This document shows positions 1-35,812 of a stretch of 35,812 nucleotides of DNA, piece by piece. The position numbers were made by a program, and so were the translations under genes. The notes below the pieces were generated by a model that ran no database searches, was not told the origin of the DNA, and saw only the letters and a program-made list of their open reading frames with translations. Source of the stretch: a virus (lineage: Duplodnaviria; Heunggongvirae; Uroviricota; Caudoviricetes). Numbering within the stretch: the first letter of the stretch is position 1; every line of letters starts with the position of its first letter. The stretch is taken from IMG/VR virus record IMGVR_UViG_2693429554_000020, positions 1-35,812 of that record; one strand, given 5' to 3'.

Positions 1-681
1 TACAGAATAATCATCAAAATCAAGTGGGCTATCAGCACCCGGCGTCAGGCTTGCAATATATCCTCTTCCCATAACTTCTGATGCTGGTATTTCTTTTGTA
101 CGATAATCACTAACTCTGAAGAGCTGCCCTTGGTGGGTGTGTAATTCCACTCCTCCATTCTGAAGACTTAGCAAGGCACGTACAGCATCAATACCACGCC
201 CGTCATCCCAGCCACGAATAAACTCACCACGTAAATCAGGCAATTTATTTGTCGGATAAGCCTTTGCCAGTTCCGGGTATTCTTCAGCAGAAAAAGCGGC
301 ACCGTTGCATTTCAGCCAGCCTGTTGGCGGAGTGGCTGAAGGCCACGGAACAGGCACCCCAACCGGTAATGCAGAGCCTTCTCCCAAACCAAGGTTTTCG
401 AGAGCCGTTTTCACCGTGCCATCCGATTTGATATCACCAAACGGATTCTTGCGGCTTAACAGCAGAGCACGAAGCGCGGTAAGCAACTGGTCGTGCCGCG
501 CCTTCTCCAGACTGGCACCGGATGCCTCAACAACGCTACAAAGTTCTTCCTGCAACATGTCAAAGTAGTCATCATCCAGATCGGTGGCAGGCGTGCCAGT
601 CTGGGGGTTACCACGGGTAAAACCGTTCTTACCCGCGCCGAACTTATCCTTCTGCGCGGTTTTCGTGTCTATACGATGCAT
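1..681 (-). CDS. Tail fiber protein, N-terminal part (gene runs off window start)
   Basis: Hand translation of the minus strand from ATG at 681 gives 227 codons with no stop to position 1 ([20 protein letters not shown]...). It contains a tail-collar-like segment ([34 protein letters not shown]...[17 protein letters not shown]) and follows the baseplate genes. Absent from the ORF track because it lacks a stop in the window. Confidence 0.6.
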
Positions 682-684
682 GGA

Positions 685-1269
685 TTACTCCGGATATTTA
701 AAAATTACGTAGGTATGCGACGGGCAGAGTTTGTTAAGCACACACTCGACAACGGTGTCGCCCCAGATACGCAGTGCGGAATCACAGGGATCGCCACATG
801 TCATCCAGGTGGTGTTGGTGGCGGCTGGCATGTTGACCTGCCAGTAATACCGCCATTCCGGCGCATTCACCGCGTCAGTACAGGCCGATGAGCAGGTGAA
901 AGTGCTTTTGTCGTATCGCGTGATGGTGGCATCTGGTCTGCCCAGGGCAGCAAGCTGTGCAAGATAAAAATCCTCGTTGATGCCGCCCGCCAGGTTAACC
1001 TTCGCATCCAGCCGTTGCTGACGCTGGCGAAGGGTCTGTGTCCCTGCGGGAATACATTCATCCGGCAGACCGCACAGACGCTCCCAGCGGTTTATCAGTT
1101 CATTGGTGGTGCGCGGATCCAGCTCCCGCATAAGGGCATCCGCACGCTGATGAACGCGGGTTAATGACGGTGCCGCACCGGCAATCGCCGGATCGCTGGC
1201 TGACCACGCCGGACCGGGGGGCAACAGTGCCGACAACAGACGGATGTAATCATCGTTTGTCACGTCCAT
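685..1269 (-). CDS. Baseplate/tail protein (Mu gp48 / P2 gpI-like, DUF2313-type)
   Basis: 194-aa ORF between baseplate J-like gene and tail fiber; assignment by synteny and recalled similarity to e14 YmfQ-type proteins. Confidence 0.5.
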
Positions 1270-2318
1270 GAAATCGTCCCCAGTACCGCCAGTTCATTTT
1301 TTGCAATGGAGATATTGTCTGCCGGTGCAAGCAACTGATGGCTGTATTCCCCGTTCGCACCGGAAATCGCCTCACTGATACGCGATACCTTCAGTTCTCC
1401 CTGCGGATAACCATCACGCAGCAGGAACGAACGCAACTCCGCGGTAATGGCAGCCCGTATTTCCGGTGTGTCCGGCGTCACACGGATATGAAAATCCACC
1501 GTATGTGCCACCGGCCTGAACACATACAAATCAGAGCCTGCCACCGGGGCCAGTGGCCCGATATGTTGTCTTGCCGCCGTTTCCGTTGATTCTTCCGGAA
1601 TGGGATTAATCAGGTCACTGCCGGCAATCATCACACCGACAGTCCCCGTTCCCATCCAGTGTCGGTATGTCCATGCGCGGGTAATGCCGGGCACTTCTTT
1701 AGCCCAGACAACATAGTCCCCGTCAGCCCCGCCCTGAGGCGTCCAGTAATATCGCTCAATGACGCGGGCGCGCCACGTTTCCAGATCTTCAGTATCGAAT
1801 CCGCCAGTCAGGGTATCTGCCACACCGGAAGACGGCAGACCATTCACCGGCGTGACCAGGATTAATGACATACCGTCGTCAGCGTTACCGACCGCACCTG
1901 CACTTGAGCAGGCGATCGGCACGCGCAGGACACCACCGGAGCTGGTTGCATCGGCAGTTGCCGTGTACTGAACCAGGTCATCGCGTTGAATAACACTCCC
2001 GGCGGTCACCTTCAGCCCATCGCTGACACCTTCCCAGCGCATATACCCGCTGGCAGCAGTGGCCCCCTTGCGCGGACACCGTTTCATCGCAGCATGTCGC
2101 GCCAGCCAGGACTCATCGCACAGGTCAGGCAGCATGTTCATTGCCAGATAATCGATGTAACCGTAAACCGTATGCAGCGCCGCCGCATACACCTTTGCCC
2201 GCACGTCTTCATCCATGCGCCGGAGCGTGTCGCTGACGTCCAGCCTGGCGAATAAATCGTTACGGAGCATACTGATATTTTCTGCCAGCGTCGGGCGCTG
2301 AAATTCACTGTCCGCCAT
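1260..2318 (-). CDS. Baseplate J-like protein
   Basis: 352-aa ORF, overlapping start/stop with neighbours, in the canonical baseplate position of Mu/P2-type contractile tails. Confidence 0.6.
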
Positions 2319-2733
2319 GCGTTATCGCACTCCACAGATCATCAAAAGAAATCATTACCGGTCCGTCACGACGCCAGAGAGTGATACTGTTACCCAGTTC
2401 ATTAATCCCGGTGCGGCGGATATCCAGATCAATACGGGACACCACGCCGTCATCAGTCATCCATTGCAGGCATTCACGGATATATCCCCTTACCGTCTGC
2501 ACCAGCTGATTGGTCAGTTTGCTGCGCTGAAGCAGCCACAGCCGGGAGCCGTAACGGTCATTCTGTACCGCAGGCCAGGTATCCCCCCACCATCCCATCG
2601 GGACGTCGGCGTTGTCATCAGGCTCCGCCCGCCGCCAGGTAAACAGGGAAATCACCACGGCGCGGGTCAGCGGATCCAGCGGTGCGCTGGCGCAGGTGCG
2701 TTTACCGTTCACCGTCAGCCACAGTTCCATCAT
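2305..2733 (-). CDS. Baseplate protein (Mu gp46-like)
   Basis: 142-aa ORF in operon with baseplate J and V-like genes; synteny-based. Confidence 0.5.
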   Translation of the reverse strand: MMELWLTVNGKRTCASAPLDPLTRAVVISLFTWRRAEPDDNADVPMGWWGDTWPAVQNDRYGSRLWLLQRSKLTNQLVQTVRGYIRECLQWMTDDGVVSRIDLDIRRTGINELGNSITLWRRDGPVMISFDDLWSAITHGGQ

Positions 2734-3224
2734 GCCTCCATCGCTTTATCAGGTTTGTCGGTGTTACTGCCCTGACCGTTCTCTCTGTGACGATGCCCGT
2801 TATAGGCAAGCCGCATCGCTGACATGGTGGTGCCGCCGGAGTCGCACAGGTCTTTCACCTGTCCGGTCACTTCCAGGTCCATTTCAAAACGTGCTTCAGG
2901 TGAATTGCGAAACGTGATCGTTTTACCTGCACCGTCCACCACGATCCCCTCCCGGGTCAGCGTCACGGACTGCCCCTGATCGTCATAGACAGCCACCTCA
3001 CCCGTCTGCAGCCCTTTCAGGCGGTAGCGCCGGTCCGACACCGTAACAACCACCGCATGAGAACGGTCGCCATCCGGAAACAACACCACCGCTTCCGCAC
3101 CGCTGTTTGCCCTTGCGGTAAAACCGTAGGGTTCAAGATGTTCAACCCCGGCTTTGGGTTCACCGGCAATCAGGGACACATCCACGGTCTGACATTTCGT
3201 GGCGGCACTGATGCTTTTCACCAC
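2730..3224 (-). CDS. Baseplate assembly protein V-like (spike)
   Basis: 164-aa ORF between hub-like and gp46-like genes; synteny-based. Confidence 0.5.
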   Translation of the reverse strand: MVKSISAATKCQTVDVSLIAGEPKAGVEHLEPYGFTARANSGAEAVVLFPDGDRSHAVVVTVSDRRYRLKGLQTGEVAVYDDQGQSVTLTREGIVVDGAGKTITFRNSPEARFEMDLEVTGQVKDLCDSGGTTMSAMRLAYNGHRHRENGQGSNTDKPDKAMEA

Positions 3225-3277
3225 TGCCCGCCCAATCAGGCCGAGAAGTTGTCGCTGTATGGTTTCAATCGCCCTAA

Positions 3278-4357
3278 TCAGAACGGGTCCTCCTGTACTC
3301 TGGCTTTTTTCTTTTTCCGCGCGCCGGGATCTTCGGGTTCAGGCAGATAAGCATCAGGCGGGCCGACACGGATTTCCGTCAGGGTTCCGTTCTGGTCCTG
3401 AGTAAACGTGACTTCCGAAACAAGCAGTTCGGTATTGTCGAAACCACAGACCGGATCGAAGACAATCACCCGCTGGTTGGGCTGCCACAGCGTACCGTTA
3501 CCCTGTCGCCAGCCCTGCACCACATAGGTGGTTTCATCCGTCCGCGCCGCCCGTTGTCGGGCTTCAAAGTCAGCACGCGCAATACAGCCTGCCCCCGTGG
3601 CCTGCCCTGTCTGCCTGATATACATCGGACGGTAACGGGCAATAAATGCGTCCTCTGTGCGGGCCCGCAGCGCGGTGGTGGTGGCCTCACCGAAATCATC
3701 GTCGTTTCCGGCACGCTGCCCCGCCACCTGGTAAACAGAAAACCGCTCCCGGATACTCTTCTCCGTATCACAGGAAAGGATGTTTTCCCCAAGTACCAGC
3801 GCGGTATGTGCCCGCGTTGAGCCAATACCGCCAATCACCAGCCTGCCGTGCGGGTCGTCGTAAGCCAGCGCCTGCTGCTGACCGAGTATTTTGTTGATTA
3901 CCTCAATCACCGTTTCACCGTGATCAGGCTGAACATCAGGAATAACACCCGACGGCGCACCGCTGTTCACCACCTCAATGCCAAAAGGCGCAGCAAGCGC
4001 CTGCACAATCTGCACCAGCGAGCGTCCGTTAAACTGTGTCGGTTCGGCTGCACAGTCAATCAGGTCAGCCGTCAGACTACGTCCGGCAATACCGGTGCTG
4101 ACCGAACGGGCATCGTAACGAACGGGAGTCGCCTCCACCCAGCCGGTGATCACCAGCTCATCACCAATCAGCACTTCCACTTTTGAACCGTTTTTAATGC
4201 GCGGCTGAAGCGTGGTGATACCCTCATCTCCCGGCCACTGGCGAGTGATCTCCACACTGAAATCCCGCGCCAGCCGTTCAATACCGGCACCGATGCGCAC
4301 CGATGTCCAGCCATTCCACTCCCGGCCATTTACCCGTAGCGTGACATTGTCGTTCAT
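3278..4357 (-). CDS. Baseplate hub / tail protein (Mu gpP / P2 gpD-like)
   Basis: 359-aa ORF immediately downstream of the N-like gene; size and position fit the late-control-D/hub family. Confidence 0.55.
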   Translation of the reverse strand: MNDNVTLRVNGREWNGWTSVRIGAGIERLARDFSVEITRQWPGDEGITTLQPRIKNGSKVEVLIGDELVITGWVEATPVRYDARSVSTGIAGRSLTADLIDCAAEPTQFNGRSLVQIVQALAAPFGIEVVNSGAPSGVIPDVQPDHGETVIEVINKILGQQQALAYDDPHGRLVIGGIGSTRAHTALVLGENILSCDTEKSIRERFSVYQVAGQRAGNDDDFGEATTTALRARTEDAFIARYRPMYIRQTGQATGAGCIARADFEARQRAARTDETTYVVQGWRQGNGTLWQPNQRVIVFDPVCGFDNTELLVSEVTFTQDQNGTLTEIRVGPPDAYLPEPEDPGARKKKKARVQEDPF

Positions 4358-5682
4358 TGCACTGGCACCTTCAGAGGGATCACCGGCACAAAGCCGGGAT
4401 GCGTAATGGCATTACGCCGGATAATGTCCGCGTCACGCGCCGCGTTATCAAACCAGGTCGCCGCCAGCACCAGCGCGGGTAAAACCTCATCCGGCGTGCG
4501 CTGAATGATCCGTGCAGACTGTTCAAGGCGCGTGTTGATATCCGCATTCAGATCTGCTTTCACCCGGCGCAGCGCCAGAAACAGCGCATCACTGGTTGTA
4601 CGGGACAACTCCTTATCAATTGCCGTATTCAGTGTGTCGCGAATGTCGGTCAGTTCTTCCCACGTTGGCAGGTCAACCGTGTTTTTCACCGCCGGTGCAT
4701 TGTTCAGTGCCGGATGCGTGACAGAAGGCCAGCCGGTGCTCTGCGCGGGTGTTGTTGACTGCCCCACTGTGGCATTCTGCATCACCGCGGAAGTTGTGGG
4801 CGCAGGCAATCGTGTGACGGCATACGCCGCTTCGCTGATTGCGGTCGTACGAAGGGTGCTGGCAACCACGTTACGCTGCTGCGTCGCCGTGGCGGTGGTT
4901 TTACTGTCCGTTTTCCAGACGCCGCGCGGTTGCAGATCGCTGCCGAGGCTGACACCGGAAAGCGTTTTGATCATGGTGACCAGGTCGCTGGCGTTACCAT
5001 AAAGGCGTTTCCCGGTACGCCACATTTTCTGCACCTGCTCAACGAAATTTTTGCCTGACGATGGCGGCGGCAGAAGTACCGAGATATCCCCCTGCAACAG
5101 CCTGGCGGCATCCGATACGGCAGAATCCACCACTTTCATCGCATCAGAAACATACCCAAGCATTGTGCTGGCATTACCGACGACGTCGTTCTGCACAAAA
5201 TCTGCCACGCCATCGATACTGAAACCACTGAAGCTGTCACTGATGCAGTCATCCAGTGCAGAACAGGATGACATCAGCGTCTGCGCCGTCGCCGCACCTG
5301 AAGTGGGGTAAGAGAGTTCTCCCGCTTCGACAAACTTCAGGTCAAAGCGGACAATACGCCCTTCACTCTTCGATGTGCTGACCCGAACTTCCCCGTCAAC
5401 ACAGACTTTCAGCTCACCGTAAGTCGGATGGACAAGCGTGCCGGGACCGGGTTTATTCAGCGCGTCAATCAGGCGATCGCGCTGGTCAAAGCAGTCATCT
5501 CCCACCACATAAGCTGTGATGGACGGGCGGAAAGTGATTTTCCCCAGGTCTTCGGTATAGGGTTTGTCGCGGTTCGGGTATTCGTGCGTTTCCACACGAC
5601 GACCGGTTCCCGCACTTTCTTCTTCAACCTTAAATGGCACACCGCGAAATGACGCGTCCTGAAGTCTGTCTTTCCACGTCAT
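4354..5682 (-). CDS. DNA circularization protein N-like tail protein
   Basis: ORF 4354..5724 in the track; start placed at the internal ATG (MTWKD...) because GGAG lies 6 nt upstream. Sits between tape measure and hub. Confidence 0.5.
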   Translation of the reverse strand: MTWKDRLQDASFRGVPFKVEEESAGTGRRVETHEYPNRDKPYTEDLGKITFRPSITAYVVGDDCFDQRDRLIDALNKPGPGTLVHPTYGELKVCVDGEVRVSTSKSEGRIVRFDLKFVEAGELSYPTSGAATAQTLMSSCSALDDCISDSFSGFSIDGVADFVQNDVVGNASTMLGYVSDAMKVVDSAVSDAARLLQGDISVLLPPPSSGKNFVEQVQKMWRTGKRLYGNASDLVTMIKTLSGVSLGSDLQPRGVWKTDSKTTATATQQRNVVASTLRTTAISEAAYAVTRLPAPTTSAVMQNATVGQSTTPAQSTGWPSVTHPALNNAPAVKNTVDLPTWEELTDIRDTLNTAIDKELSRTTSDALFLALRRVKADLNADINTRLEQSARIIQRTPDEVLPALVLAATWFDNAARDADIIRRNAITHPGFVPVIPLKVPVQ

Positions 5683-5697
5683 ATAAACTCCGTACAT

Positions 5698-5719
5698 AAA
5701 AAATCCCACCGGAGTGGGA
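5698..5719 (-). terminator. Intrinsic terminator-like hairpin between tape measure and N-like gene
   Basis: On the minus strand, TCCCAC-tccg-GTGGGA (perfect 6-bp stem) is followed directly by TTTTTT, then the SD/ATG of the next gene. Confidence 0.45.
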
Positions 5720-5742
5720 CTCATTAACAGATTAATTTTTCA

Positions 5743-7578
5743 TTACCTGCCAAAGCGCGTATAGCCAACATCATGGCTGACATCAAAACCGCTGGATCGC
5801 GTTTCCATAACCCGCATACCCGGAGGCGAATTCACAAAAGAGACCTTGATCTCACCATCAACTTTTGGCGCAGAAGCTTTGTTAATCATGAAGGGATTCG
5901 GGCCTGTGGCATCGGAGGCGTTGTTTGACTGAGCCGGATCCACCGCCTGATAAGGTGTGTATCCCCGTGCCGGTATTCCCGTCCCATAAGCATCATAAGC
6001 ACCCGCGCCCCACTGCGCAGAGTTAATGGCATCGACCGTGTCACCGGAACTGTCGGTAAACCACTCAATAATTGGCTTCAGCTTGTCCCACATATCCTGA
6101 AACCACTTAACAACCGGTCCCCAGTTATTGATCACCATCCCCAGCGGCGACCAGGCAAAAACCTTCTTCAGAAGTTCCCAACCTGCCTCAAAATAAGGAC
6201 CAATGGTTTCCCAGAGCTTCTTGAAATAAGGTCCGACAACATCCCAGTTAGTGATAATTAATCCCGCAGCCAGAGCAATCGCCGTCGCAATCATGCCAAT
6301 CGGCGTCATCGACATAATCCTGCTGACAATACTGATGGCACTGCCCACGCCCATCAATCCCAGTTTCAGAATCGCAAGACCGGCAGCAAGCCCGACGACG
6401 CCGCGAATAACCCGGGGATTTTCATCCGCAAACTTCGTGAATTTCTCCCCCAACTCCCCCAGCCATTGTGTGATATTTTTAGCGTCACCAGAAAATGCGC
6501 CGCCAATAGCCGCAAGGCCGTTAGTTGCGGTCCCTGTCATTGCCTCCCACAGGTTGGACAGCGTACCAAGCTGTGCCTGAACACGTTTATTCAGGCTGGC
6601 CTGTTTATTCATCTTCTGCTGGATCTGATCGTAGCCATCCTTTCCTTTATCGATTAGTGCATTGACCACCTGAAGGGTTTCGGCATCATCACCAAATATT
6701 GCCTTAAGTACACCTGTTCGCTTAACGTCGGTCAGTTTTCGCAGCTTTGCCAGTTGCCTGAACATGTTATCAAGACCGCCAAAACTTCCTTTGCCGTCAG
6801 TAAAATCGAGCTGTACCCCGAGTTTCTGGCGGGCCATAACTTTATTAACGTCCCTGATTTTCTTAACGCTTAATCCGGACTGGATAACTTTTCGCAGGGC
6901 ATTACCTGCCGACTCCCCGTTCATCCCCATCTGATCCATCATGACGCTGATGGGGGCAAGGCTCTGCGCAGCCTGAAGACCATCCTTGTTCACCATCTTC
7001 AGAACAGAACTGGTTTTAGTGAAGAAGGACAACATGTTGGTATCGTCAACGCCCAGATAAAACGCCTTCTGGATAGTGTCGAACAGCCCCATCATGTCTT
7101 CTGACGCCGTTCCGGTAGCATCCTGCATCTTTGCAGCAAACTCAGCAGCCGCTTCCGGTGTTTTTTTCAGTTGTACCGCAAGATAAGCTGTCGCTTTACC
7201 CACACCACCCAGAATGTTTTCTGCCGGGATCCCCTGACGCACCAGCATCTGCATCATGTTCTGGAAATCAGCCGTTGTACCAGGTAGCTGGTTACCCAGG
7301 CCAATAGCCAGTTTATTGATGTCCTGAAAGCTCTTTCCAACCTCGCCGTTCGCATCCATCATGGCGACTTTCAGCCCGGTGGCGGCGTTTTCCTGATCGG
7401 CATAAGATTTCAGGGAAAGCGTCAGACCCGCTGCCAGTCCGCCACCAAGCGCCAGCCCACCCTGTGACGCTTCTTCCGCCTGGCGTTTAAATCCCCGGAT
7501 TTTCTTTTGCATTTTCGACAGCGCGGGAGAAAGCCTGTCGACACCGGTGATCAACGCCTTAAGCTCAAATTCAGCCAT
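5743..7578 (-). CDS. Tail tape measure protein
   Basis: 611-aa ORF downstream of the frameshifted chaperone pair, with an Ala/Gly-rich hydrophobic central segment; canonical position. Confidence 0.7.
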   Translation of the reverse strand: MAEFELKALITGVDRLSPALSKMQKKIRGFKRQAEEASQGGLALGGGLAAGLTLSLKSYADQENAATGLKVAMMDANGEVGKSFQDINKLAIGLGNQLPGTTADFQNMMQMLVRQGIPAENILGGVGKATAYLAVQLKKTPEAAAEFAAKMQDATGTASEDMMGLFDTIQKAFYLGVDDTNMLSFFTKTSSVLKMVNKDGLQAAQSLAPISVMMDQMGMNGESAGNALRKVIQSGLSVKKIRDVNKVMARQKLGVQLDFTDGKGSFGGLDNMFRQLAKLRKLTDVKRTGVLKAIFGDDAETLQVVNALIDKGKDGYDQIQQKMNKQASLNKRVQAQLGTLSNLWEAMTGTATNGLAAIGGAFSGDAKNITQWLGELGEKFTKFADENPRVIRGVVGLAAGLAILKLGLMGVGSAISIVSRIMSMTPIGMIATAIALAAGLIITNWDVVGPYFKKLWETIGPYFEAGWELLKKVFAWSPLGMVINNWGPVVKWFQDMWDKLKPIIEWFTDSSGDTVDAINSAQWGAGAYDAYGTGIPARGYTPYQAVDPAQSNNASDATGPNPFMINKASAPKVDGEIKVSFVNSPPGMRVMETRSSGFDVSHDVGYTRFGR

Positions 7579-7753
7579 GTGTGCGTTTCTCCTGCTCTAT
7601 CCTGTTTGCCTGACTGACCAGTAAGGGAATTTCACTGATCGGCATATTCAGCAATTCGAAAGGATTAATGCGCCAGTAACTGGCGCAGTCAAAGAAGCGA
7701 TCAGTGAGGTATTCAGCCGTCAGGCCTGGAGGAAAAAACCGGCCACAAGCCAC
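7571..7753 (-). CDS. Tail assembly chaperone, frameshift extension (T-like part)
   Basis: Overlaps the 3' end of ORF 7720..7989 in the -1 frame; slippery T_TTT_TTC at 7738..7732 (minus) would fuse ...VAGFF to PPGLTAEYL.... Confidence 0.55.
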   Translation of the reverse strand: MACGRFFPPGLTAEYLTDRFFDCASYWRINPFELLNMPISEIPLLVSQANRIEQEKRTHG

Positions 7754-7989
7754 GCCGCTGCATTCAGGTCTGCCGGAGACATCTGGTCGACAGAGCTTTG
7801 CGGCACTTTCGCCAGCCGCACGATGTATTTCGATACCACATGCGCCAGAAGTCTGACGGACTCATCCTGATTCATCTGGTAGGGATACCCCAGCTCGCGG
7901 ACATCTTTCCCGGTGGGCTCATCAAACTCCAGTACGGAGAGTGTCTCGCCATGAGCAGTAATCGGTTTCTTTAACTCAAGCTCTTTCAT
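7720..7989 (-). CDS. Tail assembly chaperone (G-like part)
   Basis: 89-aa ORF between tube and tape measure genes, ending 4 codons after a slippery heptamer. Confidence 0.6.
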   Translation of the reverse strand: MKELELKKPITAHGETLSVLEFDEPTGKDVRELGYPYQMNQDESVRLLAHVVSKYIVRLAKVPQSSVDQMSPADLNAAAWLVAGFFLQA

Positions 7990-8345
7990 TACTGGTAATC
8001 CCCTTCTTCACCGTGGAACTCAAGATCGACCGTGCCTTCTTCGGCATTATGGTTCGCTTCGCCGTGCAGCCAGGCAGACGACAGTACATAGACCTGACCG
8101 TTCGCCAGCTCGGCAGTGATGGTCATCTCATCAGACGAGGTGATTTTGCTCACCGGAAAATTCTTCGGCACCTTGAAGGTCCCTTTGACATAGGGCGCAC
8201 GGTGAGTTTCCTTGCGGTCCACTGAACCGTCCAGGCCGATGATGTCATCATTGACCGTCCTGTTCATGGGCACCTCAATGCCGCCGGTCAGCGATAGCTG
8301 CTGACCGTCAATTTTGAAATAACAGGTTCCCCCGATACGTGCCAT
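7989..8345 (-). CDS. Tail tube protein
   Basis: 118-aa ORF immediately after the sheath gene with overlapping stop/start. Confidence 0.6.
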   Translation of the reverse strand: MARIGGTCYFKIDGQQLSLTGGIEVPMNRTVNDDIIGLDGSVDRKETHRAPYVKGTFKVPKNFPVSKITSSDEMTITAELANGQVYVLSSAWLHGEANHNAEEGTVDLEFHGEEGDYQ

Positions 8346-9730
8346 TATGCAGACTCCTCTGAATACTGAAGACGGAACTGGTTAACCACGGCAAAGACAC
8401 GCAACTGGTTAACATAGTCAGGCGGGAACAGCGTGTTCAGGCGGTTCGGATCGCTGGCATCACGCTCCACAACCAGGTACTGCTTAAACAGTTCGTAGTT
8501 TTCCACGATCCCCGCACGCTCAAGCTGACGGTAGGTTGCCAGCAGTTCCCCTTTGATCACCGCCGGGGTGACAATCGCCTGACCGGGACCAAAGCGGGTA
8601 CCGTCACTGGCAAGCTTGTGACGCCCGTACTTACTGGTAATGACGGATTTCAGTTTGCGCAGTACATACGCGCTGGTATGCAGTGTCTCACTGTCGAGGT
8701 AGCTGTTATCCGCAACCCCGTAAGCGTTTTTCCTGTACGTGGTGACATCACGCTGAATGCGTAGCACCCCGCTTTCGACATACGCCGTTGCCACGCCATG
8801 AGACAGCAGGGTCTGTTGTTCGGTCATCGTGAACCGTTTCCCCTTCGGCGCAGGCAGCATACCCACCAGCTCACCGGTCTGCGTGGGACGTGCCGGATCG
8901 TTGCGAATAAACACCGCTGCGCGGGCGGTACGGCTTGCCGCCAGCTCGTCAGCAGGCGTCTGGGTCTCTTTTTCGTACCCCGCCAGGGTAATGTGCTGCT
9001 GGTTAAACTGGTCACCTGCGGTCACCAGTTCTGACAGCGTGCCGATCTTTGCCGTATACACATGACCATACAGCTGACGCGCATAGCTCCAGCGACCGCT
9101 GGTATCGTTCATCTCGGTCACCAGCGTGTTAACGGAGGCCGTGTCGTTGAACGGCAGGCCGATATAATCAAACGGCTCATCCGCCATTGCAGCCACCGCG
9201 CCGGTGAGAACAGGAGAGCCCGTTCCGGCGGTCCCCGTCGCCACGGCAATCTGTACGCCCGCAGGCAGCACTTCGCCCCCACCAAAGCCGTAGTAATTGA
9301 GGCTGACAGGAATTTCATTCCCGCAAAGCCCCTTATGACGCGCGGTCAGTGTGACCACGCCAGCCGAAGATGAAGCTGTAAACGGCAGAGTCGGAACGGC
9401 ATTGATGGCATCTTTGATACTGCTGGCAATCGTCGTGACGTTATCGCCGCTGGTCACCGGAGCCTGCACGCGGGTACGTCCCACATAGACATTCACCGTG
9501 CCGCTTTCGGTTGCTTCCCCGGTCACCGTCAGCGTAACCGTTGCCGCCGCACCTGTGGCTTCCGGAACGGCAATCACATACAGCTCACCAAACGGGTCGG
9601 TCTGGCGATAAGCCTCGACCATACGCGCCAGCTGACTTCCCGCACCACAAATCTGGCGTGCATAGTCTGCCGACGGCATCAGCACCAGACTGTTGGCAAC
9701 AATCTCTGCACCGTATATTGGCATGACCAA
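8345..9730 (-). CDS. Tail sheath protein (C-terminal ~460 codons; N-terminus appears to lie in ORF 9585..9842, shifted frame)
   Basis: 461-aa ORF. The upstream overlapping ORF begins MTISFNTIPSNTLVPLFYAEMDN..., which looks like a sheath N-terminus, suggesting a +1 frameshift near 9713-9731. Total ~497 codons would match Mu-type sheath length. Confidence 0.65.
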   Translation of the reverse strand: MVMPIYGAEIVANSLVLMPSADYARQICGAGSQLARMVEAYRQTDPFGELYVIAVPEATGAAATVTLTVTGEATESGTVNVYVGRTRVQAPVTSGDNVTTIASSIKDAINAVPTLPFTASSSAGVVTLTARHKGLCGNEIPVSLNYYGFGGGEVLPAGVQIAVATGTAGTGSPVLTGAVAAMADEPFDYIGLPFNDTASVNTLVTEMNDTSGRWSYARQLYGHVYTAKIGTLSELVTAGDQFNQQHITLAGYEKETQTPADELAASRTARAAVFIRNDPARPTQTGELVGMLPAPKGKRFTMTEQQTLLSHGVATAYVESGVLRIQRDVTTYRKNAYGVADNSYLDSETLHTSAYVLRKLKSVITSKYGRHKLASDGTRFGPGQAIVTPAVIKGELLATYRQLERAGIVENYELFKQYLVVERDASDPNRLNTLFPPDYVNQLRVFAVVNQFRLQYSEESA

Positions 9731-10004
9731 TCAGCAGCGATGCTCCGCTGTCCTGTGCAGTATTCGCCGCCAAGTTATCCATTTCCGCATAAAACAGCGG
9801 AACCAGCGTATTCGACGGAATGGTGTTAAAGCTTATCGTCATCGGTGTTCACCTTTTTATTCACGCGCCGGATATCACCAGCTGCTTCACGGCGCAGCCA
9901 GTAGTTGTTCTCATCAACATTTCGCCCTTCGGCGGGCAAAAGGTCGCCGCGGGCAGGGTCAGGCACTGACCGCCCTTTAACAGGTTTCACAAACATGATG
10001 ATCC

Positions 10005-10565
10005 TCAGGAAGGAAGGGGTATTTCGGTGTGATGTTCGATATCGCCGTCAGGCCCGTTACCGGGATCGAGATAATCAACATCAATCGCCAGCGTTCGCAG
10101 TTCATCCAGACTGTTCAGGTCATCCTGCTGGCGGGTATCGTCTTCGGTCAGCTCGCTGATGACCGAAAAATCGAACTGATAAATCAGCTCATGACGATTC
10201 AGATCCAGCAGCGTGCCGCCGTCATAGGTAATCGGGTTACCGCACGCTTCCGGGTTCCAGCCCAGCAGGGCCTTAAAGAGCATCTGCCGGACATCGTCCA
10301 CCACATCATACGAAGCAAACTGACCGCGCTCATCACGCCCGTTACTCAGTATGACAACCACGGAGAAGCCCTCTTTCAGCTCCTGCCAGTAGTCGGTCTG
10401 GCTTTTGTTTTCTCCCGGAGAATCATCACCCGGTACAACATATGCCGCCGGGAGTTTCAGCTTTCCGACCTCCGGCAGATTTTTGAACTGGGCCGCGCCT
10501 GCAACCCGGTTTTCAAAATACGGACAGCGGGCACGCAGTGCAGCAATAACAGGCGTCAGTTTCAT
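10005..10565 (-). CDS. Putative tail completion / neck protein
   Basis: 186-aa acidic ORF between head-tail joining genes and sheath; position-based. Confidence 0.4.
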   Translation of the reverse strand: MKLTPVIAALRARCPYFENRVAGAAQFKNLPEVGKLKLPAAYVVPGDDSPGENKSQTDYWQELKEGFSVVVILSNGRDERGQFASYDVVDDVRQMLFKALLGWNPEACGNPITYDGGTLLDLNRHELIYQFDFSVISELTEDDTRQQDDLNSLDELRTLAIDVDYLDPGNGPDGDIEHHTEIPLPS

Positions 10566-11068
10566 CTGTGTCGTCGCTCCGGCTTCAGTGATTTACGCAA
10601 TTCCCGCGCCAGAAAATAGCGTGTCCAGCTGCGGTTCTTTTCAAGCGTTTCCACCATGAAGTTATTACGTGGAGCCAGTCGCCAGCCGCTGCCACCGGAT
10701 GCGCCACGATGATGGCTGCGACGACGCTTTGCCCCTCGCCTCACGCCATAGAACAAAAAAGCCGGATAAAAATCACCGGTGATACGGCGGTTTCCCTCTC
10801 CATTACGCTGGTTAGGGGCTATACGTGCCATAAAACCAGGGCGATGTTTACTGGCTCTGGGTACCATGTAACCAATCGAACGAGCCAGGCGTCCGGTCTG
10901 ATAACCGGGGTTTTCACCCGGTGCCGACCGCGCACGGCGCATCACCAGCCGACGGGCATCACGCATATGACGCTGACCAATCGTGACAAACGCCCGCCGG
11001 ACACGGGCGCGGTTAAAGCGCATCTCCGCGGGCTGCTGAAAATCAACGTGCAAAAAGGAAGTCGTCAT
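10562..11068 (-). CDS. Putative virion morphogenesis / tail completion protein (Arg-rich)
   Basis: 168-aa basic ORF, overlapping stop/start with neighbours in the head-tail joining block. Confidence 0.4.
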   Translation of the reverse strand: MTTSFLHVDFQQPAEMRFNRARVRRAFVTIGQRHMRDARRLVMRRARSAPGENPGYQTGRLARSIGYMVPRASKHRPGFMARIAPNQRNGEGNRRITGDFYPAFLFYGVRRGAKRRRSHHRGASGGSGWRLAPRNNFMVETLEKNRSWTRYFLARELRKSLKPERRHR

Positions 11069-11453
11069 TGTTGCCTCCGTGACTCTGCCTACATTCGCCC
11101 AGCTCCGTACACTCCAGCAGCAGAAAGCGCCGCGCCCCGTTCAGATCGCGCTGACGTTTCACCCGGTACACACTGTCACCGCAGACCACCTCATAATCAG
11201 CGGTGATCCCCCGGCGGTAACGAATGGTGATGTAATGGGTGATGGCGTCCCCGGTCTGCGCGGTTTCCTGCCAGGTGGTGGCACTGGTCTGGATAACCTT
11301 CGCCCATGTCCGGAACGTAACCGGGTATTGAGGCTCCACGCCAAAGTTATCCGCGGGCATATCCACCCGCAGGCGGATCAGGACGCATTTATTCAGTTCA
11401 CCGGGGTCCGGCAGAATGTAAGTTGCGCTGGTCTGCGCCTGACGAATTTTCAT
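11043..11453 (-). CDS. Head-tail adaptor / head closure protein
   Basis: 136-aa ORF downstream of the connector-like gene; recalled similarity to head-tail joining family. Confidence 0.5.
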   Translation of the reverse strand: MKIRQAQTSATYILPDPGELNKCVLIRLRVDMPADNFGVEPQYPVTFRTWAKVIQTSATTWQETAQTGDAITHYITIRYRRGITADYEVVCGDSVYRVKRQRDLNGARRFLLLECTELGECRQSHGGNNDDFLFAR

Positions 11454-11773
11454 TGCGGAAAGTACCTGTACGGGCCGACAAGCCAGCCAAAACTCTGCGG
11501 CATGTCGAGTTTCTCCACTTCCGTAACCGACGAGCGGTTTTCGTAAAAATGGCTGATAAGCATCAGCATCCCCAGACGAATATCATCCGGCAGGTGCAGC
11601 CCGTCCGGATCGCTGTCCGGAATGGATTCATCCGGTGCATAGAGCTTCCGGTTCAGATACGTTTCCGTCCGCTTTTGCGCCGCACAGGCCAGCAGTTGCA
11701 GATGGCGGTCATCAGCATCGAAATCCTCATCCAGCCGGAGTTGGGCTTTAATCTCTTCCATTGTCAGAAGCAT
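11450..11773 (-). CDS. Head-tail connector protein (gp6-like)
   Basis: 107-aa ORF; N-terminal MLLTMEEIKAQLRLDEDFDADD... resembles gp6-type connector proteins; sits after the capsid gene. Confidence 0.5.
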   Translation of the reverse strand: MLLTMEEIKAQLRLDEDFDADDRHLQLLACAAQKRTETYLNRKLYAPDESIPDSDPDGLHLPDDIRLGMLMLISHFYENRSSVTEVEKLDMPQSFGWLVGPYRYFPQ

Positions 11774-11775
11774 AC

Positions 11776-11976
11776 TCAGCTCTCTTTACTGGTCGTGGCT
11801 TTTTTCTCTTTTGCCGCTTTACTGCTTTTTGCACTGGTTCCGCGCTCAGCTAACCCGGCCTGAAGTGCAATCTCCTGCACCCGGGCAGGAAGCGCCCCGT
11901 CGTCATACTCACCGGCCCGAATGACCTCAACACGCATACCGTCCGGTGACCATTTCAGATCTTGTTTCAGGATCAT
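11776..11976 (-). CDS. Small hypothetical head-associated protein
   Basis: 66-aa ORF with Lys-rich C-terminus between capsid and connector genes. Confidence 0.35.
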   Translation of the reverse strand: MILKQDLKWSPDGMRVEVIRAGEYDDGALPARVQEIALQAGLAERGTSAKSSKAAKEKKATTSKES

Positions 11977-12025
11977 GATTCTTCACCCGTCAGAACAGGG
12001 GGCGCGGTTCCGCGCCCCTGAATGA

Positions 12026-13231
12026 TTACGCCGCTGCAATCTTCAGCAGTTTGATGGCCTGCGAATCGACCAGCATCCCGCCGGTGCGCTTGGTGGTATA
12101 AAAACCGACAAACGGTTTATTGGTGTACGGATCACGCAGAATGCGGGTGCCGATACGGTCAACGATGGTGTAACCCCGTTTGAAGTTACCAAATGCAATG
12201 GCTTTCGCATCAGCGGCGATATCCGGCATCTGTTCGTTTTCAGCGATACCGTAACCCGCCAGAGAGGACGGCTGCCCCAGTTCCAGCCCCGGACGCCACA
12301 GATAGTTACCCTCGGTGTCTTTCAGCAGACGGATGGCAAACAGGCTGTTGTTGTTCATCATGAACTTCGCGCCAGTGCGGTGTGCCTTTCGCAGCGTGTA
12401 AATCAGTTTGATAATGGCGTCTGCGGTCACCGCGGTCGCTTCGCCGGATACAATATGCTGAAGTTTGCCGAACGCCCGGACCTTATCGGTTTCATCAGTG
12501 GATTCATACGCCAGGAACCCTTTCGGCTTCTTGGTACCATCGCCGGTGGTAAAGGCAATTTCTTCCTGTTCGGCAAATTCGGTTGCCAGCTCGCTGTTGA
12601 TCCAGGCCTCCACGTTGAAGAAGGCATCATCCAGCATTTTCTGGGTGGCCTGCGGGTTGCCGTAGATTTCCCCCATGAGAGGTTCAATCAGCTCCAGTCT
12701 GGAGGTGGCAGTCTGGGATCGCGTATCCGTTTCCCCCACCCATCCGGAAGCCGTGCCGCCCAGATTCACCAGTTTTTTGTAGTCGGAACCGCCAACGGTG
12801 ATCACCGTGGCTTCCTGGCGCATCACCACTTCATCTTTCAGCAGGGTGAGAATGTTGCGATCCAGCGCTTCCGGCACGGCATAGCCACCGTCTTCATCGG
12901 TGCCCACCTGCAATGCCTTACGCTCCAGATCGCGCAGACCATCTTCACGGCCTTTACGCAAAAAGCCCACAAACGCTTCTTTATGCTCGGTGGCCAGTTT
13001 ATTTTGCGCGCCACCTGCCGGACGTTTCAGCTCAAGCAGCTCTTTTTCAAGATCGCTTTTGAGATTTTCCAGCTCGCTGAGTTTCCCGTTCAGGGTTTCC
13101 ACCTGCCCGGCAAGCTTGCCTTTTTCCTGCTCAATCGCATCCACGCGCTTGTCGTTCTTTGCTTTGAAGTCGTCAAACTTCTGCTGCAGCTCCTGCGCGA
13201 CCTGTTCGACATCTTTAATATCTACCGCCAT
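12026..13231 (-). CDS. Major capsid protein (HK97 fold family)
   Basis: 401-aa ORF with N-terminal coiled-coil (delta-domain-like) region, directly downstream of the prohead protease. Confidence 0.7.
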   Translation of the reverse strand: MAVDIKDVEQVAQELQQKFDDFKAKNDKRVDAIEQEKGKLAGQVETLNGKLSELENLKSDLEKELLELKRPAGGAQNKLATEHKEAFVGFLRKGREDGLRDLERKALQVGTDEDGGYAVPEALDRNILTLLKDEVVMRQEATVITVGGSDYKKLVNLGGTASGWVGETDTRSQTATSRLELIEPLMGEIYGNPQATQKMLDDAFFNVEAWINSELATEFAEQEEIAFTTGDGTKKPKGFLAYESTDETDKVRAFGKLQHIVSGEATAVTADAIIKLIYTLRKAHRTGAKFMMNNNSLFAIRLLKDTEGNYLWRPGLELGQPSSLAGYGIAENEQMPDIAADAKAIAFGNFKRGYTIVDRIGTRILRDPYTNKPFVGFYTTKRTGGMLVDSQAIKLLKIAAA

Positions 13232-13245
13232 CGTATTTCTCCTGA

Positions 13246-13932
13246 TTAGAAGTTCAGATTTTTCAGTGCATTCAGTGCAGAGCCCACATCCTCAGCGTCG
13301 CGCAGGGACAGTGCGCCATAGCCCCCGGCCATGAATGCTTTGGCCTGGGTACGGGAGAGTCCGACATCACGCAGGACTCTTTCGATTTTTTTCTGTTCGG
13401 GGATTTCCCCGCGGGCCAGCGCGTTCTTGACGTCGCTTATCCGCGCCTCGTCGTTAGACGGAAACGTCACCAGACTGACTTCCCAGAGGTCGATTTCTTT
13501 CAGCAGAAAGGCTTCTTTCGTCCGGTCGTATTCCCAGTCCTTCAGGACGTACCCAATAGAAAGGCCGGTTAACGAACCGGCCTTCATGTGTGCATGTGCG
13601 CGTTTTGCCAGGGGATCATCATCAATGAGCAACCGCCCCCTGACGTAAAGCCCGACATCGTCTTCCTTCATTTCGGTGTAAACACCGATGGGTTCATCCA
13701 TGCGGTGCTGCCAGAGCAGCGCAGGTAACGCTTTTCTGTCACTCCACGCCCGCAGGGAAGCAGCAAATGCCCCGGACATCACCACATCATCGTGGCTGTC
13801 CTTTACACCAAAGACGGAGCCATACCCTTCAAACTCACCGGAGTCACTGACAGATTTCAGACTCAGCGGTACATCAAGACGTTGTTTCGTCTGCATTGGC
13901 GTTATCCTTCTGCTTACCGGCTTTACTGCCAT
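13246..13932 (-). CDS. Prohead protease (HK97 family)
   Basis: 228-aa ORF between portal and capsid; GYGSVFG...D...GAF region typical of the family. Confidence 0.7.
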   Translation of the reverse strand: MAVKPVSRRITPMQTKQRLDVPLSLKSVSDSGEFEGYGSVFGVKDSHDDVVMSGAFAASLRAWSDRKALPALLWQHRMDEPIGVYTEMKEDDVGLYVRGRLLIDDDPLAKRAHAHMKAGSLTGLSIGYVLKDWEYDRTKEAFLLKEIDLWEVSLVTFPSNDEARISDVKNALARGEIPEQKKIERVLRDVGLSRTQAKAFMAGGYGALSLRDAEDVGSALNALKNLNF

Positions 13933-15115
13933 CGGAGGGTTTCGTGGTCATGTTCATCGGTGTGAGATAGACATCACCACCGGGACGCGGATTCATATCT
14001 TCCAGGTCGCGGCAGTCATTGGGAGAGTAAATTCCCCAGTTGATCCCGGTGGCGTAGGCTTCAAAACGGGACTTCATATCCCCGCGCAGTAACGCCCCGG
14101 CGTTAAATTTGGCGTAATAAACGCCCTGCTTACTTTTTCGTACCAGTCCGGTGTTGATCCGCTGTTCGATGCGGGTCAGATACGGCACCAGTGAATAGTT
14201 GATAAATCCCAGCCCCAGCTCTTCGATATTGTTGAAGGTGGCGCGATCGGTGTTCTGCACCATGTGCAACGGCACCCGGAACAGACGACAGATTTCTTCA
14301 AGCTGAAACTTGCGGGTTTCCAGGAACTGGCTGTCCTCGGCGTTCAGCGCCATCGACTTCCAGTCCAGCCCCATCTCAAGGATCATCGGGCGGTGAGCAT
14401 TGCCAAGCCCGGTGTGACGCTCCTCAAAATCTTTCTTCAGGCGCTCATAAGCCTGATCTGACAGCGTCTGCTCTGTACGCAACACACCCGACGTCACCGC
14501 GCCATTGCTGAACAGTCTGGCCCCGTGCTCTTCGGTCGCTGCCGCCAGCGATATTGCCTCGCGGGCATAGGCGATGGGATTCAGCCCCACCAGTCCGTCC
14601 AGCGTCAGCGTGCGCACATGCCAGATATCCTCCTGGCTCAGTACATCCGTGGAGCCATCCGGGAATGTGACCTGATAGACCGGCTCCCAGCTACTGTTAA
14701 GCTTCGGTACCACACAGCCGGGATCGACGGGCAGCAGTTCAGCCACTTCGCCAAATGCTTTCACTTTGTAGGCGTAAAAGTTTCCCCGCAGGCACAGACA
14801 GGTGACCACCAGCTCCCAGAACTCCTGCGGCGTCATATAGCCATTGGGATGCGTGGAGATCAGCTTATGCAGACGTTCGCCAGTGGCTCTCTGCTTCAGG
14901 CTGCCGTTCAGGTGATACAGGTTGCAGGGCAACATCCCGACCGACTCCGCCAGCACCCTGACACAGGAAAAAACCGCCGTCAGTCGCATGGCCCGCTGGC
15001 TGCTGATCTGCTTTCCGGTATAGGTGTCGTAGGACAACCCGATAGCATCCGCCAGCTCTGCTGGCGTGGTCACCGGTGCGTCACTTTTTCGTTGAAATAA
15101 TCCCGAAAAGAACAC
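13874..15115 (-). CDS. Portal protein (HK97 family)
   Basis: 413-aa ORF downstream of terminase large subunit; size and order. Confidence 0.75.
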   Translation of the reverse strand: MFFSGLFQRKSDAPVTTPAELADAIGLSYDTYTGKQISSQRAMRLTAVFSCVRVLAESVGMLPCNLYHLNGSLKQRATGERLHKLISTHPNGYMTPQEFWELVVTCLCLRGNFYAYKVKAFGEVAELLPVDPGCVVPKLNSSWEPVYQVTFPDGSTDVLSQEDIWHVRTLTLDGLVGLNPIAYAREAISLAAATEEHGARLFSNGAVTSGVLRTEQTLSDQAYERLKKDFEERHTGLGNAHRPMILEMGLDWKSMALNAEDSQFLETRKFQLEEICRLFRVPLHMVQNTDRATFNNIEELGLGFINYSLVPYLTRIEQRINTGLVRKSKQGVYYAKFNAGALLRGDMKSRFEAYATGINWGIYSPNDCRDLEDMNPRPGGDVYLTPMNMTTKPSDGSKAGKQKDNANADETTS

Positions 15116-15297
15116 TATTTACCTCCGCCGACAGACGACTGTGTACGGTCGAGATATCGCGCCACCAGCCACGACCAGAACAGACACAACGCCCCGGCAA
15201 CAACAAACCCCGCCGGGGGATAAATCAGCCAGGCACCATACGCCAGCAAAAGCGCCCCCAGCACGCCCACCAGAGGCGCGAGAATCAGCATGATCAT
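15115..15297 (-). CDS. Small hydrophobic protein (two predicted TM helices)
   Basis: 60-aa ORF filling the gap between terminase and portal; hydrophobic composition only. Confidence 0.3.
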
Positions 15298-15308
15298 AAT
15301 TACCTCAG

Positions 15309-17042
15309 TTAAAGCGAGCGGATCCCATAGGACTCAATGTGGTCAGACAGCGTGTCTTCTTTCTCGTACAGCATGGCTCTGCCAACCGCCATAATCAGCG
15401 CAACTGCACCATCGATTTTGTTTTCCGCCTGCTCTTTGACGGGCTTCACCACATCATCGTTACCCGGAATGGTTTTGCCGACCACGTTGCCGATACACCA
15501 GGTCATGATGGGATTGCCATCATGATGAAAGCGCCCCGATTCAATTGCCGCTTCCAGCTCTTTCATCGGGTCGGACATGTTGGTGTAGTTCTGAATGATA
15601 GTGATGGGGTTCAGGTCTTCATCAGCAAGGTCATGTGACAATCCGGTCGCCCCGAAGGGGTCGATGGGTGACTCACTGACCGGGCTGATTTTGTTCGCCG
15701 CTTTGGCCTCCTCGAGGATGTAGCGATAATCCACCTCCGCACCATCGGTAACGGTCAGAACGCCCATTTCCACCCATTTCTGAAAGCGTTCGGCTGTCCG
15801 TCGATCTTCATTTTTCTCGACGCTGTACACCGTGTCATACGGTACCCAGAAACGCGGGGCCACACTGTAGTAATGCGTTTTACCGTCAATCTCGCGGGTA
15901 TAAAGTCGCGCCATGCTGTTCATATCCAGCTTACGCGCCAGGTCAAAGGCCAGAATGCACGGCTGCCCCTCGAACTGCTCAAGGGTCAGTGATTTATCCT
16001 CGCAGCTCTGCCAGCTCACCTGGTTGAAATACGCCGAACGCGCCGACACCCAGATATTGAGGTGTTTTGTTTTAAAGACGTTTGCCAGACGGGCGTTATT
16101 TTTCGCACGCTGCTGCTGACTTAACAAAAATTCGCGATAAACCGACACGCCAATATTTGGATTGGCTTTTTCCAGCACCTGCGGGTCGGTCCAGTCGTCA
16201 CCTTCATCAACGGTATAGATGATCCCGAACAGTTCATCGTTGGGTACCGACCCGTTGAGCATCTCGATAACTTCCCGCCGCTTGTCGTAGCACGGCCCCT
16301 CAATGTTGTACCCGGCAGTAGTAATGGCCCACATCAGTGGCTGACGTCGCGCCCCCATCCCGGTAAGCATCGTGGTGTAAAGCGCATCGGTGGCGTGCTC
16401 GTGATATTCATCCACCACCGCACAGTGGGGTGATGATCCATCACCGGGGTTACCGATCAGCGGTTCAAACCGCGCGCCATCCTCCGGACGGTTCATGTTT
16501 GAGGCGTTAACCTCAATCCCGAACGCTTCCGTCAGCATGGGTGTGCGTTTACACATCAGTCGCGCCGGGCGAAAGACTTCCCACGCCTGTTTCTCTGTCG
16601 TGGCACCGGAATACACTTCCGCGCCAAACTCGTTATCACAGGCAAAACAATACAGGGCGACACCGGCAGAGATTGCCGATTTGCCGTTCTTACGGGGGAT
16701 TTCGGTATACACCTCCCGGAAGCGGCGCAGCCGGGTACCTTTATTGACCCAGCCAAACGCACAGCAGATCACAAAGAGCTGCCACGGCTCCAGCGTGATG
16801 GGCATCCGTTTGAATGCCCACTCACCCTTGGTATGCGGCAACAGCTGAATAAATTTGGCGGCCCGTTCAGCCAGGTCCTTGTCGAAGCGGTAACGAAACG
16901 ACTTACTTTTTTCCGCCATCAGGTCATCAAGATGGCGCTGGCAGGCCTGAATCACAAACTGGCAGGCCACAATCTTTCCGCGCACGACATCACGGGCATA
17001 CTGATTGGCTGCATTTACGTTGGGGTAAGATTTCCGGCTCAT
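15309..17042 (-). CDS. Terminase large subunit
   Basis: 577-aa ORF with P-loop-like PRKNGKS motif; follows the small subunit gene. Confidence 0.8.
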
Positions 17043-17055
17043 GATTCGATGATTT

Positions 17056-17550
17056 TCAGATTGTCAGAAACGGGTTAGTGGCTTTCTTCTTCCCCGCCAG
17101 GCCAATCAGACGCTGGCGGCTGCTGGGGTCGAGTCCGAGCATTGCCCCCGTGCTGCTCATCTCGGACTCCTGTTCTTTTTTGGCGGTCAGCTCCGGATTT
17201 TTGACCATGCCGCCCATTGCACCGGTGATGGTGTTGCCCTGTCTGGCAATATTTTTCACGGCACGTCGCCAGAATTCATAGGCCACACACCACCGCTCAA
17301 GTACCGCCAGGTCAGTCACGCACAGCAGGCCCTGACCGCAGAGTTCTTTGGTTGTCAGTTGCCACATGATCGTGGCGAGAGGGAGATCTTCTTCAGCGAA
17401 CCACTCCGGTGGCTCAACACCTTTGATGGGCGTAAAAACAGGTTCATCTTTATTCAGGGCTCGCTTGCCGGGGTTTCCGGCCAGCGCCTTGCGCGCCGTT
17501 GGCTTGGGGCGACGCCCGGAACGCCCCGCCGTTCCAGCCATATGCGGCAC
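17056..17550 (-). CDS. Terminase small subunit
   Basis: 164-aa ORF immediately upstream of the large subunit; basic N-terminus. Confidence 0.6.
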
Positions 17551-17666
17551 TCCTGGTTAAATTTCATTTTTCGCGGGTATAAAAAAACGATGGGGCGGGC
17601 AGTCCGGAAGACGTCAGGTCACAGGGATTTGACCCGCCCCTCCCCTCTGGCAATGGGAACTGGTTC
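17551..17666. other. Candidate cos / packaging-recognition region
   Basis: Intergenic between HNH and terS, the HK97-type cos location. Contains GGGGCGGG...CCCGCCCC inverted repeat (17593-17640) with a GACGTC palindrome in the loop and a flanking A7 run. Confidence 0.4.
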
Positions 17667-18017
17667 TTACTTCAGCCGTTCACGGGCCGTCTTCGCCTTA
17701 TGACACGGCCAGCACAGACTCTGCAGGTTACTGTCGGCATCGGTGCCGCCATGCGCTTTGGGAATGATGTGGTCAACGGTTTTCGCCTCACGCACCACAC
17801 CGGCACGCAGACATAACTGACACAGGCCTTTGTCACGCTTCAGCACACGTTCACGGATGGTATCCCACTTCGAACCGTAACCGCGCTGATGACGTGACAG
17901 GCCTGGTTTGTATTGCTTCCAGCCTTCGCTTTTGTGGCTTTCGCAATAGCCTGACGGGTCAGTAGTGGTATTGCGGCAACCGCGAACGCGGCAGGCTTTT
18001 GGTGTACGTGGTGGCAT
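17667..18017 (-). CDS. HNH endonuclease (terminase-associated)
   Basis: CQLC...DHIIPKAHGG...N...CWPCH motif. Start placed at ATG 18017 (MPPRTPK...) with AAGGAAA SD; the track ORF extends to 18104. Confidence 0.75.
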   Translation of the reverse strand: MPPRTPKACRVRGCRNTTTDPSGYCESHKSEGWKQYKPGLSRHQRGYGSKWDTIRERVLKRDKGLCQLCLRAGVVREAKTVDHIIPKAHGGTDADSNLQSLCWPCHKAKTARERLK

Positions 18018-18096
18018 TAATTGTTTCCTTAAGCCATTACGATGCGTCTGAAAATGAGTTAATCTGAAAATTCCTTCACTATGCGAGAGCATGACA

Positions 18097-18396
18097 ATGG
18101 TCATAGGACAAGAAGATCAGAAATGCTGCCCGGCTTGCAATTCAGATGCGACCTGGCAGAACCGTGATACCGCTTGGTTAATTAGATGCCCGATGTGTGA
18201 AACATTTCTCATCAGGAATTCCACCATTGAAATTTTGCGAAGTGACGTTGTGTATCGGACATTAGCTGGTGACCTTCTCAAACAAGAAGGTGGGTGTAAC
18301 TACATGCTTACAAGAGGAAGGCTTGCGAACTTCGCGAAAACCCAGCTCCCAAAATCAAAGTTTCAGGAATACTTCCCTGGTGACAACTACGAATAA
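18097..18396 (+). CDS. Small zinc-ribbon protein (hypothetical passenger gene)
   Basis: ORF 18091..18396 on the strand opposite the late genes; two Cys pairs (CCPAC...CPMC). Start at second ATG preferred on SD spacing. Confidence 0.35.
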   Translation: MVIGQEDQKCCPACNSDATWQNRDTAWLIRCPMCETFLIRNSTIEILRSDVVYRTLAGDLLKQEGGCNYMLTRGRLANFAKTQLPKSKFQEYFPGDNYE

Positions 18397-18436
18397 GCCA
18401 TTACAAAGCCCACCCGCAGATGAGCTTTGTAATGGC
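18397..18436. terminator. Perfect 13-bp inverted repeat hairpin between convergent genes
   Basis: GCCATTACAAAGC (18397-18409) and GCTTTGTAATGGC (18424-18436) with a 14-nt loop, between the zinc-ribbon ORF and the Rz1 3' end. Confidence 0.4.
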
Positions 18437-18693
18437 TACTGTGAGTTGCGTGACGTTTCTATCTTCCTGATACTGGCCTTGTCGATGTTGCACTGGCCCA
18501 GCGCCGAAAGCAGGCTCACATTCAGATCCAGACTGGCCCCATAGGTCAGCGGGTCGGGAATGACTGGCTGGGGCGTTTCAGTGGTCAGGCTTGTTGGCAG
18601 CGGTACCGCCGGAACCGGCACGTAAACTGTTCGCGTACTTCCGCAACCGGTCAGCAGCGGCAGCAGGCACATGACGTGAAGCACAATCATCAT
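18436..18693 (-). CDS. o-spanin (Rz1-like outer-membrane lipoprotein)
   Basis: Alternate-frame ORF overlapping the 3' end of Rz; start at internal Met gives lipobox LLTGC followed by a Pro-rich segment. Confidence 0.55.
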   Translation of the reverse strand: MMIVLHVMCLLPLLTGCGSTRTVYVPVPAVPLPTSLTTETPQPVIPDPLTYGASLDLNVSLLSALGQCNIDKASIRKIETSRNSQ

Positions 18694-18970
18694 CCGCAAC
18701 AGCCACTTTGATATCTTCCTGGGTTCTCTGTGACTCCAGTGCGATCTGCTGTTTTGCATGCTGGTTAGCCTCTATAACTGTATTGATGATTTGCAGTGAT
18801 TGCAGAACGTTACGGGTAATGGCAGTTGCTGATTCAGCATTTCGTACAGCCTCATCAGCACGCTCCTTTTCGTGCTGATATTTGCTGTAGTAATGTCCAG
18901 CAGACCAGATGAAGGAACCAATGACGCTAACAACGAAGGCAACAATAACCAGCTTATATCTCAGCTTCAT
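18578..18970 (-). CDS. i-spanin (Rz-like)
   Basis: 130-aa ORF with N-terminal TM helix, immediately after the endolysin gene, overlapping the Rz1-like ORF. Confidence 0.65.
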   Translation of the reverse strand: MKLRYKLVIVAFVVSVIGSFIWSAGHYYSKYQHEKERADEAVRNAESATAITRNVLQSLQIINTVIEANQHAKQQIALESQRTQEDIKVAVADDDCASRHVPAAAADRLRKYANSLRAGSGGTAANKPDH

Positions 18971-19430
18971 TTACTACCCCACCAGCTTTTTTAAATCGGG
19001 CAATCAGGTCACCGATTTTATGTTCATACTGACCGTAACCTGCACCAGGTAACGACGCCCAGATATTGCTGCAACGGTCGATTGCCTGACGAATACTGCC
19101 GCGGTCAATCATCGGTAAAGCACCACGCTCTTTAATCTGCTGCAGAGCTACAGCGTCCTGGCTTTCTGGAGAAAAATCTTTCAGGCCAAGCTGTTTACGG
19201 TAAGCATCCCACCAGCGTGAAAGAAGCTGGTAACGTCCGGCAGCTGTTGATTTGAGTTTGGGGTTTAGCGTGACAAGTTTGCGAGGGTGATCGGAGTAAT
19301 CAGTGAACAGTTCGCCACCAACAATAACATCATAACCGTGGTTACGTGTCGGTTGTCGCCCGTTATCCGTTCCTTCTGACCATGCCACCATATCCAGGAA
19401 AGCTTTACGCTGGGAATTTAGTGCCTGCAT
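18954..19430 (-). CDS. R: Endolysin, lambda R-type lytic transglycosylase
   Basis: 158-aa protein closely matching lambda R as I recall it (QRKAFLDM.AWSEGTDNGRQ.TRNHGYDVIVGGELFTDYSDHPRKLVTLNPKLKST...). Confidence 0.85.
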   Translation of the reverse strand: MQALNSQRKAFLDMVAWSEGTDNGRQPTRNHGYDVIVGGELFTDYSDHPRKLVTLNPKLKSTAAGRYQLLSRWWDAYRKQLGLKDFSPESQDAVALQQIKERGALPMIDRGSIRQAIDRCSNIWASLPGAGYGQYEHKIGDLIARFKKAGGVVNEAEI

Positions 19431-19433
19431 AAA

Positions 19434-19769
19434 TTACTCCTTCGAGCTACCAAATTTGTTACCGATTACTCGCATTGCAGCCCCACGAATAGCATCGACA
19501 CCGATCAGCCCCACGCCACCACCAATGGCAACAGAAAGCGATTTAGGCCATCCGACATATTCAAGAGCGGATGCAAAGGTCAGCGTCAGAGCGCCACATA
19601 GCAAAATCTCGAGCGTTTTTCGCTTCCAGCCACCACCACCGCCAAAATAGGCGATGCGCAAACCAGCCATAACGATCGACATAATCACTGCACCCAGCGG
19701 TGTGTCTCCACGCCACCAGCTCTGAAACAACTCCAGCCAGTCCGGCCAGGTATTTGGGTTATGAGGCAT
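19434..19769 (-). CDS. Holin (divergent lambda S-like)
   Basis: 111-aa ORF with about three hydrophobic segments directly upstream of R; loose pattern similarity to lambda S. Confidence 0.55.
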   Translation of the reverse strand: MPHNPNTWPDWLELFQSWWRGDTPLGAVIMSIVMAGLRIAYFGGGGGWKRKTLEILLCGALTLTFASALEYVGWPKSLSVAIGGGVGLIGVDAIRGAAMRVIGNKFGSSKE

Positions 19770-19815
19770 TTAGTCATCTCTCACCTCGCGATATTTGCGG
19801 GTGCTGTGTTGGAAA

Positions 19816-19838
19816 TAAAAAGGCCACGCAACGTGGCC
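19816..19838 (-). terminator. Intrinsic terminator downstream of methyltransferase gene
   Basis: On the minus strand GGCCACG-ttg-CGTGGCC (perfect 7-bp stem) followed by TTTTTATTT, 8 bp after the MTase stop and before the holin. Confidence 0.55.
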
Positions 19839-19845
19839 ACCAGAA

Positions 19846-20898
19846 TTATTTCCCCACCAGTTCACTTACCTCTTTCACCGTCTGATTAAACCGCTCTGAC
19901 TCAAGTTCAACACCTAACGCCCGACGCCCCAGCGCCATTGCTGCTTTTATTGTGGAACCGGATCCCATAAAGAAATCAGCAACCAGATCACCAGGTCGAC
20001 TACTGGCATTGATTATTTGCCGGAGCATATCCGCCGGTTTCTCGCACGGATGTTTACCCGGGTAGAACTGAACGGGCTTATGCGTCCAGACATCGGTATA
20101 AGGCACGGAGACTGATACGGAGAAATAGCGCCGGAGAGATTTAAACTCATCCAGCAATTCAGAATATTTGCGATTCAGTGAATCATAAGATGCCACCAGC
20201 TGGTGGTGTGGTTGTTCCAGTTGTTGTTCCTGAAACTTCTCTGCCGCTATACGGGAAAACAGTGCCTGTAACTTCCGATAGTCAGCCTCATTCGGCAACT
20301 GCCACTGACTGGCACCAAACCAGTGGGAAACCATATTTTTCTTACCTGTGGCTTCGGCAATTTGTTTTGCCGTTATACCCAGTTCGGCACGAGCATCCCT
20401 GAAATACGATATCAGCGGTGCCATTATGTGCTGTTTGAGTTCCCTTTCTTTTGCCGCATAGCCGTCACTTTTGCCGCGATATGGCCCCTGGTAATGTTCA
20501 GCAAACAGAACGCGCTCTGTGGCAGGAAAATATGCGCGCAGACTTTCTTTATTACACCCATTCCAACGTCCGGACGGCTTCGCCCAGATGATATGGTTAA
20601 GCACGTTGAAACGTTCACGCATCATGATCTCAATATCAGATGCCAGGCGATGCCCACAGAACAGGTAAAGGCTTCCGGCAGGTTTTAACACCCGCCAGAA
20701 CTGGGCCAGACAGTGGTCCAGCCACTTAAGGTAATCTTCGTCCCCTTTCCACTGATTGTCCCAACCGTTAGGTTTCACCTTGAAGTAAGGCGGATCGGTA
20801 ACAATCAGGTCAATGGAATCATCAGGCAGGGACTGAATAAAATGCAGGCAATCAGCGTTGATTAAATCAACACTGTTTATTTTTACAGTATTTTTCAT
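19846..20898 (-). CDS. DNA methyltransferase, N6-adenine/N4-cytosine type (DPPY motif), orphan
   Basis: 350-aa ORF with IVTDPPY catalytic motif and C-terminal SAM-binding-like FFMGSGST; no adjacent restriction endonuclease gene. Confidence 0.8.
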   Translation of the reverse strand: MKNTVKINSVDLINADCLHFIQSLPDDSIDLIVTDPPYFKVKPNGWDNQWKGDEDYLKWLDHCLAQFWRVLKPAGSLYLFCGHRLASDIEIMMRERFNVLNHIIWAKPSGRWNGCNKESLRAYFPATERVLFAEHYQGPYRGKSDGYAAKERELKQHIMAPLISYFRDARAELGITAKQIAEATGKKNMVSHWFGASQWQLPNEADYRKLQALFSRIAAEKFQEQQLEQPHHQLVASYDSLNRKYSELLDEFKSLRRYFSVSVSVPYTDVWTHKPVQFYPGKHPCEKPADMLRQIINASSRPGDLVADFFMGSGSTIKAAMALGRRALGVELESERFNQTVKEVSELVGK

Positions 20899-21048
20899 GG
20901 ATCAGTAAGCGTAACTCTGGTAGGCTCACTCTGCTTTTGCGCTAAAGCAGTGGGCCGTGGTTCGCTTGTGACCAGTAAGCATGAGCGAATGGCTGGCAGG
21001 TGCTACCAACACCCACCAGCCGCCCATTTTCACAGCAGGAAACCGCCA

Positions 21049-21251
21049 TTACTGGCAGCGTCTGAATTTATTCCCGTACCCGCCGTTATCCTTCGCCAGA
21101 CCCGCCAGAACTAACTGAGTCAGTATTAACTGGCACCTGGCTTCGCTTACTCCGGTAGTTCTCGTCATCATGCGTGGCGTTACCCACTTGTCAGCAGGTA
21201 AGAAATGAAGGACTGCGGCGGCGGTTTCTGTCATATCTTGCTGTTTTAGCA
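21049..21251 (-). CDS. Small hypothetical protein (late-region)
   Basis: Track ORF 21049..21360; start at ATG 21251 favoured because the upstream part overlaps a terminator-like hairpin and an SD-like GAAGGG precedes it. Confidence 0.3.
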
Positions 21252-21370
21252 TGTCTTTTCCCTTCTGGTTAACATGACATACCAATAACTCTTGTCTAAA
21301 AAGCCAGCAAGATAAAAAGCCAGTATTCACGACCACCAGCGTGTTTACTGTACTGCACAAGGTTTACAGG

Positions 21371-21398
21371 TACAAAAAAACCGCTCAGCGGCGGGTTT
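21371..21398 (-). terminator. Terminator-like hairpin with T7 run (minus strand)
   Basis: Minus strand AAACCCGCCGCTGAGCGG followed by TTTTTTT; lies between the AT-rich cassette and the late genes. Confidence 0.35.
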
Positions 21399-21516
21399 AA
21401 GTTGTGTGGCGAAGTAACCACTCTTAACACGATATAATACTTTTTGCGTACGCGTTAGGATTTTTATAAACTATGCGTCCCCATTCTCGCTAACTTTAGT
21501 CGGTCCTGGAATACAC

Positions 21517-22443
21517 ATGAAAGTTAGAAGCATAGGATTTACAATAAATAACAATAACAAAAATATTAATACCGTTGACGTAATGAATGCTTTTATCAAC
21601 GCATCAAACAGAGAACACAGTCGCACAGACTATACTCGTAAAATTCTCATTTCGGATGTGAATGATTTCTATTATGGATTAGTTGTCACATTCAGAAACC
21701 AAAAAAAGAACTGTAAGTCGCAATTTGTTGATGGTAAATTCCAGCTTAAAATTGAAGATCTTCAAGGAAGTGACAAACTTGCTAATTTCAACTTTTTCTT
21801 AATTAAAAAATCTAATCTTTCTGGTCTCTATATGTATCACCACGGGTCATGCAGTCTGAACACTCTCTTTTCTCATTTAGAAACAATAAGTAATGAATTT
21901 ATCAGAAATCAAAATAAAGAAGAAATAAAAAAACTTGGTGATAAACCAAAACAAAAAGAAGTAACTGCAATAAATAAAAAATACAAAGAAAGACTGACTT
22001 TCAGCCTTATGACAAATAAAAACAACATTCAGAGTGTTTTATGTCAATTCAAAGAGATTAAAAGCACAAGCTTTAAATTTAATTATATAGATTTTAAAGG
22101 TGGACCAATGACTGCGCTTGAACAATTTGTTAACACCACCACAATAGATATGAATTTTAATTCTAGCGACAGAACAAAAGTGCAACAACTATCTCAGAAT
22201 CTTTCAAATATTTATAATTCTATGAGTGGAGTTGCTAAAGCACAGGTTATTGCAGTAAACCATGCAGGAATAGAAAAAACCATTGATTTTATGAACTGCC
22301 CTGTTTTTTTTGAAACATACGATTTCGATATAATTGCCGATAAAGTCAATGGATTGACAAACGATAATTATACAACAAACCCTGTTTTTGATATGATAAA
22401 AGAAGAAATGCTGAACGGGACGAATAAAAATGCCTTTATATGA
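21517..22443 (+). CDS. Hypothetical protein, AT-rich cassette gene 1 (no family recognised)
   Basis: 308-aa ORF in roughly 30% GC DNA with Asn-rich N-terminus (TINNNNKNINT), opposite strand to the flanking phage genes, 14-nt overlap with the next ORF. Confidence 0.6.
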   Translation: MKVRSIGFTINNNNKNINTVDVMNAFINASNREHSRTDYTRKILISDVNDFYYGLVVTFRNQKKNCKSQFVDGKFQLKIEDLQGSDKLANFNFFLIKKSNLSGLYMYHHGSCSLNTLFSHLETISNEFIRNQNKEEIKKLGDKPKQKEVTAINKKYKERLTFSLMTNKNNIQSVLCQFKEIKSTSFKFNYIDFKGGPMTALEQFVNTTTIDMNFNSSDRTKVQQLSQNLSNIYNSMSGVAKAQVIAVNHAGIEKTIDFMNCPVFFETYDFDIIADKVNGLTNDNYTTNPVFDMIKEEMLNGTNKNAFI

Positions 22444-22978
22444 ATGGCTAATAAATAAAAGGTTGAGGTATCAGTACCTTACACTGCTTGCATTCTCGAT
22501 CCTGGCATTGCTTGCACTTTACCTATTGTACAGAAACACACCTAAAGTAAGTGTTAACTTTTTTGATTTTTATCATAAAAACTTACGAGGCTATCTCTTC
22601 TCCGGTTTTATTTCCGTGGGCTCATTTTTATTGAGCCTGCATACCTTTGTCATAATAAATTTACGCGATAAGGTTTTTGCAACTCAGGAATATAAGGAAA
22701 TTTATAGCATTGCCACTGGTATACCTATTGACAAAATCAATGATAGTGCACTTTATAAACCTTTAGACAATTTATCCTCATTTATTAATACATCAATATT
22801 ATGTTCTATCACAACAGCAATTGCACAATTCACTATTGGACTTTCAACTAATTTATATGCATGCTTATTTTGCGTATGGCTTGCAATACTAACGGTATTT
22901 CTTTTATTACATTGCCTCATCATAATCAGACAAAATATTAAAATTTTATTAAAGCAACAGAGAAAAAAAGGGGGGTAA
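22430..22978 (+). CDS. Hypothetical membrane protein, AT-rich cassette gene 2 (about four TM helices)
   Basis: 182-aa ORF with four hydrophobic segments, translationally coupled to gene 1 (ATG inside ...ATGCCTTTATATGA...), basic C-terminus. Confidence 0.6.
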   Translation: MPLYEWLINKRLRYQYLTLLAFSILALLALYLLYRNTPKVSVNFFDFYHKNLRGYLFSGFISVGSFLLSLHTFVIINLRDKVFATQEYKEIYSIATGIPIDKINDSALYKPLDNLSSFINTSILCSITTAIAQFTIGLSTNLYACLFCVWLAILTVFLLLHCLIIIRQNIKILLKQQRKKGG

Positions 22979-22985
22979 TTCCCCC
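22970..22985. terminator. Bidirectional terminator hairpin between convergent cassette gene 2 and Q
   Basis: GGGGGG-TAATT-CCCCC flanked by A8 on the plus side (T-run on minus strand), occupying the 12 bp between the two stop codons. Confidence 0.6.
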
Positions 22986-22990
22986 TAATA

Positions 22991-23332
22991 TTACAACATT
23001 GAAAGCACACCATCCAGAAAACCAAGAGCTGTTTGCAACTCTTTTCTTATTGTCCCATCAGAACACTTCTGCTTCTTTGCAATAGTTCTTAGTGAGATGC
23101 CGATAACAAAATGAGCAATAACCAACTCATACTCTTCGGGCTTATATTTCCGCAATCGCGCAACACAGCTGTCAATCATGATTCCTTCATCATCATCGCA
23201 TTGTTGGCGTGTTTTCTTTCCATGAGGTAGTAAACCTTTAAACCCTGCAGCAACAGGCTGCCAGTCCACACCACTGTTATCTGCTGCAGCCCATGCACCC
23301 CAGCGGTCCAATACTTCATACATATCACGCAT
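22991..23332 (-). CDS. Late-gene antiterminator Q (QuuD-like)
   Basis: MRDMYEVLDRWGAWAA...GFKGLL...CDDDE...CSDG matches the Q-family pattern as recalled; start at ATG 23332 with GGAGAAAG SD (track ORF begins at 23347). Confidence 0.7.
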   Translation of the reverse strand: MRDMYEVLDRWGAWAAADNSGVDWQPVAAGFKGLLPHGKKTRQQCDDDEGIMIDSCVARLRKYKPEEYELVIAHFVIGISLRTIAKKQKCSDGTIRKELQTALGFLDGVLSML

Positions 23333-23349
23333 CAACTTTCTCCACAAAA

Positions 23350-24345
23350 TCAGGCCAGCACGCCAATTGCCAGTGCACGATCGATAAAACGAAATATCAG
23401 CTCCAGCTGGGAGCCATACTTCTCTTCAAATGCCACGGTATCCGCATGCAGCTCGTCGTGATGCTTTCTGCACAAAGGCAACACAAAGAGGTCATGCGCT
23501 TTTGTAGCCATTCCACCCTGACCGTGACCTATCAGGTGGTGGGGATCATCAGCAGGTTTTCCACAACATGCGCACGGCTGCGTCTTAACCCATCGCGTGT
23601 ACTTTTCATTAACCCAGCGGCGACGTTTGGGGCGTAACATAAAAGACTCCGGCGACTCCGGATCCACTTTCAGCGCCAGCACCTTTTTCGCCTTATCCTG
23701 GATGATGCTGGTGGCAGGAACCGAAGGCACAAGGTCACTTTCCCGGGTAACAGACGGCACAACAGGCTTCGGTAATCTCAGTGCCTTACGGGCTGCACTT
23801 TCCGGTAAGGCATCCGCCAGATCATTACGAATCAGCCACCAGCACAGTTCCGGCATTGTCACAACATGACTGTCATCAAAACCGAGATCCCGACGCACAA
23901 CAGACAACACCCAGCGGGCACTGTTATCCGTTGCCATTGATTCCAGCCGTTCCGTGAACTGATCGCGCAGCTGGTTATCGCAGTGCCAGCACAAACGGAT
24001 TGCGCCCGGAGCGTGTCGCATTGTTGTCATGTTCTCGCTGTGCCAGTCGGAATGAGGCCACTGGCAGCCTTTTTCACGAAGTAACCAGCTTTCAAGACAT
24101 TCCACGCCACCAGCACGACGGATCACTGCCTCATTGCGGAACACGGCCCGAACGGCAGGATCATCCGCCAGCGGTTGTGATGCCGCCGGAACGGCACCAC
24201 TGGCGAAAGATGAATAACGTTCCGGCTCAGGCTCCAGCAAGACACGCCCCTGCATAAACAAGGGCATCAGCTCTGAACCGGGTCTGAACAATACGATCCC
24301 CATACGCGGGGCAATTTCAGGGGTCAGTAGTGCTCTCACGGTCAC
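23350..24345 (-). CDS. Conserved lambdoid nin-region protein (DUF968/YdfU-like) with C-terminal Cys/His zinc motif
   Basis: 331-aa ORF between KilA-N and Q; C-terminus CACCGKPADDPHHLIGHG...CRKHHDELH. Family name from memory; start codon uncertain. Confidence 0.5.
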   Translation of the reverse strand: MTVRALLTPEIAPRMGIVLFRPGSELMPLFMQGRVLLEPEPERYSSFASGAVPAASQPLADDPAVRAVFRNEAVIRRAGGVECLESWLLREKGCQWPHSDWHSENMTTMRHAPGAIRLCWHCDNQLRDQFTERLESMATDNSARWVLSVVRRDLGFDDSHVVTMPELCWWLIRNDLADALPESAARKALRLPKPVVPSVTRESDLVPSVPATSIIQDKAKKVLALKVDPESPESFMLRPKRRRWVNEKYTRWVKTQPCACCGKPADDPHHLIGHGQGGMATKAHDLFVLPLCRKHHDELHADTVAFEEKYGSQLELIFRFIDRALAIGVLA

Positions 24346-24346
24346 C

Positions 24347-25144
24347 TCAATGAACGGTATCGAGCAGCTTTAACAGCTCAGGGAATCGGGATTCGAAGAA
24401 ATGCGGCTGCGTCTCGCGCGGATTTGCGGGACTGGTGATGTTCTTGCCGAACATGCAGCCTTTCGCCGTCAGCGACCAGAATTTTTTGATGTTGTTAATC
24501 GCGGTACGGCTGTATCGTTCGCGCTGCTCGACGATCCCCAGTTTCACCATCTGGTGATATGCCTGATTAGCCGTCAGGCGGATACCATACTGCTTCAGCA
24601 GTGCACTCAGTGACAGCGTGGGGCGGCTTGAGCCATCAGGCGCGTCAGCAGGAGCATCAATGGCATAGCGCGGTGCCAGATTCGGTAAGCCAACAGCCTC
24701 CTGGAGTTTCTGACAGGCACCAAGCACTGAAGAGTTAGACAGGTTTAATTCCCGGCGCATAAAGTCCAGCAGAATCACACCAGCCTGCATCTTGTCAGCA
24801 GCCTGTCCGGATAATTTTTCCGGTACGCTGGTTACCATGTCGAAAGTACGGATCACCTTCAGATGGAATGACGGGCTGATCCACATTGCATAGGCATACA
24901 CCAGTTCTTTGCAGACATACGTCCCCTGGTTATTTCCGCCACGAATAACGTTAACTGACTCTATATTGACCGAGTTGCAAATCTGCAACTCGCTTATTAA
25001 ACGTTCAGTTTGCTCATTGCGGAGCCAGAATGCAGGCTTATGCTTATCCAGAGAACCAGCAGCCCTGTGCAGATCGTTCAGGCTGTAACGCCCATAAGCA
25101 TCACGACGAACTTCAATACCATCAATGACCATCAGATTATTCAT
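24347..25144 (-). CDS. KilA-N domain protein (antirepressor-like)
   Basis: N-terminal MNNLMVIDGIEVRRDAYGRYSLNDLHRAAG... typical of KilA-N; strong SD AGAGGAGA upstream. Confidence 0.7.
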   Translation of the reverse strand: MNNLMVIDGIEVRRDAYGRYSLNDLHRAAGSLDKHKPAFWLRNEQTERLISELQICNSVNIESVNVIRGGNNQGTYVCKELVYAYAMWISPSFHLKVIRTFDMVTSVPEKLSGQAADKMQAGVILLDFMRRELNLSNSSVLGACQKLQEAVGLPNLAPRYAIDAPADAPDGSSRPTLSLSALLKQYGIRLTANQAYHQMVKLGIVEQRERYSRTAINNIKKFWSLTAKGCMFGKNITSPANPRETQPHFFESRFPELLKLLDTVH

Positions 25145-25163
25145 ACTTCGTTTCTCCTCTTAA

Positions 25164-25553
25164 TCAGGCGGCTGCACCCGCCGTTTTCTCGTACTTACTG
25201 ATAGTGATCTCGACCTTCCCTTCCGGGATAACCGGTCCCCACTCCACCAGCATTCTTTTCACCTGACTGTCGTCTTCCCACACACCCGCGTGGGTCAGGG
25301 CGTCAAACAGCGCCTTGTTATAGTTGTCCAGATCACGGATCCGGTTATCCGGTGGAAACAACACGATCTCCACTGCAGCAGGTGCCGACGTTGGTTTCGG
25401 CAGACGACGTAACTGCTCAACTATTGCTGCGCACGCCGCGCTCTGGAATTTGCGCCCCGCCGCGCTTATCAGGCTTTTACCAGCAAACGCCCCTTTGTTA
25501 GGGTGTCGCCAGTACGTATTCACGCTGGGCGGGAAAGGCAGGATCAGTTTCAT
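25164..25553 (-). CDS. rusA: Holliday junction resolvase RusA
   Basis: 129-aa protein with RusA-like PPSVNTYWRH and RDLDNYNKALFDALT motifs; ATGA overlap with the upstream gene. Confidence 0.8.
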   Translation of the reverse strand: MKLILPFPPSVNTYWRHPNKGAFAGKSLISAAGRKFQSAACAAIVEQLRRLPKPTSAPAAVEIVLFPPDNRIRDLDNYNKALFDALTHAGVWEDDSQVKRMLVEWGPVIPEGKVEITISKYEKTAGAAA

Positions 25554-25876
25554 ACTTTCAGGCCTCTCTCATGTAGCCAGTGGGTTGCACGCAGCCTTGC
25601 GTTTTCCTCATCGGCAAGCAGTGAGCGGATAATCCCGACAGCCTCGCTGTCGTCGTCCTTCACCGCGGTATGAAGCGTTATCCCCCGGGCCACGCCACGC
25701 TTTATCGTGATGACGCCTTTTTTCTCCAGTGCGCGAAGATGCTCCACCGCTGCATTCACCGAACGGTATCCCAGCATGGTTGCCACCTCCTGATTGGTTG
25801 GCGGGAAGCCACGTTCTTTCTGGTAAGAAATCAGCATATCCAGCACCTGCTGCTGGCATTGAGTTAACGTCGTCAT
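25550..25876 (-). CDS. LexA N-terminal DNA-binding-domain-like protein (no S24 peptidase domain)
   Basis: LTQCQQQVLDMLISYQKERGFPPTNQEVATMLGYRSVNAAVEHLRALEKKGVITIKRGVARGITL parallels the LexA winged-helix domain; start at ATG 25876 in a TAATG overlap with the upstream gene. Confidence 0.6.
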   Translation of the reverse strand: MTTLTQCQQQVLDMLISYQKERGFPPTNQEVATMLGYRSVNAAVEHLRALEKKGVITIKRGVARGITLHTAVKDDDSEAVGIIRSLLADEENARLRATHWLHERGLKV

Positions 25877-26364
25877 TAAGCCCCCACGTAATTCCCTGAC
25901 AGATACCACTCTTCACCCGATGCAGCACGCTTGCTGCTTTTCCGTAAGCACCGCTCACGACGCGCCAGAAAATTGTTTCGTTCTGGCTGGGAGTGGCTTT
26001 CACGGAATGCCGCCATCCACACGGTTGCAGCACGACGGTATAAGCCCCTGGACTCCAGTTCTTCAGCCTGGCGGGTCAGGCACAAAATCACACGGGGATC
26101 GTTAGTGCCGACATAGAAATTGCGCACAGGTCTGGTTTCTCGAACTGGTTGTGGTTCCGGTTCCTGCGCTCTCTCAGTCAGGCGCGGGAAATGTCTGCGT
26201 GTATCTCCTTCACAACGGTGAGCCACACGCCCACTCTGACGTAACTTGCTTGCTGACTGCAGAACGCGCTGCCGTGAGTAACCTGCAAAAGCATCCGCAA
26301 TGTCTCCGGAAGTACATCCCGGATGGGCTTCAATGAATTTCTGAACTTCATTCAAAAGACTCAT
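25876..26364 (-). CDS. PerC-like transcriptional activator family protein (putative)
   Basis: C-terminal QAEELESRGLYRRAATVWMAAF resembles the PerC signature as recalled; start at ATG 26364 with GGGGG SD. Confidence 0.4.
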   Translation of the reverse strand: MSLLNEVQKFIEAHPGCTSGDIADAFAGYSRQRVLQSASKLRQSGRVAHRCEGDTRRHFPRLTERAQEPEPQPVRETRPVRNFYVGTNDPRVILCLTRQAEELESRGLYRRAATVWMAAFRESHSQPERNNFLARRERCLRKSSKRAASGEEWYLSGNYVGA

Positions 26365-26366
26365 GA

Positions 26367-27308
26367 TCACCCCCTGAATCCTGCCGGGATCTGGCTGTAG
26401 TCCACGTTGTCGTAACTGGATTTGAAGTACGGGTCTTCGCGTTTTTCGGTGTACGTGCTGACGGACGGTGATAAGCGCAGGGAAAGCTCATCCCATTTTT
26501 CCCGCAACTTCGACGGGCTGAGCACGTTACGGCACCAGAACGGATCGCGGCTGACGCGGCTGTACATCTCGCAGATTTGTTTGTGAGTACGACCATCCTG
26601 CACACACATCAGGCGAATTTCGTTTGCCCAGGCTGTCCAGTTCGGTTCTTTGGGACGAACCACCTCGCCGTCACATTCAGCGGCTTGCTCGTACAGGGCG
26701 ATGATTTTTTTCCAGAGCCACTGTGCGCAGGTCAAATCATCCTGCGTTCCCCACTGGCGCTTTTTAGGGCTGAATACAACCGCATCAGGATGGCGAGTTA
26801 AAAAATCCTGTTCATCCGTCTGCGCGTCCGGTTGCGAAGCGTCCGGACGAGAAGGTTTTTTATCTGACGGATCATGTTTTGATTTTACTGACGGATCCCC
26901 GCCAGATTCTGACGGGTGAAAACCCGCTTTTTTGCCAGATTTCGACGCATCAAATTTTGACGGGTCAGATTTTGATGCGTCAGATTTTGATGGGTCAGAA
27001 TCTGACAGTTGAGAAAATGCCGCTGCCTGAAGCTTCGCAACGTTAAGCTGATAAACATTCGACGCATTGCGGTTACCCTGGCGACGCGCCTTACGCGTTA
27101 ACCAGCCTTCTGCTTCCAGCCGTGCGATAGCCGTCCTGACGGTACTCATCCCCGCGCCAATCTGACGGGCAATAGTTTCAATTGATGGCCAGCACACACC
27201 TTCGTCATTACTGAAATCAGCCAGGCGGGCCATAATTGCCACGCTGGATAATTTCATGCCTGACGCAGCACAACCATCCCATACATAGCCGGTTAATTTA
27301 GTGCTCAT
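26367..27308 (-). CDS. Replication initiator (lambda O-like, N-terminal HTH) with internal origin iterons
   Basis: 313-aa ORF after the cII-like region; repetitive SDSDPSKSDASKSDPSKFDASK linker encoded by DNA iterons; position equivalent to lambda O. Confidence 0.6.
   Translation of the reverse strand: MSTKLTGYVWDGCAASGMKLSSVAIMARLADFSNDEGVCWPSIETIARQIGAGMSTVRTAIARLEAEGWLTRKARRQGNRNASNVYQLNVAKLQAAAFSQLSDSDPSKSDASKSDPSKFDASKSGKKAGFHPSESGGDPSVKSKHDPSDKKPSRPDASQPDAQTDEQDFLTRHPDAVVFSPKKRQWGTQDDLTCAQWLWKKIIALYEQAAECDGEVVRPKEPNWTAWANEIRLMCVQDGRTHKQICEMYSRVSRDPFWCRNVLSPSKLREKWDELSLRLSPSVSTYTEKREDPYFKSSYDNVDYSQIPAGFRG
26860..27015. repeat. Iteron array (candidate origin of replication inside the initiator gene)
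   Basis: About eight direct repeats of a GATTTTGA(T/C)G(G/C)GTCA-like unit at roughly 15-18 bp spacing. Confidence 0.5.
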
Positions 27309-27317
27309 GACCGACCT

Positions 27318-27656
27318 CTATTTCCCTGAATTTACGACGAAACTGTTCGAGCGGGCTGAAGCACTCATGCTCATAGCCTTCACGGAGGTAGATAACCCGT
27401 TGTGTTTCCGGCTCCCAACGAATGACTCTGACGGGCACTCCGTAGTGATCTTTGAACCAGCGGTTAACTTGTCGCAAAGGACTGTCTCCTTCTGCCGGTT
27501 GAAATCACCCACAGCCCACTCTGCAAAGCTGTGGGTTACAATTTCCCTGTCACCTGGTACATTTACTGCATAGCAATACTCCACCTTCGCTTTTCCACCC
27601 GGTACAGGAAGCGCAATCAGTTGCGAGCGACGGTAGTGTGTTGTTAAACTGTTCAT
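27318..27656 (-). CDS. Hypothetical protein (early-right operon)
   Basis: 112-aa ORF ending 7 bp before the initiator start. Competes with overlapping ORFs 27550..27801 (-) and 27301..27573 (+); weak call. Confidence 0.3.
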
Positions 27657-27906
27657 GCGTTAGTTTCTCCACAGTCACGACACGCCACGGCGCCCGGAGC
27701 TGCACACTCGCGGGCGTCACTCTTTTCTGGAGCGCAAAAGATTTTGTAGACCAGTGCTGCATGCTCCTGGAGCTTCGAAATTGACAGATACAACTCATCA
27801 TTAATTGCTGTCTGCTCGTGTGGCTCCACTACCCCATCTTCGATTGCCGAACGAATCTGCTTTGAGTAACTCCCGATCTGTTCGATGACTTCCAGCAGGC
27901 GCTGGT

Positions 27907-28272
27907 TTATACTACCTCCTCAATTTCAGGAAGCGATACGAACACCCCACCAGCAGACTGTGCGACAGCATCCGCAATGTAGTGAGTGCCAGCTGCGCGC
28001 TGTAAAACCATTGCCCATCCCAGCGGGAAAATCTGATCGCCATCGGCACGAAGGCGGTTAAATAATGCGTTCTCTGTTACATCCAGCCAGTCAGCAGCTT
28101 CAGCGTAACCACCCGGCAACGCCGCGATAGTTTTTCTGACAGCTTTCACGTACCACTCAGGCTGTTTTTCTACTTTCCAGTGATGCTTACCCACGGTTAA
28201 CTCCTCGTTTCTGTGGTTACGTTTACGCAACTGAACCGCTAACTTTTGAATAGCACTCTGGTAATCCATCAT
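27907..28272 (-). CDS. CII-analogue regulatory protein (YdaT-like)
   Basis: Follows the Cro-like gene as in Rac-type immunity regions; start at internal Met (MMDYQ...) to limit overlap. Confidence 0.45.
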   Translation of the reverse strand: MMDYQSAIQKLAVQLRKRNHRNEELTVGKHHWKVEKQPEWYVKAVRKTIAALPGGYAEAADWLDVTENALFNRLRADGDQIFPLGWAMVLQRAAGTHYIADAVAQSAGGVFVSLPEIEEVV

Positions 28273-28486
28273 TTGGATTTGGATAAATATCAGGACGCAG
28301 CTCATGGGGGGTTACGGACCAGTTCCCCAGCTCACAAAGTTGTAAAACTCGTTCCGACGGGACTTGATTGTTAATTACCCAATTAGCGACAGATTGAGTA
28401 GATTTAAAACCAAAGCGACGAGCTACTTCAGATAAAGACTTTCCCGCATCCTTTACTGCTTTCTCGGTGTAGTTTTGAGATGACAT
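28223..28486 (-). CDS. Cro-like HTH repressor (YdaS-family)
   Basis: HTH segment SLSEVARRFGFKSTQSVANWV...PSERVLQLCELGNWSVTPHELRPD; divergent from the CI-like gene; AGGAG SD 7 nt upstream. Confidence 0.6.
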   Translation of the reverse strand: MSSQNYTEKAVKDAGKSLSEVARRFGFKSTQSVANWVINNQVPSERVLQLCELGNWSVTPHELRPDIYPNPNDGLPECYSKVSGSVA

Positions 28487-28602
28487 ATCTTTCTCCTCTG
28501 AAATCCAGAGGGGATAATGCTACTTAAAGTAGCGAATTGCAACTACTTAAAATAGAAATGACGAGCGTATGTGATGTGAGTAATCTTCTACCTATGGTAG
28601 AA
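28487..28602. promoter_or_regulatory. OR-like operator/promoter region (three CTAC-N5-GTAG palindromes, candidate pR and pRM)
   Basis: Operators at 28520-28532 (CTACTTAAAGTAG), 28543-28555 (CTACTTAAAATAG) and 28588-28600 (CTACCTATGGTAG, centred on the cI ATG). Candidate pR on minus: TTGCAA-17-CATTAT. Candidate pRM on plus: ATGACG-17-TAATCT, giving a near-leaderless cI mRNA. Confidence 0.5.
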
Positions 28603-29298
28603 GAACAGAAGTATCCAGATTTCGCCAAGAGACTAAACGAGTTAATGACAAACAAGGGAATTTCTGTCACCCAACTCAAAAGTCTTGTTGGCGTTACATA
28701 TGAAATGGCGCGGCGATACACAATCGGCGCAGCGAAGCCTCGTGCCTCTGTCATGAATAAACTTGCGTTGGCTCTGGGGGTATCGGCTTCATATTTAGAA
28801 TATGGTGTTGGCGAGAGAGAAGGATGTAAGGAAATGGCAAGCATCCCCAATCCAACAAAACCCGACGTATACAGGATAGAAGTTTTAGATCTTAGCGTTA
28901 GCGCAGGACCTGGAACCTATATGCTTTCAGACTATGTTGATGTGCTCTACGCCATTGAGTTCACAACAGAACATGCCCGTTCTCTTTTCGGTAACCGTTC
29001 TCAGGATGATATTAAGGTTATGACTGTAAATGGCGATAGTATGTCCCCTACTCTCGTTTCCGGAGATCGACTGTTTGTCGACATTTCTGTTCGTCACTTC
29101 CAGACTGATGGAATTTACTCTTTCGTTTACGGTAAGACTTTTCATGTTAAACGTCTTCAAATGCAAGGTGACAAGCTAGCCGTTCTTTCGGATAACCCTG
29201 CCTATGAGAAATGGTACATCGATGAAAAATCGCAGGATCAGCTTTATGTAATGGGCAAGGCGTTGATTCATGAGTCAATAAAATACAATCGGTTATAG
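28594..29298 (+). CDS. CI-type prophage repressor (HTH plus S24 LexA-like peptidase domain)
   Basis: N-terminal XRE-type HTH and C-terminal GDSMSPT (Ser) with downstream HVKRL (Lys). Start at ATG 28594 since the longer ORF (28537) would cover operator sites. Confidence 0.8.
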   Translation: MVEEQKYPDFAKRLNELMTNKGISVTQLKSLVGVTYEMARRYTIGAAKPRASVMNKLALALGVSASYLEYGVGEREGCKEMASIPNPTKPDVYRIEVLDLSVSAGPGTYMLSDYVDVLYAIEFTTEHARSLFGNRSQDDIKVMTVNGDSMSPTLVSGDRLFVDISVRHFQTDGIYSFVYGKTFHVKRLQMQGDKLAVLSDNPAYEKWYIDEKSQDQLYVMGKALIHESIKYNRL

Positions 29299-29313
29299 TT
29301 CTAAGGGCATATA

Positions 29314-29661
29314 ATGGCTAGTGAGCAGGGATTCGAAAAGATTAACATGGATATGTTGGTCTCTTATTTCTCAGAAAAGAATATATATCTAAAATGTACA
29401 CTATGTGGACACGACAGATTGACTGTGCCTCAAGTCAGCGCGAATGTGGGCATGCCATGTACTATGAAACTTGGTAGTTATGTGAATGTTTTTACTGAAA
29501 AAAGCATTTATTCTGATACTGCTAACCAGTATTACTTTTCACTAATATGCAACAATTGTGGAAATGAAATTCATATAAATGCGTTTTCAGTTTTGAACTG
29601 GGTAAATGAAAAGTTCCCAGCAAAAACGGAAGATGAAAAAAATGCCGACGCCGCAAAATAA
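29314..29661 (+). CDS. Zinc-ribbon protein co-transcribed with cI (hypothetical)
   Basis: 115-aa ORF 16 bp after the cI stop with AAGGG SD; CxxC pairs (CTLCGH..., CNNCGN); AT-rich. Confidence 0.5.
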   Translation: MASEQGFEKINMDMLVSYFSEKNIYLKCTLCGHDRLTVPQVSANVGMPCTMKLGSYVNVFTEKSIYSDTANQYYFSLICNNCGNEIHINAFSVLNWVNEKFPAKTEDEKNADAAK

Positions 29662-29728
29662 TGTAGTACCATTTAATAGTGAACTTCCCACAATTAGAAG
29701 ACACGGTGGAGATGGCGGAGGTGATGAC

Positions 29729-30013
29729 ATGCTTGAAGCCCGAGTCGCTAAGTTAGAAGCGAATGTTGAGGATATAAAAACAAATCTCGCAGAGATGAGA
29801 GCTGACATTCGTGATTTGCGAAACGCTCTCTCCGACACCCGACGCGATGTCGCTGTTATCCTTCAAAAACAAATAGATATAGATGAAAAGTTGTCAAAAA
29901 AACCTAGCCTAAGTGAAGTCAACAGCGCTATTTCATCAGCCGTAAATAAACAGATCGCATGGACTGTTGCAACAGGCTTGGCGATTTTAGGTCTCGCCAA
30001 ATTTATGTTTTGA
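29729..30013 (+). CDS. Coiled-coil protein with C-terminal transmembrane anchor (hypothetical)
   Basis: Track ORF 29606..30013; start at ATG 29729 preceded by GGAGGTGA SD (7-nt spacing). Heptad-like LEARVAKLEANVEDIKTNLAEM, then IAWTVATGLAILGLAKFMF. Confidence 0.45.
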   Translation: MLEARVAKLEANVEDIKTNLAEMRADIRDLRNALSDTRRDVAVILQKQIDIDEKLSKKPSLSEVNSAISSAVNKQIAWTVATGLAILGLAKFMF

Positions 30014-30319
30014 TAAGTTTTTGACTATGACCTGCCCTAGTTTTCTTACTATCGAGGCTAAATCACACAATCCATTGAGTAGTAAATTCCCTACCGTTTT
30101 ACACTTAGCCTCCAAAAACTCAACAATACTCTCATGATTGACTTCTCCCCACTTGATGATTAACTAGATCACATACTGATCTCAGCCACAATGAAACAAT
30201 CCATCACGTTCTACAACTCAGCTAACTTCACAATATAATTTTTTGATCATAGCCCCCAAAATATTTTACCTGTAAATTCAATGAATTAATTTCAAAATGC
30301 GTTTTTATGCCCTTAGCTT

Positions 30320-30361
30320 CTACTTTTTGTAGTTGATTTTTGCAACTTTAAGTAGCAATAT
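30320..30361 (+). promoter_or_regulatory. OL-like operators and candidate pL
   Basis: CTACTTTTTGTAG (30320-30332) and CAACTTTAAGTAG (30343-30355), with the same 23-bp centre spacing as the OR pair; TTGATT-17-CAATAT on the plus strand overlaps them. Confidence 0.45.
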
Positions 30362-30633
30362 CATTTTACCGACAACGAACAGGCAGGACGCCCACGAAGT
30401 AGCCGCCTGGGGCATATGAAGTCCAGGATGATTCGTTAGCAACAAAAAAGCGCCCTACCGGACGCTTCGCTCTTTAAAAATCAGTAACCCTCACTTTGGG
30501 CCTGGATCTGGTGGCCTGGGACGAGGTGGAATATGAAAAGGCTCTATTGGTCGACTCATTATCCAATCCTATTATGTCTCATTTCTTCGGTTTCGGTGGT
30601 TTCGGCTTCGGAGGTACATGTCCGTGAACTGGA

Positions 30634-31128
30634 TTATGCTTGTTGGTCATCATTAATATCCGTTAGTTCATTCTCTAGAGGTAGATCTCCCGCACACCAA
30701 GCAATAAATTTTTCTTTGGTTGTTAGATCGTACTTAGTTGGAACACCAGCAAAAATGCAGGCCCGAATGAAAGCCGCTCGTTCAAGTGATTTCCATGGAT
30801 TACTATCGGTATCTTGGATTTTTAAATACCTAGCTTGCAACTGATCTTCAGAAAGAGTATCAGACTCAATCAGCAGTCTTTTGTAATGCCTCGCTTGTTC
30901 TTTAGACATCCCAGCCTCCTGGCCGAACTGATAGACCAACTGAAGAACCGAAAGTACGGCAACAAACAAACCGAAAATAAATAAATTACTGTACGGGGCG
31001 AAAACTGAAAAACCGAGAACGATTAACATCAACGTTATTAATTTATCAATACGAGTTAACAACGTGTAATTCATCTTCTCCAATACATAAGAGTAGTGAA
31101 TATAAAATTTATAATCGTCTCTGGTCAT
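30634..31128 (-). CDS. Hypothetical membrane protein (two N-terminal TM helices), AT-rich
   Basis: 164-aa ORF in AT-rich DNA, antisense to the expected pL transcript; conflicts with plus ORF 30533..30844, which has a strong SD. Confidence 0.4.
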   Translation of the reverse strand: MTRDDYKFYIHYSYVLEKMNYTLLTRIDKLITLMLIVLGFSVFAPYSNLFIFGLFVAVLSVLQLVYQFGQEAGMSKEQARHYKRLLIESDTLSEDQLQARYLKIQDTDSNPWKSLERAAFIRACIFAGVPTKYDLTTKEKFIAWCAGDLPLENELTDINDDQQA

Positions 31129-31511
31129 ATTAGTCTCAGTTTTCCTTGGGTGGTTTTGGAGGAACTGGAGGCTTTTGTCTTAACGGCACATGCCTCTCCT
31201 CATACTTATCTACACATCGTTCCATATAAATCCTTATCGTTGTTGGGGAGGGTTACATAATAACCAAATCCTTGTTGTTGGGGAATAACTAGGTCCACCT
31301 CGCCTGATGTGGCTAAAAGCAGGCACATAACAGCTAAGTATTTTCAACCAGAGAGAATCCTTAGCGTTGTGGTGAATGCGGCTCAGCGCACGCGGGTAAA
31401 GGTTGAGGCTGACAGTCGACCTTCTGTGGATACCCACCCGCCTGGTGTGCAACCTTCGCCAGGCACCGGGAGGCGCCCGGCACCACAACTTTATGCTGTG
31501 TGTAGTCTTGG

Positions 31512-31556
31512 CGGTACCAGCTTGTACCCTTGCTTCCGGCTGGTACCGTCCTTTTT
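31512..31556 (+). terminator. Plus-strand terminator-like hairpin upstream of HD-domain gene
   Basis: CGGTACCAGC (31512-31521) pairs with GCTGGTACCG (31539-31548), 17-nt loop, followed by TCCTTTTT. Confidence 0.4.
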
Positions 31557-31769
31557 ACAAAACAGAGAAGAGCATCACCGGACGACGGGCTCATAACCCA
31601 ATCCATCCGGGCGGCTGCCACCGCAGGTGTTCTTCTCTGTTTTGTGGAGAAACTAACCGCCCCTACGGGGGCATTTATGGAAATGTAATTGACTCAATAA
31701 TCGCCGGACGGTGAGGGCTTCCTTTTACCAGAATTCAGCGCGGTGCAGCGCATATACGTGGAGAACAAA

Positions 31770-32306
31770 ATGTCATTTATTAAAACTTTTTCCGGGAAGC
31801 ATTTTTATTATGACAGGATAAATAAAGACGACATCGTTATTAACGATATCGCGGTTTCCCTTTCAAATATCTGTCGCTTTGCAGGACATCTTTCACACTT
31901 CTACAGTGTCGCCCAACATGCGGTGCTTTGCAGCCAGCTGGTGCCGCAGGAATTTGCTTTTGAAGCTTTAATGCATGATGCAACAGAAGCATATTGCCAG
32001 GACATCCCCGCACCACTGAAACGACTTCTTCCTGACTATAAACGGATGGAAGAAAAAATAGACGCCGTAATCCGTGAGAAATACGGGTTACCTCCTGTTA
32101 TGAGCACGCCAGTGAAATATGCCGATCTCATTATGCTGGCAACCGAACGCCGCGATCTCGGGCTTGATGATGGCTCTTTCTGGCCTGTACTGGAAGGTAT
32201 CCCGGCAACAGAGATGTTCAAAGTGATTCCACAGGCACCGGGCCATGCCTACGGGATGTTTATGGAACGTTTTAACGAGTTATCGGAGTTACGCAAATGC
32301 GCATGA
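31770..32306 (+). CDS. HD-domain phosphohydrolase (YfdR-like 5'-deoxynucleotidase family)
   Basis: H..H...HD motif (FAGHLSHF...AQHAV...LMHDATEAY); start at ATG 31770 with GGAG SD (track ORF begins at 31743); 178 aa. Confidence 0.65.
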   Translation: MSFIKTFSGKHFYYDRINKDDIVINDIAVSLSNICRFAGHLSHFYSVAQHAVLCSQLVPQEFAFEALMHDATEAYCQDIPAPLKRLLPDYKRMEEKIDAVIREKYGLPPVMSTPVKYADLIMLATERRDLGLDDGSFWPVLEGIPATEMFKVIPQAPGHAYGMFMERFNELSELRKCA

Positions 32307-32659
32307 ATGTTTTCGAAATGGAAGGGTTTCTTCGTGGGAGATGTGTACCGCGAGATCTGAAAGTGAATGAAACAGATGCTGAATACCTGGTGCGTAAATT
32401 CGATGCGCTTGAAGCTAAATGTGCAGCACAGGAAAACAAAGTAATACCAGTGTCAACTGAACTGCCACCAGCAAATGAAAGTGTTTTGTTATTCGATGCT
32501 AACGGAGAAGGCTGGCTAATTGGCTGGCGTTCTCTCTGGTACACCTGGGGACAAAAAGAAACCGGAGAATGGCAGTGGACATTTCAGGTCGGGGACCTTG
32601 AAAACGTCAATATCACTCACTGGGCAGTAATGCCAAAAGCACCGGAGGCTGGAGCATAA
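32297..32659 (+). CDS. Hypothetical prophage protein (Trp-rich)
   Basis: 120-aa ORF, GGAG SD 8 nt upstream, coupled to the HD-domain gene. Confidence 0.5.
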   Translation: MRMNVFEMEGFLRGRCVPRDLKVNETDAEYLVRKFDALEAKCAAQENKVIPVSTELPPANESVLLFDANGEGWLIGWRSLWYTWGQKETGEWQWTFQVGDLENVNITHWAVMPKAPEAGA

Positions 32660-32964
32660 TGACCACTTTTACCGACAAAGAACTGATTAAAGAAATTAAA
32701 GAGCGTATCAGCAGCCTTGACGTGCGAGACGATATTGAGCGCCGTGCTTATGAAATCGCACTCCTATCTCTGGAAGTAGAACCAGATGAACGCGAAGCTT
32801 ATGAATTATTCATGGAAAAGCGTTTCGGTGACTTAGTAGATCGTCGGAGAGCAAAAAACGGCGATAACGAATACATGGCATGGGATATGACTCTCGGTTG
32901 GATCGTCTGGCAGCAACGAGCTGGTATCCATTTTTCAACAATGTCACAACAAGAGGTGAAATAA
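32659..32964 (+). CDS. Hypothetical prophage protein
   Basis: 101-aa ORF with GGAG SD; stop overlaps the next start (TAATG). Confidence 0.5.
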   Translation: MTTFTDKELIKEIKERISSLDVRDDIERRAYEIALLSLEVEPDEREAYELFMEKRFGDLVDRRRAKNGDNEYMAWDMTLGWIVWQQRAGIHFSTMSQQEVK

Positions 32965-33314
32965 TGGAGCCATACAGCCTCACACTCGATGAGGCCTGTC
33001 ATTTTCTCAAGATATCCAGACCGACTGCCATTAACTGGATACGCACAGGGCGTCTTCAGGCAACACGCAAAGATCCCACTAAGAATAAATCTCCTTACCT
33101 CACAACACGACAAGCCTGCATTGCGGCTCTTCAGTCTCCGCTGCATACTGTCCAGGTGAGCGCGGGTGATGGCATAACAGAGGAAAGAAAATGTCACTCT
33201 TCCGCAGAGGTGAAATATGGTACGCCAGTTTCACATTGCCGAACGGTAAAAGATTTAAACAGTCTCTTGGAACAAAGGACAAAAGGCAGGCGACAGAACT
33301 CCATGACAAGCTAA
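32964..33314 (+). CDS. Excisionase-like HTH protein (AlpA/Xis-type)
   Basis: [33 protein letters not shown] motif; GAGGTG SD 5 nt upstream; 3' end overlaps the integrase start by about 124 nt. Confidence 0.5.
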
Positions 33315-34354
33315 AGGCTGAAGCATGGCGGGTCAGCAAACTTGGTGAAATACCTGATATAACGTTCGAGGAAGCGTGTGTCAGGTGGCTTGAAGAGAAA
33401 GCACATAAAAAATCACTGGACGATGACAAAAGCCGGATCGGATTCTGGCTTCAACATTTCGCAGGAATGCAACTAAGAGACATTACTGAATCAAAAATTT
33501 ATTCAGCAATGCAGAAAATGACGAACCGGCGTCATGAGGAAAACTGGAAACTCAGGGCAGAAGCATGCAGAAAAAAAGGGAAACCTGTTCCAGAATACAC
33601 GCCAAAACCAGCGTCCGTTGCAACGAAGGCTACGCATCTTTCATTTATAAAGGCCCTACTAAGAGCCGCAGAGCGTGAATGGAAAATGCTGGATAAGGCA
33701 CCAATTATTAAAGTGCCTCAACCAAAGAATAAACGGATCCGCTGGCTGGAGCCCCATGAAGCACAAAGGCTGATTGATGAATGTCCGGAGCCATTAAAGT
33801 CTGTTGTTGAATTTGCACTGGCAACAGGCTTAAGACGCTCGAACATCATCAACCTTGAATGGCAACAAATAGATATGCAGCGCCGGGTGGCATGGATAAA
33901 CCCGGAAGAGAGTAAATCAAACCGCGCAATTGGCGTTGCGCTGAATGATACTGCATGTCGCGTATTGAAAAAACAAATCGGGAATCATCACCGTTGGGTA
34001 TTTGTGTACAAGGAAAGCTGTACCAAACCAGACGGAACGAAAGCGCCAACAGTAAGGAAGATGCGGTATGACGCAAACACAGCCTGGAAAGCGGCGCTGA
34101 GACGGGCTGGTATTGATGATTTCAGATTTCACGACTTGAGACACACCTGGGCAAGTTGGCTGGTTCAAGCCGGAGTCCCGTTGTCAGTGTTACAGGAAAT
34201 GGGAGGCTGGGAGTCTATCGAAATGGTTCGTCGATATGCTCACCTTGCACCTAATCACCTTACCGAACACGCACGGCAAATAGACTCGATCCTGAACCCA
34301 TCGGTCCCAAATTTGTCCCAGTCAAAAAATAAGGAAGGTACTAATGATGTGTAA
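33191..34354 (+). CDS. int: Tyrosine integrase
   Basis: 387-aa ORF with arm-binding-like N-terminus ([15 protein letters not shown]) and C-terminal [11 protein letters not shown]...VRRYAHL catalytic motif; ends 15 bp from the tRNA 3' end. Confidence 0.85.
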
Positions 34355-34368
34355 CTTATTGATTTAAA

Positions 34369-34444
34369 TGGTGCCGATAATAGGAGTCGAACCTACGACC
34401 TTCGCATTACGAATGCGCTGCTCTACCAACTGAGCTATATCGGC
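34369..34444 (-). tRNA. thrW: tRNA-Thr (anticodon CGU)
   Basis: 76-nt cloverleaf read on the minus strand: GCCGATATAGCTCAGTTGGTAGAGCAGCGCATTCGTAATGCGAAGGTCGTAGGTTCGACTCCTATTATCGGCACCA; anticodon loop TTCGTAA. Confidence 0.9.
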
Positions 34445-34558
34445 CCTGAAAGGACATGTTCACGAACGTGAATCACGGTGGACAAGGTTAAAACTAACCG
34501 GGCGATGCGTCAATGGCCTTGTGAATCAAATGGCTACTTTTGCATCACCCGGTTTTAT

Positions 34559-35812
34559 TTACGCACGAATGGTGTAATCACCAATGCCGATCCACTTGTA
34601 AGTGGTCAGTGCTTCCAGCCCCATTGGGCCGCGCGCGTGGAGTTTTTGTGTGCTTACCGCCACTTCCGCCCCCAGTCCAAACTGGCCGCCGTCGGTAAAA
34701 CGCGTAGAGGCGTTAACGTAAACAGCGGAGGAATCCACTTCGTTAACAAAACGCTGGGCGTTGCGCATATCGCGGGTCAGGATCGCATCGGAGTGTTGCG
34801 TGCCGTGTTCACGAATATGGGCAATGGCGTCATCCAGATCGCTAACGATTTTGACGTTCAAATCTAATGACAGAAACTCATCGTCATACTCTTCGGCTTT
34901 AACAGCCACCACCTTCGCGGGGCCTGCCTGCAACTGCGCCAGCGCGGCTGCATCAGCGTGTAACGTCACGCCGCTTTCCGCCATTTGTTTGCTTAATGCG
35001 GGCAGGAAGCTATCAGCGATGTTTTTATTCACCAGCAACGTTTCTACCGTATTACACGTGCTCGGACGCTGAGTTTTCGCGTTGACAATTACTTTCAGGG
35101 CTTCAGCGATCTCTGCGCTTTCATCAACGTAAATATGGCATACGCCTATACCGCCTGTGATCACCGGGATTGTCGACTGTTCGCGGCACAGCTTATGCAA
35201 GCCAGCGCCACCACGCGGGATCAGCATGTCGATGTATTTATCCATACGCAGCATTTCACTGACCAGCGCACGGTCAGGATTATCAATTGCCTGCACGGCA
35301 CCCGCCGGTAAGCCGCAGGATTTCAGGGCGTCCTGAATCACCGCTACCGTTGCAGCGTTAGTGCGACAGGTTTCTTTGCCGCCGCGCAGGATCACCGCGT
35401 TACCGGTTTTCAGGCACAGGGAAGCAACATCAACCGTCACGTTCGGGCGCGCTTCATAAATCACGCCAATCACCCCCAGCGGTACGCGACGACGCTCAAG
35501 ACGCAGGCCGCTGTCCAGTACGCCGCCATCGATTACCTGCCCCACCGGATCGGCGAGGTTGCACACCTGGCGCACATCATCGGCAATGCCTTTCAGCCGT
35601 GCGGGCGTCAGTGCCAGACGGTCAAGCATCGCTTCGCTAAGGCCATTGGCACGCGCGTCAGCAACATCCTGGGCGTTAGCGTTGAGGATGATTTCGCTTT
35701 GTGCTTCCAATTCATCGGCGATTTTTTCCAGCACACGATTTTTTTCGCGGCTGGAGAGTTGCGCTAATTTATACGAGGCTTGCTTTGCGGCAATGCCCAT
35801 TTGTTCCAGCAT
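34559..35812 (-). CDS. proA: Gamma-glutamyl phosphate reductase ProA
   Basis: Complete 417-aa ORF recognisable as enterobacterial ProA; start codon is the last three bases of the window. Confidence 0.9.

Follow-up and report, generated by a model that had tools for sequence, protein, structure and literature searches.

The question raised by this locus is whether a phage tail sheath gene is truly broken, and whether the prophage that carries it is defective as a result. The window, by which we mean the whole stretch of DNA that was analysed (35,812 nucleotides), contains two minus-strand open reading frames (ORFs) that an earlier reading of the letters alone (the sequence-only reading) had taken for the parts of one sheath gene separated by a frameshift. 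Our analysis makes it very probable that the tail sheath of an SfV-like prophage at thrW has been inactivated by a genuine, inherited 1-nt insertion, and that the prophage alone yields no infectious particles.

The shorter ORF (9842..9585, minus strand) encodes 85 amino acids, opens with MTISFNTIPSNTLVPLFYAEMDN and then becomes Cys/Arg-rich. The longer ORF (9730..8345, minus strand; 461 amino acids) lies in a different frame and has a TTG start at 9730 directly after an in-frame TGA. The sequence-only reading had described both in these terms; the short ORF was recovered with the same coordinates and sequence and with a match to PHROG 165, and the TTG of the long ORF does follow a TGA. The two ORFs are the two pieces of a single tail sheath gene of the Mu-gpL/SfV-orf11 type. 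The parts of this gene are the following:

8345..9842, minus strand: whole tail sheath pseudogene (Mu gpL/gp39, SfV orf11 type), 1498 nt here and 1497 nt in all relatives.
9716..9842, minus strand: native 5' part, running from the ATG through codon 42 to the first base of codon 43; sheath N-terminal arm region.
9715, minus strand: inserted base, T on the minus strand and A on the plus strand; frameshift in codon 43.
9585..9714, minus strand: remainder of the 85-aa product, read out of frame: 43 missense residues (IRCRDCCQQ...PVW), ended by a TGA.
8345..9714, minus strand: sheath codons 43 (last two bases) to 498 and the stop, with all three Pfam sheath domains.

Residues 1-42 of the 85-aa ORF matched positions 1-44 of PHROG 165 'tail sheath' (E = 1e-11), and Pfam gave no match for this ORF. 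Only these first 42 residues matched anything, namely the sheath N-terminus, and in the correct frame the DNA at 9585..9714 encodes sheath residues 43-86. Because the PHROG 165 match covers residues 1-42, the 85-aa ORF is read as a sheath N-terminus followed by 43 missense residues and not as an independent conserved gene, a possibility that had been raised against a split sheath.

The frame of 8345..9714 is open from the TTG at 9730. All three sheath domains of the Pfam set Phage_sheath_domII, Phage_sheath_1 and Phage_sheath_1C were found above their gathering cut-offs in both the repaired protein and the 461-aa ORF: PF04984 at 117.5 bits (cut-off 31.4), PF17482 at 77.4 (cut-off 26.9) and PF17481 at 46.4 (cut-off 31.4). 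The E-values of the three domains on the long ORF were 5e-34, 9e-22 and 5e-12. The surrounding tail module (10005..10565, 9826..9996, the sheath, 7989..8345, 7720..7989 and 5743..7578) pairs one-to-one with annotated relatives as terminator, DUF2635 protein, sheath, tube, assembly protein and tape measure. The gene thus has the three domains, an N-terminal arm homologous to that of a characterised sheath and the tail-module position that mark the sheath family. It does not have a single uninterrupted frame in which the N-arm, the domains and the C-arm form one polypeptide. We classify it as a member of the sheath family by descent, yet a pseudogene.

The DNA was aligned with the prophage of E. 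coli FDAARGOS_1284 and with SfV, which is the comparison with intact sheath genes that had been proposed earlier, and the window was found to contain one extra base, at 9715. This position falls within the interval 9713-9731, in which the shift had been placed. At the site of codon 43 the relatives read GCCAATA-ACGG and the window reads GCCAATATACGG; the inserted T changes codon 43 from AAC (Asn) to A-T-AC. The insertion lies outside any homopolymer (context AATA[T]AC), in agreement with what had been noted at the junction.

Removal of base 9715 gave 498 codons plus a stop (1497 nt). The earlier proposal that a shift would join the two ORFs therefore holds, and its figure of about 497 codons becomes 498 plus the stop. 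The repaired sheath was identical at 496/498 residues to the intact E. coli protein WP_021535156.1, with the differences Q24L and N131S, and at 491/498 residues to orf11, which is the sheath protein of the functional phage SfV. N131S is the effect of a substitution at position 9450, and codon 24 carries a CA>TT change in the window (CCAGG>CTTGG). A base-calling artefact at a Dcm site (CCWGG) was considered for codon 24 and rejected, as this codon is hypervariable in the relatives (CAG, GTC, TCG, GTT, TCT); such an artefact is also countered by the window being otherwise without indels.

The distribution of the insertion was examined with the region 8345..9842 as the query. Matching records among the complete E. 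coli genomes numbered 1106, nearly all at 95-99.7% identity; the weaker E. coli matches were 16, at 60-80% identity. Twelve phage records (SfIV, SfII, SfV, SfI and E. coli phages) matched at 97.3-98.3%. The 40 E. coli matches listed, out of the 1106 records, all span 1497 nt against the 1498-nt query, and the same span was seen in 11 of the 12 phage matches, the twelfth covering query positions 10-1498. The listed E. coli matches and 11 of the 12 phage matches are annotated as a single tail sheath gene. A 121-nt probe containing the insertion was fully matched in 0 of 1196 places in the complete E. coli genomes, where the matches listed span 120 nt. The exact insertion pattern was not found in the GTDB species representatives, IMG/VR or the JGI metagenome contigs, and an exact look-up of the 85-aa product found nothing. 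The wild-type junction pattern was present in at least 120 IMG/VR viral contigs, and the extra base was missing from all 130 junction instances (130/130) in the fetched loci and from the eight reference loci.

Data that would restore one continuous ORF, which the sequence-only reading had named as evidence against a broken gene, were sought in other assemblies, and the same extra base was found there instead. These carriers were detected only through the long ORF as gene callers predict it (459 or 461 aa). The broken allele is present in GCA_001277775.1 (CYBT01000035.1), which is 100% identical to the window over 19.3 kb, and in GCA_000714185.1 (JOQR01000034.1, E. coli 6-175-07_S1_C1), which is 99.97% identical, with six substitutions in 19.3 kb. 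It is also present in the Logan assembly of SRR1186686, where the locus is 100% identical to the window. Every carrier assembly that reaches the junction has the insertion, and the two long contigs also have the ATT start of the gp45-like gene described below. The six substitutions of GCA_000714185.1 (4 non-synonymous and 2 synonymous, mostly A:T>C:G) may be draft-assembly errors, since SRR1186686 covers two of these positions and at both has the same base as the window. Some of the carrier assemblies could come from one isolate or from siblings, given that the window and the Sanger sets show 100% identity and that the 6-175-07 series may include SRR1186686. Because this allele recurs in sequence sets other than that of the window, the extra base is taken, on these comparisons, as a mutation inherited within a lineage of E. 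coli that different submitters have sequenced several times.

Two explanations would leave the sheath whole at this site. In one, the extra base arose as an artefact in a single assembly and the sheath gene of the real genome is an uninterrupted 1497 nt; single-base indels are the commonest kind of consensus error, and the complete E. coli genomes in the collection are without the insertion. Such an artefact should not be reproducible in other sequence sets, and the base recurs in three assemblies: two NCBI assemblies deposited separately and one that Logan re-assembled from raw SRA reads, with carrier sets that come from different submitters (an ENA-style CYBT accession; JOQR/KEL47056.1). The 18-kb structural module was 99.76% identical to its nearest relative, with 42 mismatches and one gap in 18,017 aligned bases, and this single gap is the 9715 insertion itself, so the assembly is not indel-noisy. 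The insertion is moreover not in a homopolymer, and the same lineage has a 10-bp deletion and a start-codon change, both of which are atypical of consensus errors. Sequencing error was therefore rejected on the recurrence of the allele in other assemblies, and we regard it as exceedingly unlikely. In the other explanation, a programmed +1 ribosomal frameshift or another form of recoding near 9715 yields a full-length sheath by design. The post-shift zero frame does meet the rare codons ATA, CGG and AGA, at which pausing is possible. The frame split is not conserved, however: relatives, including the functional phages SfV, SfII, SfIV and SfI, have a single frame, and the split occurs only in near-identical (99.97-100%) assemblies. 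The codons GCC AAT ATA CGG TGC AGA offer no +1 re-pairing option for the P-site tRNA, and around 9715 there is no slippery or prfB-like motif and no in-frame stop at the shift site. An upstream Shine-Dalgarno-like stimulator at the right distance was not found, and an Rfam search of 9300-10000 returned nothing at E up to 1. By analogy with Mu, a tail would need ~180 sheath subunits, for which frameshifting at the level of error would be insufficient. Programmed frameshifting, lacking conservation, a motif and an Rfam element, was rejected, and its probability is considered negligible.

The consequence of an inherited insertion can be considered against the sheath of phage Mu. Cryo-EM has shown that Mu gp39 has three domains (I-III) flanked by an N-arm and a C-arm, and that the sheath is made of 30 hexameric rings (PMC11915804). 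A four-stranded 'handshake' sheet, which holds the sheath mesh together, is built from the N-arm of one subunit, the C-arm of the subunit beside it and a beta-hairpin from the next ring; a handshake interaction with the baseplate wedge protein gp46 starts sheath assembly and survives contraction (PMC11915804).

In the window, translation from the native ATG (9842) would give the 85-aa peptide, in which 42 residues of the N-terminal arm are followed by the 43 missense residues. The remaining 455 codons, with all of the folded sheath domains, lie in the other frame, which has no usable ribosome-binding site. No Shine-Dalgarno sequence was found 5-10 nt upstream of the TTG (9730) or of an ATG (9724), the nearest GGAG being 12 and 18 nt away, respectively. 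The sheath body would be either unmade or made without its N-arm, and a sheath without a covalently attached N-arm should fail to polymerise. With no contractile tail, the prophage alone would be unable to build infectious particles. By analogy with the Mu sheath structure, the most likely outcome is a loss of sheath assembly, because the N-arm is separated from the body, and with it a loss of infectivity.

It could be argued that the 461-aa (or 459-aa) ORF, expressed from an internal start, still works, either alone or with the 85-aa N-fragment in trans. Its three folded domains are intact, the short ORF still codes for the N-arm peptide, and annotators call the long ORF as a protein. The internal TTG and ATG starts have no Shine-Dalgarno sequence at a usable spacing, however, and coupling by termination and reinitiation is unavailable, as the upstream ORF stops 140 nt further downstream. 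In Mu the N-arm must be a covalent part of each subunit, since it links the rings and starts assembly on gp46 (PMC11915804), and a detached arm carrying 43 missense residues would presumably be unable to tether subunits. We judge a working product from the internal start to be highly improbable. A different objection accepts that the gene is broken and holds that the prophage is not functionally dead, since a related co-resident prophage could complement the sheath (and the spike discussed below) or repair it by recombination. Related E. coli genomes contain up to 4 homologous sheath copies, with nearly all matches at 95-99% identity, and the other structural, lysis, replication and integration genes of the window prophage are intact. 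Against this, the median sheath copy number is 1 in the E. coli genomes that have the gene; the view here is confined to the 35.8-kb window. Such a rescue is unlikely. That a sheath-less tube-and-baseplate particle might retain some activity is very doubtful. The reading preferred here is that the inherited insertion has inactivated the sheath gene and that the prophage, alone, is non-infectious.

The window is ordered as tail fibre, baseplate, tail, head, terminase, lysis, late and early regulation, and integrase. The features that define its integration site, and two further lesions, are the following:

33191..34354, plus strand: integrase.
34369..34444, minus strand: tRNA-Thr(CGT) (thrW), prophage attachment end, beside the integrase and proA.
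34559..35812, minus strand: proA.
3276..3278, minus strand: initiation codon of the Mu gp45-like spike (baseplate V) gene at 2730..3278; it reads ATT, where every relative examined has ATG.
27656..28194, minus strand: ymfL, a CII-like regulator gene interrupted by a deletion of 10 bp (between 27912 and 27913).

The integrase is next to tRNA-Thr(CGT), beside proA, as in an SfV-like prophage; thrW is the integration site of SfV-type phages. Because the thrW attachment end adjoins proA, the element sits in the chromosome. The far prophage end, at which an SfV-like element would carry O-antigen modification (gtr) cargo, lies beyond the window, which begins within the tail-fibre region. From its gene content, the region is identified as an SfV-like temperate myovirus with an HK97-type head and a Mu-type contractile tail, integrated at thrW of E. 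coli. The prophage cargo includes an orphan type II-like DNA methyltransferase and, on the opposite strand, a two-gene module without assigned function; PADLOC and Pfam searches of the two-gene module (21517..22978) found nothing.

The spike gene starts with ATG in 48/48 loci that have the junction, and the ATT is common to two sister assemblies. ATT is a very weak initiator. A good AGGAGG precedes the spike gene, which overlaps with the stop of the gene before it. The lesion may be hypomorphic rather than null, because of this AGGAGG and because few spike copies are needed per virion.

In ymfL, residues 1-94 and 99-183 are in different frames. The family assignment comes from PHROG 101 (E = 2e-34) and from Pfam Phage_CP76, which matches both halves. 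The deletion was seen against otherwise ~99% identical alleles in complete E. coli genomes, and the full-length matches listed all span 136 nt against the 126-nt query. A truncated 95-aa ymfL product is recorded in GCA_001285825.1 and in Logan ERR134532, both of which are 100% identical over 16-18 kb. A look-up of the 132-aa ymfL ORF found nothing.

The remaining structural ORFs were checked against eight references, comprising five E. coli prophages and the phages SfIV, SfV and SfII. Apart from the split sheath, all have a single terminal stop and the expected length, the ATT start of the gp45-like gene being the one defect. The lysis cassette, Q, the replication genes, the repressor/Cro pair, the excisionase and the integrase are intact. 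Lineage-private structural substitutions were 5 non-synonymous (including the start loss) to 2 synonymous, compared with 374 to 691 in the relatives; the direction fits relaxed selection, and the difference was not significant (Fisher p = 0.10). Because the other structural ORFs are intact and the non-synonymous excess is not significant, the decay appears to be recent and slight, and the element is best described as an early-stage defective prophage and not as a long-domesticated remnant.

The claim of a defective prophage, made in the sequence-only reading, is supported by the sheath frameshift together with the two other lineage-private lesions, the loss of infectivity itself being predicted from the Mu structure; the further suggestion of that reading, that the cargo genes are host-retained, is conjecture. 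The frameshift and the spike ATT would inactivate at least one morphogenesis gene that is presumably essential, as judged by comparison with Mu. That the sheath, spike and CII-like lesions are the first steps of a selected domestication in a circulating E. coli clone, with the lysis, replication, integration and moron genes left intact, seems very doubtful; if it were so, the cargo would stay with the host, possibly along with lysis on induction or DNA packaging by the heads, and spread as a phage would be lost.

An annotation of this region should treat the two ORFs as one gene, marked as a sheath pseudogene, and list the prophage as probably non-infectious, which bears on phage-typing, on predictions of inducibility and on the reading of the accessory genes. 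Defective prophages with a single lesion, and prophages with frameshifted morphogenesis genes, are met with very often in E. coli. The present one is an ordinary decaying prophage whose allele is already in GenBank, and it adds nothing new about phage or host biology; its value is as a clean, well-controlled case of a recent inactivating mutation fixed in a lineage.

Among database proteins, KEL47056.1 (461 aa) and CTS51711.1 and CTU35754.1 (both 459 aa) are identical in sequence to the window's long ORF. In all three entries the annotation is simply 'phage tail sheath protein', and none is flagged as a pseudogene. The closest intact relative, WP_021535156.1 (FDAARGOS_1284, PCN061), is 99.7% identical to the window sheath at the nucleotide level; unlike the window, it has a continuous 1497-nt ORF, and the gp45-like gene there has an ATG start. 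The sheath genes of SfV (orf11, NP_599043.1), SfII, SfIV and SfI are 97.5-98.3% identical in nucleotide sequence across the whole gene. The SfV-type phages share with the window the same order of tail terminator, DUF2635 (Mu gp38-like) protein, sheath, tube, tail assembly protein and tape measure. They differ in that their sheath genes are intact and the phages infectious, whereas the window gene has the 1-nt insertion, and the early/immunity region of the window prophage is a different mosaic.

The more distant comparison is with Mu gp39 (gpL; PDB 9khy/9ki1/9lj8), to which the sheath is homologous over residues 3-490 (E = 8.5e-81), 9khy being the closest solved structure. The two sheath sequences have clearly diverged in the HMMER alignment, and Mu has the head of a transposable phage, in contrast to the HK97/P27-type terminase and capsid of the window. 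They have in common the conserved N-terminal ISFN-IPS--VPL-Y-E-DN arm and the gp43-gp48 baseplate architecture (Pfam Phage_Mu_Gp45, GP46, Baseplate_J and Phage_Mu_Gp48).

The Mu gp45-like spike gene of the window begins with ATT, where 48 of 48 comparable loci and eight references have ATG. Its position, and those of two other altered sites and a pair of open reading frames (ORFs) discussed with it, are as follows:

2730..3278, minus strand: Mu gp45-like spike / baseplate V gene, start codon at 3276-3278.
9771-9773, minus strand: codon 24 of the tail sheath gene, in the N-terminal part that precedes the frameshift.
27656..28194, minus strand: ymfL, a CII-like regulator gene, split by a 10-bp deletion at 27912/27913.
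29314..29661 and 29606..30013, plus strand: two overlapping ORFs adjoining the repressor.

Both sister assemblies with the frameshifted sheath gene (GCA_001277775.1 and GCA_000714185.1) also have the ATT start, which probably represents a hypomorphic or null start-codon mutation of the spike gene. Of the approximately eight changes private to the lineage across the 17-kb structural module, three are clustered in a 320-bp stretch of the sheath gene (Poisson p ~0.03). Sheath codon 24 is TTG in the window and is hypervariable among the relatives (CAG, GTC, TCG, GTT and TCT), with flanking codons that are almost invariant.

The ymfL deletion was defined against alleles of ~99% identity from complete E. 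coli genomes. The truncated 95-aa product was also present in GCA_001285825.1 and in Logan ERR134532, an assembly of a public read set. Beside the repressor, the 135-aa ORF at 29606..30013 aligns with PHROG 3556 only across the C-terminal half of that family (positions 138-265 of 276), and on the strength of this partial match may be a gene that is truncated or split; the overlapping ORF matches another family, PHROG 4293.

The sister assembly GCA_000714185.1 (JOQR01000034.1) differs from the window by six substitutions, at 836, 3794, 6455, 10136, 15207 and 19662. A:T>C:G transversions account for four of the six; the number of non-synonymous changes is also four. At both of the two substitution positions that it covers, the SRR1186686 Logan assembly carries the window allele. 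The six substitutions may be errors of the draft assembly or a mutT-like mutation signature.

Three further features were compared with databases or with the related prophage of E. coli 19SZHZ886Rt:

19434..19769: lambda-family holin, with an in-frame 9-bp insertion at 19740 relative to 19SZHZ886Rt.
19846..20898, minus strand: DNA methyltransferase of 350 aa (PADLOC MTase_II, E = 2e-152).
21517..22443 (308 aa) and 22430..22978 (182 aa), plus strand: two-gene module whose neighbours are on the other strand.

The methyltransferase gene lies directly upstream of the holin, and its copy in a sister contig matches Pfam N6_N4_Mtase. As no restriction gene was seen adjoining it, the predicted enzyme looks like an orphan phage methyltransferase. 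The two-gene module, flanked by the Q antiterminator on one side and the methyltransferase/lysis genes on the other, is moron-like cargo. No match to it was found in Pfam or PADLOC; the first of its proteins belongs to PHROG 2802 (category unknown function), and the module is 99-100% conserved in 19SZHZ886Rt.

The holin comprises 111 aa in the window and 108 aa in 19SZHZ886Rt. An A4/A5 run at 31320 differs in length by 1 nt between the two, in a region annotated in relatives as a frameshifted hypothetical gene. In both E. coli FDAARGOS_1284 and 19SZHZ886Rt, the LexA-like and PerC-like genes flank a 654-bp gene for a phage N-6-adenine methyltransferase. In the window this gene is cleanly missing and its two neighbours abut with a 4-bp overlap (25873-25876), an arrangement that resembles the modular presence or absence of a gene and not damage.

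Follow-up and report, generated by a model that had tools for sequence, protein, structure and literature searches.

The virion termini of phage SfI have been mapped by run-off sequencing, in which the reads leave a 10-nt gap relative to the prophage, 5′-TGCCCGCCCC-3′. The SfI authors read this gap as the cos cohesive end, its polarity not being stated, and the cos of the related phage SfV was termed only "postulated" (PMC3636060). In phage HK97, cleavage generates 10-nt 3′ overhangs and the HNH protein gp74 stimulates cos cleavage; whether gp74 cuts one strand was left open by the authors (PMC9410871, PMC11331095). The HK97 small terminase (TerS) binds a 15-bp site, from +15 to +29, that consists of a C:G block joined to an A-tract (PMC11331095). 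N.phiGamma of Bacillus phage Gamma and other HNH enzymes encoded next to terminase genes nick one specific strand, at CG^GT (equivalent to AC^CG); variants cut YG^GTY, CA^GT is an off-target site, and HK97 gp74 has been described as non-specific (PMC3592412). For the Bacillus phages Wbeta and Gamma, a 9-nt cohesive end, CGCCGCCCC, was reported as a 5′ overhang from PhageTerm (PMC8878798).

Here, we examined positions 17551–17666 of a 35,812-nt stretch of DNA, referred to as the window, which lie between two minus-strand genes, an HNH endonuclease gene (stop at 17667) and terS. An initial annotation had proposed this region as a cos site. Sequence comparison makes it very probable that the region holds the cos of an SfV/SfI-type lambdoid prophage at tRNA-Thr, equipped with an HK97-type, HNH-dependent packaging module. 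The site is already known, as cos has been mapped in this very common family of prophages, and only the conserved G-box and the match of the HNH nick site may go beyond existing descriptions. Throughout, cos sequences are given in the minus-strand sense, along which late transcription and packaging proceed. The features of the locus, in window coordinates, are as follows.

13874–15115, minus strand: portal protein, HK97-type (Pfam PF04860, E 4e-108)
15309–17042, minus strand: terL, large terminase with ATPase and nuclease domains (Pfam PF03354 and PF20441)
17056–17550, minus strand: terS, small terminase of the P27/Terminase_4 family (Pfam PF05119, E 2.6e-21)
17559–17578, minus strand: candidate TerS binding site ACCCGCGAAAAATGAAATTT (cosB equivalent), +14 to +33, unique in the window
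17581–17587, minus strand: T7 tract, +5 to +11 from the cut; a T-rich run is present in nearly all relatives
17592–17601, minus strand: predicted 10-nt cohesive end 5′-TGCCCGCCCC-3′ (cosN equivalent), which holds the left repeat arm; assigned by the SfI match
17602–17604, minus strand: GAC anchor (A46 nearly invariant and C47 invariant in alignment A1)
17605–17625, no strand assigned: variable spacer that includes the GACGTC palindrome (17610–17615); columns not conserved in a 14-sequence alignment
17626–17645, minus strand: G-box GGGGAGGGGCGGGTCAAATC, which holds the right repeat arm (17633–17640); unique in the window and conserved
17667–18104, minus strand: open reading frame of the HNH endonuclease gene, with an N-terminal zinc ribbon (Pfam HNH, E 3.6e-16)

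Packaging genes and prophage setting

Open reading frames and Pfam matches place HNH (PF01844), terS (Terminase_4/P27), terL, and portal in this order on one strand, and all four genes are full length in the window. The large terminase is homologous to HK97 gp2 (26% identical, E 3e-30). Both the gene order and the protein families thus agree with the HK97-type packaging module that had been proposed from the HNH–terS–terL arrangement. TerS of the window is 98.8% identical to SfV orf1. For the HNH gene, the ATG at 18017 is the probable start and is favored over the mechanical ORF start at 18104; the 116-aa form (351 nt) is the one annotated in SfV, SfI, and SKA5. For terS, the start is likely the ATG at 17541 and not the GTG at 17550, because the latter overlaps an AGGAG Shine–Dalgarno sequence at 17550–17554. 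With terS starting at 17541, the gap between HNH and terS comes to ∼125 bp.

The 3′ end of terS carries, at 17061–17068, an 8-nt imperfect tandem duplication (TCTGACAA beside TCTGAAAA) relative to SfV and SKA5. This duplication alters and shortens the last TerS residues and abolishes the ATGA stop/start overlap with terL. It is probably tolerated, since the same allele is found in 25 of 80 close relatives.

SfI, SfII, SfV, and SfX have a 46-bp att core in common, which is matched exactly (46/46) at 34369–34414, inside a tRNA-Thr(CGT) gene (thrW) at 34369–34444, and the adjoining 387-aa ORF (33191–34354) is presumably the integrase. The window contains one att copy, and the prophage therefore extends beyond its left end. 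The HNH–cos–terS stretch occurs in 1828 of 5426 complete E. coli genomes.

Several other features of the window were recorded. An AT-rich island at 21200–23200 (GC 0.31–0.39, as against ∼0.5–0.57 around it) has two ORFs on the plus strand, opposite to the late genes, one of 308 aa (21517–22443) and one encoding a hydrophobic 182-aa product (22430–22978). Neither ORF gave a Pfam or PADLOC match; the island could be a moron or a defense cassette. Between the HNH and Rz genes (18091–18437) lies a plus-strand ORF of 101 aa with CxxC...CxxC zinc-ribbon motifs, whose similarity to the Lar restriction-alleviation protein is subthreshold, scoring 17.6 bits where 28.6 is required; beyond the ORF comes a perfect 14-bp inverted repeat (18396–18409/18424–18437). 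A gene for a 350-aa N6/N4 DNA methyltransferase (19846–20898, minus strand; PF01555, E 1e-42) is located just upstream of the holin–lysin–Rz cassette.

Cohesive end and predicted nicks

Comparison with SfI upheld the proposed placement of cos between HNH and terS. The SfI sequence TGCCCGCCCC has a single exact 10/10 match in the window, at 17592–17601 of the minus strand, and 127 of 130 positions are identical between the two phages from −60 to +70 around the junction. The SfI record ends in ...GGACTGCCCGCCCC and begins with GTCGTTTTTTT, a break that falls exactly at 17592|17591. In a megablast search of phage records, SfV, SfI, SfII, and SfIV matched at ∼97% identity, and several record ends lie inside the region. 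The sequence and position of the cohesive end have thus been shown in SfI, the relative with 127/130 identity. Transferred to the window, the cohesive end would comprise the left arm of the inverted repeat plus two bases (17592–17601). From the SfI position, we infer a top-strand nick between 17592 and 17591; from the 10-nt gap in SfI, a bottom-strand nick is predicted between 17601 and 17602, at which the plus strand reads ...GGGCA^GTCC.... Of 80 close relatives from IMG/VR, 76 have an intact cohesive-end core. One relative, L064 (IMGVR_UViG_2660238222_000001), has a deletion inside the cohesive end, with GGACTGCCCCCTCG in place of GGACTGCCCGCCCCATCG, and probably represents a dead cos in a decaying prophage.

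The ends of the SfI/SfV group would protrude at the 3′ side, because the run-off reads show a gap and not an overlap and because HK97 has 3′ overhangs. This assumed geometry conflicts with the description of Wbeta-type ends as 5′ overhangs (PMC8878798). In phage Gamma, a 3′ overhang would agree both with the CG^GT strand specificity of the phage's HNH nickase and with the HK97 precedent, and the polarity of the Wbeta-type overhang may deserve re-examination. The deposited linear genome of Pantoea phage AH07 (MZ501270.1) is without the 10 nt between GAC and the T-tract: its right end reads ...TGAC and its left end CCTTTTT, where Klebsiella Kp4886-3 reads GAC-CGCCGCCAGT-CCTTTTT. The 10 nt missing from AH07 would be consistent with a 3′ overhang that was polished off during library end-repair. 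The record starts of SfV, SfIV, and Burkholderia vB_E438 were also considered as cut marks and were rejected; they sit in the stretch from the G-box to GAC and were apparently chosen by the annotators.

A mosaic junction at cos, ∼17602–17612, was observed in six loci. Among relatives with 98 to 99% identical TerS, the sequence from ∼CCGGGAC rightwards is nearly invariant, and in the same relatives the spacer, the G-box variant, and the end of the HNH gene fall into several sequence types.

The inverted repeat and competing explanations

The initial annotation had drawn attention to an 8-bp GC inverted repeat with a 30-nt loop, a GACGTC palindrome within that loop, and a flanking A7 tract. The repeat is present and perfect, with GGGGCGGG at 17592–17599 pairing with CCCGCCCC at 17633–17640, but its loop measures 33 nt. 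GACGTC was found at 17610–17615, between the arms, and the A7 tract, which is the T7 tract of the minus strand, at 17581–17587. When the 116-bp region was subjected to 2000 dinucleotide-preserving shuffles, 7.5% of them contained a perfect inverted repeat whose arms were 8 bp or longer and whose loop did not exceed 40 nt, and ∼30 other comparable inverted repeats occur elsewhere in the window. On its own, the inverted repeat is not beyond chance. Single-strand folds gave z-scores of −1.5 as RNA and −1.6 as DNA. Across 14 relatives, we found no covariation of the helix (65% of cells pair, compared with 70% in shuffles), and slid registers pair no worse than the true register of the arms. The stem–loop was rejected as a conserved structure on the basis of these fold scores, the lack of covariation, and pairing no better than in shuffled or slid controls. 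The site is counted as real because it matches an experimentally mapped cos, not because of the repeat. By sequence correspondence, the left arm would be the C-rich cohesive end and the right arm part of the G-box, and their complementarity follows from a G-rich box standing opposite a C-rich overhang.

The repeat and the minus-strand T7 might instead form an intrinsic terminator of the lysis/HNH transcript and have no part in packaging. The minus strand does read GGGGCGGG-33 nt-CCCGCCCC-ATCG-TTTTTTT, and the minimum-free-energy RNA fold contains the repeat stem. For a rho-independent terminator, however, a loop of 33 nt is long and the T-run begins 4 nt past the stem; a terminator scan was negative in 17551–17666, no Rfam match was obtained, and the low RNA fold score and the control comparisons given above weigh against this reading as they do against the stem–loop. 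The stem is broken in relatives with G-box variants. Moreover, the same strand continues straight into terS, terL, and the head genes, and no sigma-70-like promoter was found in 16500–19000. We therefore regard a terminator as highly improbable. A cruciform or hairpin that serves as a structural terminase signal, with GACGTC in its loop as the cleavage site, is scarcely credible. The perfect 8-bp repeat and the central palindrome exist, and in Bacillus phage Gamma the G-box and the cohesive end also share a 7-bp complement, but the SfI ends map to the left arm, at least 9 bp from GACGTC. The palindrome is not conserved, being replaced by CGCGCG, CCCGCC, TGACTA, or GCATCC in relatives with the same terS side; these replacements, together with the SfI ends, led us to reject GACGTC as the cut site. 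The complementarity of the arms is lost in the relative L043, HK97, Mcat32, and others, and shows no covariation.

A further explanation accepts the cos sequence and denies its present use: the prophage may be defective, and the site would then be an inactive relic, inherited without a current packaging function. Prophages of the SfV/SfI type are very common in E. coli and many are cryptic, the deletion within the cohesive end of L064 shows a relative in which the site has been damaged, and the window holds only part of the prophage. Against this stand the three cos blocks, which are intact and 127/130 identical to those of a virion-forming phage, and the full-length HNH, terS, terL, and portal genes; the 8-nt duplication in terS is a common allele (25/80 relatives). 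A relic is thus unlikely.

Conserved blocks and relation to known cos systems

We compared close relatives that have different HNH-side sequences and, in addition, more distant phages: Klebsiella, Pseudomonas VW-6S, Moraxella Mcat32, Psychrobacter Psymv2, Burkholderia vB_E438, and Pantoea AH07, along with HK97, Bacillus phage Gamma, and a Streptomyces phage. The comparison yields three conserved blocks, namely the G-box, the cleavage core, and a downstream block, separated by variable DNA. The G-box is conserved in the Klebsiella, Pseudomonas, Moraxella, Psychrobacter, Burkholderia, and Pantoea sequences as well as in HK97, Bacillus Gamma, and the Streptomyces phage. The cut after (G/T)AC lies 30 to 32 bp from the last G of the box in 13 of 15 measured sequences, the other two readings, 34 and 36, being due to how the box was delimited; in the window, the cleavage core starts 31 bp after the last G of the G-run. 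The same architecture was not seen in the HNH–terS spacer of staphylococcal phage phiSa2wa_st5. Because its spacing is fixed at three helical turns and it is conserved across phyla, the G-box could be where the HNH/TerL nuclease docks, or it could signal termination in the manner of cosQ when read at the portal. We found no published description of the G-box in the literature covered, outside of which lie the SfV and HK97 genome papers and the 2014 HNH-packaging paper.

A pattern scan of GTDB species representatives with GGGGCGGGTCRAA-N23-25-GACCGCC returned 55 matches, compared with ∼6 to 7 expected at uniform base composition, a rough estimate. At least 18 of these have an HNH homolog directly upstream and 17 have TerS or TerL downstream; the 14 with both are the confirmed count. 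Flanked matches come from Proteus, Xenorhabdus, Citrobacter, Klebsiella, Enterobacter, Martelella, a Burkholderiales MAG, and Ruminococcaceae and Oscillospiraceae MAGs, and many of the other matches, located inside genes of GC-rich genomes, look like chance. By contrast, the matches in six Pseudomonas genomes appear genuine; all six have nearly the same element, GGGGGGCGGGTCGAAAGTCTGGAAGG...TAGACCGCCTCCGACCCC...TTTTTT, laid out as G-box, spacer, GACCGCC, and T-tract. Flanking homologs were not found at these six loci with three HNH and terminase queries, and the elements may be cos sites of a more divergent packaging module.

In the downstream block, the CCGCGAAA core is kept across relatives whose TerS is only 33 to 51% identical. 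Among genomes that have the G-box and the GAC core in common, the block keeps the window sequence at TerS identities of 75% or more and is of other types at 25 to 30%, while HNH identity stays at 57 to 71% as the block switches type. The window reads CCCGCG and then A5 at +15 to +25, a position that matches the HK97 TerS site. This conservation, the co-variation with TerS type, and the positional analogy to HK97 make 17559–17578 a probable small-terminase (cosB-like) site. TerL identity tracks TerS identity in the same genomes, and the downstream block could therefore belong to either protein. BLASTP detected no similarity of TerS to HK97 gp1 or to Gamma TerS, and the analogy with the HK97 TerS site is therefore positional only.

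The HNH protein of the window is 38% identical to N.phiGamma (E 4e-17) across the zinc ribbon and the HNH domain. Its putative nick site is GCA^GTC, with the equivalents GCG^GTC in HK97 and GCG^GTA in Gamma, and matches the CG^GT/RAC^CR class of terminase-adjacent HNH nickases. Because its homolog N.phiGamma has CG^GT specificity, the HNH protein would be the enzyme that makes the bottom-strand nick at GCA^GTC. We tentatively extend this to other HNH-type cos sites: the G-box, GGGG(A)GGGGCGGG-TCAAA, at 31 ± 1 bp upstream of (G/T)AC^YG, is possibly an undescribed essential subsite, with HNH, not TerL, nicking the bottom strand at RAC^YG.

In the mechanism that we propose, the site would have three parts: the G-box GGGGAGGGGCGGGTCAAATC (17645 to 17626), the core GAC^TGCCCGCCCC^ATCG, and T7 followed by ACCCGCGAAAAATGAAATTT. 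The small terminase would bind the downstream block on concatemeric DNA, after which the large terminase and the HNH protein would introduce two nicks, 10 nt apart. HNH would nick the bottom strand at the GAC anchor (17601/17602), and TerL would nick the top strand 10 nt farther downstream (17592/17591). The outcome would be 10-nt 3′-protruding cohesive ends, 5′-TGCCCGCCCC-3′, and packaging would run from the terS end to the next cos.

Locating cos in the window is of help only in annotation: it lets the genome ends be set, aids in predicting which sequences satellites or transduction could make use of, and offers a linear starting point for comparing genomes. Of greater use is what the comparison itself yields, a model of HNH-type cos sites at base resolution with three parts, the G-box, GAC^N10^, and a block that covaries with TerS. 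It also offers a concrete, testable assignment of the two nicks to HNH and TerL, which the HK97 papers left open (PMC11331095).

Among known systems, the cos of SfI, SfV, SfII, and SfIV is the same site, with an identical 10-nt TGCCCGCCCC and flanking HNH, terS, and terL genes at ∼97% DNA identity. The window differs from SfI by three substitutions, which include A for G at +1, and from the SfV-type cos region by its 8-nt terS 3′ duplication allele. The cos of phage lambda is analogous in function. It is organized as cosQ–cosN–cosB, with an upstream element ∼30 bp before the nick, a staggered nick, and a downstream small-terminase site, a tripartite layout like that of the window. Lambda cos has a 12-nt 5′ overhang, no HNH partner, and multiple gpNu1 R sites with IHF, and it has no sequence similarity to the window site, which has a 10-nt core of other sequence, an adjacent HNH gene, and a probable 3′ polarity; a lambda-type cos was therefore rejected.

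HK97 cos likewise lies between the genes for the HNH protein gp74 and TerS gp1, next to a homologous TerL, gp2. A G-run and then ATCAAATC stand 32 bp before GAC|, the G-box reading GGGGGGGGGATCAAATC; the HK97 record closes with GAC|CGCCGCCAAA|, whose final 10 nt are in register with the overhang predicted in the window; and a C:G block followed by an A/T tract is found at ∼+15 to +30. HK97 differs in its overhang sequence, CGCCGCCAAA, in having no T7 at +5 to +11, and in its TerS gp1, which has no BLAST similarity to the TerS of the window and no Pfam family. Unlike the HNH protein of the window, gp74 is without an N-terminal zinc ribbon (PMC3592412).

The Bacillus phages Wbeta and Gamma have an almost identical G-box, GGGTAGGGGCGGGTCGAAAA, with the same 31-bp spacing between the final G of its G-run and AC|, and their cohesive end CGCCGCCCC starts right after AC, in register with that of the window. 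Gamma HNH is 38% identical, and Gamma TerS is annotated as P27 family. These phages differ from the window in their 9-nt end, a TerS that is dissimilar by BLAST, another type of downstream block, and a Gram-positive host. The GAC|N10| register is common to the window, HK97, AH07, and Gamma.

Follow-up and report, generated by a model that had tools for sequence, protein, structure and literature searches.

A moron cassette with an orphan gene for a predicted zinc-ribbon protein and a candidate late-strand RNA stem-loop at the lysis-packaging junction of an E. coli prophage

Morons were reportedly defined in the phages HK97 and HK022. Accessory genes at the spot between the lysis genes and cos, such as bor and others in lambda and the Stx phages, affect the fitness or the virulence of the host. 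In lambda, bor is encoded on the opposite strand, 31 bp after Rz, and a perfect inverted repeat of 11 bp (GAGTTGCCCAT/ATGGGCAACTC) is found between the two stops. Moreover, bor is one of the few genes expressed in lambda lysogens (PMC7067206).

The locus described here resembles both systems. As in the HK97 and HK022 morons, an extra gene that is absent from close relatives at the same spot, and of distinct base composition, lies between two genes of the late operon with putative transcription signals at its flanks, but in our case promoter and terminator are non-canonical, and the 3' hairpin is common to many cassettes and seems to have its RNA structure kept on the other strand. As for bor, a small accessory gene runs opposite to the late strand, between the spanin genes, which it follows directly, and cos with the packaging genes, and its stop codon and the convergent one of its late-strand neighbour enclose a perfect inverted repeat. 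The two genes nevertheless have no sequence relationship: Bor is an outer-membrane lipoprotein, whereas the 99-aa protein described here is a predicted zinc ribbon, which starts with MVIGQEDQK, shows neither signal peptide nor lipobox and gave no match to the Bor family in Pfam, PHROGs or NCBIfam. The hairpin of lambda also falls outside the CCATTA family to which ours belongs, and the covariance model built for this family finds nothing in lambda. This is an ordinary moron of the lysis-cos junction, like bor, with a new orphan gene.

A cassette at the lysis-packaging junction

The window, by which we mean the whole stretch of DNA analysed (35,812 nucleotides), is a complete lambdoid prophage of the SfV/SfIV/ST64B type. 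The features around the junction are the following:

22991-23347, minus strand: Q antiterminator gene
19846-20898, minus strand: DNA methylase gene
19434-19769, minus strand: holin
18954-19430, minus strand: endolysin
18578-18970, minus strand: Rz
18436-18759, minus strand: Rz1/LysC o-spanin ORF (Pfam LysC, E=3.6e-18; lysC according to PGAP)
18097-18396, plus strand: gene of the predicted zinc-ribbon protein, stop included (99 aa; from dN/dS and homologue length)
18029-18437, no strand: moron cassette of about 410 bp, common to unrelated lambdoid phages and not in SfV (from BLAST boundaries and GC)
17667-18017, minus strand: HNH endonuclease gene (Pfam HNH, E=3.6e-16; PGAP start at window 18017)
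17056-17550, minus strand: P27-type small terminase (terS)
15309-17042, minus strand: large terminase (terL)

The HNH endonuclease gene, a homologue of SfV orf53, is the first one on the packaging side and is divergent from the moron. In the linear genomes of SfV and SfIV, the ends as deposited both correspond to window position 17609, which places cos between HNH and terS, with the cassette about 420 bp from it. By megablast, SfV, SfIV, vB_EcoM-720R4 and their relatives align at 89-92% identity on either side of the locus, in two pieces separated by a gap; the homology with the SfV/SfIV backbone ends at 18017-18021 and restarts at 18458-18476. The gap from Rz1 to HNH is only 26 bp in SfV, and the last ~13 codons of Rz1/LysC are unlike those of SfV, whose homology restarts only at 18476. 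Different and unrelated inserts occupy the same site in SfIV, 118970_sal3 and vB_EcoM-689R6. Moreover, the GC content falls to 0.44-0.46 over positions 18000-18500, compared with 0.55-0.59 in the HNH/terminase flank.

The block 18029-18437 was found again at 78-83% DNA identity in the loci L003-L005, L006 and L008, with BLAST limits of 18029-18434 against L003 and 18022-18437 against L008, and the loci L019-L021 carry relatives at 53% protein identity. The cassette, or relatives of it that are 53-90% identical, thus occurs in at least four lambdoid backbones with differing lysis and packaging genes, among them those of L003 (with pRha, HNH_3 and GIY-YIG genes) and L019 (Terminase_2 with Terminase_6N, and a phi80-like lysis cassette). 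In every locus compared, the lysis genes are on one side of the gene and the terminase genes on the other, and the gene is antisense to the late operon. From these comparisons, the interpretation of 18029-18437 as a compact, horizontally mobile accessory-gene cassette, that is, a moron, is well supported.

An initial annotation of this DNA had described a Cys-pair protein of roughly 100 aa encoded against the direction of the late operon, separated from Rz1 by a perfect 13-bp inverted repeat, and had regarded it as a small moron with its own terminator or regulatory hairpin. Most of this description held. The ORF is there (18091-18396, plus strand, with a conserved start at 18097 that gives 99 aa and a CxxC-N16-CxxC arrangement), and it is opposite in orientation, since the lysis genes, HNH, terS and terL are all on the minus strand and the ORF is on the plus strand. 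The moron was borne out by the absence of the block from SfV, its low GC, its recurrence in unrelated backbones and the purifying selection on the gene. The perfect repeat was recovered as well; its proposed role is the point that we would correct.

A stem-loop of the lysis-gene strand

18394-18437, minus strand (that of the conserved RNA structure): stem-loop of the lysis-junction hairpin family (from covariance model, folding and covariation)
18030-18040, plus strand: left boundary motif TAAGCCATTAC, a direct repeat of the left arm of the hairpin plus flank (18394-18404)

The inverted repeat consists of GCCATTACAAAGC (18397-18409) and GCTTTGTAATGGC (18424-18436), perfect over 13 bp, and extends to 17 nt with 94% complementarity and one mismatch (18396-18412/18421-18437, with 8 nt between the arms). 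No other perfect inverted repeat of at least 13 bp with a loop of up to 20 nt is present in the 35.8 kb of the window, and none arose when the window was shuffled (0 of 200). The repeat sits between two convergent stop codons: the TAA of the ORF (18394-18396), after which it begins one base later, and the TAG of Rz1/LysC (18436-18438, minus strand), which overlaps the hairpin base by the last base of the hairpin. With the covariance model R1, built from 13 sequences of which the window copy was one, the minus strand of this copy reaches 55.6 bits and its plus strand 29.4; there is no second copy in the window. The predicted RNA folding energy follows the same preference (-31.6 kcal/mol for the minus strand versus -22.7 for the plus strand), and the minus-strand fold is a 19-bp stem with a 4-nt loop.

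This hairpin is much more widespread than the gene. A degenerate pattern search located it in at least 120 IMG/VR viral contigs, versus nine that carry the gene or its 53%-identical relative, and all 112 orientable copies among the matches listed share the strand of the lysis genes and lie downstream of these, reading CCATTACA...GATAATGG on that strand. The window copy, directly after Rz1, agrees with this pattern. Among described phages, it occurs in mEp460, in Kati and twice in HK620 after hkbL, where it is unannotated, and in Ayreon (MF807953), where it is annotated as 'terminator' on the late strand. The copies of these four phages share the family, the position and the orientation relative to Rz with the one in the window, but they are not beside this gene, and the window copy has another inner stem and a closed internal loop. 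Each of the 8 loci with the gene has the hairpin directly after its stop, even at 53% protein identity, whereas the covariance model finds none in SfV, SfIV, 118970_sal3 or lambda; the hairpin therefore arrived with the cassette region.

The members of the family share a near-invariant outer stem (CCAUUA/UAAUGG), a 2x2 internal loop (CA/GA) and an inner stem of ~10 bp, variable among lineages and yet paired. Among 15 variants, the window copy alone has a closed internal loop (CA/UG, with C-G and A-U pairs), and for this reason the repeat is perfect over 13 bp here. Covariation was analysed in an alignment of 13 distinct variants, eight of them found independently of the hairpin pattern; as the search pattern itself fixes the outer stem of the pattern-found copies, the unbiased part of this evidence is the inner stem together with the eight independent copies. 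Read as late strand, 95.7% of the cells are paired, and 8 of the 16 pairs have changed on both sides. The covariation score is 0.515, versus 0.238 in shuffles (0/500), and sliding the partners lowers the pairing to 33-47%. On the strand of the gene the helix is 83.2% paired with zero G·U, every wobble pair of the helix being on the late strand. A hand-segmented alignment gives 100% pairing of the 10-bp inner stem on the late strand in 15 of 15 variants; the internal loop, on the other hand, pairs better on the ORF strand, where the late C·A becomes U·G in 14 of the 15. The late strand also folds better in each of the eight copies that adjoin the gene or lie near it, and in 12 of the 15 pattern-found variants, the other three folding slightly better on the anti-late strand. 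The compensatory changes and the confinement of wobble pairs to the late strand indicate that the hairpin is conserved as an RNA of the late transcript, and not of the ORF mRNA.

No Rfam family matches the hairpin, and literature searches with its sequence returned nothing. Prophage sRNAs of the Pas/STnc100 type were considered and rejected: they map upstream of the lysis genes, and their Rfam models do not match here. Judging from these searches, the family appears to be a widespread and undescribed late-strand RNA stem-loop, of modest novelty.

The idea that the gene has here its own terminator, as had been proposed at the outset and is considered here as an intrinsic (Rho-independent) one, stood in one respect only. 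The hairpin does travel with the gene, one base after its stop and in 8/8 loci down to 53% identity, and the plus-strand fold is still strong in the window at the energy given above. Against this, a U-run is lacking in the plus-strand tail TACTGTGAGTTG, the hairpin was not among the calls of the terminator scan, all G·U pairs are on the opposite strand, several gene-linked copies are weak as plus-strand RNA (-10.7 in L003, -12.8 in L006), and the hairpin occurs in more than 110 phages that do not carry the gene. We therefore regard a private terminator as unlikely; the element would rather be a shared boundary of the late transcript, and this is our main correction to the initial annotation. 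The minus-strand (late) tail, TTATTCGT, contains 5 T in 8 and the plus-strand one, TACTGTGA, 3 T in 8 (the late-strand tail of the window hairpin reads UUAUUCGU and the other tail UACUGUGA), and across the family there is no consistent U-tract on either strand. In the commonest variant, moreover, a canonical terminator is found immediately 5' of the hairpin on the late strand, so that termination may not be the job of the hairpin. Q-modified polymerase will read through anyway.

The hairpins also mark points where phage genomes differ. The left flank does not vary in the major family, but at least three different right flanks begin exactly at the hairpin edge, which is where the mosaic breakpoints fall. 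In some loci, two hairpins at a distance of 300-600 nt enclose one small ORF, in either orientation, such as DUF2560 in L008, a 75-aa ORF in L006 and a 72-aa opposite-strand ORF in L078. The window itself aligns twice with L008: positions 18022-18437 with L008:317-731, which comprises the gene and a first hairpin, and positions 18395-18507 with L008:995-1106, which comprises a second, Rz1-linked hairpin and the Rz1 tail. The two matches overlap exactly at the window hairpin, the left flank of which is like that of the gene-linked hairpin and the core like that of the Rz1-linked one of L008. The simplest history would be that the window copy is a recombinant of the two hairpins, from which the intervening cassette was lost.

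Such observations could also be read as the trace of an element that acts as DNA, either a palindrome bound by a protein or a site- or structure-specific recombination site that mobilises the cassettes, including a third GCCATTAC half-site at the left end, to which the 99-aa protein itself might bind. Indeed, next to a variable inner stem, hardly any change is seen in the outer arms (CCATTA/TAATGG) or in the bases of the internal loop, the hairpin delimits both mosaic junctions and cassette arrays, and TAAGCCATTAC is present at both ends of the cassette together with an inverted copy. The left copy is conserved as TTA[AC]G[CA]CATTACG in L003, L006 and L008, and it is kept in the distant relatives L019-L021 as well (53% identity), where it reads TTAAGGCATTATCG. 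A duplex site, however, leaves the compensatory changes and the one-strand wobble pairs unexplained, and there is no linked recombinase. The junctions are equally accounted for by ordinary homologous recombination between similar hairpins, homeologous recombination in short, diverged flanking homologies being a documented source of lambdoid mosaicism (PMC2327257). As for GCCATTAC, there are 8 copies in the window, versus 1.3 expected; the five copies outside the cassette, which lie within coding sequence and lack a hairpin context, were put down to chance. A DNA-level function is in our opinion rather improbable. The half-copy TAAGCCATTAC at the left edge may be a relic of a hairpin or a part of the promoter. 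As a separate observation, this left boundary motif can pair with the start region of HNH, a fold found in this backbone only.

The attC sites of integrons are imperfect palindromes, in which the outer arms are conserved, some internal bases stay unpaired, the inner stem varies with covariation and the two strands are asymmetric. By analogy with them, the CCATTA hairpins might be imagined as recombination sites that act as folded single strands in the exchange of lysis-packaging cassettes, shuffling small genes of either orientation, and the zinc-ribbon/HTH-like protein might recognise the GCCATTAC arms that flank its own gene. The likeness is one of architecture, since in both cases palindromes of this layout bound single-gene cassettes of either orientation, but there is here neither an integron integrase or other linked recombinase nor a cassette-array promoter, and the sequences are different. 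We give this conjecture a very small chance of being right.

A rare orphan gene and its protein

18085-18089, plus strand: Shine-Dalgarno-like GAGAG, 7 nt before the ATG at 18097
18037-18065, plus strand: candidate weak sigma-70 promoter, TTACGA (18037-18042), 17 nt, TAATCT (18060-18065)
18127-18198, plus strand: zinc-ribbon codons CxxC-N16-CxxC, residues 11-34 (from invariant Cys, AF2 strands and sub-threshold Pfam matches)

From its first ATG, at 18091, the ORF would encode 101 aa, but the intact homologues are all of 99 aa and start with MVIGQ, which identifies the ATG at 18097 as the conserved start and that at 18091 as an alternative. The Shine-Dalgarno-like sequence is maintained as GCGAGA(G/A) in close copies. 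A promoter scan gave no consensus sigma-70 promoter for the gene. Within the 65 conserved nt that precede the ATG there is a TTACGA-N17-TAATCT, in which each hexamer has 3 of 6 consensus positions, below the threshold of the scan, and both hexamers are invariant in four diverged copies. Between the candidate -10 and the ATG there are 32 nt, as there are for the better -10 boxes TATGAT of L019 and TATTGT of L007. On this basis, we propose TTACGA-N17-TAATCT, or TTACGN-N16/17-TAATCT in its general conserved form, as a weak candidate for the promoter of the gene. Another pair, TTGTTA/GAAWAT (-35/-10) in L006 and L008, was rejected as a common promoter because in the window it is cut by the cassette boundary.

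The gene is very rare in the databases. A search of 5.8 billion protein clusters returned six relatives only, at 62-98% identity, and when 1.84 billion representative proteins were searched exhaustively with an HMM, 4 matches were obtained, so that there is no deeper family from which a function could be borrowed; the HMM search added only P0007 (99 aa), P0008 (104 aa) and P0009 (869 aa). The locus is present at ≥99% identity in 32 of 5,426 complete E. coli genomes. E. coli A17 (CP028757) and the ST69 strain CP102488 are examples in which it is identical. The gene was absent by tblastn from 50,697 GenBank phage records, and no copy was found in the GTDB species representative genomes, its known sources being prophages, IMG/VR viral contigs and contigs from metagenomes or read assemblies only. 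In the two RefSeq E. coli loci that were inspected, PGAP has left it without annotation, and among the features listed for the 25 best matches there is none that would correspond to it. By these searches, the gene represents a new and very small orphan family.

The initial annotation had suggested conservation across related prophages as a check of the ORF, and this came out in its favour, as the ORF is kept in diverged copies at the same junction and in the same orientation. Comparing the window and four diverged DNA copies, all of them with one another, gave dN/dS values of 0.07-0.14 at dS of 0.6-1.7, with an accumulation of differences at third codon positions (9/5/27 and 17/10/36 are two examples of the counts per position), and the frame is unbroken at 99 aa in copies down to 47-53% identity. 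Judged by this substitution pattern, the ORF is a real gene under strong purifying selection.

In an alignment of eight members, the four cysteines (C11, C14, C31 and C34) are invariant, as are W20, N22, D24, E35, a DLLK motif and several C-terminal residues. The best of five AF2 models, all from a shallow alignment, has a pLDDT of 84 (the remaining four reached 56-62) and presents a four-stranded zinc ribbon over residues 6-40 followed by helices at 41-49, 51-64, 73-83 and 86-92. The C-terminal part holds a basic motif, ..L.TR..LA.FAK..LP...F..YFP. This C-terminal motif of 40 residues occurs at least six times in the 869-aa P0009, whose repeats stay just under the cut-off of Pfam HTH_32 (32.6 versus 33.7 bits). 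Searches of Pfam, PHROGs, NCBIfam and PADLOC gave generic sub-threshold zinc-ribbon matches only, with no match in PADLOC and a weak one below cut-off in NCBIfam (TIGR03655); structural searches gave no match, and no fold or family match supported any function. The protein is thus modelled as a cytoplasmic-type zinc ribbon with a small, basic, helical and HTH-like C-terminal domain, and it probably binds nucleic acid or another protein.

The closest described proteins are those of the Lar/RalR restriction-alleviation type (PF14354, TIGR03655), also small, encoded by prophages and with a CxxC...CxxC zinc ribbon, and anti-restriction would be a plausible task for an accessory gene of a prophage. 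Lar_restr_allev (PF14354) is the best Pfam match of three members (17.6, 22.7 and 21.9 bits; E=0.0046, 1.2e-4 and 2.1e-4), and a BFVD entry named 'restriction alleviation protein' aligns across 43 columns. All of these scores are, however, under the curated cut-offs, which are 28.6 bits for PF14354 and 39.6 for TIGR03655 anti_R_Lar, where the score is 14. The hhalign comparison with E. coli RalR places C9, C12, C30 and C33 of RalR on the ribbon region of the 99-aa protein, but with 39% probability and over 30 zinc-ribbon columns only. The likeness is confined to these ~30 residues and there is no common C-terminal motif: the ERWNKR helix of RalR is missing, and in its place we find a 60-residue domain that Lar lacks. 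In these comparisons the ribbon looks Lar-like, and the protein is not a demonstrable member of the Lar family; an anti-restriction protein of this type seems to us distinctly improbable.

Finally, the notion of a chance and non-functional frame in an intergenic spacer where only the hairpin matters, as a terminator on the Rz1 side, could draw on the missing PGAP annotation, the lack of family, fold or defence-system matches, the absence of a strong promoter in the scan and a frameshifted database member (P0006), but it is scarcely tenable against the substitution pattern, the intact frame at 47-53% identity and the invariance of the four Cys and ~20 further residues.

The cassette in the biology of the phage

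The reading that we favour, with a probability of roughly 0.55, is that of a bor-like moron cassette that combines a real gene with a stem-loop of the late transcript, the latter serving as boundary or insulator and as shared homology. The cassette sits between Rz1 and HNH/terminase of an SfV-like, Q-antiterminated E. coli prophage, in the place and orientation of bor. In the lysogen, the gene would be transcribed against the late operon from its own weak promoter, and its product would bind nucleic acid or another protein in a conflict between phage and host or between phages. In view of the effects that other accessory genes have at this position on the fitness or virulence of the host, it is a reasonable candidate for an anti-phage, anti-defence or regulatory factor.

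The stem-loop would be the meeting point of two convergent transcription units. As an insulator, it might provide a stable 3' end for the lysis mRNA, a weak stop for polymerase that is not Q-modified, or both, and would keep late transcription apart from the antisense moron. In its other role, that of shared homology, it may allow single-gene cassettes to be gained, lost and swapped by recombination.

Neither the gene nor the hairpin overturns any current view of the organisation of phage genomes. With the gene, the interval from the lysis genes to cos, a classic hot spot of morons, gains a new and selectively maintained orphan, and the hairpin may explain both the punctuation of the late mRNA after the lysis genes and the exchange of small cassettes at this place.

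Paired and tandem hairpins in other phages

Two late-strand copies of the family hairpin, 250-600 nt apart, are found in HK620 (locus L146) and in six other compared loci (L078, L053, L024, L034, L008 and L006). These pairs flank single small ORFs in either orientation, and in HK620 the interval holds no annotated gene. The paired arrangement looks like a cassette array. Where the commonest variant of the hairpin occurs, in the compared locus L027 and in about 110 similar viral contigs among the matches listed, there are three successive stem-loops on the late strand. A canonical terminator comes first, with AGCCTCGCATTCGCGGGGC and then TTTTTATTG, the family hairpin itself is second, and the third is GGGATAACTTAACTGATATCCC followed by TTTT.

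HK620 (L146) 2242-2286 and 2497-2539, late strand: hairpin pair
L027 5340-5460, late strand: example hairpin flanks of the commonest variant

Edges of the cassette and relatives of its protein

The last ~13 codons of Rz1/LysC (window 18438-18476, minus strand) lack homology to SfV Rz1 and are instead homologous to L008 995-1106, next to the second hairpin of that locus, which indicates that the recombination importing the cassette also swapped the C-terminal tail of the o-spanin. At the left boundary, the motif GCCATTACG is able to pair with CGTGGTGGC (window 18013-18041, plus strand), the complement of the first HNH codons, in a pairing that encloses the HNH ribosome-binding site; since it is present in the backbone of the window only, it is probably a coincidence.

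A search of representative proteins for relatives of the 99-aa protein returned P0009, a lysine-rich protein of 869 aa with at least six tandem repeats of ~55 residues, whose motif (...AKEKLxxEEYxxRFP) is the one that makes up the C-terminal domain in the 99-aa protein. This repeat domain is undescribed in Pfam, where the repeats fall just under the HTH_32 cut-off. In one database copy of the gene, P0006 (148 aa, from an ENA metagenome contig), the frame shifts after residue ~59 and stays open across the hairpin; this copy is a pseudogene or else the product of faulty assembly.

Other features of the window

For both SfV and SfIV, the right end of the linear genome as deposited corresponds to window position 17609, adjoining a G/C-rich stretch, GGGGCGGGC...GCCCGCCCC, and the gap around this position is probably the cos region. 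The tRNA gene (Rfam, 71.8 bits) near the window end adjoins an integrase-sized ORF (33191-34354) and is likely the prophage attachment site. The window has only one further perfect inverted repeat whose arms reach at least 11 bp and enclose a short loop, and it lies in the early/replication region.

17551-17666: candidate cos region, 116-bp gap from the HNH stop to the terS start
26944-26981: second perfect inverted repeat, arms starting at 26944 and 26971
34372-34444, minus strand: tRNA gene

Two overlapping ORFs form a second opposite-strand module, with the Q antiterminator gene on one side and the methylase/lysis genes on the other; neither ORF has a match in Pfam or PADLOC.

21517-22443, plus strand: ORF of 308 aa
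22430-22978, plus strand: ORF of 182 aa

Stx and other cargo occupy this position in lambdoid phages, which makes the two ORFs candidates for an accessory or defence module of two genes.

Follow-up and report, generated by a model that had tools for sequence, protein, structure and literature searches.

Organisation of the methyltransferase cassette

Along the minus strand of the window (the whole 35,812-nucleotide stretch of Caudoviricetes DNA that we analysed, IMG/VR record IMGVR_UViG_2693429554_000020), the order of features is Q, a 1.6-kb opposite-strand insert, pR', tR', orf47, a structured leader, a methyltransferase gene, a terminator, holin, endolysin and Rz (Table 1). A putative RexA/RexB-like pair lies nearby, in the neighbouring low-GC insert. 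A preliminary description of this DNA had recognised an orphan DPPY methyltransferase in a late region with no partner endonuclease. Both points hold, as judged by the Pfam family (PF01555), the DPPY motif and the neighbouring genes, which encode a small winged-helix protein on one side and the holin on the other. No cognate restriction endonuclease lies beside the methyltransferase, so the locus does not qualify as a type II restriction-modification system; PADLOC returned matches to methyltransferase models only, and neither of the two HNH-type genes in the window adjoins it.

Table 1. Features of the late region and its surroundings, in coordinates of the window.
Feature	Position	Strand	Details
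DUF968 gene (HNH-type)	23350..24345		also in SfII, which has no methyltransferase
Antiterminator Q	22991..23347	minus	PF06530, 153.7 bits; phrog_79
Predicted late promoter pR' and Q-utilisation site	21398..21462	minus	block conserved by Q type
tR'-type terminator	21373..21397	minus	5' edge of cassette; stem 21392..21380, U7
orf47-like gene	21049..21252	minus	67-aa stand-alone winged-helix protein; phrog_331; first late-operon gene
Hairpin over orf47 stop codon	21042..21059	minus	GCUGCCA-GUAA-UGGCGGU
Structured RNA leader	20896..21037	minus	142 nt; ends with methyltransferase AUG (20898..20896)
Leader P1	21026-21022/20955-20951	minus	
Leader P2	21021-21010/21002-20991	minus	
Leader P3	20989-20984/20966-20961	minus	
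Leader P4	20950-20944/20937-20931	minus	
Leader alternative long-range helix	20973-20963/20911-20900	minus	pairs bases just 5' of AUG
Methyltransferase gene	19846..20898	minus	350 aa; ATG start, TAA stop at 19848..19846; beta-class N6-adenine methyltransferase of the M.EcoGI/M.EcoGII family by sequence similarity
Intrinsic terminator (predicted)	19813..19838	minus	3' end of cassette; stem 19838..19822, U-run 19821..19813
Holin S	19434..19769	minus	lambda S family (PF05106); first gene past terminator
Endolysin	18954..19430	minus	downstream of holin
Rz	18578..18970	minus	downstream of holin
Rz1-like embedded ORF	18436..18759		
HNH-type gene	17667..18104		beside terminase genes

The late promoter probably lies in a block next to tR' that only phages of one Q type share; the window, SfII and PhiR40_1 all have it, although their inserts after Q differ. 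In SfV the counterpart of this block is a lambda-like pR' (TTGCAT-17-TAAGAT, with an AACGAT pause element); the hexamers in the window's block match the consensus poorly and were missed by a promoter scan. We rejected a position directly after Q, since phages of this Q type cease to be similar ahead of the stop codon of Q but do share the block adjoining tR'; the early transcript more likely ends at the hairpin that immediately follows Q (22986..22969). A promoter of the methyltransferase's own was also rejected, as shuffled sequence contained promoter-like sites at least as often (10.9 versus 9); a single one on the minus strand, itself weak, falls between tR' and the methyltransferase. Such late promoters are constitutively active in lysogens, with transcription terminated at tR' (PMC7547250). 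The equivalent of tR' is an annotated terminator in SfV and Ayreon. The window's copy folds with -7 kcal/mol (z -0.6) and is weaker than that of SfV because one G is missing from the stem, so that the methyltransferase could conceivably be transcribed to some extent in lysogens.

Past tR' lies orf47, whose homologues sit next to the methyltransferase in SfV, in Stx2 phages and in phages of Hafnia and Morganella; it also weakly matches gp51 of N15. Depending on the source it is named a TrmB-family or a DprA-like winged helix, and an AlphaFold2 model (pLDDT 88) predicts a helix-helix-helix-strand-strand winged-helix fold. The hairpin over its stop codon has an equivalent in Stx2 phages with compensatory changes and a full U-run.

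The hairpin and T-run before the holin are present as first described, although the hairpin starts 7 nt past the methyltransferase stop codon rather than after 8 bp. Its stem has 7 bp, six of them G-C, around a 3-nt UUG loop (GGCCACG-UUG-CGUGGCC), followed by UUUUUAUUU, which ends at 19813. A G+C-rich hairpin with a U-run on the transcribed strand, just past a stop codon, is the signature of an intrinsic terminator. The site ranked first in a 6.5-kb scan that found 18 terminator-like sites, compared to 6.3 ± 2.9 in shuffles; it folds with -12.5 kcal/mol (z = -2.0) and would act in one direction, the plus strand having no T-run. The annotations of SfV and Ayreon mark a rho-independent terminator at the equivalent site. 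The hairpin varies in Ayreon and PhiR40_1, where the U-run is unchanged, and in N15 a different hairpin takes its place. Stx2 phages have tRNA genes and stx2 after the methyltransferase, and no U-run terminator there; the terminator is thus a feature of the layout in which a holin follows the methyltransferase, not of the whole family.

The preliminary description had read this terminator as a sign of regulated read-through into lysis. Read-through is indeed needed, but ordinary Q antitermination explains it, and no special regulatory device is called for. We consider it improbable that the terminator is a dedicated attenuator that times lysis independently of Q, for example through a non-Q factor. 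That no other hairpin in the region is as strong, that the holin comes directly after it and that N15 has a positional counterpart would suit such a role, but Q-modified polymerase ignores downstream terminators (lambda biology; PMC7547250), no antiterminator-like alternative structure overlaps the hairpin, and the terminator moves with the cassette and is joined to at least three types of holin. Nor is it a device specific to the window: the cassette of which it is part recombines and is widespread, the terminator is annotated in SfV and Ayreon, and N15 has an analogue.

We found this cassette, tR'–orf47–methyltransferase–terminator (19782..21397), in 1484 of 5426 complete E. coli genomes, about a quarter. 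Its ends are the breakpoints against other phages, at 19782 and 21397, and between them SfV, Ayreon, the cdtI phage, mEp460 and PhiR40_1 show 97-99% nucleotide identity across the cassette (98% for SfV). In many Stx2 phages the cassette lies directly upstream of stx2.

Identity and likely role of the enzyme

The methyltransferase matches Pfam PF01555 (N6_N4_Mtase) with 146.6 bits over residues 29-341, against a cut-off of 26.7. IVTDPPYF lies near the N-terminus (residues 32-39, DPPY at 35-38) and FFMGSGST near the C-terminus (residues 309-316, FMGSG at 310-314), with the target-recognition domain between them, which is the motif order of the beta class. A Dam-type enzyme (alpha-class, GATC) was ruled out because its motif order is the reverse. 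Separate dam genes occur in the early regions of both SfV and SfII; none was found among the early-region ORFs scanned in the window.

In a full-length BLASTP alignment, 283 of 349 residues (81%, 2 gaps) are identical to M.EcoGII, a figure that may slightly understate the true identity, as the reference sequence was machine-read from a PDF supplement. The protein is 88% identical to Anc291 and 69% to SUPREM, and 99-100% identical to the methyltransferases of SfV, phage cdtI and vB_EcoM-720R4; for the carriers of the cassette named above, SfV among them, the figure is 98-99%. Across the target-recognition region (residues 160-237) it shares 60 of 78 residues (77%) with M.EcoGII and 67 of 78 (86%) with Anc291. 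This family has been modelled with a four-helix-bundle helix-turn-helix target-recognition domain and a charged linker (PMC11551740). Among solved structures, M.EcoGII is not represented, and the nearest are partial matches of 24-89 bits (9c3u/8urk, M.RsrI).

Assays have shown that M.EcoGII, Anc291 and SUPREM all methylate with no site specificity (PMC5778455, PMC11551740); Anc291 is a reconstructed ancestor of M.EcoGII that proved active (PMC11551740). Because these three assayed enzymes bracket the window's protein, we infer that it is an orthologue of M.EcoGI/M.EcoGII and predict that it methylates adenine whatever the sequence context. A change of specificity in this allele, in which 19% of residues differ from M.EcoGII, is unlikely given the sequence comparisons. 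The methyltransferase finding is in this respect already known: judged by similarity, the enzyme belongs to a characterised family. We recommend that it be annotated as an M.EcoGII-type non-specific adenine methyltransferase.

The alternative implicit in the preliminary description is a sequence-specific orphan enzyme, like YhdJ/M.EcoKII or CcrM, that marks a motif in the lysogen's chromosome and changes host expression. Such an enzyme would fall in the same Pfam family, the protein does give partial NCBIfam matches to YhdJ-type and CcrM models, and the weak tR' of the window could let it be made in lysogens. We nonetheless regard this alternative as very unlikely. The NCBIfam scores are far under their cut-offs (109.8 versus 292 for YhdJ-type, 67 versus 830 for CcrM), whereas the full-length identity of 81-88% is to enzymes demonstrated to be non-specific. 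Members of the M.EcoGII family have no recognition motif, and M.EcoGII itself is unexpressed in its native lysogen and harmful when expressed constitutively (PMC5778455); in the window the gene sits behind tR' in a Q-dependent operon. An effect on host gene expression, which the preliminary description had offered as one role, is unsupported, and its other suggestion, protection of phage DNA from restriction, stands as the likely role on present sequence evidence. It had also proposed comparing the methylomes of a lysogen and a cured strain, with the absence of a motif counting against the gene. As the family is motif-less and silent in lysogens, that comparison would give a false negative: a motif-free lysogen methylome is the expected outcome and no refutation. 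The place to look for methylation is virion DNA after induction, rather than lysogen methylomes.

RNA might instead be the main substrate in vivo, with host or phage RNAs methylated late and the leader serving as a target or autoregulatory site. In vitro, M.EcoGII does methylate rA both in RNA and in DNA:RNA hybrids (PMC5778455), relatives have been engineered into efficient RNA methyltransferases (PMC11551740), and a conserved structured RNA always precedes the gene. However, M.EcoGII prefers DNA, on which it is about 90-fold faster than on RNA (PMC11551740, Table S3), and residue 179 is Q in the window's protein, as in M.EcoGII, whereas E at this position is linked to higher RNA activity (PMC11551740). 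We therefore favour DNA as the substrate and think a primarily RNA-directed role unlikely.

A conserved, covarying leader RNA before the methyltransferase

The 150-nt gap between orf47 and the methyltransferase holds a structured leader that the preliminary description missed, and which is a more likely point of specific control than the terminator. A small peptide was considered for the gap, which has ORFs of 33-35 aa in two frames in the window, and was rejected. Lineages (Stx2a_14040, phiP27) differ by indels of one base that interrupt or displace these frames although the nucleotides stay conserved, and G-U pairs are found on the sense strand only; we thus read the gap as RNA, not peptide.

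Two near-isoenergetic folds (-55.4 versus -56.5 kcal/mol) are available to the leader, and both are conserved. One combines a three-way junction with a hairpin; the second pairs the bases just before the AUG, and this start-site helix is 86.5% paired. Both sides of a pair have changed in 23 of 30 pairs, compared to 12.4 ± 1.5 in shuffles, and the covariation score is 0.201 versus 0.082. The same picture came from a MAFFT alignment made independently of the structure (19 of 35 pairs changed on both sides, versus 10.3). The stems covary while junction and loop bases are almost invariant. RNAalifold on a 10-sequence MAFFT seed proposed a different closing helix, AAUGG/CYCAU; we dropped the idea that this was an alignment artefact, since by count the helix is almost always pairable, and kept it within the alternative fold. 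No Shine-Dalgarno sequence lies at the normal distance from the methyltransferase AUG.

The leader is conserved in E. coli lambdoid prophages, including Stx2 phages, and in N15, PY54, VHML and Aeromonas phages. Retrieval of loci by protein from viral contigs gave near-identical E. coli prophages only; the diverse loci came from species-representative genomes. A covariance model (154.5 bits) gives one match per methyltransferase locus and also matches Vibrio and Aeromonas phages outside its training set. Among 81 matches to the leader pattern, 78 precede a member of the methyltransferase family, and the rest are one deletion remnant and two chance matches. A start codon always forms the 3' end, and the spacing is fixed; for Aeromonas and Vibrio phages, the ORF that opens with this AUG encodes a Mu Com-like zinc-finger protein and lies ahead of the methyltransferase. 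Searches of Rfam 15 gave no family match at E <= 1 in 18300..23500, chance matches only (E 3-5) for the leader alone, and none for the leaders of nine diverse loci. Leader sequence strings were not found in papers, and keywords for methyltransferase-associated RNA motifs led to general surveys only.

Conserved junction bases, covarying stems and mutually exclusive folds, one of which hides the start site, are the features of an RNA switch. We hypothesized that the leader represents a class of cis-regulatory RNA not described before and specific to genes of the M.EcoGII family, and that its bistable structure gates translation of a host-toxic enzyme. The trigger could be the orf47 winged-helix protein, a Com-like protein or the methyltransferase itself, or else the co-transcriptional folding of the RNA behind Q-modified polymerase; since the leader was found before one gene family only, a protein or a kinetic trigger is more likely than a general metabolite. 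For this hypothesis as a whole, we see an even chance of being right.

A plausible but somewhat less probable reading is that the leader is not a translational switch and acts instead as a binding site for orf47 or a Com-like protein, as a metabolite riboswitch (SAM or SAH, for instance), or as a processing or stability element or a trans-acting sRNA released from the late transcript by cleavage. Near-invariant junctions and loops with covarying stems are also seen in riboswitches and in leaders that bind proteins, many phages have a small winged-helix gene alongside the cassette, and the Com-like ORF begins at the motif's own AUG. Against it, the near-exclusive placement before one gene family argues against a general metabolite sensor, the fixing of the 3' end on the start codon favours control in cis, and N15 and PY54 have no orf47 between the terminator and the motif.

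If it is a true switch, it would explain how a dangerous enzyme is kept silent yet available in prophages, and would be a structured RNA of a new class, in an organism that has been studied very closely. M.EcoGII is in wide use as a reagent, for chromatin footprinting, MadID and RNA labelling, and the leader would offer a compact natural off-switch for expression of enzymes of this type.

Proposed mechanism and comparison with known systems

We propose that the methyltransferase is the second gene of the lambdoid prophage's Q-dependent late operon. In the lysogen, transcripts from pR' would end at tR', and any leak past it would run into the hairpin over the orf47 stop codon and, beyond the methyltransferase, into the strong terminator, while the leader fold that buries the start site would probably also prevent translation. 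Together, these elements would keep a toxic enzyme off and the lysis genes insulated; silence in the lysogen is also what analogy with M.EcoGII suggests. On induction, Q would render RNA polymerase terminator-resistant, and the methyltransferase would be produced late, with the packaging and lysis proteins, and would methylate phage DNA broadly. Progeny DNA would then resist many restriction systems that are blocked by m6A. We have high confidence in this combined explanation, in which an M.EcoGII-type enzyme in a Q-dependent late operon is silent in the lysogen and protects progeny DNA after induction.

The characterised relatives M.EcoGII and M.EcoGI, from prophages of E. coli O104:H4 C227-11 (Murray et al. 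2018, PMC5778455), are alike in length (349-350 aa) and in their lambdoid prophage setting. M.EcoGII differs from the window's protein at 66 of 349 residues, 18 of them in the 78-residue target-recognition region, and its closest relatives among the loci we fetched (L006 and L103, 93-95%) have the same orf47-leader-methyltransferase layout. The difference lies downstream, where a terminator and holin follow the gene in the window but tRNA genes and stx2 follow it in M.EcoGII-type loci. The alpha-class promiscuous methyltransferases (M.HaeV, Drozdz et al.), as summarised in PMC5778455, are likewise phage-associated and of low specificity but, unlike the window's protein, have FxGxG first and an unrelated target-recognition domain.

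The late promoter region resembles that of lambda 6S RNA and StxS (PMC7547250), in which a constitutive late promoter is terminated in lysogens and read through with Q. Unlike those RNAs, the terminated transcript here would be only about 50-60 nt, and the structured leader lies past tR' and is therefore not the terminated small RNA.

In phage Mu, the com-mom operon likewise holds a toxic late DNA-modification gene that is controlled at the level of translation, with the start site buried in RNA structure. Mom is not of the M.EcoGII family, however, the window has no com gene, and similarity between the leader and that of mom is undetectable.

The cassette itself has been deposited before. In SfV (U82619), two rho-independent terminators are annotated around orf47-orf48 at the same positions as in the window, and the same cassette directly follows pR', although Q is different and pR' is lambda-like. 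SfV orf47 is about 51% identical to the window's, differing in the middle and C-terminus, and orf48, the methyltransferase, was deposited as 'unknown'. The gp52 region of N15 (AF064539) is annotated with a -35/-10 promoter, a terminator, the methyltransferase (56% identical), a second terminator and a holin. N15 is a linear-plasmid prophage, its hairpin sequences are entirely unlike those of the window, and orf47 is absent between terminator and leader, with the weak homologue gp51 placed before the promoter. The leader motif (60 bits) nevertheless lies between the first terminator and the methyltransferase, as it does in the window.

The methyltransferase and its family

The preliminary description had placed an orphan DPPY methyltransferase ahead of the lysis genes, and this is borne out: the encoded protein matches PF01555 (N6_N4_Mtase) at 146.6 bits against a Pfam cut-off of 26.7, and the holin gene that follows (PF05106) is itself followed on the minus strand by endolysin and Rz/Rz1 genes. 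An N-terminal IVTDPPYF and a C-terminal FFMGSGST give the motif order of beta-class enzymes. By BLASTP, the protein aligns over its full length with M.EcoGII (283 of 349 residues identical, 81%; 91% positives). The M.EcoGII sequence used was that given in PMC11551740 (Table S1); the enzyme is beta-class, 349 aa long and encoded by a prophage of E. coli O104:H4 (PMC5778455). The window enzyme is also 88% identical to Anc291 and 69% identical to SUPREM, two reconstructed ancestors that are active, largely sequence-independent m6A methyltransferases (PMC11551740), and its target-recognition region (residues 160-237) shares 77% identity with M.EcoGII and 86% with Anc291. Against the NCBIfam models of YhdJ and CcrM, which are sequence-specific relatives, the protein falls far under the cut-offs, and the closest solved structures are partial matches only. 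Because three assayed non-specific enzymes bracket it, we assign the protein with high confidence, on sequence similarity, to the M.EcoGII family of non-specific enzymes; its own activity would then presumably be non-specific as well.

M.EcoGII is silent in its native lysogen and harmful under constitutive expression (PMC5778455). Since neither expression in the lysogen nor a motif is expected for this family, the previously proposed comparison of lysogen and cured methylomes is expected to come out blank and is flawed as a test. An absent methylation motif does not refute methyltransferase function; virion DNA or the cloned gene would be informative instead. As an observation, the methyltransferase is of an ordinary kind: both the enzyme family and the cassette are known, and the terminators were already annotated.

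Features of the late region, with coordinates in the window
Feature	Coordinates	Strand	Details
Q antiterminator gene	22991..23347	-	PF06530
Hairpin with U7 run	22969..22986	-	AGGGGGAAUUACCCCCCU UUUUUUU; -11.4 kcal/mol, strong
tR' terminator	21373..21397	-	
orf47	21049..21252	-	67 aa, winged helix
Leader RNA	21037..20896	-	ends in methyltransferase AUG
Methyltransferase ORF	19846..20898	-	ATG start, 350 aa; stop TAA 19848..19846
Intrinsic terminator hairpin	19838..19822	-	GGCCACG-UUG-CGUGGCC; begins 7 bases past methyltransferase stop
Holin gene	19434..19769	-	lambda-S family, PF05106; next gene after terminator

A structured leader ahead of the methyltransferase

In the phages examined from E. 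coli, Klebsiella, Hafnia and Morganella, orf47 is separated from the methyltransferase gene by a gap of about 150 nt (138-153), which is conserved above expectation and folds well (-67.4 kcal/mol, z -2.95). The element within it, the leader, spans 134-140 nt from 'UGUGAAAAUGGGCG' to the AUG; in our model, helix P1 (UGGGC/GCCCA) closes a junction with hairpins P2 and P3, and hairpin P4 follows. Small ORFs in the gap are disrupted by indels between lineages, and G-U pairs occur on the sense strand only; on these grounds we take the leader to be RNA and reject both an encoded peptide and a DNA cruciform. In A3, an alignment of 60 sequences not fitted to the structure, 19 of 35 pairs had changed on both sides, compared with 10.3 +/- 1.5 in shuffles, and on every measure 0 of 500 shuffles matched the observed value. 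A4, a covariance-model alignment of 73 sequences that was fitted to the model and is hence biased in its favor, gave both-side changes in 23 of 30 pairs versus 12.4 and a covariation score of 0.201 versus 0.082 (slid controls at most 0.084). RNAalifold independently recovered P1 and P2 from A4. N15 and PY54 have the same layout with completely different hairpin sequences.

We examined 80 species-representative genomes that encode a homologue at 62-93% protein identity. In almost all of their Enterobacterales genera, 'UGGGC' is found 126-132 nt 5' of the start codon. The leader is shorter in Photorhabdus and Xenorhabdus and is barely picked up by the covariance model there (13 bits); in these loci (L149-L174), only the 5' hairpin domain (GGUGAAAUGGACGGCUGG...CCAGCCAUUCGCC) is retained, some 70 nt ahead of the methyltransferase at 2501. 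Across 587 kb the covariance model found exactly one match per methyltransferase locus, each ending at the start codon, and none in SfII, which lacks the methyltransferase gene. With filters off, it also matched VHML (55 bits), Vibrio ST2-1pr (41 bits) and Aeromonas phiARM81ld (33 bits), all left out of its training. A three-block DNA pattern searched against viral contigs had the methyltransferase AUG 22-23 nt downstream in 78 of 81 matches, the others being one deletion remnant and two chance matches in high-GC DNA.

A second set of helices, mutually exclusive with the first, is likewise conserved. A long-range helix pairs GGUCA.AAGCG, within P3, with CGCUU..UGAUC just 5' of the AUG (86.5% paired; 28 double-change cells versus 9.8 in shuffles); pairing reaches 99.7% in an alternative closing helix (AAUGG/CYCAU) and 90.9% in an extension of P4. 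The two folds of the window leader have predicted energies of -55.4 and -56.5 kcal/mol, with a minimum free energy of -56.9. No Shine-Dalgarno sequence was found at normal distance from the methyltransferase AUG. Our reading of these modeled folds is that the leader may be a translational gate on a toxic enzyme. In ST2-1pr and phiARM81ld, its terminal AUG opens a Mu Com-like zinc-finger ORF ahead of the methyltransferase; the analogy suggests that a second, com/mom-style layer of translational control may operate in these two phages. The Com-like ORFs (..LRCxxCxxKL..EIKCxRCK..) lie at 1362..1577 in phiARM81ld (L175) and 1358..1468 in ST2-1pr (L177).

One candidate partner of the leader is the small orf47 protein, which accompanies the cassette in many phages. 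AlphaFold2 predicts a minimal winged helix (pLDDT 88). Z-alpha and TrmBL2 are among its generic winged-helix matches, and the PDB entries that match best over the full length are Z-alpha (Z-DNA/Z-RNA binding) domains, in each case with weak E-values. A weak homologue of orf47 is gp51 of N15. Searches against Rfam 15 gave no family for the leader, either in the window or at nine diverse loci. As far as the searchable literature and Rfam 15 tell, the leader is previously undescribed, and it is the sole element with real potential for novelty; we consider the chances roughly even that it is both a functional switch and new.

Late promoter, Q and the terminators

In SfV, a lambda-like late promoter (TTGCAT-17-TAAGAT, then an AACGAT pause element) lies about 60 nt ahead of the cassette. 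Because it directly precedes the cassette, we identify the first cassette terminator as tR'. [quoted passage not shown] In the window, a 1.6-kb low-GC insert on the opposite strand separates Q from tR'. The window, SfII and PhiR40_1 share the same Q type, with different inserts past it, and a ~65-nt block (about 21462..21398) abutting the 5' side of tR' that SfV and Ayreon are without. We infer that this block, with its weak hexamers, comprises pR' and the Q-utilisation site.

Phages with this Q type carry differing opposite-strand cargo between the Q stop and pR': two ORFs in the window (22991 down to 21398), two unrelated ORFs of 1023 and 585 bp in SfII (L004 1823..3437) and a single 447-bp ORF in PhiR40_1 (L005 2723..3169). 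This stretch resembles a hotspot for the insertion of accessory genes that are expressed in the lysogen. The hairpin with the U7 run, which begins 5 nt past the Q stop and overlaps the end of a convergent 182-aa ORF, probably terminates the early (pR-Q) transcript; in lambda pR' directly follows Q, and a terminator past Q is unusual by comparison.

The preliminary description had also reported a hairpin and T-run 8 bp past the methyltransferase, and had taken it to suggest regulated read-through into lysis. Hairpin, U-run and position before the holin all stand, with a spacing of 7 nt rather than 8; UUUUUAUUU directly follows the hairpin, running down to 19813 on the minus strand. This was the top terminator-like site in a scan of 18000..24500, which returned 18 such sites versus 6.3 +/- 2.9 in shuffles, and it folds at -12.5 kcal/mol (z = -2.0). 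Although genuine and conserved, the terminator belongs to the normal make-up of a known cassette and is annotated in SfV and Ayreon, and Q accounts for its read-through. It likely serves as a second barrier, excluding Q-unmodified polymerase from the lysis genes. Such a barrier may matter in the window because tR' there is weak (-7 kcal/mol, z -0.6), one G of its stem having been lost. For a 101-aa ORF beyond the lysis genes (18091..18396, plus strand), the Pfam match is weak, below the cut-off at E = 0.005, and of zinc-ribbon or Lar-like (restriction alleviation) type.

The cassette and its relatives

The region shares 98-99% DNA identity with phages mEp460_4F5, vB_EcoM-720R4 and SfV and, over the cassette, with the cdtI phage, Ayreon and PhiR40_1. 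Its SfV counterpart is orf47-orf48, with two deposited 'putative rho-independent terminators' at the same positions as in the window, and the Ayreon annotation has the same layout. Similarity to other phages breaks at two points: 19782, between the terminator and the start of the holin gene, and 21397, at the 5' boundary of the tR'-type hairpin. Thus, the tR'-type terminator, orf47, methyltransferase and second terminator form one recombining cassette. Of 5426 complete E. coli genomes, 1484 carry it, 1120 at >=80% coverage, and several different holin types are found joined to it. The window and SfV orf47 proteins are only ~50% identical in their middle and C-terminal parts, versus 97-98% for the flanking DNA, a pattern that points to mosaic exchange within this 200-bp gene. 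In one viral contig (L196, 2146..2252), a deletion has removed the catalytic N-terminal half of the methyltransferase, leaving the leader fused straight to its C-terminal part (…EKPAEMLQQIISASSRPGD…).

The arrangement in N15 is the same as in the window, with an annotated promoter, terminator, methyltransferase (gp52, 56% identical to the window protein), terminator and holin in that order. The window differs from Stx2 phages, in which a methyltransferase homologue is followed, without a U-run terminator, by tRNA genes and stx2.

Follow-up and report, generated by a model that had tools for sequence, protein, structure and literature searches.

[quoted passage not shown] SOS induction naturally gives rise to an N-terminal cleavage fragment (residues 1-84), which retains residual operator binding and is rapidly degraded. 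The base contacts of LexA helix 3 are assigned to Ser39, Asn41, Ala42, Glu44 and Glu45 (PMC3091678, PMC13416735), and the roles of the contact residues, K53 and R64 included, are described in these sources and in PMC4807011.

A phage precedent for a LexA DNA-binding domain without the cleavage domain is provided by gp6 of GIL01, a tectivirus of Bacillus thuringiensis. This truncated LexA homologue was found experimentally to bind GaCACAnnTGTGaC, i.e., a non-SOS palindrome that is distinct from LexA boxes and overlaps the -35 of the late promoter P3, and to activate P3 (PMC6182141). Like the protein described here, gp6 is encoded in an early operon of an SOS-linked temperate phage. Lambdoid CI repressors (HTH_3 plus Peptidase_S24, often annotated as "LexA family") are likewise SOS-linked, DNA-binding regulators of phages.

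The present work concerns a 35,812-nucleotide stretch of a caudoviricete virus (IMG/VR record IMGVR_UViG_2693429554_000020), hereafter the window, and in particular a 108-aa protein to which we give the name LexN. Comparative papers lump CI-type repressors with LexN-type proteins, as in pham 237, which is described as "LexA family transcriptional regulator, pfam01726" and filed under lysis-lysogeny genes (PMC8136144). Our search of the full-text literature found no functional study of the lambdoid LexN family, returning only catalogue entries and the GIL01 gp6 precedent.

Results

LexN is a stand-alone LexA-type DNA-binding-domain protein

The LexN gene and the parts of its product lie at the following positions of the window:

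25550 to 25876, minus strand: LexN gene, encoding a 108-aa stand-alone LexA DNA-binding-domain protein (open reading frame list and sequence, PF01726, PHROG 362, pN/pS)
25673 to 25876, minus strand: LexA-type winged helix-turn-helix, residues 1-68 (translation, AlphaFold2, Foldseek)
25721 to 25762, minus strand: recognition helix, residues 39-52, SVNAAVEHLRALEK, with the LexA counterpart SPNAAEEHLKALAR (translation, alignments)
25655 to 25672, minus strand: flexible, low-confidence linker, residues 69-74 (pLDDT below 50 at residues 71-74; family indels there)
25568 to 25654, minus strand: two-helix hairpin, residues 75-103 (translation, AlphaFold2, family conservation)

The open reading frame comprises 108 codons and a TGA stop, with the product running from MTTLTQCQQQ... 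to ...HERGLKV. Residues 1-65 matched all 65 model positions of the Pfam LexA_DNA_bind family (PF01726) with an E-value of 2.9e-19 and a score of 69.1 bits, against a cut-off of 23.7. A phmmer search of the PDB matched LexN to 1lea, the E. coli LexA N-terminal domain (E = 6.6e-16), and BLASTP gave a gap-free alignment to E. coli LexA with 35 identities over 68 residues (51%, E = 2e-21), such that the two proteins are numbered 1:1 over residues 1-68. By AlphaFold2 (mean pLDDT 84.7), this region was modelled as a winged helix with helices at 6-22, 28-35 and 40-52 and strands at 56-58 and 66-68. Foldseek superposed the model on chain B of the LexA-DNA complex (3jso_B) with an rmsd of 0.9 Å over 68 residues, at 50% identity, i.e., the fold is the same. 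On the alignment to LexA that the original prediction had proposed, the domain is LexA-specific and more than a generic winged helix.

A Pfam search of the 108-aa protein detected no S24 domain. The NCBIfam LexA equivalog model TIGR00498 gave LexN 66.8 bits, below its cut-off of 110.95, and covered only positions 1-90 of 203. PF01726 and TIGR00498 thus bear out the architecture that had been predicted, i.e., a LexA N-terminal domain without S24 in a 108-aa open reading frame.

The remainder of the protein had originally been described as about 40 unrelated residues. It is indeed unrelated to S24; it is, however, a conserved helical hairpin, which had gone unrecognised. AlphaFold2 placed the two helices at 75-87 and 93-103, with pLDDT values of about 90. 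Amongst 14 diverged family members, positions 82, 83, 86, 87 and 100 of the tail were hydrophobic, and A97 and L101 were invariant. The tail is conserved in homologues with as little as 38% identity, and its pN/pS of 0.17 is indicative of purifying selection on the hairpin. No PDB sequence matched the tail at E ≤ 10. Whereas LexA dimerises via its C-terminal domain, LexN has this 30-residue hairpin in the same place, and we infer that it is a putative dimerisation module replacing the S24 domain of LexA, which serves both dimerisation and cleavage. The hairpin also distinguishes LexN from gp6, which is 66 aa long and consists of the domain alone. The LexA 1-84 fragment, like LexN, comprises this domain but lacks the C-terminal domain of LexA; the fragment has no dimerisation element, whereas LexN has the hairpin and evolves as a gene of its own, under selection.

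We also considered the tail as a relic of the LexA linker and cleavage site, given that MAFFT and phmmer paired LLA(G/D)EE of the family with VAAGEP of LexA. This interpretation was rejected: distant members have unrelated residues there, and the resemblance is therefore not a conserved feature. Residues 88-89 are A88-D89 in the LexN of the window (LLADEE) and A-G in 133 of 145 close alleles (LLAGEE). LexN thus has no conserved Ala-Gly self-cleavage site like that of the LexA linker, and it has no Ser119/Lys156 dyad.

LexN is common in E. coli and under purifying selection

Residues 1-108 of LexN matched all 106 profile positions of PHROG 362 ("LexA DNA binding domain protein"; E = 1.8e-59), a family whose members include SfV orf42 and mEp460 gp46. 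At the DNA level, the gene is 96.8-98.4% identical to those of Ayreon, mEp460 and SfV. It is present in 2233 of 5426 complete E. coli genomes (41%), and its carriers include Shigella SfV-like as well as Stx2a- and Stx2c-converting prophages. The gene is thus real, already catalogued and very common in E. coli. The label that PGAP attaches to it, "LexA repressor", is a mislabel in current genome annotation. Across 80 alleles, pN/pS was 0.08 for the whole protein and 0.02 for residues 1-69. Length, tail and position are conserved in homologues of 38-47% identity from other hosts. Only five loci were returned by a scan of genome contigs. Unrelated phages commonly encode stand-alone LexA DNA-binding-domain proteins. 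Neither the commonness of the LexN family nor its existing catalogue entries were mentioned in the original prediction.

LexN is embedded in the early-right operon

The neighbourhood of LexN contains the following features:

25876 to 26370, minus strand: PerC-like (yfdN-like) 164-aa protein, the upstream partner (Pfam PerC, E = 7.8e-9; PHROG 1324; RefSeq annotation in E. coli genomes)
25874 to 25878, minus strand: TAATG, stop of the PerC-like gene overlapping the LexN start (sequence)
25550 to 25553, minus strand: ATGA, LexN stop overlapping the rusA start, for translational coupling (sequence)
25164 to 25553, minus strand: RusA Holliday-junction resolvase, the downstream partner (Pfam RusA, E = 6.2e-15)
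28537 to 29298: CI-like gene of the window

LexN is translationally coupled to both of its neighbours in the early-right (nin) operon, the PerC-like gene on one side and rusA on the other. Its predicted placement in the nin region also held, in that the gene lies between the replication gene and Q, in the equivalent of that region. A GGGGG Shine-Dalgarno-like run is located directly 5' of the LexN start; this initiation region is that of dam in relatives, and its junction with LexN in the window falls exactly at ATGA. No promoter-like site was predicted adjoining LexN, and the overall count of such sites did not exceed that of shuffled sequences. Full-length rusA matches were present in 59 relatives, and in these rusA begins where LexN ends. 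This adjacency is kept in the homologues L002 to L006 (39-47% identity): the 4-bp overlap recurs in the distant loci L002, L004 and L005, L006 has a 2-bp gap, and in L003 a single opposite-strand open reading frame is inserted between the two genes. Directly upstream of LexN, related loci often carry a DNA methyltransferase gene. The PADLOC defence models returned nothing beyond a marginal CARF match (E = 3.5e-4), which was dismissed.

By being phage-encoded and part of an early lytic operon, LexN differs from E. coli LexA. It also differs from CI, which has a lambda-type HTH, a cleavable S24 domain and a location in the immunity region, divergent from cro; LexN instead combines a LexA-type winged helix with a place on the lytic strand, within the nin region.

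The recognition helix retains most LexA base-contact residues

Four of the five base-contacting residues of LexA are identical in LexN (Ser39, Asn41, Ala42 and Glu45), and K53 and R64 are likewise kept in the alignment to the E. coli protein. The exception is position 44, which is Glu in LexA and Val in the LexN of the window. All 12 distinct tailed family members examined have replaced Glu44, by Val, Ala, Phe, Thr, Leu or Tyr, and the specificity of LexN may therefore be shifted. By its sequence, SVNAAVEHL, the LexN helix belongs with that of gammaproteobacterial LexA (SPNAAEEHL). Distant members vary at positions 42 and 45 as well, e.g., SVNTIAGHL, SSNAVLLHL and SQNTVFIHL. Judged by these sequences, variation at 42, 44 and 45 would be the pattern of drifting, phage-specific operators and would speak against a target that the host regulon holds constant.

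SOS boxes recur in phages that carry LexN

SOS boxes were scored with a position weight matrix (PWM) built for this analysis from known E. coli boxes, and those of 20 bits or more were taken as strong. Two sites of the window are relevant:

20871 to 20890, no strand assigned: near-consensus SOS box CACTGTTTATTTTTACAGTA, a perfect CTGT-N8-ACAG (exact pattern match, PWM)
18883 to 18902, no strand assigned: weaker SOS-like site TGCTGTAGTAATGTCCAGCA in a lysis-region open reading frame (PWM, 15.2 bits)

The former is the sole strong box of the window; it spans codons 3-9 of the late-region DNA methyltransferase gene. Its score was 22.3 bits, with the known E. coli boxes in the matrix averaging 20.6, and none of 300 dinucleotide shuffles reached it (shuffle maximum, 17.5). 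Sites of 15 bits or more occurred in only about 5% of shuffles. No promoter-like site was found at the methyltransferase box, to which host LexA, LexN or both might bind.

The same box was present in all 63 related methyltransferase loci, 61 of which carry LexN, and another box-bearing module, the mEp460-type cI, co-occurs with LexN in 59 of 63 loci; the spacing from LexN to both modules is variable. Near-consensus boxes of the phages are situated inside cI, upstream of a KilA-N/antirepressor-like gene and at the late methyltransferase. In total, the 80 LexN-carrying loci (1.25 Mb) contained 57 strong boxes, spread over 43 loci, as compared with one in 1.14 Mb and three in 1.22 Mb of two LexN-free lambdoid sets. 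These boxes comprised seven distinct sequences with LexN versus one and two in the controls, consistent with few independent events. Given that the control palindrome GTCT-N8-AGAC was similarly inflated in the LexN set (57 sites, eight distinct sequences), the raw counts are driven by shared descent, and we downgraded raw SOS-box enrichment as proof. ACTGT-N8-ACAGT was the only 5-N-5 palindrome common to at least four of six diverged LexN loci, and the region immediately 5' of the LexN operon in L006 holds an SOS box that overlaps a promoter-like site. The recurrence of near-consensus boxes in LexN phages lends circumstantial support to SOS-type operators.

Discussion

The original prediction had suggested either an occupant of SOS boxes that RecA does not affect or a binder of phage operators. 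Our preferred reading, which we put forward tentatively on sequence grounds, is that LexN is a dimeric repressor that acts on SOS-type operators and is not inactivated by RecA. LexN would be one of the products of the early-right (pR) operon, alongside the PerC-like protein, RusA and Q. Residues 1-68 would read DNA with most of the LexA base-reading residues kept, while the C-terminal hairpin would take over dimerisation from the S24 domain; from the winged helix and dimerisation by the hairpin, we therefore propose a dimer on palindromic CTGT-N8-ACAG operators. Such a protein would have neither a cleavage site nor a catalytic domain usable by RecA*. Its operon would be switched on exactly when prophage induction destroys host LexA, giving it a role in timing, and LexN could then re-occupy the SOS boxes of the phage, and probably those of the host, with a repressing rather than an activating effect, such that repression would be kept or restored without LexA. 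Several points count against this surrogate for LexA. Glu44 is replaced in all 12 tailed members examined, distant members vary further in the helix, some LexN loci have no strong box, and the box enrichment stems from few independent events. Host LexA alone suffices to explain the phage SOS boxes, and a repressor at the methyltransferase box, which is inside the late operon and upstream of the lysis genes, looks counterproductive. The fuller version, in which LexN is a phage "SOS off-switch" (dimeric, RecA-immune, made only after induction and re-repressing both phage and host boxes), is conceivable, though we are inclined to doubt it.

The strongest alternative is a regulator that, like GIL01 gp6, has an operator to itself: LexN would be a phage-specific transcription factor, retargeted to a non-SOS site and switching particular phage genes on or off. 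We consider this possible but unlikely. The activation of P3 by gp6 (PMC6182141) is an experimental precedent, and proteins consisting of a stand-alone LexA DNA-binding domain are common in unrelated phages. The family-wide replacement of Glu44, along with a recognition helix that differs between subfamilies, fits the same picture. So does the distribution of SOS boxes, as about one third (7 of 19) of the LexN loci with essentially full 10-kb flanks on both sides had no strong box, and none was found in the distant loci L003 to L005. A different operator, however, failed to emerge: the inverted repeats between 19.5 and 30.6 kb of the window were only CI/Cro operators, origin-like repeats and hairpins, and a screen for palindromes shared across the six diverged loci returned the SOS box alone. 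The gp6 analogy itself is loosened by the helix of the E. coli subfamily, which is nearer LexA than gp6, and by BLASTP, which gave no alignment of LexN to GIL01 ORF6 (L172, 4350-4550) at E ≤ 100. With no detectable pairwise similarity, LexN was captured independently of gp6, from a gammaproteobacterial-type LexA. Furthermore, gp6 reads a non-SOS palindrome and activates, in a tectivirus, whereas LexN belongs to a lambdoid phage that has an S24-type CI of its own and in which the late genes are already activated by Q.

LexN could also, rather than regulating transcription, be a DNA-targeting accessory of neighbouring functions in recombination, replication or modification (RusA, DUF968/HNH proteins, Dam or C5 methyltransferases), which we regard as improbable. 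That rusA follows immediately 3' of LexN, usually with overlapping codons and down to 39% identity, might be taken to indicate a partnership, as might the methyltransferase gene that is often directly upstream and the location of the only strong SOS box of the window at a methyltransferase start. A conserved gene order in lambdoid nin regions, however, often stems from modular inheritance rather than from a physical partnership; LexN and rusA are split by the opposite-strand open reading frame of L003, phages with K-12-type RusA function without LexN (present in 0 of 80 such loci), and the tail resembles no known interaction module.

Slimmer still are the chances that LexN competes with LexA for SOS boxes and represses poorly, so that, as a de-repressor or modulator, it would increase or extend SOS expression and prophage induction. 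With the same DNA-binding domain, competition is physically plausible provided that SOS boxes are bound; LexN is devoid of the bulky C-terminal domain, and at the methyltransferase box, inside a transcription unit, a weak occupant would be less harmful than LexA. An operator that overlaps a promoter, however, normally represses once occupied, whatever the C-terminal domain, and as the early-right operon is silent in lysogens, LexN appears only once LexA cleavage is under way. Finally, it is very improbable that the open reading frame is a functionless fragment, in decay, of a lexA or cI-like gene that was once captured: many truncated or frameshifted copies exist in database clusters, but the pN/pS values (0.08 across 80 alleles; tail, 0.17), the length, tail and position kept at 38-47% identity in other hosts, and the presence of LexN in 41% of complete E. 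coli genomes all argue against decay.

If LexN reads an operator of its own, it would represent a second, independently evolved phage retargeting of the LexA domain, after GIL01 gp6. If the preferred reading is right and SOS boxes are bound by LexN, a sizeable fraction of E. coli strains would encode a damage-proof second LexA-type repressor. The SOS response of induced cells could then be shortened or reshaped by LexN, which could also silence the LexA-controlled antirepressors of co-resident prophages and affect induction-linked toxin production. The odd sites of the near-consensus boxes, i.e., inside cI and at the late methyltransferase start, would likewise be explained. With 41% of genomes carrying LexN, the off-switch, if true, would be a widely distributed and so far overlooked influence on SOS dynamics, on competition between prophages and on Stx-phage induction.

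Results

The window carries, at 25550-25876 on the minus strand, an open reading frame of 108 codons plus stop, the product of which (MTTLTQCQQQVLDML...WLHERGLKV) we call LexN. The original prediction described it as a LexA N-terminal domain lacking the S24 self-cleavage domain and followed by about 40 unrelated residues; both the coordinates and the domain description were right. LexN residues 1-65 covered all 65 positions of the Pfam LexA_DNA_bind model (PF01726, E=2.9e-19), and E. coli LexA was matched by phmmer against PDB sequences (N-terminal domain, E=6.6e-16) and by BLASTP (35/68 identities, ungapped, E=2e-21), all far beyond chance. No Peptidase_S24 domain was detected in LexN, and the NCBIfam LexA equivalog scored 66.8 bits against a cut-off of 110.95, aligning over model positions 1-90 of 203 only.

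[quoted passage not shown]

Elements of the LexN model
Helices 6-22, 28-35 and 40-52, strands 56-58 and 66-68: winged helix
Residues 71-74: disordered linker (pLDDT <50)
Helices 75-87 and 93-103: tail, a confidently modelled two-helix hairpin

The tail had no match among PDB sequences. It was kept in 14 LexN-family members, at identities down to 38%, with hydrophobic residues at 82, 83, 86, 87 and 100 and invariant A97 and L101. Among 80 distinct alleles from related loci, pN/pS was 0.08 overall, 0.02 for the DNA-binding domain and 0.17 for the tail. Because it is conserved across members and pN/pS is low, the tail is, as judged from its sequence, a functional module and not random read-through; we infer that it may be a dimerisation element in place of the LexA C-terminal domain. 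A string in close relatives, LLAGEE, resembles VAAGEP of the LexA cleavage region (in the window the string reads LLADEE, a minority form seen in 7/145 copies), and was rejected as a cleavage site since it is not conserved in distant members.

LexN and LexA number one to one, and in alignment their similarity far exceeded that of a generic winged helix. According to secondary sources, LexA helix 3 contacts DNA through Ser39, Asn41, Ala42, Glu44 and Glu45 (PMC3091678, PMC13416735), and another such source names R52 and K53, at the end of the helix, as important (PMC4807011). LexN has S39, N41, A42, V44, E45, K52, K53 and R64, and the sequence of its helix (SVNAAVEHL) clearly places it with gammaproteobacterial LexA (SPNAAEEHL). 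The likeness to LexA thus stood at S39, N41, A42 and E45 but not at Glu44, which is replaced family-wide: position 44 was Val, Ala, Phe, Thr, Leu or Tyr, never Glu, in 12 distinct tailed members, and Glu in canonical LexA-like matches. Positions 42 and 45 also varied among more distant members. Judged by alignment, the family differs systematically from LexA at one contact position and shows some drift besides.

The predicted placement in the nin region was borne out, LexN sitting between the genes for the replication protein and the Q-like antiterminator; this block is the nin-region equivalent of an early-right operon.

Genes around LexN in the window
28537-29298: S24-type CI
26367-27308, minus: replication protein
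25876-26370, minus: PerC-like protein, 164 aa, yfdN-like, with a C-terminal PerC domain (E=7.8e-9)
25164-25553, minus: RusA
24347-25144, minus: KilA-N protein
23350-24345, minus: DUF968/HNH protein
22991-23347, minus: Q-like antiterminator

LexN shares nucleotides with both neighbours, its start codon with the stop of the gene before it (TAATG) and its stop codon with the rusA start (ATGA); no promoter-like site was found adjoining LexN. Most relatives have a 654-bp dam between the PerC-like gene and LexN (e.g., 9318-10004 in L087, a relative with dam). The window lacks exactly this gene (25874-25878), ATGA being joined to ATGA, and given this junction at the overlaps LexN uses the translation-initiation region of dam. 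Homologues of 39-47% identity on other contigs also sit immediately 5' of rusA, with DUF968 and Q after it, often with a DNA methyltransferase directly upstream; at one such locus (L003) a single opposite-strand ORF is inserted between LexN and rusA.

Several other features of the region were recorded. The PerC-like protein has a weak MarR-family PHROG match at residues 8-70; PerC/Pch proteins are regulators of virulence genes in EPEC and EHEC. Residues 67-103 of the KilA-N protein weakly match the PADLOC candidate defence model PDC-S22 (E=3.9e-6). Nested inverted repeats at 26944-27006 (GACGCATCAAATTTTGAC / GTCAGATTTTGATGCGTC and GTCAGATTTTGA / TCAGAATCTGAC), inside the replication-protein gene, are probably the phage origin. 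On the plus strand, 21517-22978 holds two function-unassigned genes (308 aa, PHROG 2802; 182 aa, no family) between Q and the late genes, in opposite orientation to them; terminator-like hairpins are at ~22970-22986 and ~21380-21394.

LexN is a common, already catalogued prophage gene encoding a stand-alone LexA DNA-binding domain. Escherichia phage Ayreon, mEp460, SfV and Stx2a/Stx2c-converting phages match its DNA at 96.8-98.4% identity, and the protein is a full-length PHROG 362 match. It occurred in more than 566 IMG/VR contigs and in 2233/5426 complete E. coli genomes (41%), in up to 4 copies. Existing names include 'transcriptional repressor' or 'LexA DNA binding domain protein' (mEp460 gp46), 'unknown' (SfV orf42) and, from PGAP, 'LexA repressor' or 'LexA family protein'. 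A Stx-phage comparison counts it, as pham 237, with the 'lexA' genes but gives no functional analysis (PMC8136144), and our literature search found no experimental study of the family. [quoted passage not shown] Many profile matches had two tandem LexA_DNA_bind domains, with no S24 motif detected and the helix SPNGVMCHL (P0127, P0130, P0152, P0171-P0173); by sequence these look like single-chain pseudo-dimers of a separate family.

SOS boxes (CTGT-N8-ACAG) were scored with a 20-bp matrix derived from 21 known E. coli boxes (mean, 20.6 bits), and sites of at least 20 bits were called strong. The window has a near-consensus box, perfect in its CTGT-N8-ACAG core, of 22.3 bits at 20871-20890 (CACTGTTTATTTTTACAGTA), equalled in 0/300 dinucleotide shuffles (maximum, 17.5). 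It spans codons 3-9 of a late-region N6/N4 DNA methyltransferase gene (19846-20898, minus), with no consensus promoter beside it, and box and N-terminus recur in 63/63 related methyltransferase loci and in the distant phage L006. A weaker, SOS-like palindrome (18883-18902, TGCTGTAGTAATGTCCAGCA) scores 15.2 bits; it falls within an ORF of the lysis region and closely follows a hairpin (18854-18879).

Strong boxes by locus set (raw counts)
LexN-carrying IMG/VR loci (n=80): 57 boxes in 1.25 Mb, 43/80 loci with a box
K-12-type RusA lambdoid loci, none with LexN: 1 box in 1.14 Mb, 1/80 loci
NinB-type lambdoid loci, none with LexN: 3 boxes in 1.22 Mb, 3/78 loci

Shared descent inflates these raw counts, because a control palindrome, GTCT-N8-AGAC, was equally frequent in the LexN set (57 sites); distinct strong-box sequences numbered 7 in the LexN set versus 1 and 2 in the control sets. 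Strong boxes were absent from 7/19 LexN loci with essentially full 10-kb flanks on both sides and from three distant-homologue loci (L003 to L005).

Boxes recurred inside mEp460-type cI, in the rusA/KilA-N intergenic region and at the methyltransferase gene start, and ACTGT-N8-ACAGT was the only 5-N-5 palindrome common to at least 4 of 6 diverged LexN loci. The mEp460 locus (L001) has a very strong, 25.8-bit box at 11149-11168 within cI (CDS 10985-11632; S24-type), found in 63/63 loci with that cI; a distant locus (L002) has an equally striking one of 27.0 bits at 836-855 inside a different S24-type cI, both lying ~165-230 nt from the cI start. LexN was present in 61/63 loci picked for the box-bearing methyltransferase and in 59/63 picked for the box-bearing cI, 2.6-4.8 kb from the latter. 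In L087, as in some relatives, a box (TACTGTATTTATGAACAGTG, 10765-10784) occupies the 150-bp rusA/KilA-N intergenic region, which suggests that KilA-N there may be a LexA-controlled, antirepressor-like gene; the window gap is only 20 bp, with no box. In L006 (AP025685.1, 5500-5600) a box follows promoter-like hexamers (TTGCAT...TACTAA) just upstream of the lexN-rusA-DUF968-Q block, an arrangement that would make the block, Q included, SOS-inducible. Elsewhere in L006 (9794-11390), Cas1-like and AcrVA2-like genes adjoin the late methyltransferase.

Discussion

New here are the helical tail with its conservation, the exchange of Glu44 throughout the family and the strict coupling to rusA, together with a circumstantial, suggestive link between LexN and near-consensus phage-borne SOS boxes. 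Host LexA by itself explains SOS boxes in a phage, and the association, drawn from sequence comparison, is suggestive, not proof.

Both roles raised in the original prediction, occupying SOS boxes without being cleavable by RecA and binding phage operators, are plausible. Our tentative explanation is that LexN is a dimeric, RecA-insensitive LexA-type operator binder made only when the early-right operon fires. With host LexA undergoing destruction during induction, LexN would step in at SOS-type operators, phage ones first and probably host ones too, and repression would be kept or re-imposed. The analysis shows the fold, the residues, the absence of S24, the conserved tail, the operon position, the selection and the presence of SOS boxes; that LexN dimerises, targets SOS boxes, represses and has a role in timing we infer. 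A repressor on the methyltransferase box would, awkwardly, sit inside the late operon.

It is possible, if doubtful, that LexN is instead a retargeted, phage-specific regulator, as the Glu44 change and the recognition-helix drift would favour. Among characterised proteins the nearest parallel is gp6 of the Bacillus thuringiensis tectivirus GIL01: this truncated LexA homologue binds a palindrome other than the SOS box and from there switches on the late promoter P3 (PMC6182141). No pairwise similarity between gp6 and LexN was found, and the two captures are therefore independent. We consider it improbable that LexN is an accessory of RusA or of methyltransferases, and slightly more so that it competes with LexA to de-repress. 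That it is a dead remnant is contradicted by selection and conservation and is scarcely credible.

The hypothesis that LexN replaces LexA at SOS-type operators concerns 41% of complete E. coli genomes.

Follow-up and report, generated by a model that had tools for sequence, protein, structure and literature searches.

A CTAC-N5-GTAG operator family predicted to specify immunity in an SfV/CPS-53-like lambdoid prophage of E. coli

Short dyads of one family lie between the divergent cro and cI genes of an E. coli prophage and recur about 1.8 kb to the right. Which protein reads them, and which promoters do they control? The initial annotation of this DNA, a window of 35,812 nt (the whole stretch that was analysed), had regarded them as repressor sites placed within mirrored early promoters and as a testable immunity specificity of the phage. 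In this study, we argue that the five dyads are very probably the CI operators of an HK022/lambda-type lysis/lysogeny switch, the sequence CTAC-N5-GTAG being read by helix 3 of the repressor. On this reading, the region as a whole is the immunity locus of a lambdoid prophage like SfV/CPS-53, built as in coliphage HK022.

Concerning the genes, the ORFs, their Pfam/PHROG assignments and the RefSeq annotation of a 99.7% identical prophage reveal divergent transcription of cI and cro, with a CII-like gene adjoining cro:

28223-28486, minus strand: cro-like gene, 87 aa; Pfam YdaS_toxin fold family, PHROG 35 transcriptional repressor
28594-29298, plus strand: cI repressor gene, 234 aa; N-terminal HTH_3 and C-terminal Peptidase_S24 domains
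29314-29661 and 29606-30013, plus strand: two cargo ORFs between cI and OL

HTH_3 (E=1.8e-5) covers CI residues 16-68, and Peptidase_S24 is matched with E=7e-17; the S24 self-cleavage residues S103-A104-G105, S149 and K186 are invariant in 18 relatives. RefSeq gives the identical cI start in the 99.7% identical prophage. A cro homologue of 86-87 aa is present in relatives L020-L027. Both cargo ORFs are probably co-transcribed with cI. Their slot is filled by different genes in relatives, and PADLOC returned just weak coiled-coil matches for the two ORFs. No N-like family was found among the ORFs scanned in the prophage.

Five 13-bp dyads of the CTAC-N5-GTAG type are found in the window, three at OR between cro and cI and two at OL:

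28520-28532: OR1, CTACTTAAAGTAG; fills the pR spacer and abuts the pR -10
28543-28555: OR2, CTACTTAAAATAG, one mismatch; abuts the pR -35, its other side being 2 bp from the pRM -35
28588-28600: OR3, CTACCTATGGTAG; its central base, 28594, is the A of the cI ATG and the predicted pRM +1
30320-30332: OL distal site, CTACTTTTTGTAG; abuts the pL -35
30343-30355: OL proximal site, CAACTTTAAGTAG, one mismatch; lies within the pL spacer and abuts the pL -10

Centres are 23 bp apart within OR1-OR2 and within the OL pair, and 45 bp apart between OR2 and OR3; the OL pair lies 1.73-1.81 kb rightward of OR. OR3 forms the core of a longer palindrome, TCTTCTACC-TAT-GGTAGAAGA (28584-28604), and its centre contains G/C, whereas strong-looking sites have A/T-rich centres. 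The sequence thus bears out the number and place of the dyads given in the initial annotation, the common 23-bp spacing and the location of one site of each pair inside a 17-bp promoter spacer. A window-wide search for further copies, which it had proposed, returned matches to CTACTTNNAGTAG with at most one mismatch in the OR and OL intergenic regions only. A single dyad operator family is therefore repeated at OR and OL, where it overlaps the early promoters:

28514-28542, minus strand: candidate pR; -35 TTGCAA (28542-28537), 17 bp, -10 CATTAT (28519-28514)
28558-28586, plus strand: candidate pRM; -35 ATGACG (28558-28563), 17 bp, -10 TAATCT (28581-28586)
30333-30361, plus strand: candidate pL; -35 TTGATT (30333-30338), 17 bp, -10 CAATAT (30356-30361)

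Agreement with the sigma-70 consensus is poor for all three promoters (7-8/12; 8/12 for pR and 7/12 for pL). Since a generic sigma-70 scan of 28100-30800 called none of pR, pL and pRM, the evidence for them was taken from conservation footprints. In a comparison of 80 distinct OR regions, conservation is about 90% for each of TTG in the pR -35 and A2, T3 and T6 in its -10, and 70-100% for the pRM hexamers as against just 30-60% for their spacer. The pR and pL hexamers are those proposed initially, and they are conserved while the surrounding bases vary. Moreover, the 42-nt blocks of pR and pL, each taken in the direction of transcription, are identical at 33 of 42 positions (hand count). Candidate pR, with a predicted start at about 28506-28508 on the minus strand, would read leftward through cro and the CII-like gene into the replication genes; the start of the pL transcript is predicted at about 30367-30369 on the plus strand.

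The same layout is present in about 130 other loci, with sites centred -68/-67, -45 and 0 from the cI ATG. The OR1 centre lies at -66 to -69 in all of these related loci and OR2 at -45 in most of them, and phages of Aggregatibacter, Providencia and Acinetobacter are included. The repressor family with these operators is common: more than 120 viral contigs contain it, and so do phages of Enterobacterales, Pasteurellaceae and Acinetobacter. Repressor relatives that are 61-100% identical N-terminally are accompanied by the complete five-site 3+2 layout; they come from E. coli-like metagenomes, Citrobacter freundii, C. koseri and Gibbsiella, and their cI and OL are separated by 1.35 to 2.8 kb and by differing cargo. 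As the comparative set was partly gathered with an OR3 18-mer as bait, OR3 is constant by construction in the loci so gathered; what was seen of OR1, OR2, the OL pairs and those promoter positions that fall outside the bait is independent of it.

The specificity of CI would reside in helix 3, T35-Y-E-M-A-R-R-Y42. A sequence search of CI against solved structures gave no significant match, so helix 3 was assigned from the Pfam HTH_3 domain and from alignment to the pattern of the 434 repressor: helix 2-turn-helix 3 aligns ungapped to the 434 sequence VTQLKSLVG-VTYEMARRYTIG-AAKPR. Among 52 distinct N-terminal domains that are 43-100% identical to that of the window, helix 3 is near-invariant as TYEMxRRY while the rest varies. 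Dyads are present wherever helix 3 is TYEMxRRY. No such dyads were found at 17 loci whose repressors have the common C-terminal domain and other HTH domains; these negative controls are relatives that made up the bulk of a contig scan using the CI alignment. HK022-type relatives, with TPKAVSKWFNG as helix 3, carry GAAC-N5-GTTC at -57, -33 and 0. Over the helices compared (TYEMxRRY, others and TPKAVSKWF), the operator sequence co-varies with the recognition helix of the repressor. The proposed immunity specificity gains support here, since the dyads track the DNA-binding domain of the repressor across relatives. In the collection, the nearest phage record is at most 54% identical in the DNA-binding domain, over the aligned stretch, and literature searches for the operator strings and on the Aaphi23 operators gave nothing relevant. 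The CTAC-N5-GTAG repressor family appears uncharacterised.

We give little credence to the dyads being read by Cro or another factor, with CI acting elsewhere. A Cro-like HTH protein of 86-87 aa does accompany the dyads in close relatives. Likewise, OR3 is the only site with arms of 6-9 bp (TTCTAC...GTAGAA), which are kept even where the right arm is non-coding and could mark the site of a second protein. Yet the dyads follow repressor helix 3 across three bacterial orders despite differing C-terminal halves (149 to 297 aa), and in the homologous system of HK022 the equivalent sites are annotated as repressor operators. Given that CI and Cro share operators in known lambdoid switches, a reading by Cro mostly merges with that of the dyads as CI operators.

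At OL, the predicted pL transcript begins with a conserved structured RNA, followed by two further elements:

30374-30437, plus strand: conserved structured element, 64 nt, at the 5' end of the predicted pL transcript; helices P1 (30374-30379/30432-30437), P2 (30382-30384/30390-30392) and P3 (30406-30410/30423-30427)
30447-30468: hairpin that reads as an intrinsic terminator on the minus strand
30468-30476, plus strand: boxA-like CGCTCTTTA, directly following the hairpin

It is very improbable that the OL pair does not serve a rightward early promoter, acting only as a looping partner for OR or in the control of a short RNA. Such a role would suit the opposite orientation of the next gene (30634-31128), the hairpin 3' of the conserved RNA and the weak pL hexamers, and in related loci terminator-like sites just downstream number 104 on the opposite strand vs 12; on the element's own strand, no enrichment of intrinsic terminators was found downstream in these loci. 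Against it, TTGA of the pL -35 and A2 and T6 of its -10 are 100% conserved in 40 distinct OL regions. Moreover, SfV is of another immunity type and its operators are unrelated, yet a strong -35/-10 (-10 CATAAT) precedes the conserved RNA at a similar distance; the RNA is directly followed there by orf33, yfdP-T homologues, xis and int, all on the same strand. HK022 has the same pL/oL1 design. Even with a short RNA as product, the OL pair would still be the operator of a promoter.

At the other end of the switch, OR3 coincides with the start of cI. The initial annotation had centred the third OR site on the start codon and had seen in this a leaderless cI transcript; both points are in accord with our analysis, 28594 being the central base of the dyad. 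The conserved ATGACN-17-TAATCT of pRM ends 7 nt 5' of the cI ATG and no Shine-Dalgarno sequence is present. The predicted pRM start at 28593/28594 would thus yield a leaderless cI mRNA, in a geometry identical to that of HK022/HK75. An in-frame ATG at 28558 was rejected as the true cI start on three grounds: it falls within the conserved pRM -35, the 17 nt after this hexamer vary with no sign of a codon pattern, and every group of relatives aligns at M-V.

It is hardly credible that OR3 is no operator and is either a by-product of the N-terminal codons (ATG GTA GAA GAA) or a translation-start signal mirroring the upstream bases. Its right arm does encode M-V-E-E, and a similar N-terminus is common to relatives of other specificity (MVQEE). 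In Aaphi23 and AbTJ, however, a TTCTAC-N5-GTAGAA dyad is still located 44-45 bp from OR2 although the likely start codon is 20-27 nt further downstream. In HK022-type relatives the place of OR3 is taken by a dyad with the GAAC half-site of that type, so the dyad changes with specificity and not with the protein N-terminus alone. Finally, the motif is short (8 specified bases), but chance occurrence of the dyads in A+T-rich intergenic DNA has a negligible probability, as three exact CTAC-N5-GTAG sites were found in 35.8 kb where 0.20 are expected, 0 of 100 shuffles reached three or more, and about 130 loci show identical positions and spacing.

The dyads as CI operators can be compared with known switches. 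By tblastn, CI matches HK639 (58.4% over residues 6-234) and HK022 and HK75 (42.3% over residues 1-234). The window shares with HK022/HK75 a full-length homologous CI that starts M-V, operators composed of 4-bp half-sites 5 bp apart, a third OR site whose centre is the A of the cI ATG, an OL site (there oL1) within the pL spacer, and a structured RNA beginning no more than about 15 nt from pL. In the HK75 record, HK022-type oR1-3, pR, oL1-3 and pL are annotated in a matching arrangement, oR3 spanning 2194-2208 and the cI CDS starting at 2201, and the HK75 -10, TATAGT, likewise ends 7 nt before the cI ATG. Half-site and helix 3 differ (CTAC and TYEMARRY in the window, GAAC and TPKAISKWF in HK022), which points to a different, heteroimmune specificity. 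The OR sites at -68/-45/0, as against -57/-33/0 in HK022, are placed one position further upstream relative to pR. OL has two sites in the window and three in HK022, no OFR-like site was found in the window, and the RNA after pL is not put, unlike that of HK022. As the architecture is already known from HK022, the window represents a new specificity and not a new design. The HK022 precedent for the architecture is absent from the initial annotation.

Lambda, with its 17-bp operators of unrelated sequence, three OL sites, N and nut sites, is a more distant parallel. Common to lambda and the window are divergent cI and cro, a tripartite OR, an S24 self-cleaving repressor, a leaderless pRM transcript and an OL beyond cargo co-transcribed with cI (rexAB in lambda). 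OR3 lies over the pRM elements in lambda and on the +1 in the window, and the window prophage is without N and nut sites. With the 434 repressor/Cro-C1 family CI shares the HTH_3 domain, and the A/T-rich as against G/C-containing (OR3) centres recall the effect of the central bases on 434 affinity; contact residues and operator differ from those of 434.

From these features the following model may be proposed. A CI dimer would bind the 13-bp CTAC-N5-GTAG dyads by means of the recognition helix T35-YEMARRY-42. On OR1 and OR2, which bracket the pR -35 and fill the spacer, and on the mirror-image OL pair, CI would shut off both early operons. OR3 is placed on the predicted pRM +1 and its centre contains G/C; it would be the last site to be occupied, whereby repressor synthesis would be capped. 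From its place next to the pRM -35, on the upstream side, OR2 may stimulate pRM; lambda-style activation is uncertain, as OR2 is centred -45 from the predicted pRM start and the OR2 of lambda sits 3 bp nearer. RecA-stimulated cleavage of CI at Ala104-Gly105 would induce the prophage, whereupon Cro would occupy the same sites and turn pRM off. Binding itself, the order of occupancy, OR2 activation, the role of Cro and the transcription start points are what we infer in this model.

The analysis provides a testable operator code for the family, CTAC-N5-GTAG read by a TYEMxRRY helix, which would allow homoimmune prophages to be predicted. Together with HK022 (GAAC-N5-GTTC, TPKAISKWF, same scaffold), the window makes a natural pair for the study of changes in immunity specificity. 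The start codon of cI deserves correction, since in the calls of many gene finders cI begins 12-19 codons too early, within the promoter.

The structured RNA after pL is found in 28% of complete E. coli genomes, where it is unannotated, and its position is that of the start of a predicted early operon in an N-less lambdoid phage. P1 starts 12-13 nt 3' of the pL -10 both in the window and in SfV, and at locus L053 the immediate context is likewise a pL-type position. Two helices covary, and covariation supports an outer helix enclosing two hairpins; RNAalifold gave the inner helix only, the outer one being found by inspection and then tested. G-U and A-C counts (15 vs 22) do not distinguish between the two strands for the element. 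Rfam gave no match in the window at gathering thresholds, nor in 28400-31800, operators included, at E up to 5, and a literature search for the element core found nothing relevant.

The element resembles the put RNAs of HK022 and HK639 in lying directly after pL, in its length of about 65 nt and in its highly conserved unpaired bases; the hosts of both are phages without an N gene whose CI proteins are closest relatives, and the element has one copy per phage, as in HK639. Homology to put was nevertheless rejected. With the covariance model of the element (R1), neither HK022 nor HK639 gave a match at E up to 10, the topology is not that of two tandem stem-loops, and just two short strings are common (ACGAAC-GGC and CAGGATGA), in different structural contexts. 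A small ORF starting in the P3 loop (ATGAAG...) was discarded, as the ATG is often ACG, and so were the AgvB/AsxR anti-sRNAs, which lie at pR' moron sites. Tentatively, the element is a candidate for a new class of cis-acting leader RNA that modifies RNA polymerase from pL (processive antitermination/anti-pausing) in N-less lambdoid phages, analogous to put in function and structurally unrelated to it. The element may also bear on a question of 2025, how early transcription proceeds without N protein in LLS/ST64B-type phages. The N-less lambdoid group meant here comprises SfV, SfII, SfIV, ST64B, phiNP, ZF40 and others.

The window represents an SfV/CPS-53-like prophage of E. coli. A prophage of E. 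coli TW14425, which ends in xis, int and tRNA-Thr adjoining proA, shows 99.7% identity to stretch 28100-30482, of which no deposited phage covers more than 9%. At 80% or more of its length, the immunity module is found in only 17 of 5,426 complete E. coli genomes. The gene map comes from a listing of ORFs and from searches of protein families; the putative regulatory sites are added to it:

28223-28486, minus strand: Cro-like HTH protein, adjoined by the gene of a CII-like protein
28520-28532, 28543-28555 and 28588-28600: dyads OR1, OR2 and OR3
28514-28542, minus strand: candidate promoter pR
28558-28586, plus strand: candidate promoter pRM
28594-29298, plus strand: repressor CI, 234 aa, with HTH_3 and Peptidase_S24
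29314-30013, plus strand: two small ORFs of no known function, followed by about 620 bp without a convincing ORF
30320-30332 and 30343-30355: distal and proximal OL dyads
30333-30361, plus strand: candidate promoter pL
30374-30437, plus strand: RNA element

The initial annotation had described three OR and two OL dyads of the type CTAC-N5-GTAG, and all five were recovered from the sequence with 23-bp spacing within each pair. The promoter strings read as quoted there, one dyad lying in each 17-bp spacer of pR and pL and abutting the -10 hexamer. A motif search over the 35.8 kb detected the exact dyad three times (0.2 expected) and, allowing one mismatch, five sites, all confined to the two intergenic regions. 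Read along transcription, the OR and OL blocks are identical at 33 of 42 positions without gaps. The five dyads are thus confirmed, and their interpretation as operators within promoters is supported.

OR3 was correctly placed on the cI start codon, its centre being the A of the ATG that is also the RefSeq start, and its arms reach out to TCTTCTACC/GGTAGAAGA. One could think of OR3 as a mere mirror of the M-V-E-E codons, but in phages Aaphi23 and AbTJ, whose likely start codon is 20-27 nt further downstream, the same TTCTAC-N5-GTAGAA dyad is still 44-45 bp from OR2. The dyad therefore goes with the promoter region and not with the start codon. The centre of OR3 (CTATG) contains G/C and the remaining four centres are pure A/T. 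Central bases affect affinity in the 434 operators, and by this analogy OR3 may bind CI less tightly; low affinity would suit a site limiting cI expression at high repressor levels.

A protein search retrieved 541 CI relatives, whose alignment combines one conserved C-terminal domain (Ala-Gly, Ser and Lys of S24 being invariant across 18 relatives) with at least five unrelated N-terminal HTH domains. All loci compared that encode the N-terminus of the window type, from E. coli-like metagenome, Citrobacter freundii, C. koseri and Gibbsiella (CI 70-85% identical overall), carry three OR and two OL sites at the same spacing. This layout persists despite different genes in the cI-OL interval (HigB-like, HipA-like, ParA-like, unknown) and interval lengths of 1.35 to 2.8 kb. 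The dyads are absent from 17 loci whose repressors share the C-terminal domain and have other HTH domains. The OR3 18-mer, used as bait, is present in more than 120 viral contigs; about 130 loci have OR1 at -66 to -69 and, for the most part, OR2 at -45, both sites being outside the bait. Their repressors fall into four length classes (149-153, 227-229, 234 and 289-297 aa) and are 43-100% identical to that of the window over the first 75-80 residues. Across 52 distinct N-termini there is hardly any variation in (V/I)(T/S)YEM(A/V)RRY(T/S)xGxAxPR, which the Pfam HTH_3 match and a pattern alignment to the 434 repressor identify as the recognition helix (helix 3). Aggregatibacter phage Aaphi23, Providencia phage PSTCR8lys, E. 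coli phage Phi06_2987 and Acinetobacter phage AbTJ share both helix and 3+2 layout, whereas HK022-type relatives with the helix TPKAVSKWFNG carry GAAC-N5-GTTC at -57, -33 and 0. In these sequence comparisons, operator and helix therefore change together and never apart, as would be expected of a repressor and its cognate operator.

The operators and helix 3 are also found with short repressors, 147-153 aa long (L052, L109, many of L151-L267 among the comparison loci), whose OL pairs are degenerate and 21-22 bp apart. These proteins are too short for the S24 cleavage domain, so that induction through RecA-dependent self-cleavage may not occur. Between cI and OL lies a slot whose cargo differs among relatives; it is occupied in comparison loci L020-L027 by a HigB-like toxin, a HipA-like kinase with DUF3037, a ParA/CbiA-like ATPase or unknown ORFs. 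The 135-aa cargo ORF of the window has a coiled coil and a C-terminal hydrophobic segment; a homologue occupies the same slot in an unrelated immunity region (L053, 7884-8303).

Promoter elements were compared over 80 distinct OR and 40 distinct OL regions. In pRM, AAATGAC (-38 to -32) and TAAT (-13 to -10), both outside the bait, are 70-100% conserved, and the 17 nt between the hexamers only 30-60%. Conserved hexamers around a variable spacer are the classic mark of a promoter, here ATGACN-17-TAATCT; its -10 ends 7 nt upstream of the ATG, and no Shine-Dalgarno sequence precedes this ATG in the pRM/OR region. The leaderless cI transcript proposed initially fits this arrangement: transcription beginning on the first purine, 8 nt past the -10, would start with the A of AUG. 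The lambda pRM transcript is leaderless. Conservation in pR is about 90% at each of TTG in the -35 and A2, T3 and T6 in the -10; in pL, TTGA and A2 and T6 are invariant. All three are weak by consensus, the main internal caveat, and a generic promoter scan called none of them. Gene callers often place the cI start at an in-frame codon upstream (28537-28593, and in relatives), which yields 246- or 253-aa products; the ATG at 28558 was rejected as a start, being the conserved pRM -35 (ATGAC). For the AbTJ repressor (L271, 2390), too, the start appears to be annotated too far upstream.

The deposited phages with the most similar CI are HK639 (58%) and HK022/HK75 (42%). In HK639 (L150), an 'M3-like RNA' is annotated at 37910-37969 after a cII-like gene. 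In the HK75 record, oR1-3, pR, oL1-3, pL and putL are annotated after HK022. Like OR3 of the window, the HK75 oR3 (TGAACTTATGGTTCA) has its centre on the cI ATG; CI begins M-V, the hexamer TATAGT ends 7 nt upstream of the ATG, and oL1 lies within the pL spacer. By these correspondences the window contains a switch of the HK022 type whose half-site is CTAC instead of GAAC. It also differs in the OR2-OR3 distance (45 versus 33 bp), in having two OL sites instead of three, and in pR operators one position further upstream relative to the promoter. In the cro leader (28495-28511, minus-strand RNA CCUCUGGAUUUCAGAGG), where HK022 has oR1, an inverted repeat takes in the cro Shine-Dalgarno. Its arms vary by subgroup yet stay complementary (CCTCT/AGAGG, CCTGTGA/TCACAGG, CTTACC/GGTAAG); it begins only 2-4 nt past the pR -10, and an RNA hairpin or a DNA site are both conceivable. 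The switch design has precedents in HK022 and lambda; the CTAC specificity is new and widespread.

CI dimers on OR1/OR2 and the OL pair would repress pR and pL, and OR3 at +1 would autoregulate the leaderless pRM transcript, which probably carries the two cargo ORFs too. OR2 may activate pRM, Cro presumably uses the same sites as CI, and OL-OR looping across 1.7 kb is possible. SOS-induced self-cleavage of CI would derepress the early promoters.

A more novel lead than the operators is the RNA element after pL. In all close relatives, about 80 nt are far better conserved here than the operator surroundings, with compensatory changes. The 64-nt element, which starts 12-13 nt past the pL -10 in the window and SfV, contains two helices that covary, and its unpaired core (CACGAAGTAGCCG) is invariant. 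This core is common to SfV, SfII, SfIV, ST64B, SEN34, ZF40, mEp237, phiNP, YeP1 and other phages of unrelated immunity, and an exact-core scan of viral contigs yielded more than 110 distinct variants. Tested on 109 sequences, a three-helix structure (P1-P3) paired 94.3% of cells versus 73.8% in shuffles. The covariation score, 0.508 versus 0.120 in shuffles, was reached by 0 of 500 shuffles and fell to 0.115 or less with partners slid by 1-3 columns. Changes on both sides affect 5 of 6 P1 and 4 of 5 P3 pairs; P2 is partly inside the bait, where covariation cannot be judged. We are highly confident that this is a genuine structured element. The covariance model finds one copy per locus and no match in HK022 or HK639, the annotated putL-like RNA of HK639 included; Rfam gave no match to the element, nor did the literature searched for the core sequence. 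It occurs in 1,504 of 5,426 complete E. coli genomes (28%) and is annotated in none. A divergent subclass, at one locus (L053), follows repressor, cargo genes, terminator and promoter.

A role in antitermination is conceivable, if rather doubtful. The position equals that of putL, the antiterminator RNA site of HK022, in phages with the nearest CI proteins; the phages carrying the element are N-less, and the varied genes downstream argue for a role at the level of the operon. Of 139 variants, 35 have a boxA-like GCTCTT[TA]A after the element, versus 1 on the other strand. For the related phage LLS, a 2025 paper reports that there is no N homologue and conjectures a put-like mechanism (PMC12315714). 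However, intrinsic terminators on the strand of the element are few within 1.5 kb (12 of 118 loci) and many on the opposite strand, wobble pairs do not fix its strand, and the next gene in the window is convergent. The element may instead be a transcript-stabilising leader or a short pL-driven RNA. On the minus strand, the hairpin in 30447-30476 looks like a strong intrinsic terminator serving the convergent gene 30634-31128; after it, on the plus strand, CGCTCTTTA resembles boxA of rrn and lambda nut sites. Further downstream, 31336-31559 (plus strand), within an ORF-poor stretch of about 600 bp upstream of a yfdR homologue, gave a sub-threshold match to the STnc100 sRNA family (42.2 bits versus a gathering score of 47, E=4.7e-7), and its 3' part resembles DicF (19.4 bits).

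What the first reader, a model, noticed from the sequence alone, without database searches (positions are those of the whole stretch)
29314..30013. Passenger genes co-transcribed with cI at the rexAB-equivalent position
Directly downstream of the CI-type repressor lie a 115-aa zinc-ribbon protein and a 94-aa coiled-coil protein with a C-terminal TM anchor, both with good SD sequences and AT-rich. In lambda this position holds rexA-rexB, expressed in the lysogen to exclude other phages. Genes here are expected to be on in the prophage state, so they are good superinfection-exclusion or host-modulation candidates.
Basis: partly seen in the sequence, partly recalled or inferred. Interest (0 to 1): 0.6.

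Follow-up and report, generated by a model that had tools for sequence, protein, structure and literature searches.

The report
Two-gene cassette replacing rexAB beside cI
Right after the prophage repressor gene, where phage lambda keeps its rexAB exclusion genes, this E. coli prophage carries a swappable, uncharacterised gene pair (a small zinc-ribbon protein plus a membrane-anchored coiled-coil protein apparently made in a long and a short form), which is a good untested candidate for a new prophage-encoded anti-phage module.

Summary
ORF115 (29314-29661, two invariant CxxC pairs) and a coiled-coil ORF with a C-terminal hydrophobic anchor (ends 30013) start 15 nt after cI, on the same strand. 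GC is 39% against 51% for the window.

They lie inside the immunity region, between OR (28513-28557) and OL/pL (30318-30362). Related prophages with the same cI carry other cargo, and homology breaks at 29302 and 30319. In phage HK544 a family member replaces lambda rexA-rexB base for base.

Two corrections:
- The genes are one conserved module (about 70 distinct loci). A variable small gene 1, of at least three unrelated families, is translationally coupled to the conserved membrane protein.
- The 94-aa ORF is only the short form. The frame upstream is open in 67/67 loci and under purifying selection, giving a 123-126 aa long form. A GGAGG 7 nt before the internal ATG is fixed by codon choice in 40/51 loci, so two isoforms are likely.

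Neither protein matches Pfam, PADLOC, NCBIfam, PDB, RexA or RexB. Published O157:H7 data show the CP-933V homologues expressed without induction.

Function is untested. My best guess is a RexAB-like sensor plus membrane-effector exclusion or abortive-infection module.

The parts
28513..28557 (.). OR operator/promoter region between cro (28223-28486, -) and cI
   Evidence: It forms a 45-nt inverted repeat (80% complementary) with 30318-30362. It contains the operator-like palindromes CTACTTAAAGTAG and CTACTTAAAATAG.
28594..29298 (+). cI-type repressor (HTH_3 + Peptidase_S24)
   Evidence: Pfam HTH_3 2e-5 and S24 8e-17. The start follows the NCBI annotation of the identical gene in L001.
29303..30318 (.). 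Exchangeable cargo slot between the cI stop codon and OL
   Evidence: Homology to prophage L002 (same cI, ParA-like ATPase as cargo) ends at 29302 and resumes at 30319. GC is 37.9%.
29314..29661 (+). Gene 1: 115-aa zinc-ribbon protein (family 'FAM115', phrog_4293)
29633..30013 (+). Gene 2, long form (126 aa; possibly 123 aa from ATG 29642), overlapping the end of gene 1
   Evidence: The frame upstream of the internal ATG is open for at least 20 codons in 67/67 distinct loci. pN/pS is mostly 0.1-0.5 in the part not overlapped by gene 1. An in-frame ATG lies within about 20 nt of the gene-1 stop in nearly all loci. The family is phrog_3556.
29705..29728 (+). Gly-rich linker GGDGGGDD
   Evidence: Conserved in almost all homologues ahead of the M/L-EARVAKLE helix start.
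29717..29721 (+). Internal Shine-Dalgarno GGAGG, 7 nt before ATG 29729
   Evidence: GGA occupies codon -4 in 40/51 distinct loci, against 23% GGA among background Gly codons (binomial P 8e-17; the loci are related to one another, so this is an indication rather than an exact probability). The GGAGG-to-ATG spacing is 7 nt in those 40 loci.
29729..30013 (+). Gene 2, short form (94 aa): coiled coil plus C-terminal anchor
   Evidence: ATG conserved in 50/51 loci. AF2 helices at 30-88 and 93-125 of the 126-aa form.
29954..30010 (+). C-terminal hydrophobic anchor IAWTVATGLAILGLAKFMF
   Evidence: Translation. 96 of 142 representative homologues have a C-terminal hydrophobic segment.
30014..30317 (+). 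AT-rich, C-over-G spacer; no intrinsic terminator
   Evidence: No hairpin followed by a U-tract. C:G = 76:31, which suggests Rho-dependent termination (inference). Conserved only with this exact cassette.
30318..30362 (.). OL operators with pL (TTGATT-17-CAATAT, + strand)
   Evidence: Inverted repeat of OR. Coordinates checked. Assignment of pL is by analogy with lambda (inference).
30371..30482 (+). Conserved leader of the pL transcript; contains a - strand terminator hairpin at 30447-30468
   Evidence: 94-100% identical stretches in SfV, SfII, SfIV, ST64B, phiNP and others. In SfV it lies just after cI and its terminator. Terminator. No Rfam match.

Best explanation
This is a horizontally exchanged two-gene cassette in the cargo slot of the immunity region, between the cI stop codon and OL/pL. 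It is probably transcribed with cI in the lysogen. Gene 1 encodes a small cytoplasmic zinc-ribbon protein. Gene 2 is translationally coupled to gene 1 and encodes a C-terminally anchored coiled-coil inner-membrane protein. Gene 2 appears to yield two in-frame products. The long form (123-126 aa) carries a disordered N-terminal peptide and a glycine linker. The short form (94 aa) starts at a conserved internal SD-ATG. Proposed mechanism (inferred): gene 1 is the interchangeable specificity or sensor subunit, acting on or through the N-terminal peptide of the long form. The coiled-coil and anchor part oligomerises in the membrane and is the effector. The short form modulates it, as Esc does for SieB or an antiholin does for a holin. 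When a superinfecting phage triggers the system, the membrane is compromised or entry is blocked. That is RexA/RexB-type logic carried out by unrelated proteins. Shown: position, cassette boundaries, module conservation, the two start signals, and expression of homologues in lysogens. Inferred: co-transcription in this prophage, the existence of both isoforms, docking of gene 1 on the N-terminal peptide, and the anti-phage role.
For: - Position: OR and OL are inverted repeats that flank cI, ORF115 and ORF2.
- Passenger status: the cassette boundaries fall at 29302 and 30319, with a ParA-like ATPase as alternative cargo in L002.
- Natural swap: in HK544, homology to lambda stops 35 nt after cI and resumes at the rexB stop codon, with a family member in between.
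- Module conservation: a gene 1 lies directly upstream of, or overlaps, gene 2 in essentially all of about 70 distinct loci. Gene 1 belongs to at least three unrelated families.
- Genomic context: at least 32 of 63 distinct upstream neighbours are HTH repressors and 22 of 63 carry S24. The others are tail genes, which is another classic moron site.
- Transcription-unit end: 45 of 72 loci have an intrinsic terminator right after gene 2.
- Two starts: the coupling ATG sits at the gene-1 stop, and the internal GGAGG-7nt-ATG is fixed by synonymous codon choice.
- The N-terminal extension is coding.
- Mosaicism: P0076 has the same cI, ORF115 and N-terminal peptide but a different coil and anchor, with the break at 29745.
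- Rarity: 17 of 5426 complete E. coli genomes. Low GC.
Against: - No experiment or homology links either protein to phage exclusion. There are no significant hits in PADLOC, Pfam or NCBIfam.
- Distant pairs sit in housekeeping neighbourhoods, not prophages: rplU-rpmA-[pair]-prmA in a Deferribacteraceae MAG, and next to dnaX in a Thermodesulfobacteriota MAG.
- In this window no terminator follows gene 2 and no transcription data exist.
- Most of the membrane protein faces the cytoplasm, which suits an abortive-infection effector better than a periplasmic block of DNA entry.
- The short isoform is inferred from sequence only. In some distant homologues the Met is Leu, Val or Thr.
- The N-terminal peptides of proteins paired with different gene-1 families share a loose hydrophobic motif, so they might bind a common host target rather than gene 1.
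Confidence: 0.5

Rival explanations
1. This is a toxin-antitoxin or addiction pair. Gene 2 is a small membrane toxin and gene 1 its upstream, translationally coupled antidote. The pair stabilises the prophage or any replicon that carries it, without a dedicated anti-phage role.
For: The arrangement is small, overlapping genes with the variable partner upstream. Partners are mixed and matched, and recombination occurs at the start of the conserved helix. Pairs also occur in non-phage chromosomal contexts.
Against: There are no hits to any toxin-antitoxin family. Placement is strongly biased to lysogen-expressed prophage slots. Many toxin-antitoxin pairs also act as abortive-infection systems, so this rival overlaps the main model.
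Confidence: 0.15
2. This is lysogenic conversion of host physiology. A tail-anchored coiled-coil protein, resembling ElaB/YqjD in layout, alters membrane or stress physiology, and gene 1 is a cofactor. It would have no phage-specific trigger.
Against: No DUF883/ElaB-type Pfam hit appeared among 69 homologues scanned. The rapid turnover of gene 1 and of the N-terminal peptide, with pN/pS at or above 1 in one group, looks more like an arms race than housekeeping.
Confidence: 0.15
3. The pair serves the phage's own life cycle. It could be an XhlA-like lysis accessory or a membrane-tethered regulator of induction or immunity.
For: Similarity to XhlA and to PHROG 'hemolysin' and 'holin/anti-holin' families is weak. 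The dual-start layout recalls holin/antiholin genes.
Against: The pair is never found next to holin or endolysin genes in the loci examined; it lies by cI or among tail genes. It is dispensable: prophages with the same cI lack it. The window protein gives no XhlA hit at E <= 1.
Confidence: 0.1
4. These are spurious or decaying ORFs in a non-coding spacer.
For: Low GC and the absence of any annotated function.
Against: The pair is conserved across genera and even phyla. Cysteines are invariant, selection is purifying, and start signals are conserved. Homologues are detected as proteins.
Confidence: 0.02

Closest known systems
Phage lambda rexA-rexB
   Same: Both occupy the same slot between cI and OL/pL on the cI strand. 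In HK544 a family member replaces rexAB base for base. Both are two genes, one a soluble protein and one a membrane protein. Both are expressed in the lysogen: RexAB by established knowledge (reviewed in PMC11436027), and the CP-933V homologues by the published data.
   Different: There is no sequence similarity (BLASTP E = 3.0 and 0.52). RexB is a polytopic membrane protein (established knowledge), whereas gene 2 has a single C-terminal anchor and a long cytoplasmic coiled coil. Gene 1 is 115 aa against 279 aa for RexA. Gene 1 is interchangeable among unrelated families, and gene 2 has two start sites.
P22/lambda SieB with its in-frame inhibitor Esc, and dual-start holin/antiholin genes such as lambda S107/S105
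   Same: One gene appears to give a long and a short in-frame product from two initiation sites. The protein is membrane-associated, prophage-encoded and placed in an exclusion context.
   Different: There is no homology; no SieB or holin family was hit. The two starts are 29-32 codons apart in this window and 20-80 codons apart across the family. Production of two isoforms is inferred from codon conservation, not shown. The SieB/Esc and S107/S105 facts come from my own knowledge (Ranade and Poteete 1993; Blasi and Young).
XhlA (PF10779), PBSX-type lysis accessory / 'hemolysin'
   Same: Both are about 90 aa, with an N-terminal coiled coil and a C-terminal transmembrane segment. One homologue, P0024, is named 'Hemolysin XhlA' in UniRef.
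   Different: The window protein gives no XhlA hit at E <= 1. Only 6 of 69 homologues give weak hits, the best at E = 3e-4. The pair is not in a lysis cassette. It has the Gly linker, an N-terminal peptide and a coupled partner gene.
Morons such as HK97 gp15 (superinfection exclusion; Cumby et al. 2012, cited in PMC11436027)
   Same: Both are small, low-GC, lysogen-expressed membrane-protein units. Both are inserted among tail genes or beside the repressor, are present or absent between related phages, and often end in their own terminator.
   Different: The sequence is unrelated. This is a two-gene unit. In this window it appears to ride on the cI transcript and lacks its own terminator.

Membership tests
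lambda RexA/RexB | Located between cI and OL/pL on the cI strand | tested here: met
   OR/OL inverted repeat. Cassette boundaries. HK544-lambda comparison.
lambda RexA/RexB | Sequence homology to RexA and RexB | tested here: not met
   BLASTP E = 3.0 and 0.52. No significant Pfam or PADLOC hit of any kind.
lambda RexA/RexB | Polytopic membrane channel subunit plus a cytoplasmic activator of about 280 aa | tested here: not met
   Gene 2 has one C-terminal hydrophobic segment and a long helix. Gene 1 is 115 aa.
lambda RexA/RexB | Abortive exclusion of T4 rII and other phages with membrane depolarisation | not testable with these tools
   This needs plaque and membrane-potential assays.
Moron (autonomous passenger unit in a phage genome) | Presence or absence between otherwise homologous phages, with atypical base composition | tested here: met
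Moron (autonomous passenger unit in a phage genome) | Own promoter and terminator | tested here: inconclusive
   A terminator follows gene 2 in 45 of 72 homologous loci but not in this window. No convincing internal promoter was found. Here the pair probably depends on the cI promoter.
Moron (autonomous passenger unit in a phage genome) | Expressed from the repressed prophage | not testable with these tools
XhlA (PF10779) | Pfam match above the gathering score | tested here: not met
   No hit at E <= 1 for the window protein. Six of 69 homologues give weak hits.
XhlA (PF10779) | Sits in a lysis cassette with holin and endolysin | tested here: not met
   Neighbours are cI-type repressors or tail genes.
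Dual-start (long/short isoform) membrane proteins of the SieB/Esc or holin/antiholin type | Two functional in-frame initiation sites | tested here: inconclusive
   Sequence signals for both sites are conserved, and the extension is coding. The proteins themselves were not observed.
Dual-start (long/short isoform) membrane proteins of the SieB/Esc or holin/antiholin type | Homology to SieB or to a holin family | tested here: not met
   No such hit in Pfam or PHROGs. The best PHROG holin/anti-holin hit has E = 0.011.
Type II toxin-antitoxin | Homology to a known toxin or antitoxin family | tested here: not met
Type II toxin-antitoxin | Toxicity of gene 2 neutralised by gene 1 | not testable with these tools
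   This needs expression experiments.

The most novel reading that the evidence does not exclude
The pair represents a widespread, undescribed family of prophage two-component exclusion or abortive-infection systems. A tail-anchored coiled-coil effector is made as long and short isoforms from one gene. It is controlled by interchangeable, unrelated small sensor proteins encoded by the coupled upstream gene. The family is a functional alternative to RexAB in lambdoid phages, including HK544 and the Stx1 prophages of E. coli O157:H7.
Probability: 0.35. Interest if true: 0.8.

Novelty: new variant of a known kind. Interest (0 to 1): 0.6.

Why it matters
The slot next to the repressor gene is where temperate phages keep genes that act in the lysogen. 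A second, unrelated occupant of the exact rexAB position gives a clean natural comparison, lambda against HK544, for how prophages protect their hosts.

The family has about 190 clusters at 50% identity with E <= 1e-10. It occurs in pathogens, including the Stx1 prophages of O157:H7, Salmonella and Klebsiella, and has no annotation. Its design is unusual: a modular partner gene and two conserved start sites in one small membrane-protein gene.

If it is a defence system, it adds a new effector type and a directly testable case of isoform-controlled activity. If it is not, it is still an abundant lysogen-expressed membrane protein of unknown role in important pathogens.

Tried and rejected
- **Family libraries.** Pfam, PHROGs, PADLOC and NCBIfam scans of both proteins gave only unnamed PHROG families and sub-threshold coiled-coil or zinc-ribbon noise. 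A Pfam scan of 69 ORF2 homologues gave generic coiled-coil hits and no consistent family.
- **Solved structures by sequence.** Nothing better than E = 0.035.
- **Homologue search for ORF115.** The word-indexed search found only 4 and then 11 clusters. Most family members had to be recovered locally from the fetched loci with an iterated HMM.
- **Terminator after ORF2 in the window.** None found.
- **Rfam.** Nothing on the window or on 29900-30700 except a tRNA. A fold of the conserved pL leader was no better than shuffles (z = 0.42).
- **Literature.** Searches by accession or PHROG id, and for tail-anchored or zinc-ribbon prophage defence, found nothing relevant. The Fc02 'overlapping exclusion genes' paper concerns an unrelated Mu-like system.
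- **Rejected idea 1: the 94-aa form is the only product.** The upstream frame is open and constrained.
- **Rejected idea 2: the long form is the only product.** The internal SD is fixed by synonymous codon choice.

Full report
**Setting.** The window is a lambdoid E. coli prophage of the CPS-53/e14 gene pool; related copies carry yfdN-yfdT and ymfL homologues. An integrase lies at 33191-34354 and a tRNA at 34372-34444. The immunity region reads, right to left on the - strand: a cro-like gene (28223-28486), cII (27907-28305) and a replication gene. On the + strand it reads: cI (28594-29298, HTH_3 plus Peptidase_S24), ORF115 and ORF2.

**Observation.**
- ORF115 (29314-29661) starts 15 nt after the cI stop codon, behind AAGGG.
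- Its four cysteines (C28, C31, C79, C82) are the only invariant columns in an alignment of 19 homologues that fall to 14% identity.
- ORF2 ends at 30013. The 94-aa version starts at ATG 29729, with GGAGG 7 nt upstream.
- AlphaFold2 on a 53-sequence alignment gives a disordered N-terminus, a confident helix over residues 30-88, a break at KKPS, and a second helix over 93-125 that ends in IAWTVATGLAILGLAKFMF.
- GC is 39.1%, against 51.4% for the window.

**Position.** A 45-nt stretch at 28513-28557, between cro and cI, is 80% complementary to 30318-30362. Both stretches contain CTACTTnnnGTAG-type palindromes and a TTGnnn-17-CAwTAT promoter facing outward. These are OR/pR and OL/pL, so cI, ORF115 and ORF2 lie inside the immunity region exactly as cI-rexA-rexB do in lambda.

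**Passenger status.**
- A prophage with a 93%-identical cI region (L002) carries a 358-aa ParA-like ATPase instead. Homology to the window stops at 29302, 4 nt after the cI stop, and resumes at 30319, the first base of OL.
- SfV has nothing but a terminator in this slot.
- The cassette occurs in 17 of 5426 complete E. coli genomes.
- Phage HK544 is 99% identical to lambda from cII through cI up to lambda 37192. It becomes identical again at 35826, the rexB stop codon, and continues through OL/pL and N. In between, in place of rexA-rexB, it carries a 93-aa gene and a 183-aa homologue of ORF2 (BLASTP E = 1e-20).

**The genes form one module.** I fetched 91 loci encoding ORF2 relatives.
- In essentially every distinct locus a small + strand gene of 60-170 aa lies directly upstream, overlapping ORF2 or within about 30 nt of it.
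- This gene 1 belongs to at least three unrelated families: the zinc-ribbon family of ORF115 (38 loci, recovered with an iterated HMM), a family of about 140 aa (22 loci), and several proteins of about 95 aa that include ECs2991. None has a Pfam assignment.
- Of 63 distinct genes upstream of the pair, 32 have HTH_3 and 22 have Peptidase_S24, so they are repressors.
- The others are tail genes: DUF6246, a baseplate hub, an SLT-domain protein, Mu-type DNA_circ_N, gpJ and a tailspike. That is the other classic site for morons.
- 45 of 72 loci have a strong intrinsic terminator just after ORF2.
- An exhaustive profile search found 189 representatives (50% identity clusters) at E <= 1e-10. They share one plan: a variable N-terminus, a Gly-rich stretch, M/L-EARVAKLESDVEHIK, a coiled coil of variable length, and a C-terminal hydrophobic segment.

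**ORF2 is longer than 94 aa and probably has two products.**
- Upstream of the conserved Met, the ORF2 frame is open for at least 20 codons in 67 of 67 distinct loci and for at least 30 codons in 62.
- In the part not overlapped by gene 1, pN/pS is 0.1-0.5 in most comparable pairs. One group is at or above 1.
- An in-frame ATG lies within about 20 nt of the gene-1 stop codon in nearly all loci, and 17 loci have an 8-nt overlap. The long form is therefore translated, coupled to gene 1. In the window it starts at 29633 or 29642, giving 126 or 123 aa.
- The glycine codon four positions before the internal ATG is GGA in 40 of 51 distinct loci, and GGG in 8. GGA makes up 23% of Gly codons in neighbouring genes and is a minority at the other Gly positions of the linker. 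This places GGAGG exactly 7 nt before the ATG.
- Synonymous, position-specific conservation of this kind points to a working internal ribosome-binding site, and so to a short form that lacks the N-terminal peptide.
- In some distant homologues the Met is Leu, Val or Thr, so the short form may not be universal.

**Mosaic structure of gene 2.** P0076 sits behind a related cI and ORF115 and has the same N-terminal peptide, but a different coil and anchor. DNA homology to the window ends at 29745, 17 nt into the conserved helix.

**What the proteins are.** Neither protein matches any curated family or any solved structure by sequence. The ORF115 model (pLDDT 71) has no fold relative. There is no similarity to RexA or RexB. 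Similarity to XhlA and to PHROG 'hemolysin' or 'holin' families is weak and inconsistent.

**Expression.** I could not test the window itself. The 15-nt gap, the shared strand and the absence of a terminator make read-through from cI the default expectation. No intrinsic terminator follows ORF2. The 304-nt spacer is C-rich and G-poor (76 C against 31 G), which fits Rho-dependent termination (inference). For the homologous pair in CP-933V/Sp15, published data from uninduced O157:H7 cultures show the following:
- ECs2991 protein detected (PMC3936929).

**Mechanism.** I propose a RexAB-like division of labour carried out by unrelated parts.
- Gene 1 is the exchangeable specificity or sensor subunit.
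- The long form of gene 2 links gene 1, or a host target, to the membrane through its N-terminal peptide and flexible Gly linker.
- The coiled coil and anchor form the oligomeric effector.
- The short form tunes it.
- Evidence for this reading: placement in lysogen-expressed slots, rapid turnover of gene 1 and of the N-terminal peptide, and the dual-start design. By my own knowledge, dual starts are otherwise known from SieB/Esc and from holin/antiholin pairs.
- Evidence against: no functional data exist. Some distant pairs sit in housekeeping contexts, for example rplU-rpmA-[pair]-prmA. A loose N-terminal hydrophobic motif is shared across partners. A toxin-antitoxin or host-physiology role therefore remains open.

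**Verdict.** The positional and passenger reading is strongly supported and can now be stated literally, because the family replaces rexAB in a lambda-immunity phage. The functional reading remains a well-motivated hypothesis. The family is uncharacterised, so I class it as a new variant of a known kind of system, with moderate to high interest.

Noticed in passing
window 21400-23200: A second very AT-rich island (29-34% GC) holds two overlapping + strand ORFs: 21517-22443 (308 aa) and 22430-22978 (182 aa). They run antisense to the flanking - strand genes, a DNA methylase at 19846-20898 and a DUF968/HNH gene at 23350-24345. Neither has a Pfam or PADLOC hit. It looks like another passenger cassette.
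   Followed up: partly
window 30634-31128 (- strand): A 164-aa ORF (phrog_6315, no Pfam hit) has a central hydrophobic region. It lies antisense to the pL transcript just after its leader, and its own terminator (30468-30447) sits inside that leader. In TW14425 (L001) this position instead holds an 'ECs1072 family' gene, so it is a second variable slot.
   Followed up: partly
window 30371-30482: An element of about 110 nt immediately downstream of pL is 94-100% conserved in SfV, SfII, SfIV, ST64B, phiNP and phages of Yersinia, Pantoea and Klebsiella, regardless of immunity type. It has no Rfam match and no unusually stable fold. It may be a conserved leader or antitermination site.
   Followed up: partly
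L002 4068-5144 (E. coli 10034292-3 and others): The alternative cargo in the same cI-OL slot is a 358-aa ParA/MinD-like ATPase with a deviant N-terminal P-loop. Only the P-loop region weakly matches a PADLOC candidate (PDC-M28B).
   Followed up: partly
L013 4556-5207; L010 5651-6186: Distant copies of the pair (zinc-ribbon gene plus Gly-linker coiled-coil anchor gene) sit in housekeeping neighbourhoods. One lies between rplU-rpmA and prmA in a Deferribacteraceae MAG. The other is next to dnaX in a Thermodesulfobacteriota MAG. The module is therefore not restricted to prophages.
   Followed up: partly
L097 (HK544) 1895-2828 versus lambda 35827-37191: HK544 carries the lambda immunity region (99% identical cII-cro-cI, 98% identical OL/pL), with rexA-rexB cleanly replaced by the module. 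This gives a ready-made isogenic comparison for experiments.
   Followed up: yes
ORF2 homologues (P0085-P0088, L071, L077, L085, L091): The coiled-coil length varies from about 30 to over 150 residues through internal tandem repeats, for example 11-residue LSNKIQSVESS units, while the helix start and the anchor are kept. The spacer length between the head and the membrane seems to be free to vary.
   Followed up: no

Follow-up and report, generated by a model that had tools for sequence, protein, structure and literature searches.

In the early-left region of a lambdoid prophage, two long open reading frames overlap on opposite strands close to the promoter pL, raising the question of which strand is coding and what it encodes. 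The stretch of DNA analysed here, referred to as the window (35,812 nt), belongs to a lambdoid prophage that resembles SfV and CPS-53 and has thrW as its integration site. A sequence-only reading of the window had described an AT-rich minus-strand ORF of 164 codons with two transmembrane (TM) helices, and a 103-codon plus-strand ORF preceded by a strong SD near a candidate pL, and had proposed that only one of the two is likely to be real, or else that the membrane gene is a moron read antisense to pL. Both ORFs are present and share positions 30634-30844 (Table 1).

Comparison between homologues identifies the minus-strand membrane ORF as a real gene. The protein is identical to WP_000196298.1, is found in exact form on at least 1000 contigs and matches the phrog_6315 profile with an E-value of 8.6e-64 (residues 1-150 of the 152-position profile). 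Its 72 homologues have between 54 and 99% identity, with M1 invariant in the family, and a scan of genome contigs returned only three loci. The median dN/dS of the gene is 0.14, the entropy at its three codon positions is 0.65/0.41/1.30, and the majority of changes within the gene in near-identical copies are synonymous for the minus frame. Purifying selection is confined to this frame, with a pN/pS of 0.27 as against approximately 0.5-1.6 in the antisense frames.

The features that drew attention to the plus-strand ORF could all be found. Its SD, GAGGTGG (30523-30529), is 3 nt (AAT) from the ATG and 6 nt from it when measured from the GAGG core; an operator-flanked promoter lies approximately 165 nt upstream of the start; and the N-terminus resembles a signal peptide (KD19 maximum of 1.84 at residue 12). 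These are the grounds for regarding it as the first gene of the pL operon, encoding a secreted protein at the position of lambda N, with the minus-strand ORF being spurious. Yet in the comparison of frames between relatives, which had been proposed as a check, the minus frame is kept and the plus frame is broken. The wobble-matched antisense frame contains a stop between codons 94 and 133 in 35 of 41 unique homologues, and the antisense ORFs of diverged homologues agree with one another neither in frame nor in start codon or length. Even a 99%-identical copy carries W38* in the plus-strand ORF through a change that is synonymous in the minus gene, and both the stop and the start context vary between near-identical copies. 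The exact protein is absent from a collection of 15 billion predicted proteins, being called on no contig, and searches of family databases (including Pfam, NCBIfam and PADLOC) returned no match above threshold. Nor does the ORF have the character of a lambda N-type gene: as had been noted, its translation is not Arg-rich, and it is not conserved and lies inside a swappable cassette that is absent from SfV. As far as the comparative data reach, its candidacy as the first pL gene is already refuted, and the reading is now very improbable.

When the synonymous codons of the minus gene were permuted, the longest stop-free run in that antisense frame averaged 59 codons, with an sd of 5; the run in the window has 69 (P = 0.04). 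The antisense open frame, which the permutations nearly reproduce, is therefore for the most part a by-product of the minus protein sequence. The same result bears on the suggestion that both strands are coding, as a true overlapping antisense gene pair: although both frames are open in the window, with plausible start signals, every point against the plus-strand ORF applies here too, and this reading is scarcely credible. The plus-strand ORF is thus a non-coding antisense shadow of the minus gene, its signal-peptide-like N-terminus being merely the antisense of two short minus-strand ORFs described below.

Table 1. Positions of the features at the locus, in window coordinates
Feature	Position	Strand	Details
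OL/pL	30320..30361	plus	Operators 30320-30332 and 30343-30355; -35 TTGATT 30333-30338; -10 CAATAT 30356-30361
Intrinsic terminator of the minus operon	30447..30468	minus	GAAGCGTCC-GGTA-GGGCGCTTT then TTTGTTG; terminator scan
Micro-ORF-3	30491..30559	minus	22 aa, MSRPIEPFHIPPRPRPPDPGPK; SD AGGA 7 nt before ATG; stop TGAGG
103-aa ORF, an antisense shadow and not a gene	30533..30844	plus	Wobble-matched frame; ATG start
Micro-ORF-2	30579..30653	minus	24 aa, MMTNKHNPVHGHVPPKPKPPKPKK; +1-frame overlap with the last 7 codons of the 164-aa gene
Gene for 164-aa inner-membrane protein	30634..31128	minus	ATG start; phrog_6315; predicted 2-TM helical hairpin and cytoplasmic helical C-domain; SLATT-like
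Micro-ORF-1	31136..31225	minus	29 aa, MERCVDKYEERHVPLRQKPPVPPKPPKEN; SD AAGGA 6 nt before ATG; stop 7 nt before ATG of the 164-aa gene
Highly conserved non-coding block, putative leader or promoter	31226..31327	minus	5' of micro-ORF-1; 79% mean column identity

A minus-strand operon with proline-rich micro-ORFs

The minus-strand gene is part of an operon, in which a leader is followed by micro-ORF-1, the 2-TM gene, micro-ORF-2, micro-ORF-3 and an intrinsic terminator. With the protein family comprising 221 clusters at 50% identity in a profile search, and a DNA match in approximately 5% of complete E. coli genomes, this defines a widespread prophage operon. The three micro-ORFs and the operon structure had gone unremarked in the sequence-only reading.

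The micro-ORFs are conserved and, judging by their patterns of substitution, are under clear selection at the amino acid level, with entropies of 1.3-1.7 at third codon positions against 0.6-0.8 at the first and second. Micro-ORF-1 (0.77/0.57/1.32) was found in 39 of 40 unique homologue loci, with the consensus Y-E-E-K/R-H-M/L-P..R-P-P-x-P-P-K and an acidic tail, and also precedes the distant homologues in Fels-2, Yersinia, Providencia, EKP1 and one further locus (L082). Micro-ORF-2 (0.73/0.65/1.69) contains an H-V-P-P-K-P-K/R-P-P block that is also present in 39 unique nucleotide versions from other loci, and many diverged loci have a peptide of the micro-ORF-3 type (MSxPIEPFHVPPRPRPPQPGK) downstream of the 2-TM gene. 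The core motif can be written H-V/I-P-P-K/R-P-R-P-P; its PRPP is followed by 4-7 more residues in micro-ORFs 2 and 3, both of which are cationic. The proline-rich motif occurs three times in the window, every copy being in the minus operon, against a mean of 0.5 in shuffled sequence. A TTCGG repeat reported from the region shared by the two long ORFs is indeed present, in four copies at 30586-30611, but arises as the complementary strand of the Pro-Lys codons, (CCG AAR)n, in micro-ORF-2.

The arrangement at the 5' end of the 2-TM gene is similar to that of polyproline and arrest leaders (EF-P-dependent stalling; SecM/TnaC/MgtL-type). Micro-ORF-1 ends 5-10 nt before the start codon in most loci, and up to 20 nt before it in a few; in most loci the SD overlaps its stop, in the sequence TGAGG; and its peptide has XPPX runs, RPPAPPK being one. 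Unlike such leaders, the peptide is conserved beyond its prolines, and two further micro-ORFs lie 3' of the gene, a position in which they could not sensibly act as leaders.

The column identity of the leader block is maintained across loci whose proteins are just approximately 60% identical. The block contains a hairpin, in which GCCTG (31324-31320) pairs with CAGGC (31306-31302), two CCCCAACAAC repeats and a TAnnnT box (TATTAT, 31262-31257). A riboswitch-like interpretation was dropped, as RNAalifold recovered only the first, short hairpin, with one compensatory change. The best promoter found for the operon, a weak -35 (TTCCCC) combined with the TAnnnT box, is not convincing. A sigma-70 promoter in the leader is a weak candidate on its sequence; sigma-32, sigma-E and sigma-54 promoters were considered by eye and rejected. 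At 31336-31559 there is a covariance match to STnc100 (RF02076) that extends over the full-length model (1-206) and scores 42.2 bits against a gathering threshold of 47 (E-value 2e-7); the related PasD/STnc100 family has been described (bioRxiv 10.64898/2026.05.13.724894).

A variable cassette facing pL

The assignment of pL is supported by its operators (CTACTTnnnGTAG at 30320 and 30343), which match copies at 28520 and 28543 in the repressor-cro intergenic region, beside the repressor gene. At the corresponding position, the heteroimmune UMNK88 and SfV have a TTGACA-N16-CATAAT promoter of their own, immediately upstream of a shared leader that begins at window position 30372. The earlier remark that no N-like protein is evident downstream of pL was borne out, the plus-strand ORFs there being YfdR, a 120-aa protein, YfdT, an Xis-like protein and Int. 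A boxA-like CGCTCTTTAA at 30470 was rejected as a nut site, being inside the swappable cassette and having no plus-strand boxB.

This cassette (30438-31294) contains the operon, with the terminator inside it at its left edge, and is absent from SfV. The same slot, flanked by the shared pL leader (30372-30437) on one side and a shared block at 31295 on the other, holds other genes in SfV, Kati and mEp460, and none of these alternative cassettes has a known defence function. The region is a minus-strand accessory operon in a variable cassette, and the earlier suggestion that the membrane gene is a moron antisense to pL agrees with the data: it is conserved and AT-rich (38% GC, against 51% in the whole window), has its own minus-strand terminator and is mostly opposite in orientation to the repressor and early-left genes. 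Genes antisense to lytic operons have been described as typical prophage accessory loci, with bstA and antisense morons having been discussed in this context (PMC7067206).

The module sits between an S24 repressor and the early-left genes. On its 5' side, 52 of 56 contexts have a longest flanking ORF that reads in the opposite direction, as do 50 of 62 on its 3' side. The module also lies antisense within the early operon in both Fels-2 and a P2-like phage of Yersinia. Transcription from pL runs head-on into the minus operon, and this arrangement recurs in lambdoid and P2-like prophages.

Possible roles of the module

The protein itself has a hydrophobic hairpin at approximately residues 29-68 (Kyte-Doolittle 19-residue windows above 1.6, with a peak of 2.18). 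The AlphaFold model, with a pLDDT of 79, consists of long helices at 3-43 and 47-88 and four C-terminal helices, and the charge distribution predicts an N-in/C-in topology. Nothing significant was found in Pfam or NCBIfam; PDB sequence and fold searches were empty; PADLOC-DB v2 gave 0 families at E <= 0.1; and a second profile search, of a set of 5.8 billion proteins, added no further annotated relatives.

One resemblance is to the SLATT-domain 2-TM effectors (Burroughs et al. 2015; families SLATT_1-6). SLATT effectors are normally linked to SMODS, SLOG or RT partners, SLATT-5 being the partner of the UG17/DRT10 reverse transcriptase. Shared with these effectors are a length of approximately 150-190 aa, a predicted layout of N-terminal helix, 2-TM hairpin and C-terminal helices, the predicted topology and carriage on mobile elements. 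UniRef names of two members of the 164-aa family say SLATT, and five of the top seven structural neighbours of the model in a Foldseek search of BFVD are SLATT proteins (probability 0.63-0.94, TM approximately 0.5, but E approximately 0.3). Weak NCBIfam matches cover the 2-TM region (SLATT_4, 0.06; SLATT_5, 0.066; TIGR04402), the two SLATT models scoring far under their cut-offs of 55-60 bits. No SLATT model reaches threshold for the family; none of the Pfam SLATT models matched among 25 and 108 family members, the best being DUF4231 at 0.071 in one member. The module also differs in being flanked by proline-rich micro-ORFs, in lying in the immunity/early region of temperate phages and in having no SMODS, SLOG, TIR or RT partner gene nearby, its neighbours being only the repressor, the early-left genes and the micro-ORFs.

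Lambda rexAB, P22/lambda sieB, lactococcal Sie2009 and BTP1 bstA are lysogen-expressed exclusion genes beside a cI-type repressor, and several such genes encode membrane proteins that block or abort the growth of other phages. The module resembles them in being accessory and adjacent to the repressor of a temperate phage; it differs in having no detected sequence similarity to them and no PADLOC match, and, while rexAB and sieB are co-directional with cI/pL, it is head-on to pL. Proline-rich micro-ORFs are not known from any of these systems.

The explanation that best accounts for these observations, to which we assign a probability of roughly 0.5 as a whole, is that the minus-strand operon encodes a lysogen-expressed, SLATT-like exclusion effector that is regulated by the micro-ORFs and silenced from pL. 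The operon would be expressed in the lysogen from its own promoter, and the 2-TM protein would act at the inner membrane to exclude or abort superinfecting phages. The proline-rich micro-ORFs would control the 2-TM protein, perhaps translationally, through polyproline or tunnel-interacting peptides made beside its start site, or else by acting as small partner peptides. On prophage induction, strong antisense transcription from pL through the operon would silence it, so that the phage's lytic growth would be spared. If the function of the module is exclusion or abortive infection, it would represent a stand-alone SLATT-like effector under micropeptide control with a simple self-immunity logic arising from convergent pL transcription, and might include the first relatives of proline-rich ribosome-targeting peptides to be encoded by bacteria or phages.

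One alternative is that the operon is directed not against phages but at the prophage itself, either as a toxin-antitoxin (TA)-like addiction or stabilisation module or as a regulator of the switch between lysis and lysogeny, for example through head-on transcription dampening leaky pL activity or a membrane protein modulating FtsH or induction. The tight coupling of a small upstream ORF to a larger, potentially toxic membrane protein recalls the layout of type II TA systems, and in two unrelated phage types the operon faces a repressor-controlled early promoter less than 1 kb away. The cassette is nevertheless swappable and missing from the close relatives SfV, Kati and mEp460, which implies that the switch can do without it; Pfam and NCBIfam revealed no resemblance to known TA families, and the AT-rich composition points to accessory cargo. 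This alternative seems unlikely.

The remaining alternatives turn on the nature of the micro-ORF peptides. Proline-rich antimicrobial peptides (PrAMPs) are secreted by animals and taken up via SbmA. The micro-ORF peptides share with oncocin, apidaecin, metalnikowin and Bac7 a length of approximately 18-30 aa, cationic character and a core that approximates aromatic/His-aliphatic-P-x-P-R-P-P, and differ in being phage peptides predicted to be translated in the cytoplasm, with the motif offset by one residue. They might accordingly be effectors in their own right, binding the ribosome exit tunnel or DnaK in cis or trans, with the 2-TM protein as a partner for immunity, export or anchoring, in a bacteriocin-like or translation-arrest system. 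Consistent with this, their core, under strong selection at the amino acid level, resembles oncocin YLPRPRPP and apidaecin YIPQPRPP; the PRP prolines, which are essential in PrAMPs, are invariant here across 39 nucleotide versions; oncocin tolerates Y6H, and intracellular expression of PrAMPs inhibits E. coli (PMC10862732). The cationic character and short tails of micro-ORFs 2 and 3 would also suit such a function. The resemblance is nonetheless to a short, low-complexity motif, and the peptides have neither leader peptide nor exporter; the tail of micro-ORF-1 is acidic, distant modules such as that of Fels-2 keep the upstream micro-ORF only, and literature searches found no experimental link. 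A role for the micro-ORFs as the effectors is consequently distinctly doubtful.

A broader proposal, which is tentative and on balance improbable, is that this is an undescribed module of Enterobacterales temperate phages, both lambdoid and P2-like, in which a SLATT-like 2-TM protein is accompanied by one to four PrAMP-like micropeptides (H-V-P-P-K/R-P-R-P-P) acting on the ribosome tunnel or DnaK, and either gating the membrane effector or themselves targeting translation. In such a system, the head-on wiring to the early promoter would imply activity in the lysogen only, with silencing by lytic transcription. No description of this module was found in the literature.

Annotation in deposited genomes

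The PGAP annotation of UMNK88 includes the minus gene and not the plus-strand ORF, while its RefSeq annotation misses all three micro-ORFs. In other genomes the antisense strand has been annotated in place of the module, as STM2733.1 in Fels-2 and vBYenM4218_008 in the Yersinia phage, both of which are likely to be wrong-strand calls. A long open frame behind a strong SD may evidently mislead.

Coding status of the two overlapping frames

The sequence-only reading had described a 164-aa minus-strand ORF overlapping a 103-aa plus-strand ORF beside the early-left promoter (pL), and proposed that probably only one was real. On comparative evidence the minus ORF is the gene, being conserved and under selection, and this gene-structure part of the reading is given a probability of about 0.97. 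As described, it is AT-rich (38% GC vs 51% for the window) and encodes a two-transmembrane-helix (2-TM) hairpin. Its product matches phrog_6315 from end to end (E = 8.6e-64), and a search of 1.84 billion representatives with its profile gave 221 clusters. The 72 homologues, spread over the Enterobacterales at 54-99% identity, keep the initiator Met without exception and share a conserved core of 150 residues. The 41 unique coding sequences give codon-position entropies of 0.65/0.41/1.30 and a median dN/dS of 0.14. The gene is annotated by PGAP (WP_000196298.1), and the exact protein occurs on at least 1000 contigs.

The plus ORF has the strong SD (GAGGTGG, ending 3 nt before the ATG and 6 nt from the GAGG core) and the signal-peptide-like N-terminus attributed to it. 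It is rejected as a gene: its open frame is a shadow of the minus gene and contains stops in homologues. Third positions in this antisense frame coincide with those of the minus gene, and the frame is inherently stop-poor, synonymous permutations of the minus gene averaging 59 stop-free codons vs 69 observed. Within codons 94-133 a stop is present in 35 of 41 unique homologues. Antisense ORFs like that of the window are confined to copies at least 97% identical, bar one 62-residue open stretch in five diverged homologues; among diverged homologues, antisense ORFs are inconsistent in frame, start and length. Substitutions within the gene in near-identical copies are mostly synonymous for the minus protein; read in the plus frame, some are missense, one abolishes a stop and one is nonsense (W38* at homologous locus L014, read as D161D in the minus gene). 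No family matches the plus protein above threshold, and a collection of 15 billion predicted proteins does not contain it.

Proline-rich micro-ORFs and the ends of the operon

Alignment of the homologues' flanks reveals an operon invisible in the RefSeq annotation. Directly upstream of the membrane gene lies micro-ORF-1, an equivalent of which (24-35 aa) is found in 39 of 40 unique loci, with the consensus Y-E-E-K/R-H-M/L-P-x-x-Q-R-P-P-A-P-P-K followed by an acidic tail. It has an AAGGA SD, its stop lies 7 nt ahead of the next ATG, and this stop is usually TGAGG, which is also the SD of the membrane gene. In the conserved block of micro-ORF-1 there is a coding signature (entropy 0.77/0.57/1.32). 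An upstream micro-ORF also precedes homologues at 27-36% identity in Fels-2, Yersinia phage vB_YenM_42.18, Providencia phage PSTNGR2lys, EKP1 and a metagenomic contig; it is unannotated in the first two.

The membrane gene is followed in 39 of 42 unique loci by one to three further proline-rich micro-ORFs. Their block x-x-H-V/I-P-P-K/R-P-R-P-P-x-P has entropies of 0.73/0.65/1.69 across 39 different nucleotide versions; since Pro is written with all four of its codons and Arg with several, selection acts on the peptide sequence itself. In the window as a whole the motif is found only three times, always on the same strand and within the operon (shuffles mean 0.5). The plus ORF's hydrophobic N-terminus is micro-ORFs 2 and 3 read from the opposite strand, and the TTCGG repeat, present in four copies at 30586-30611, is made up of the CCG-AAR Pro-Lys codons of micro-ORF-2 in reverse complement rather than being a feature of the shared region. 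Downstream micro-ORF sequence is in some homologues taken into the 2-TM protein's variable C-terminal tail: a Pectobacterium homologue (P0014) ends ...GHIPPRPRPPAPPKAQN, and homologues P0002 and L017 have lost their stop codon, translation running through the repeat in a different frame. Frame and stop are thus often shuffled at this junction.

The conserved block upstream of micro-ORF-1 is better conserved than the proteins, and contains two CCCCAACAAC repeats and a TAnnnT box. RNAalifold supports one hairpin only, and no operon promoter is definable. In fuller form the repeats read CCCCAACAAC(A)AGGA; the first copy holds ACAAGGAU, resembling a CsrA-type GGA site or a duplicated ribosome-binding site. 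Both copies change in concert in L033 and L043 (ACAACA to ACAGTCA), which suggests a common trans-acting binder. Back-to-back with this leader is an STnc100-like RNA, ending in a strong terminator (GGCGGTACCAGC...GCTGGTACCGTCC-TTTTT), 95% conserved in SfV-type phages and about 80% in ST64B, and probably a member of the prophage STnc100/PasD sRNA group (bioRxiv 10.64898/2026.05.13.724894). A hairpin of about 25 bp follows in the interval before yfdR. The entire stretch 31280-31740, partly called by PGAP as a frameshifted hypothetical protein, folds with z = -5.0 vs shuffles.

Features of the repressor-to-integrase region
Feature	Position	Strand	Remarks
S24/HTH repressor	28537-29298
115-aa CxxC-containing protein	29314-29661	+	lysogeny-side; phrog_4293
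135-aa coiled-coil protein	29606-30013	+	lysogeny-side; C-terminal TM anchor; phrog_3556
pL leader	30372-30437	+	66 nt; 98% identity among window, UMNK88 and SfV
Intrinsic terminator	30468-30447	-	closes operon
Micro-ORF-3	30491-30559	-	MSRPIEPFHIPPRPRPPDPGPK; good SD
Rejected 103-aa ORF	30533-30844	+
Micro-ORF-2	30579-30653	-	MMTNKHNPVHGHVPPKPKPPKPKK; overlaps membrane gene's last seven codons in another frame
2-TM membrane gene	30634-31128	-	164 aa
Micro-ORF-1	31136-31225	-	29 aa; MERCVDKYEERHVPLRQKPPVPPKPPKEN
Conserved block	31226-31327	-	~100 nt; 79% column identity
STnc100-like RNA	31336-31559	+	full-length match to Rfam RF02076, E 2e-7; 42.2 bits, below gathering score of 47
Long, nearly perfect hairpin	about 31558-31645	+	stem ~25 bp; AAAACAGAGAAGAGCATCACC...GGTGTTCTTCTCTGTTTT; just upstream of yfdR
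Small GC hairpin	31658-31673		after long hairpin, just upstream of yfdR
Integrase	33191-34354
tRNA-Thr	34372-34444		prophage attachment site

Promoter, swappable slot and orientation

The window is an SfV/CPS-53-like lambdoid prophage with a tRNA-Thr integration site, 99.8% identical to E. coli UMNK88 over 30372-33500. Read on the plus strand, its map matches lambda's layout: repressor, two small lysogeny-side genes, operator/promoter, micro-ORF/2-TM region, structured non-coding stretch, yfdR, yfdT, xis and int. The proposed OL/pL is sound, because the operator half-palindrome CTACTTnnnGTAG (at most 1 mismatch) is confined to 28520, 28543 and 28588, beside the repressor gene, and to 30320 and 30343, flanking a promoter (-35 TTGATT / 17 nt / -10 CAATAT), and because the heteroimmune UMNK88 and SfV, with another repressor, have their own TTGACA-N16-CATAAT promoter and operator-like repeats in exactly the same place, directly preceding the common leader that starts at 30372. 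The window's pL is directed rightwards, into the micro-ORF/2-TM region. The leader is conserved despite differing repressors, operators and downstream cassettes, and may serve the pL transcript as a cis-acting element, put-like or of another type; neither an N gene nor a convincing boxA/boxB is present, and the reported lack of an N-like antiterminator is borne out.

Window and SfV share 30372-30437 and 31295 onwards, with 30438-31294 standing in place of SfV's orf33 cassette. Kati and vB_EcoM-689R6 carry yet another minus-strand gene (phrog_5286) and mEp460 an HTH protein; the position directly following pL is thus an accessory slot with swappable contents. In SfV, an ORF of about 80 aa (MTFDEKELDNAINK..., AAGGA SD, about 3310-3551 of the SfV locus, minus strand) directly follows the same conserved hairpin block that precedes the micro-ORF operon in the window, and it overlaps the annotated orf33 of the plus strand at its 3' end. 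Minus-strand genes expressed from this common block may be a general property of the slot.

Enterobacter and Klebsiella prophages whose flanking genes are unrelated again have the module placed between S24 repressor and early-left genes and oriented against the two. Among 63 distinct contexts, the longest flanking ORF and the module are on different strands in 52/56 cases on the 5' side and 50/62 on the 3' side. The suggestion of a moron antisense to pL agrees with this orientation and with the swappable slot. In the P2/186-like Fels-2 and Yersinia phage, the module is antisense within the early lytic operon, and depositors annotated the opposite strand (STM2733.1 and vBYenM4218_008), the same antisense trap as the plus ORF. 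The deposited minus-strand ORFs (3914-4318 in the Fels-2 locus, 3297-3962 in the Yersinia locus) are probably wrong-strand calls, tblastn placing the 2-TM homologue on the plus strand (E = 6e-19 and 5e-20, respectively).

Possible function of the module

Charge distribution and a very short inter-helix loop indicate an N-in/C-in topology for the 2-TM protein. Two family members are named SLATT in UniRef, SLATT_4, SLATT_5 and TIGR04402 recur as sub-threshold matches over the 2-TM region, and proteins named SLATT account for five of the seven top Foldseek matches in BFVD (probability 0.63-0.94, E about 0.3). Despite these, no curated SLATT model matches the protein and tests of membership by HMM and by partner gene were both negative, so it is described as SLATT-like and not filed as a member.

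The module would be a lysogen-expressed accessory operon whose membrane protein might interfere with incoming phages, through exclusion or abortive infection via membrane action, with the micro-ORFs as its control elements and head-on pL transcription as an off-switch during the prophage's own induction. This functional part is tentative, at somewhat less than even odds. The module's position beside the repressor parallels rexAB, sieB, sie2009 and bstA, and lying antisense is recognised as typical of accessory loci in prophages (PMC7067206). The micro-ORF core resembles oncocin (YLPRPRPP) and apidaecin (YIPQPRPP) motifs; oncocin reportedly tolerates Y6H, and PrAMPs expressed inside E. coli are reported to be inhibitory (PMC10862732). 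This resemblance is a lead, not a test.

The two lysogeny-side genes, in the repressor-to-OL interval occupied by rexAB in lambda, share 56 nt of overlap and are probably also accessory genes expressed in the lysogen. The 135-aa protein has weak PHROG matches of XhlA/hemolysin type.
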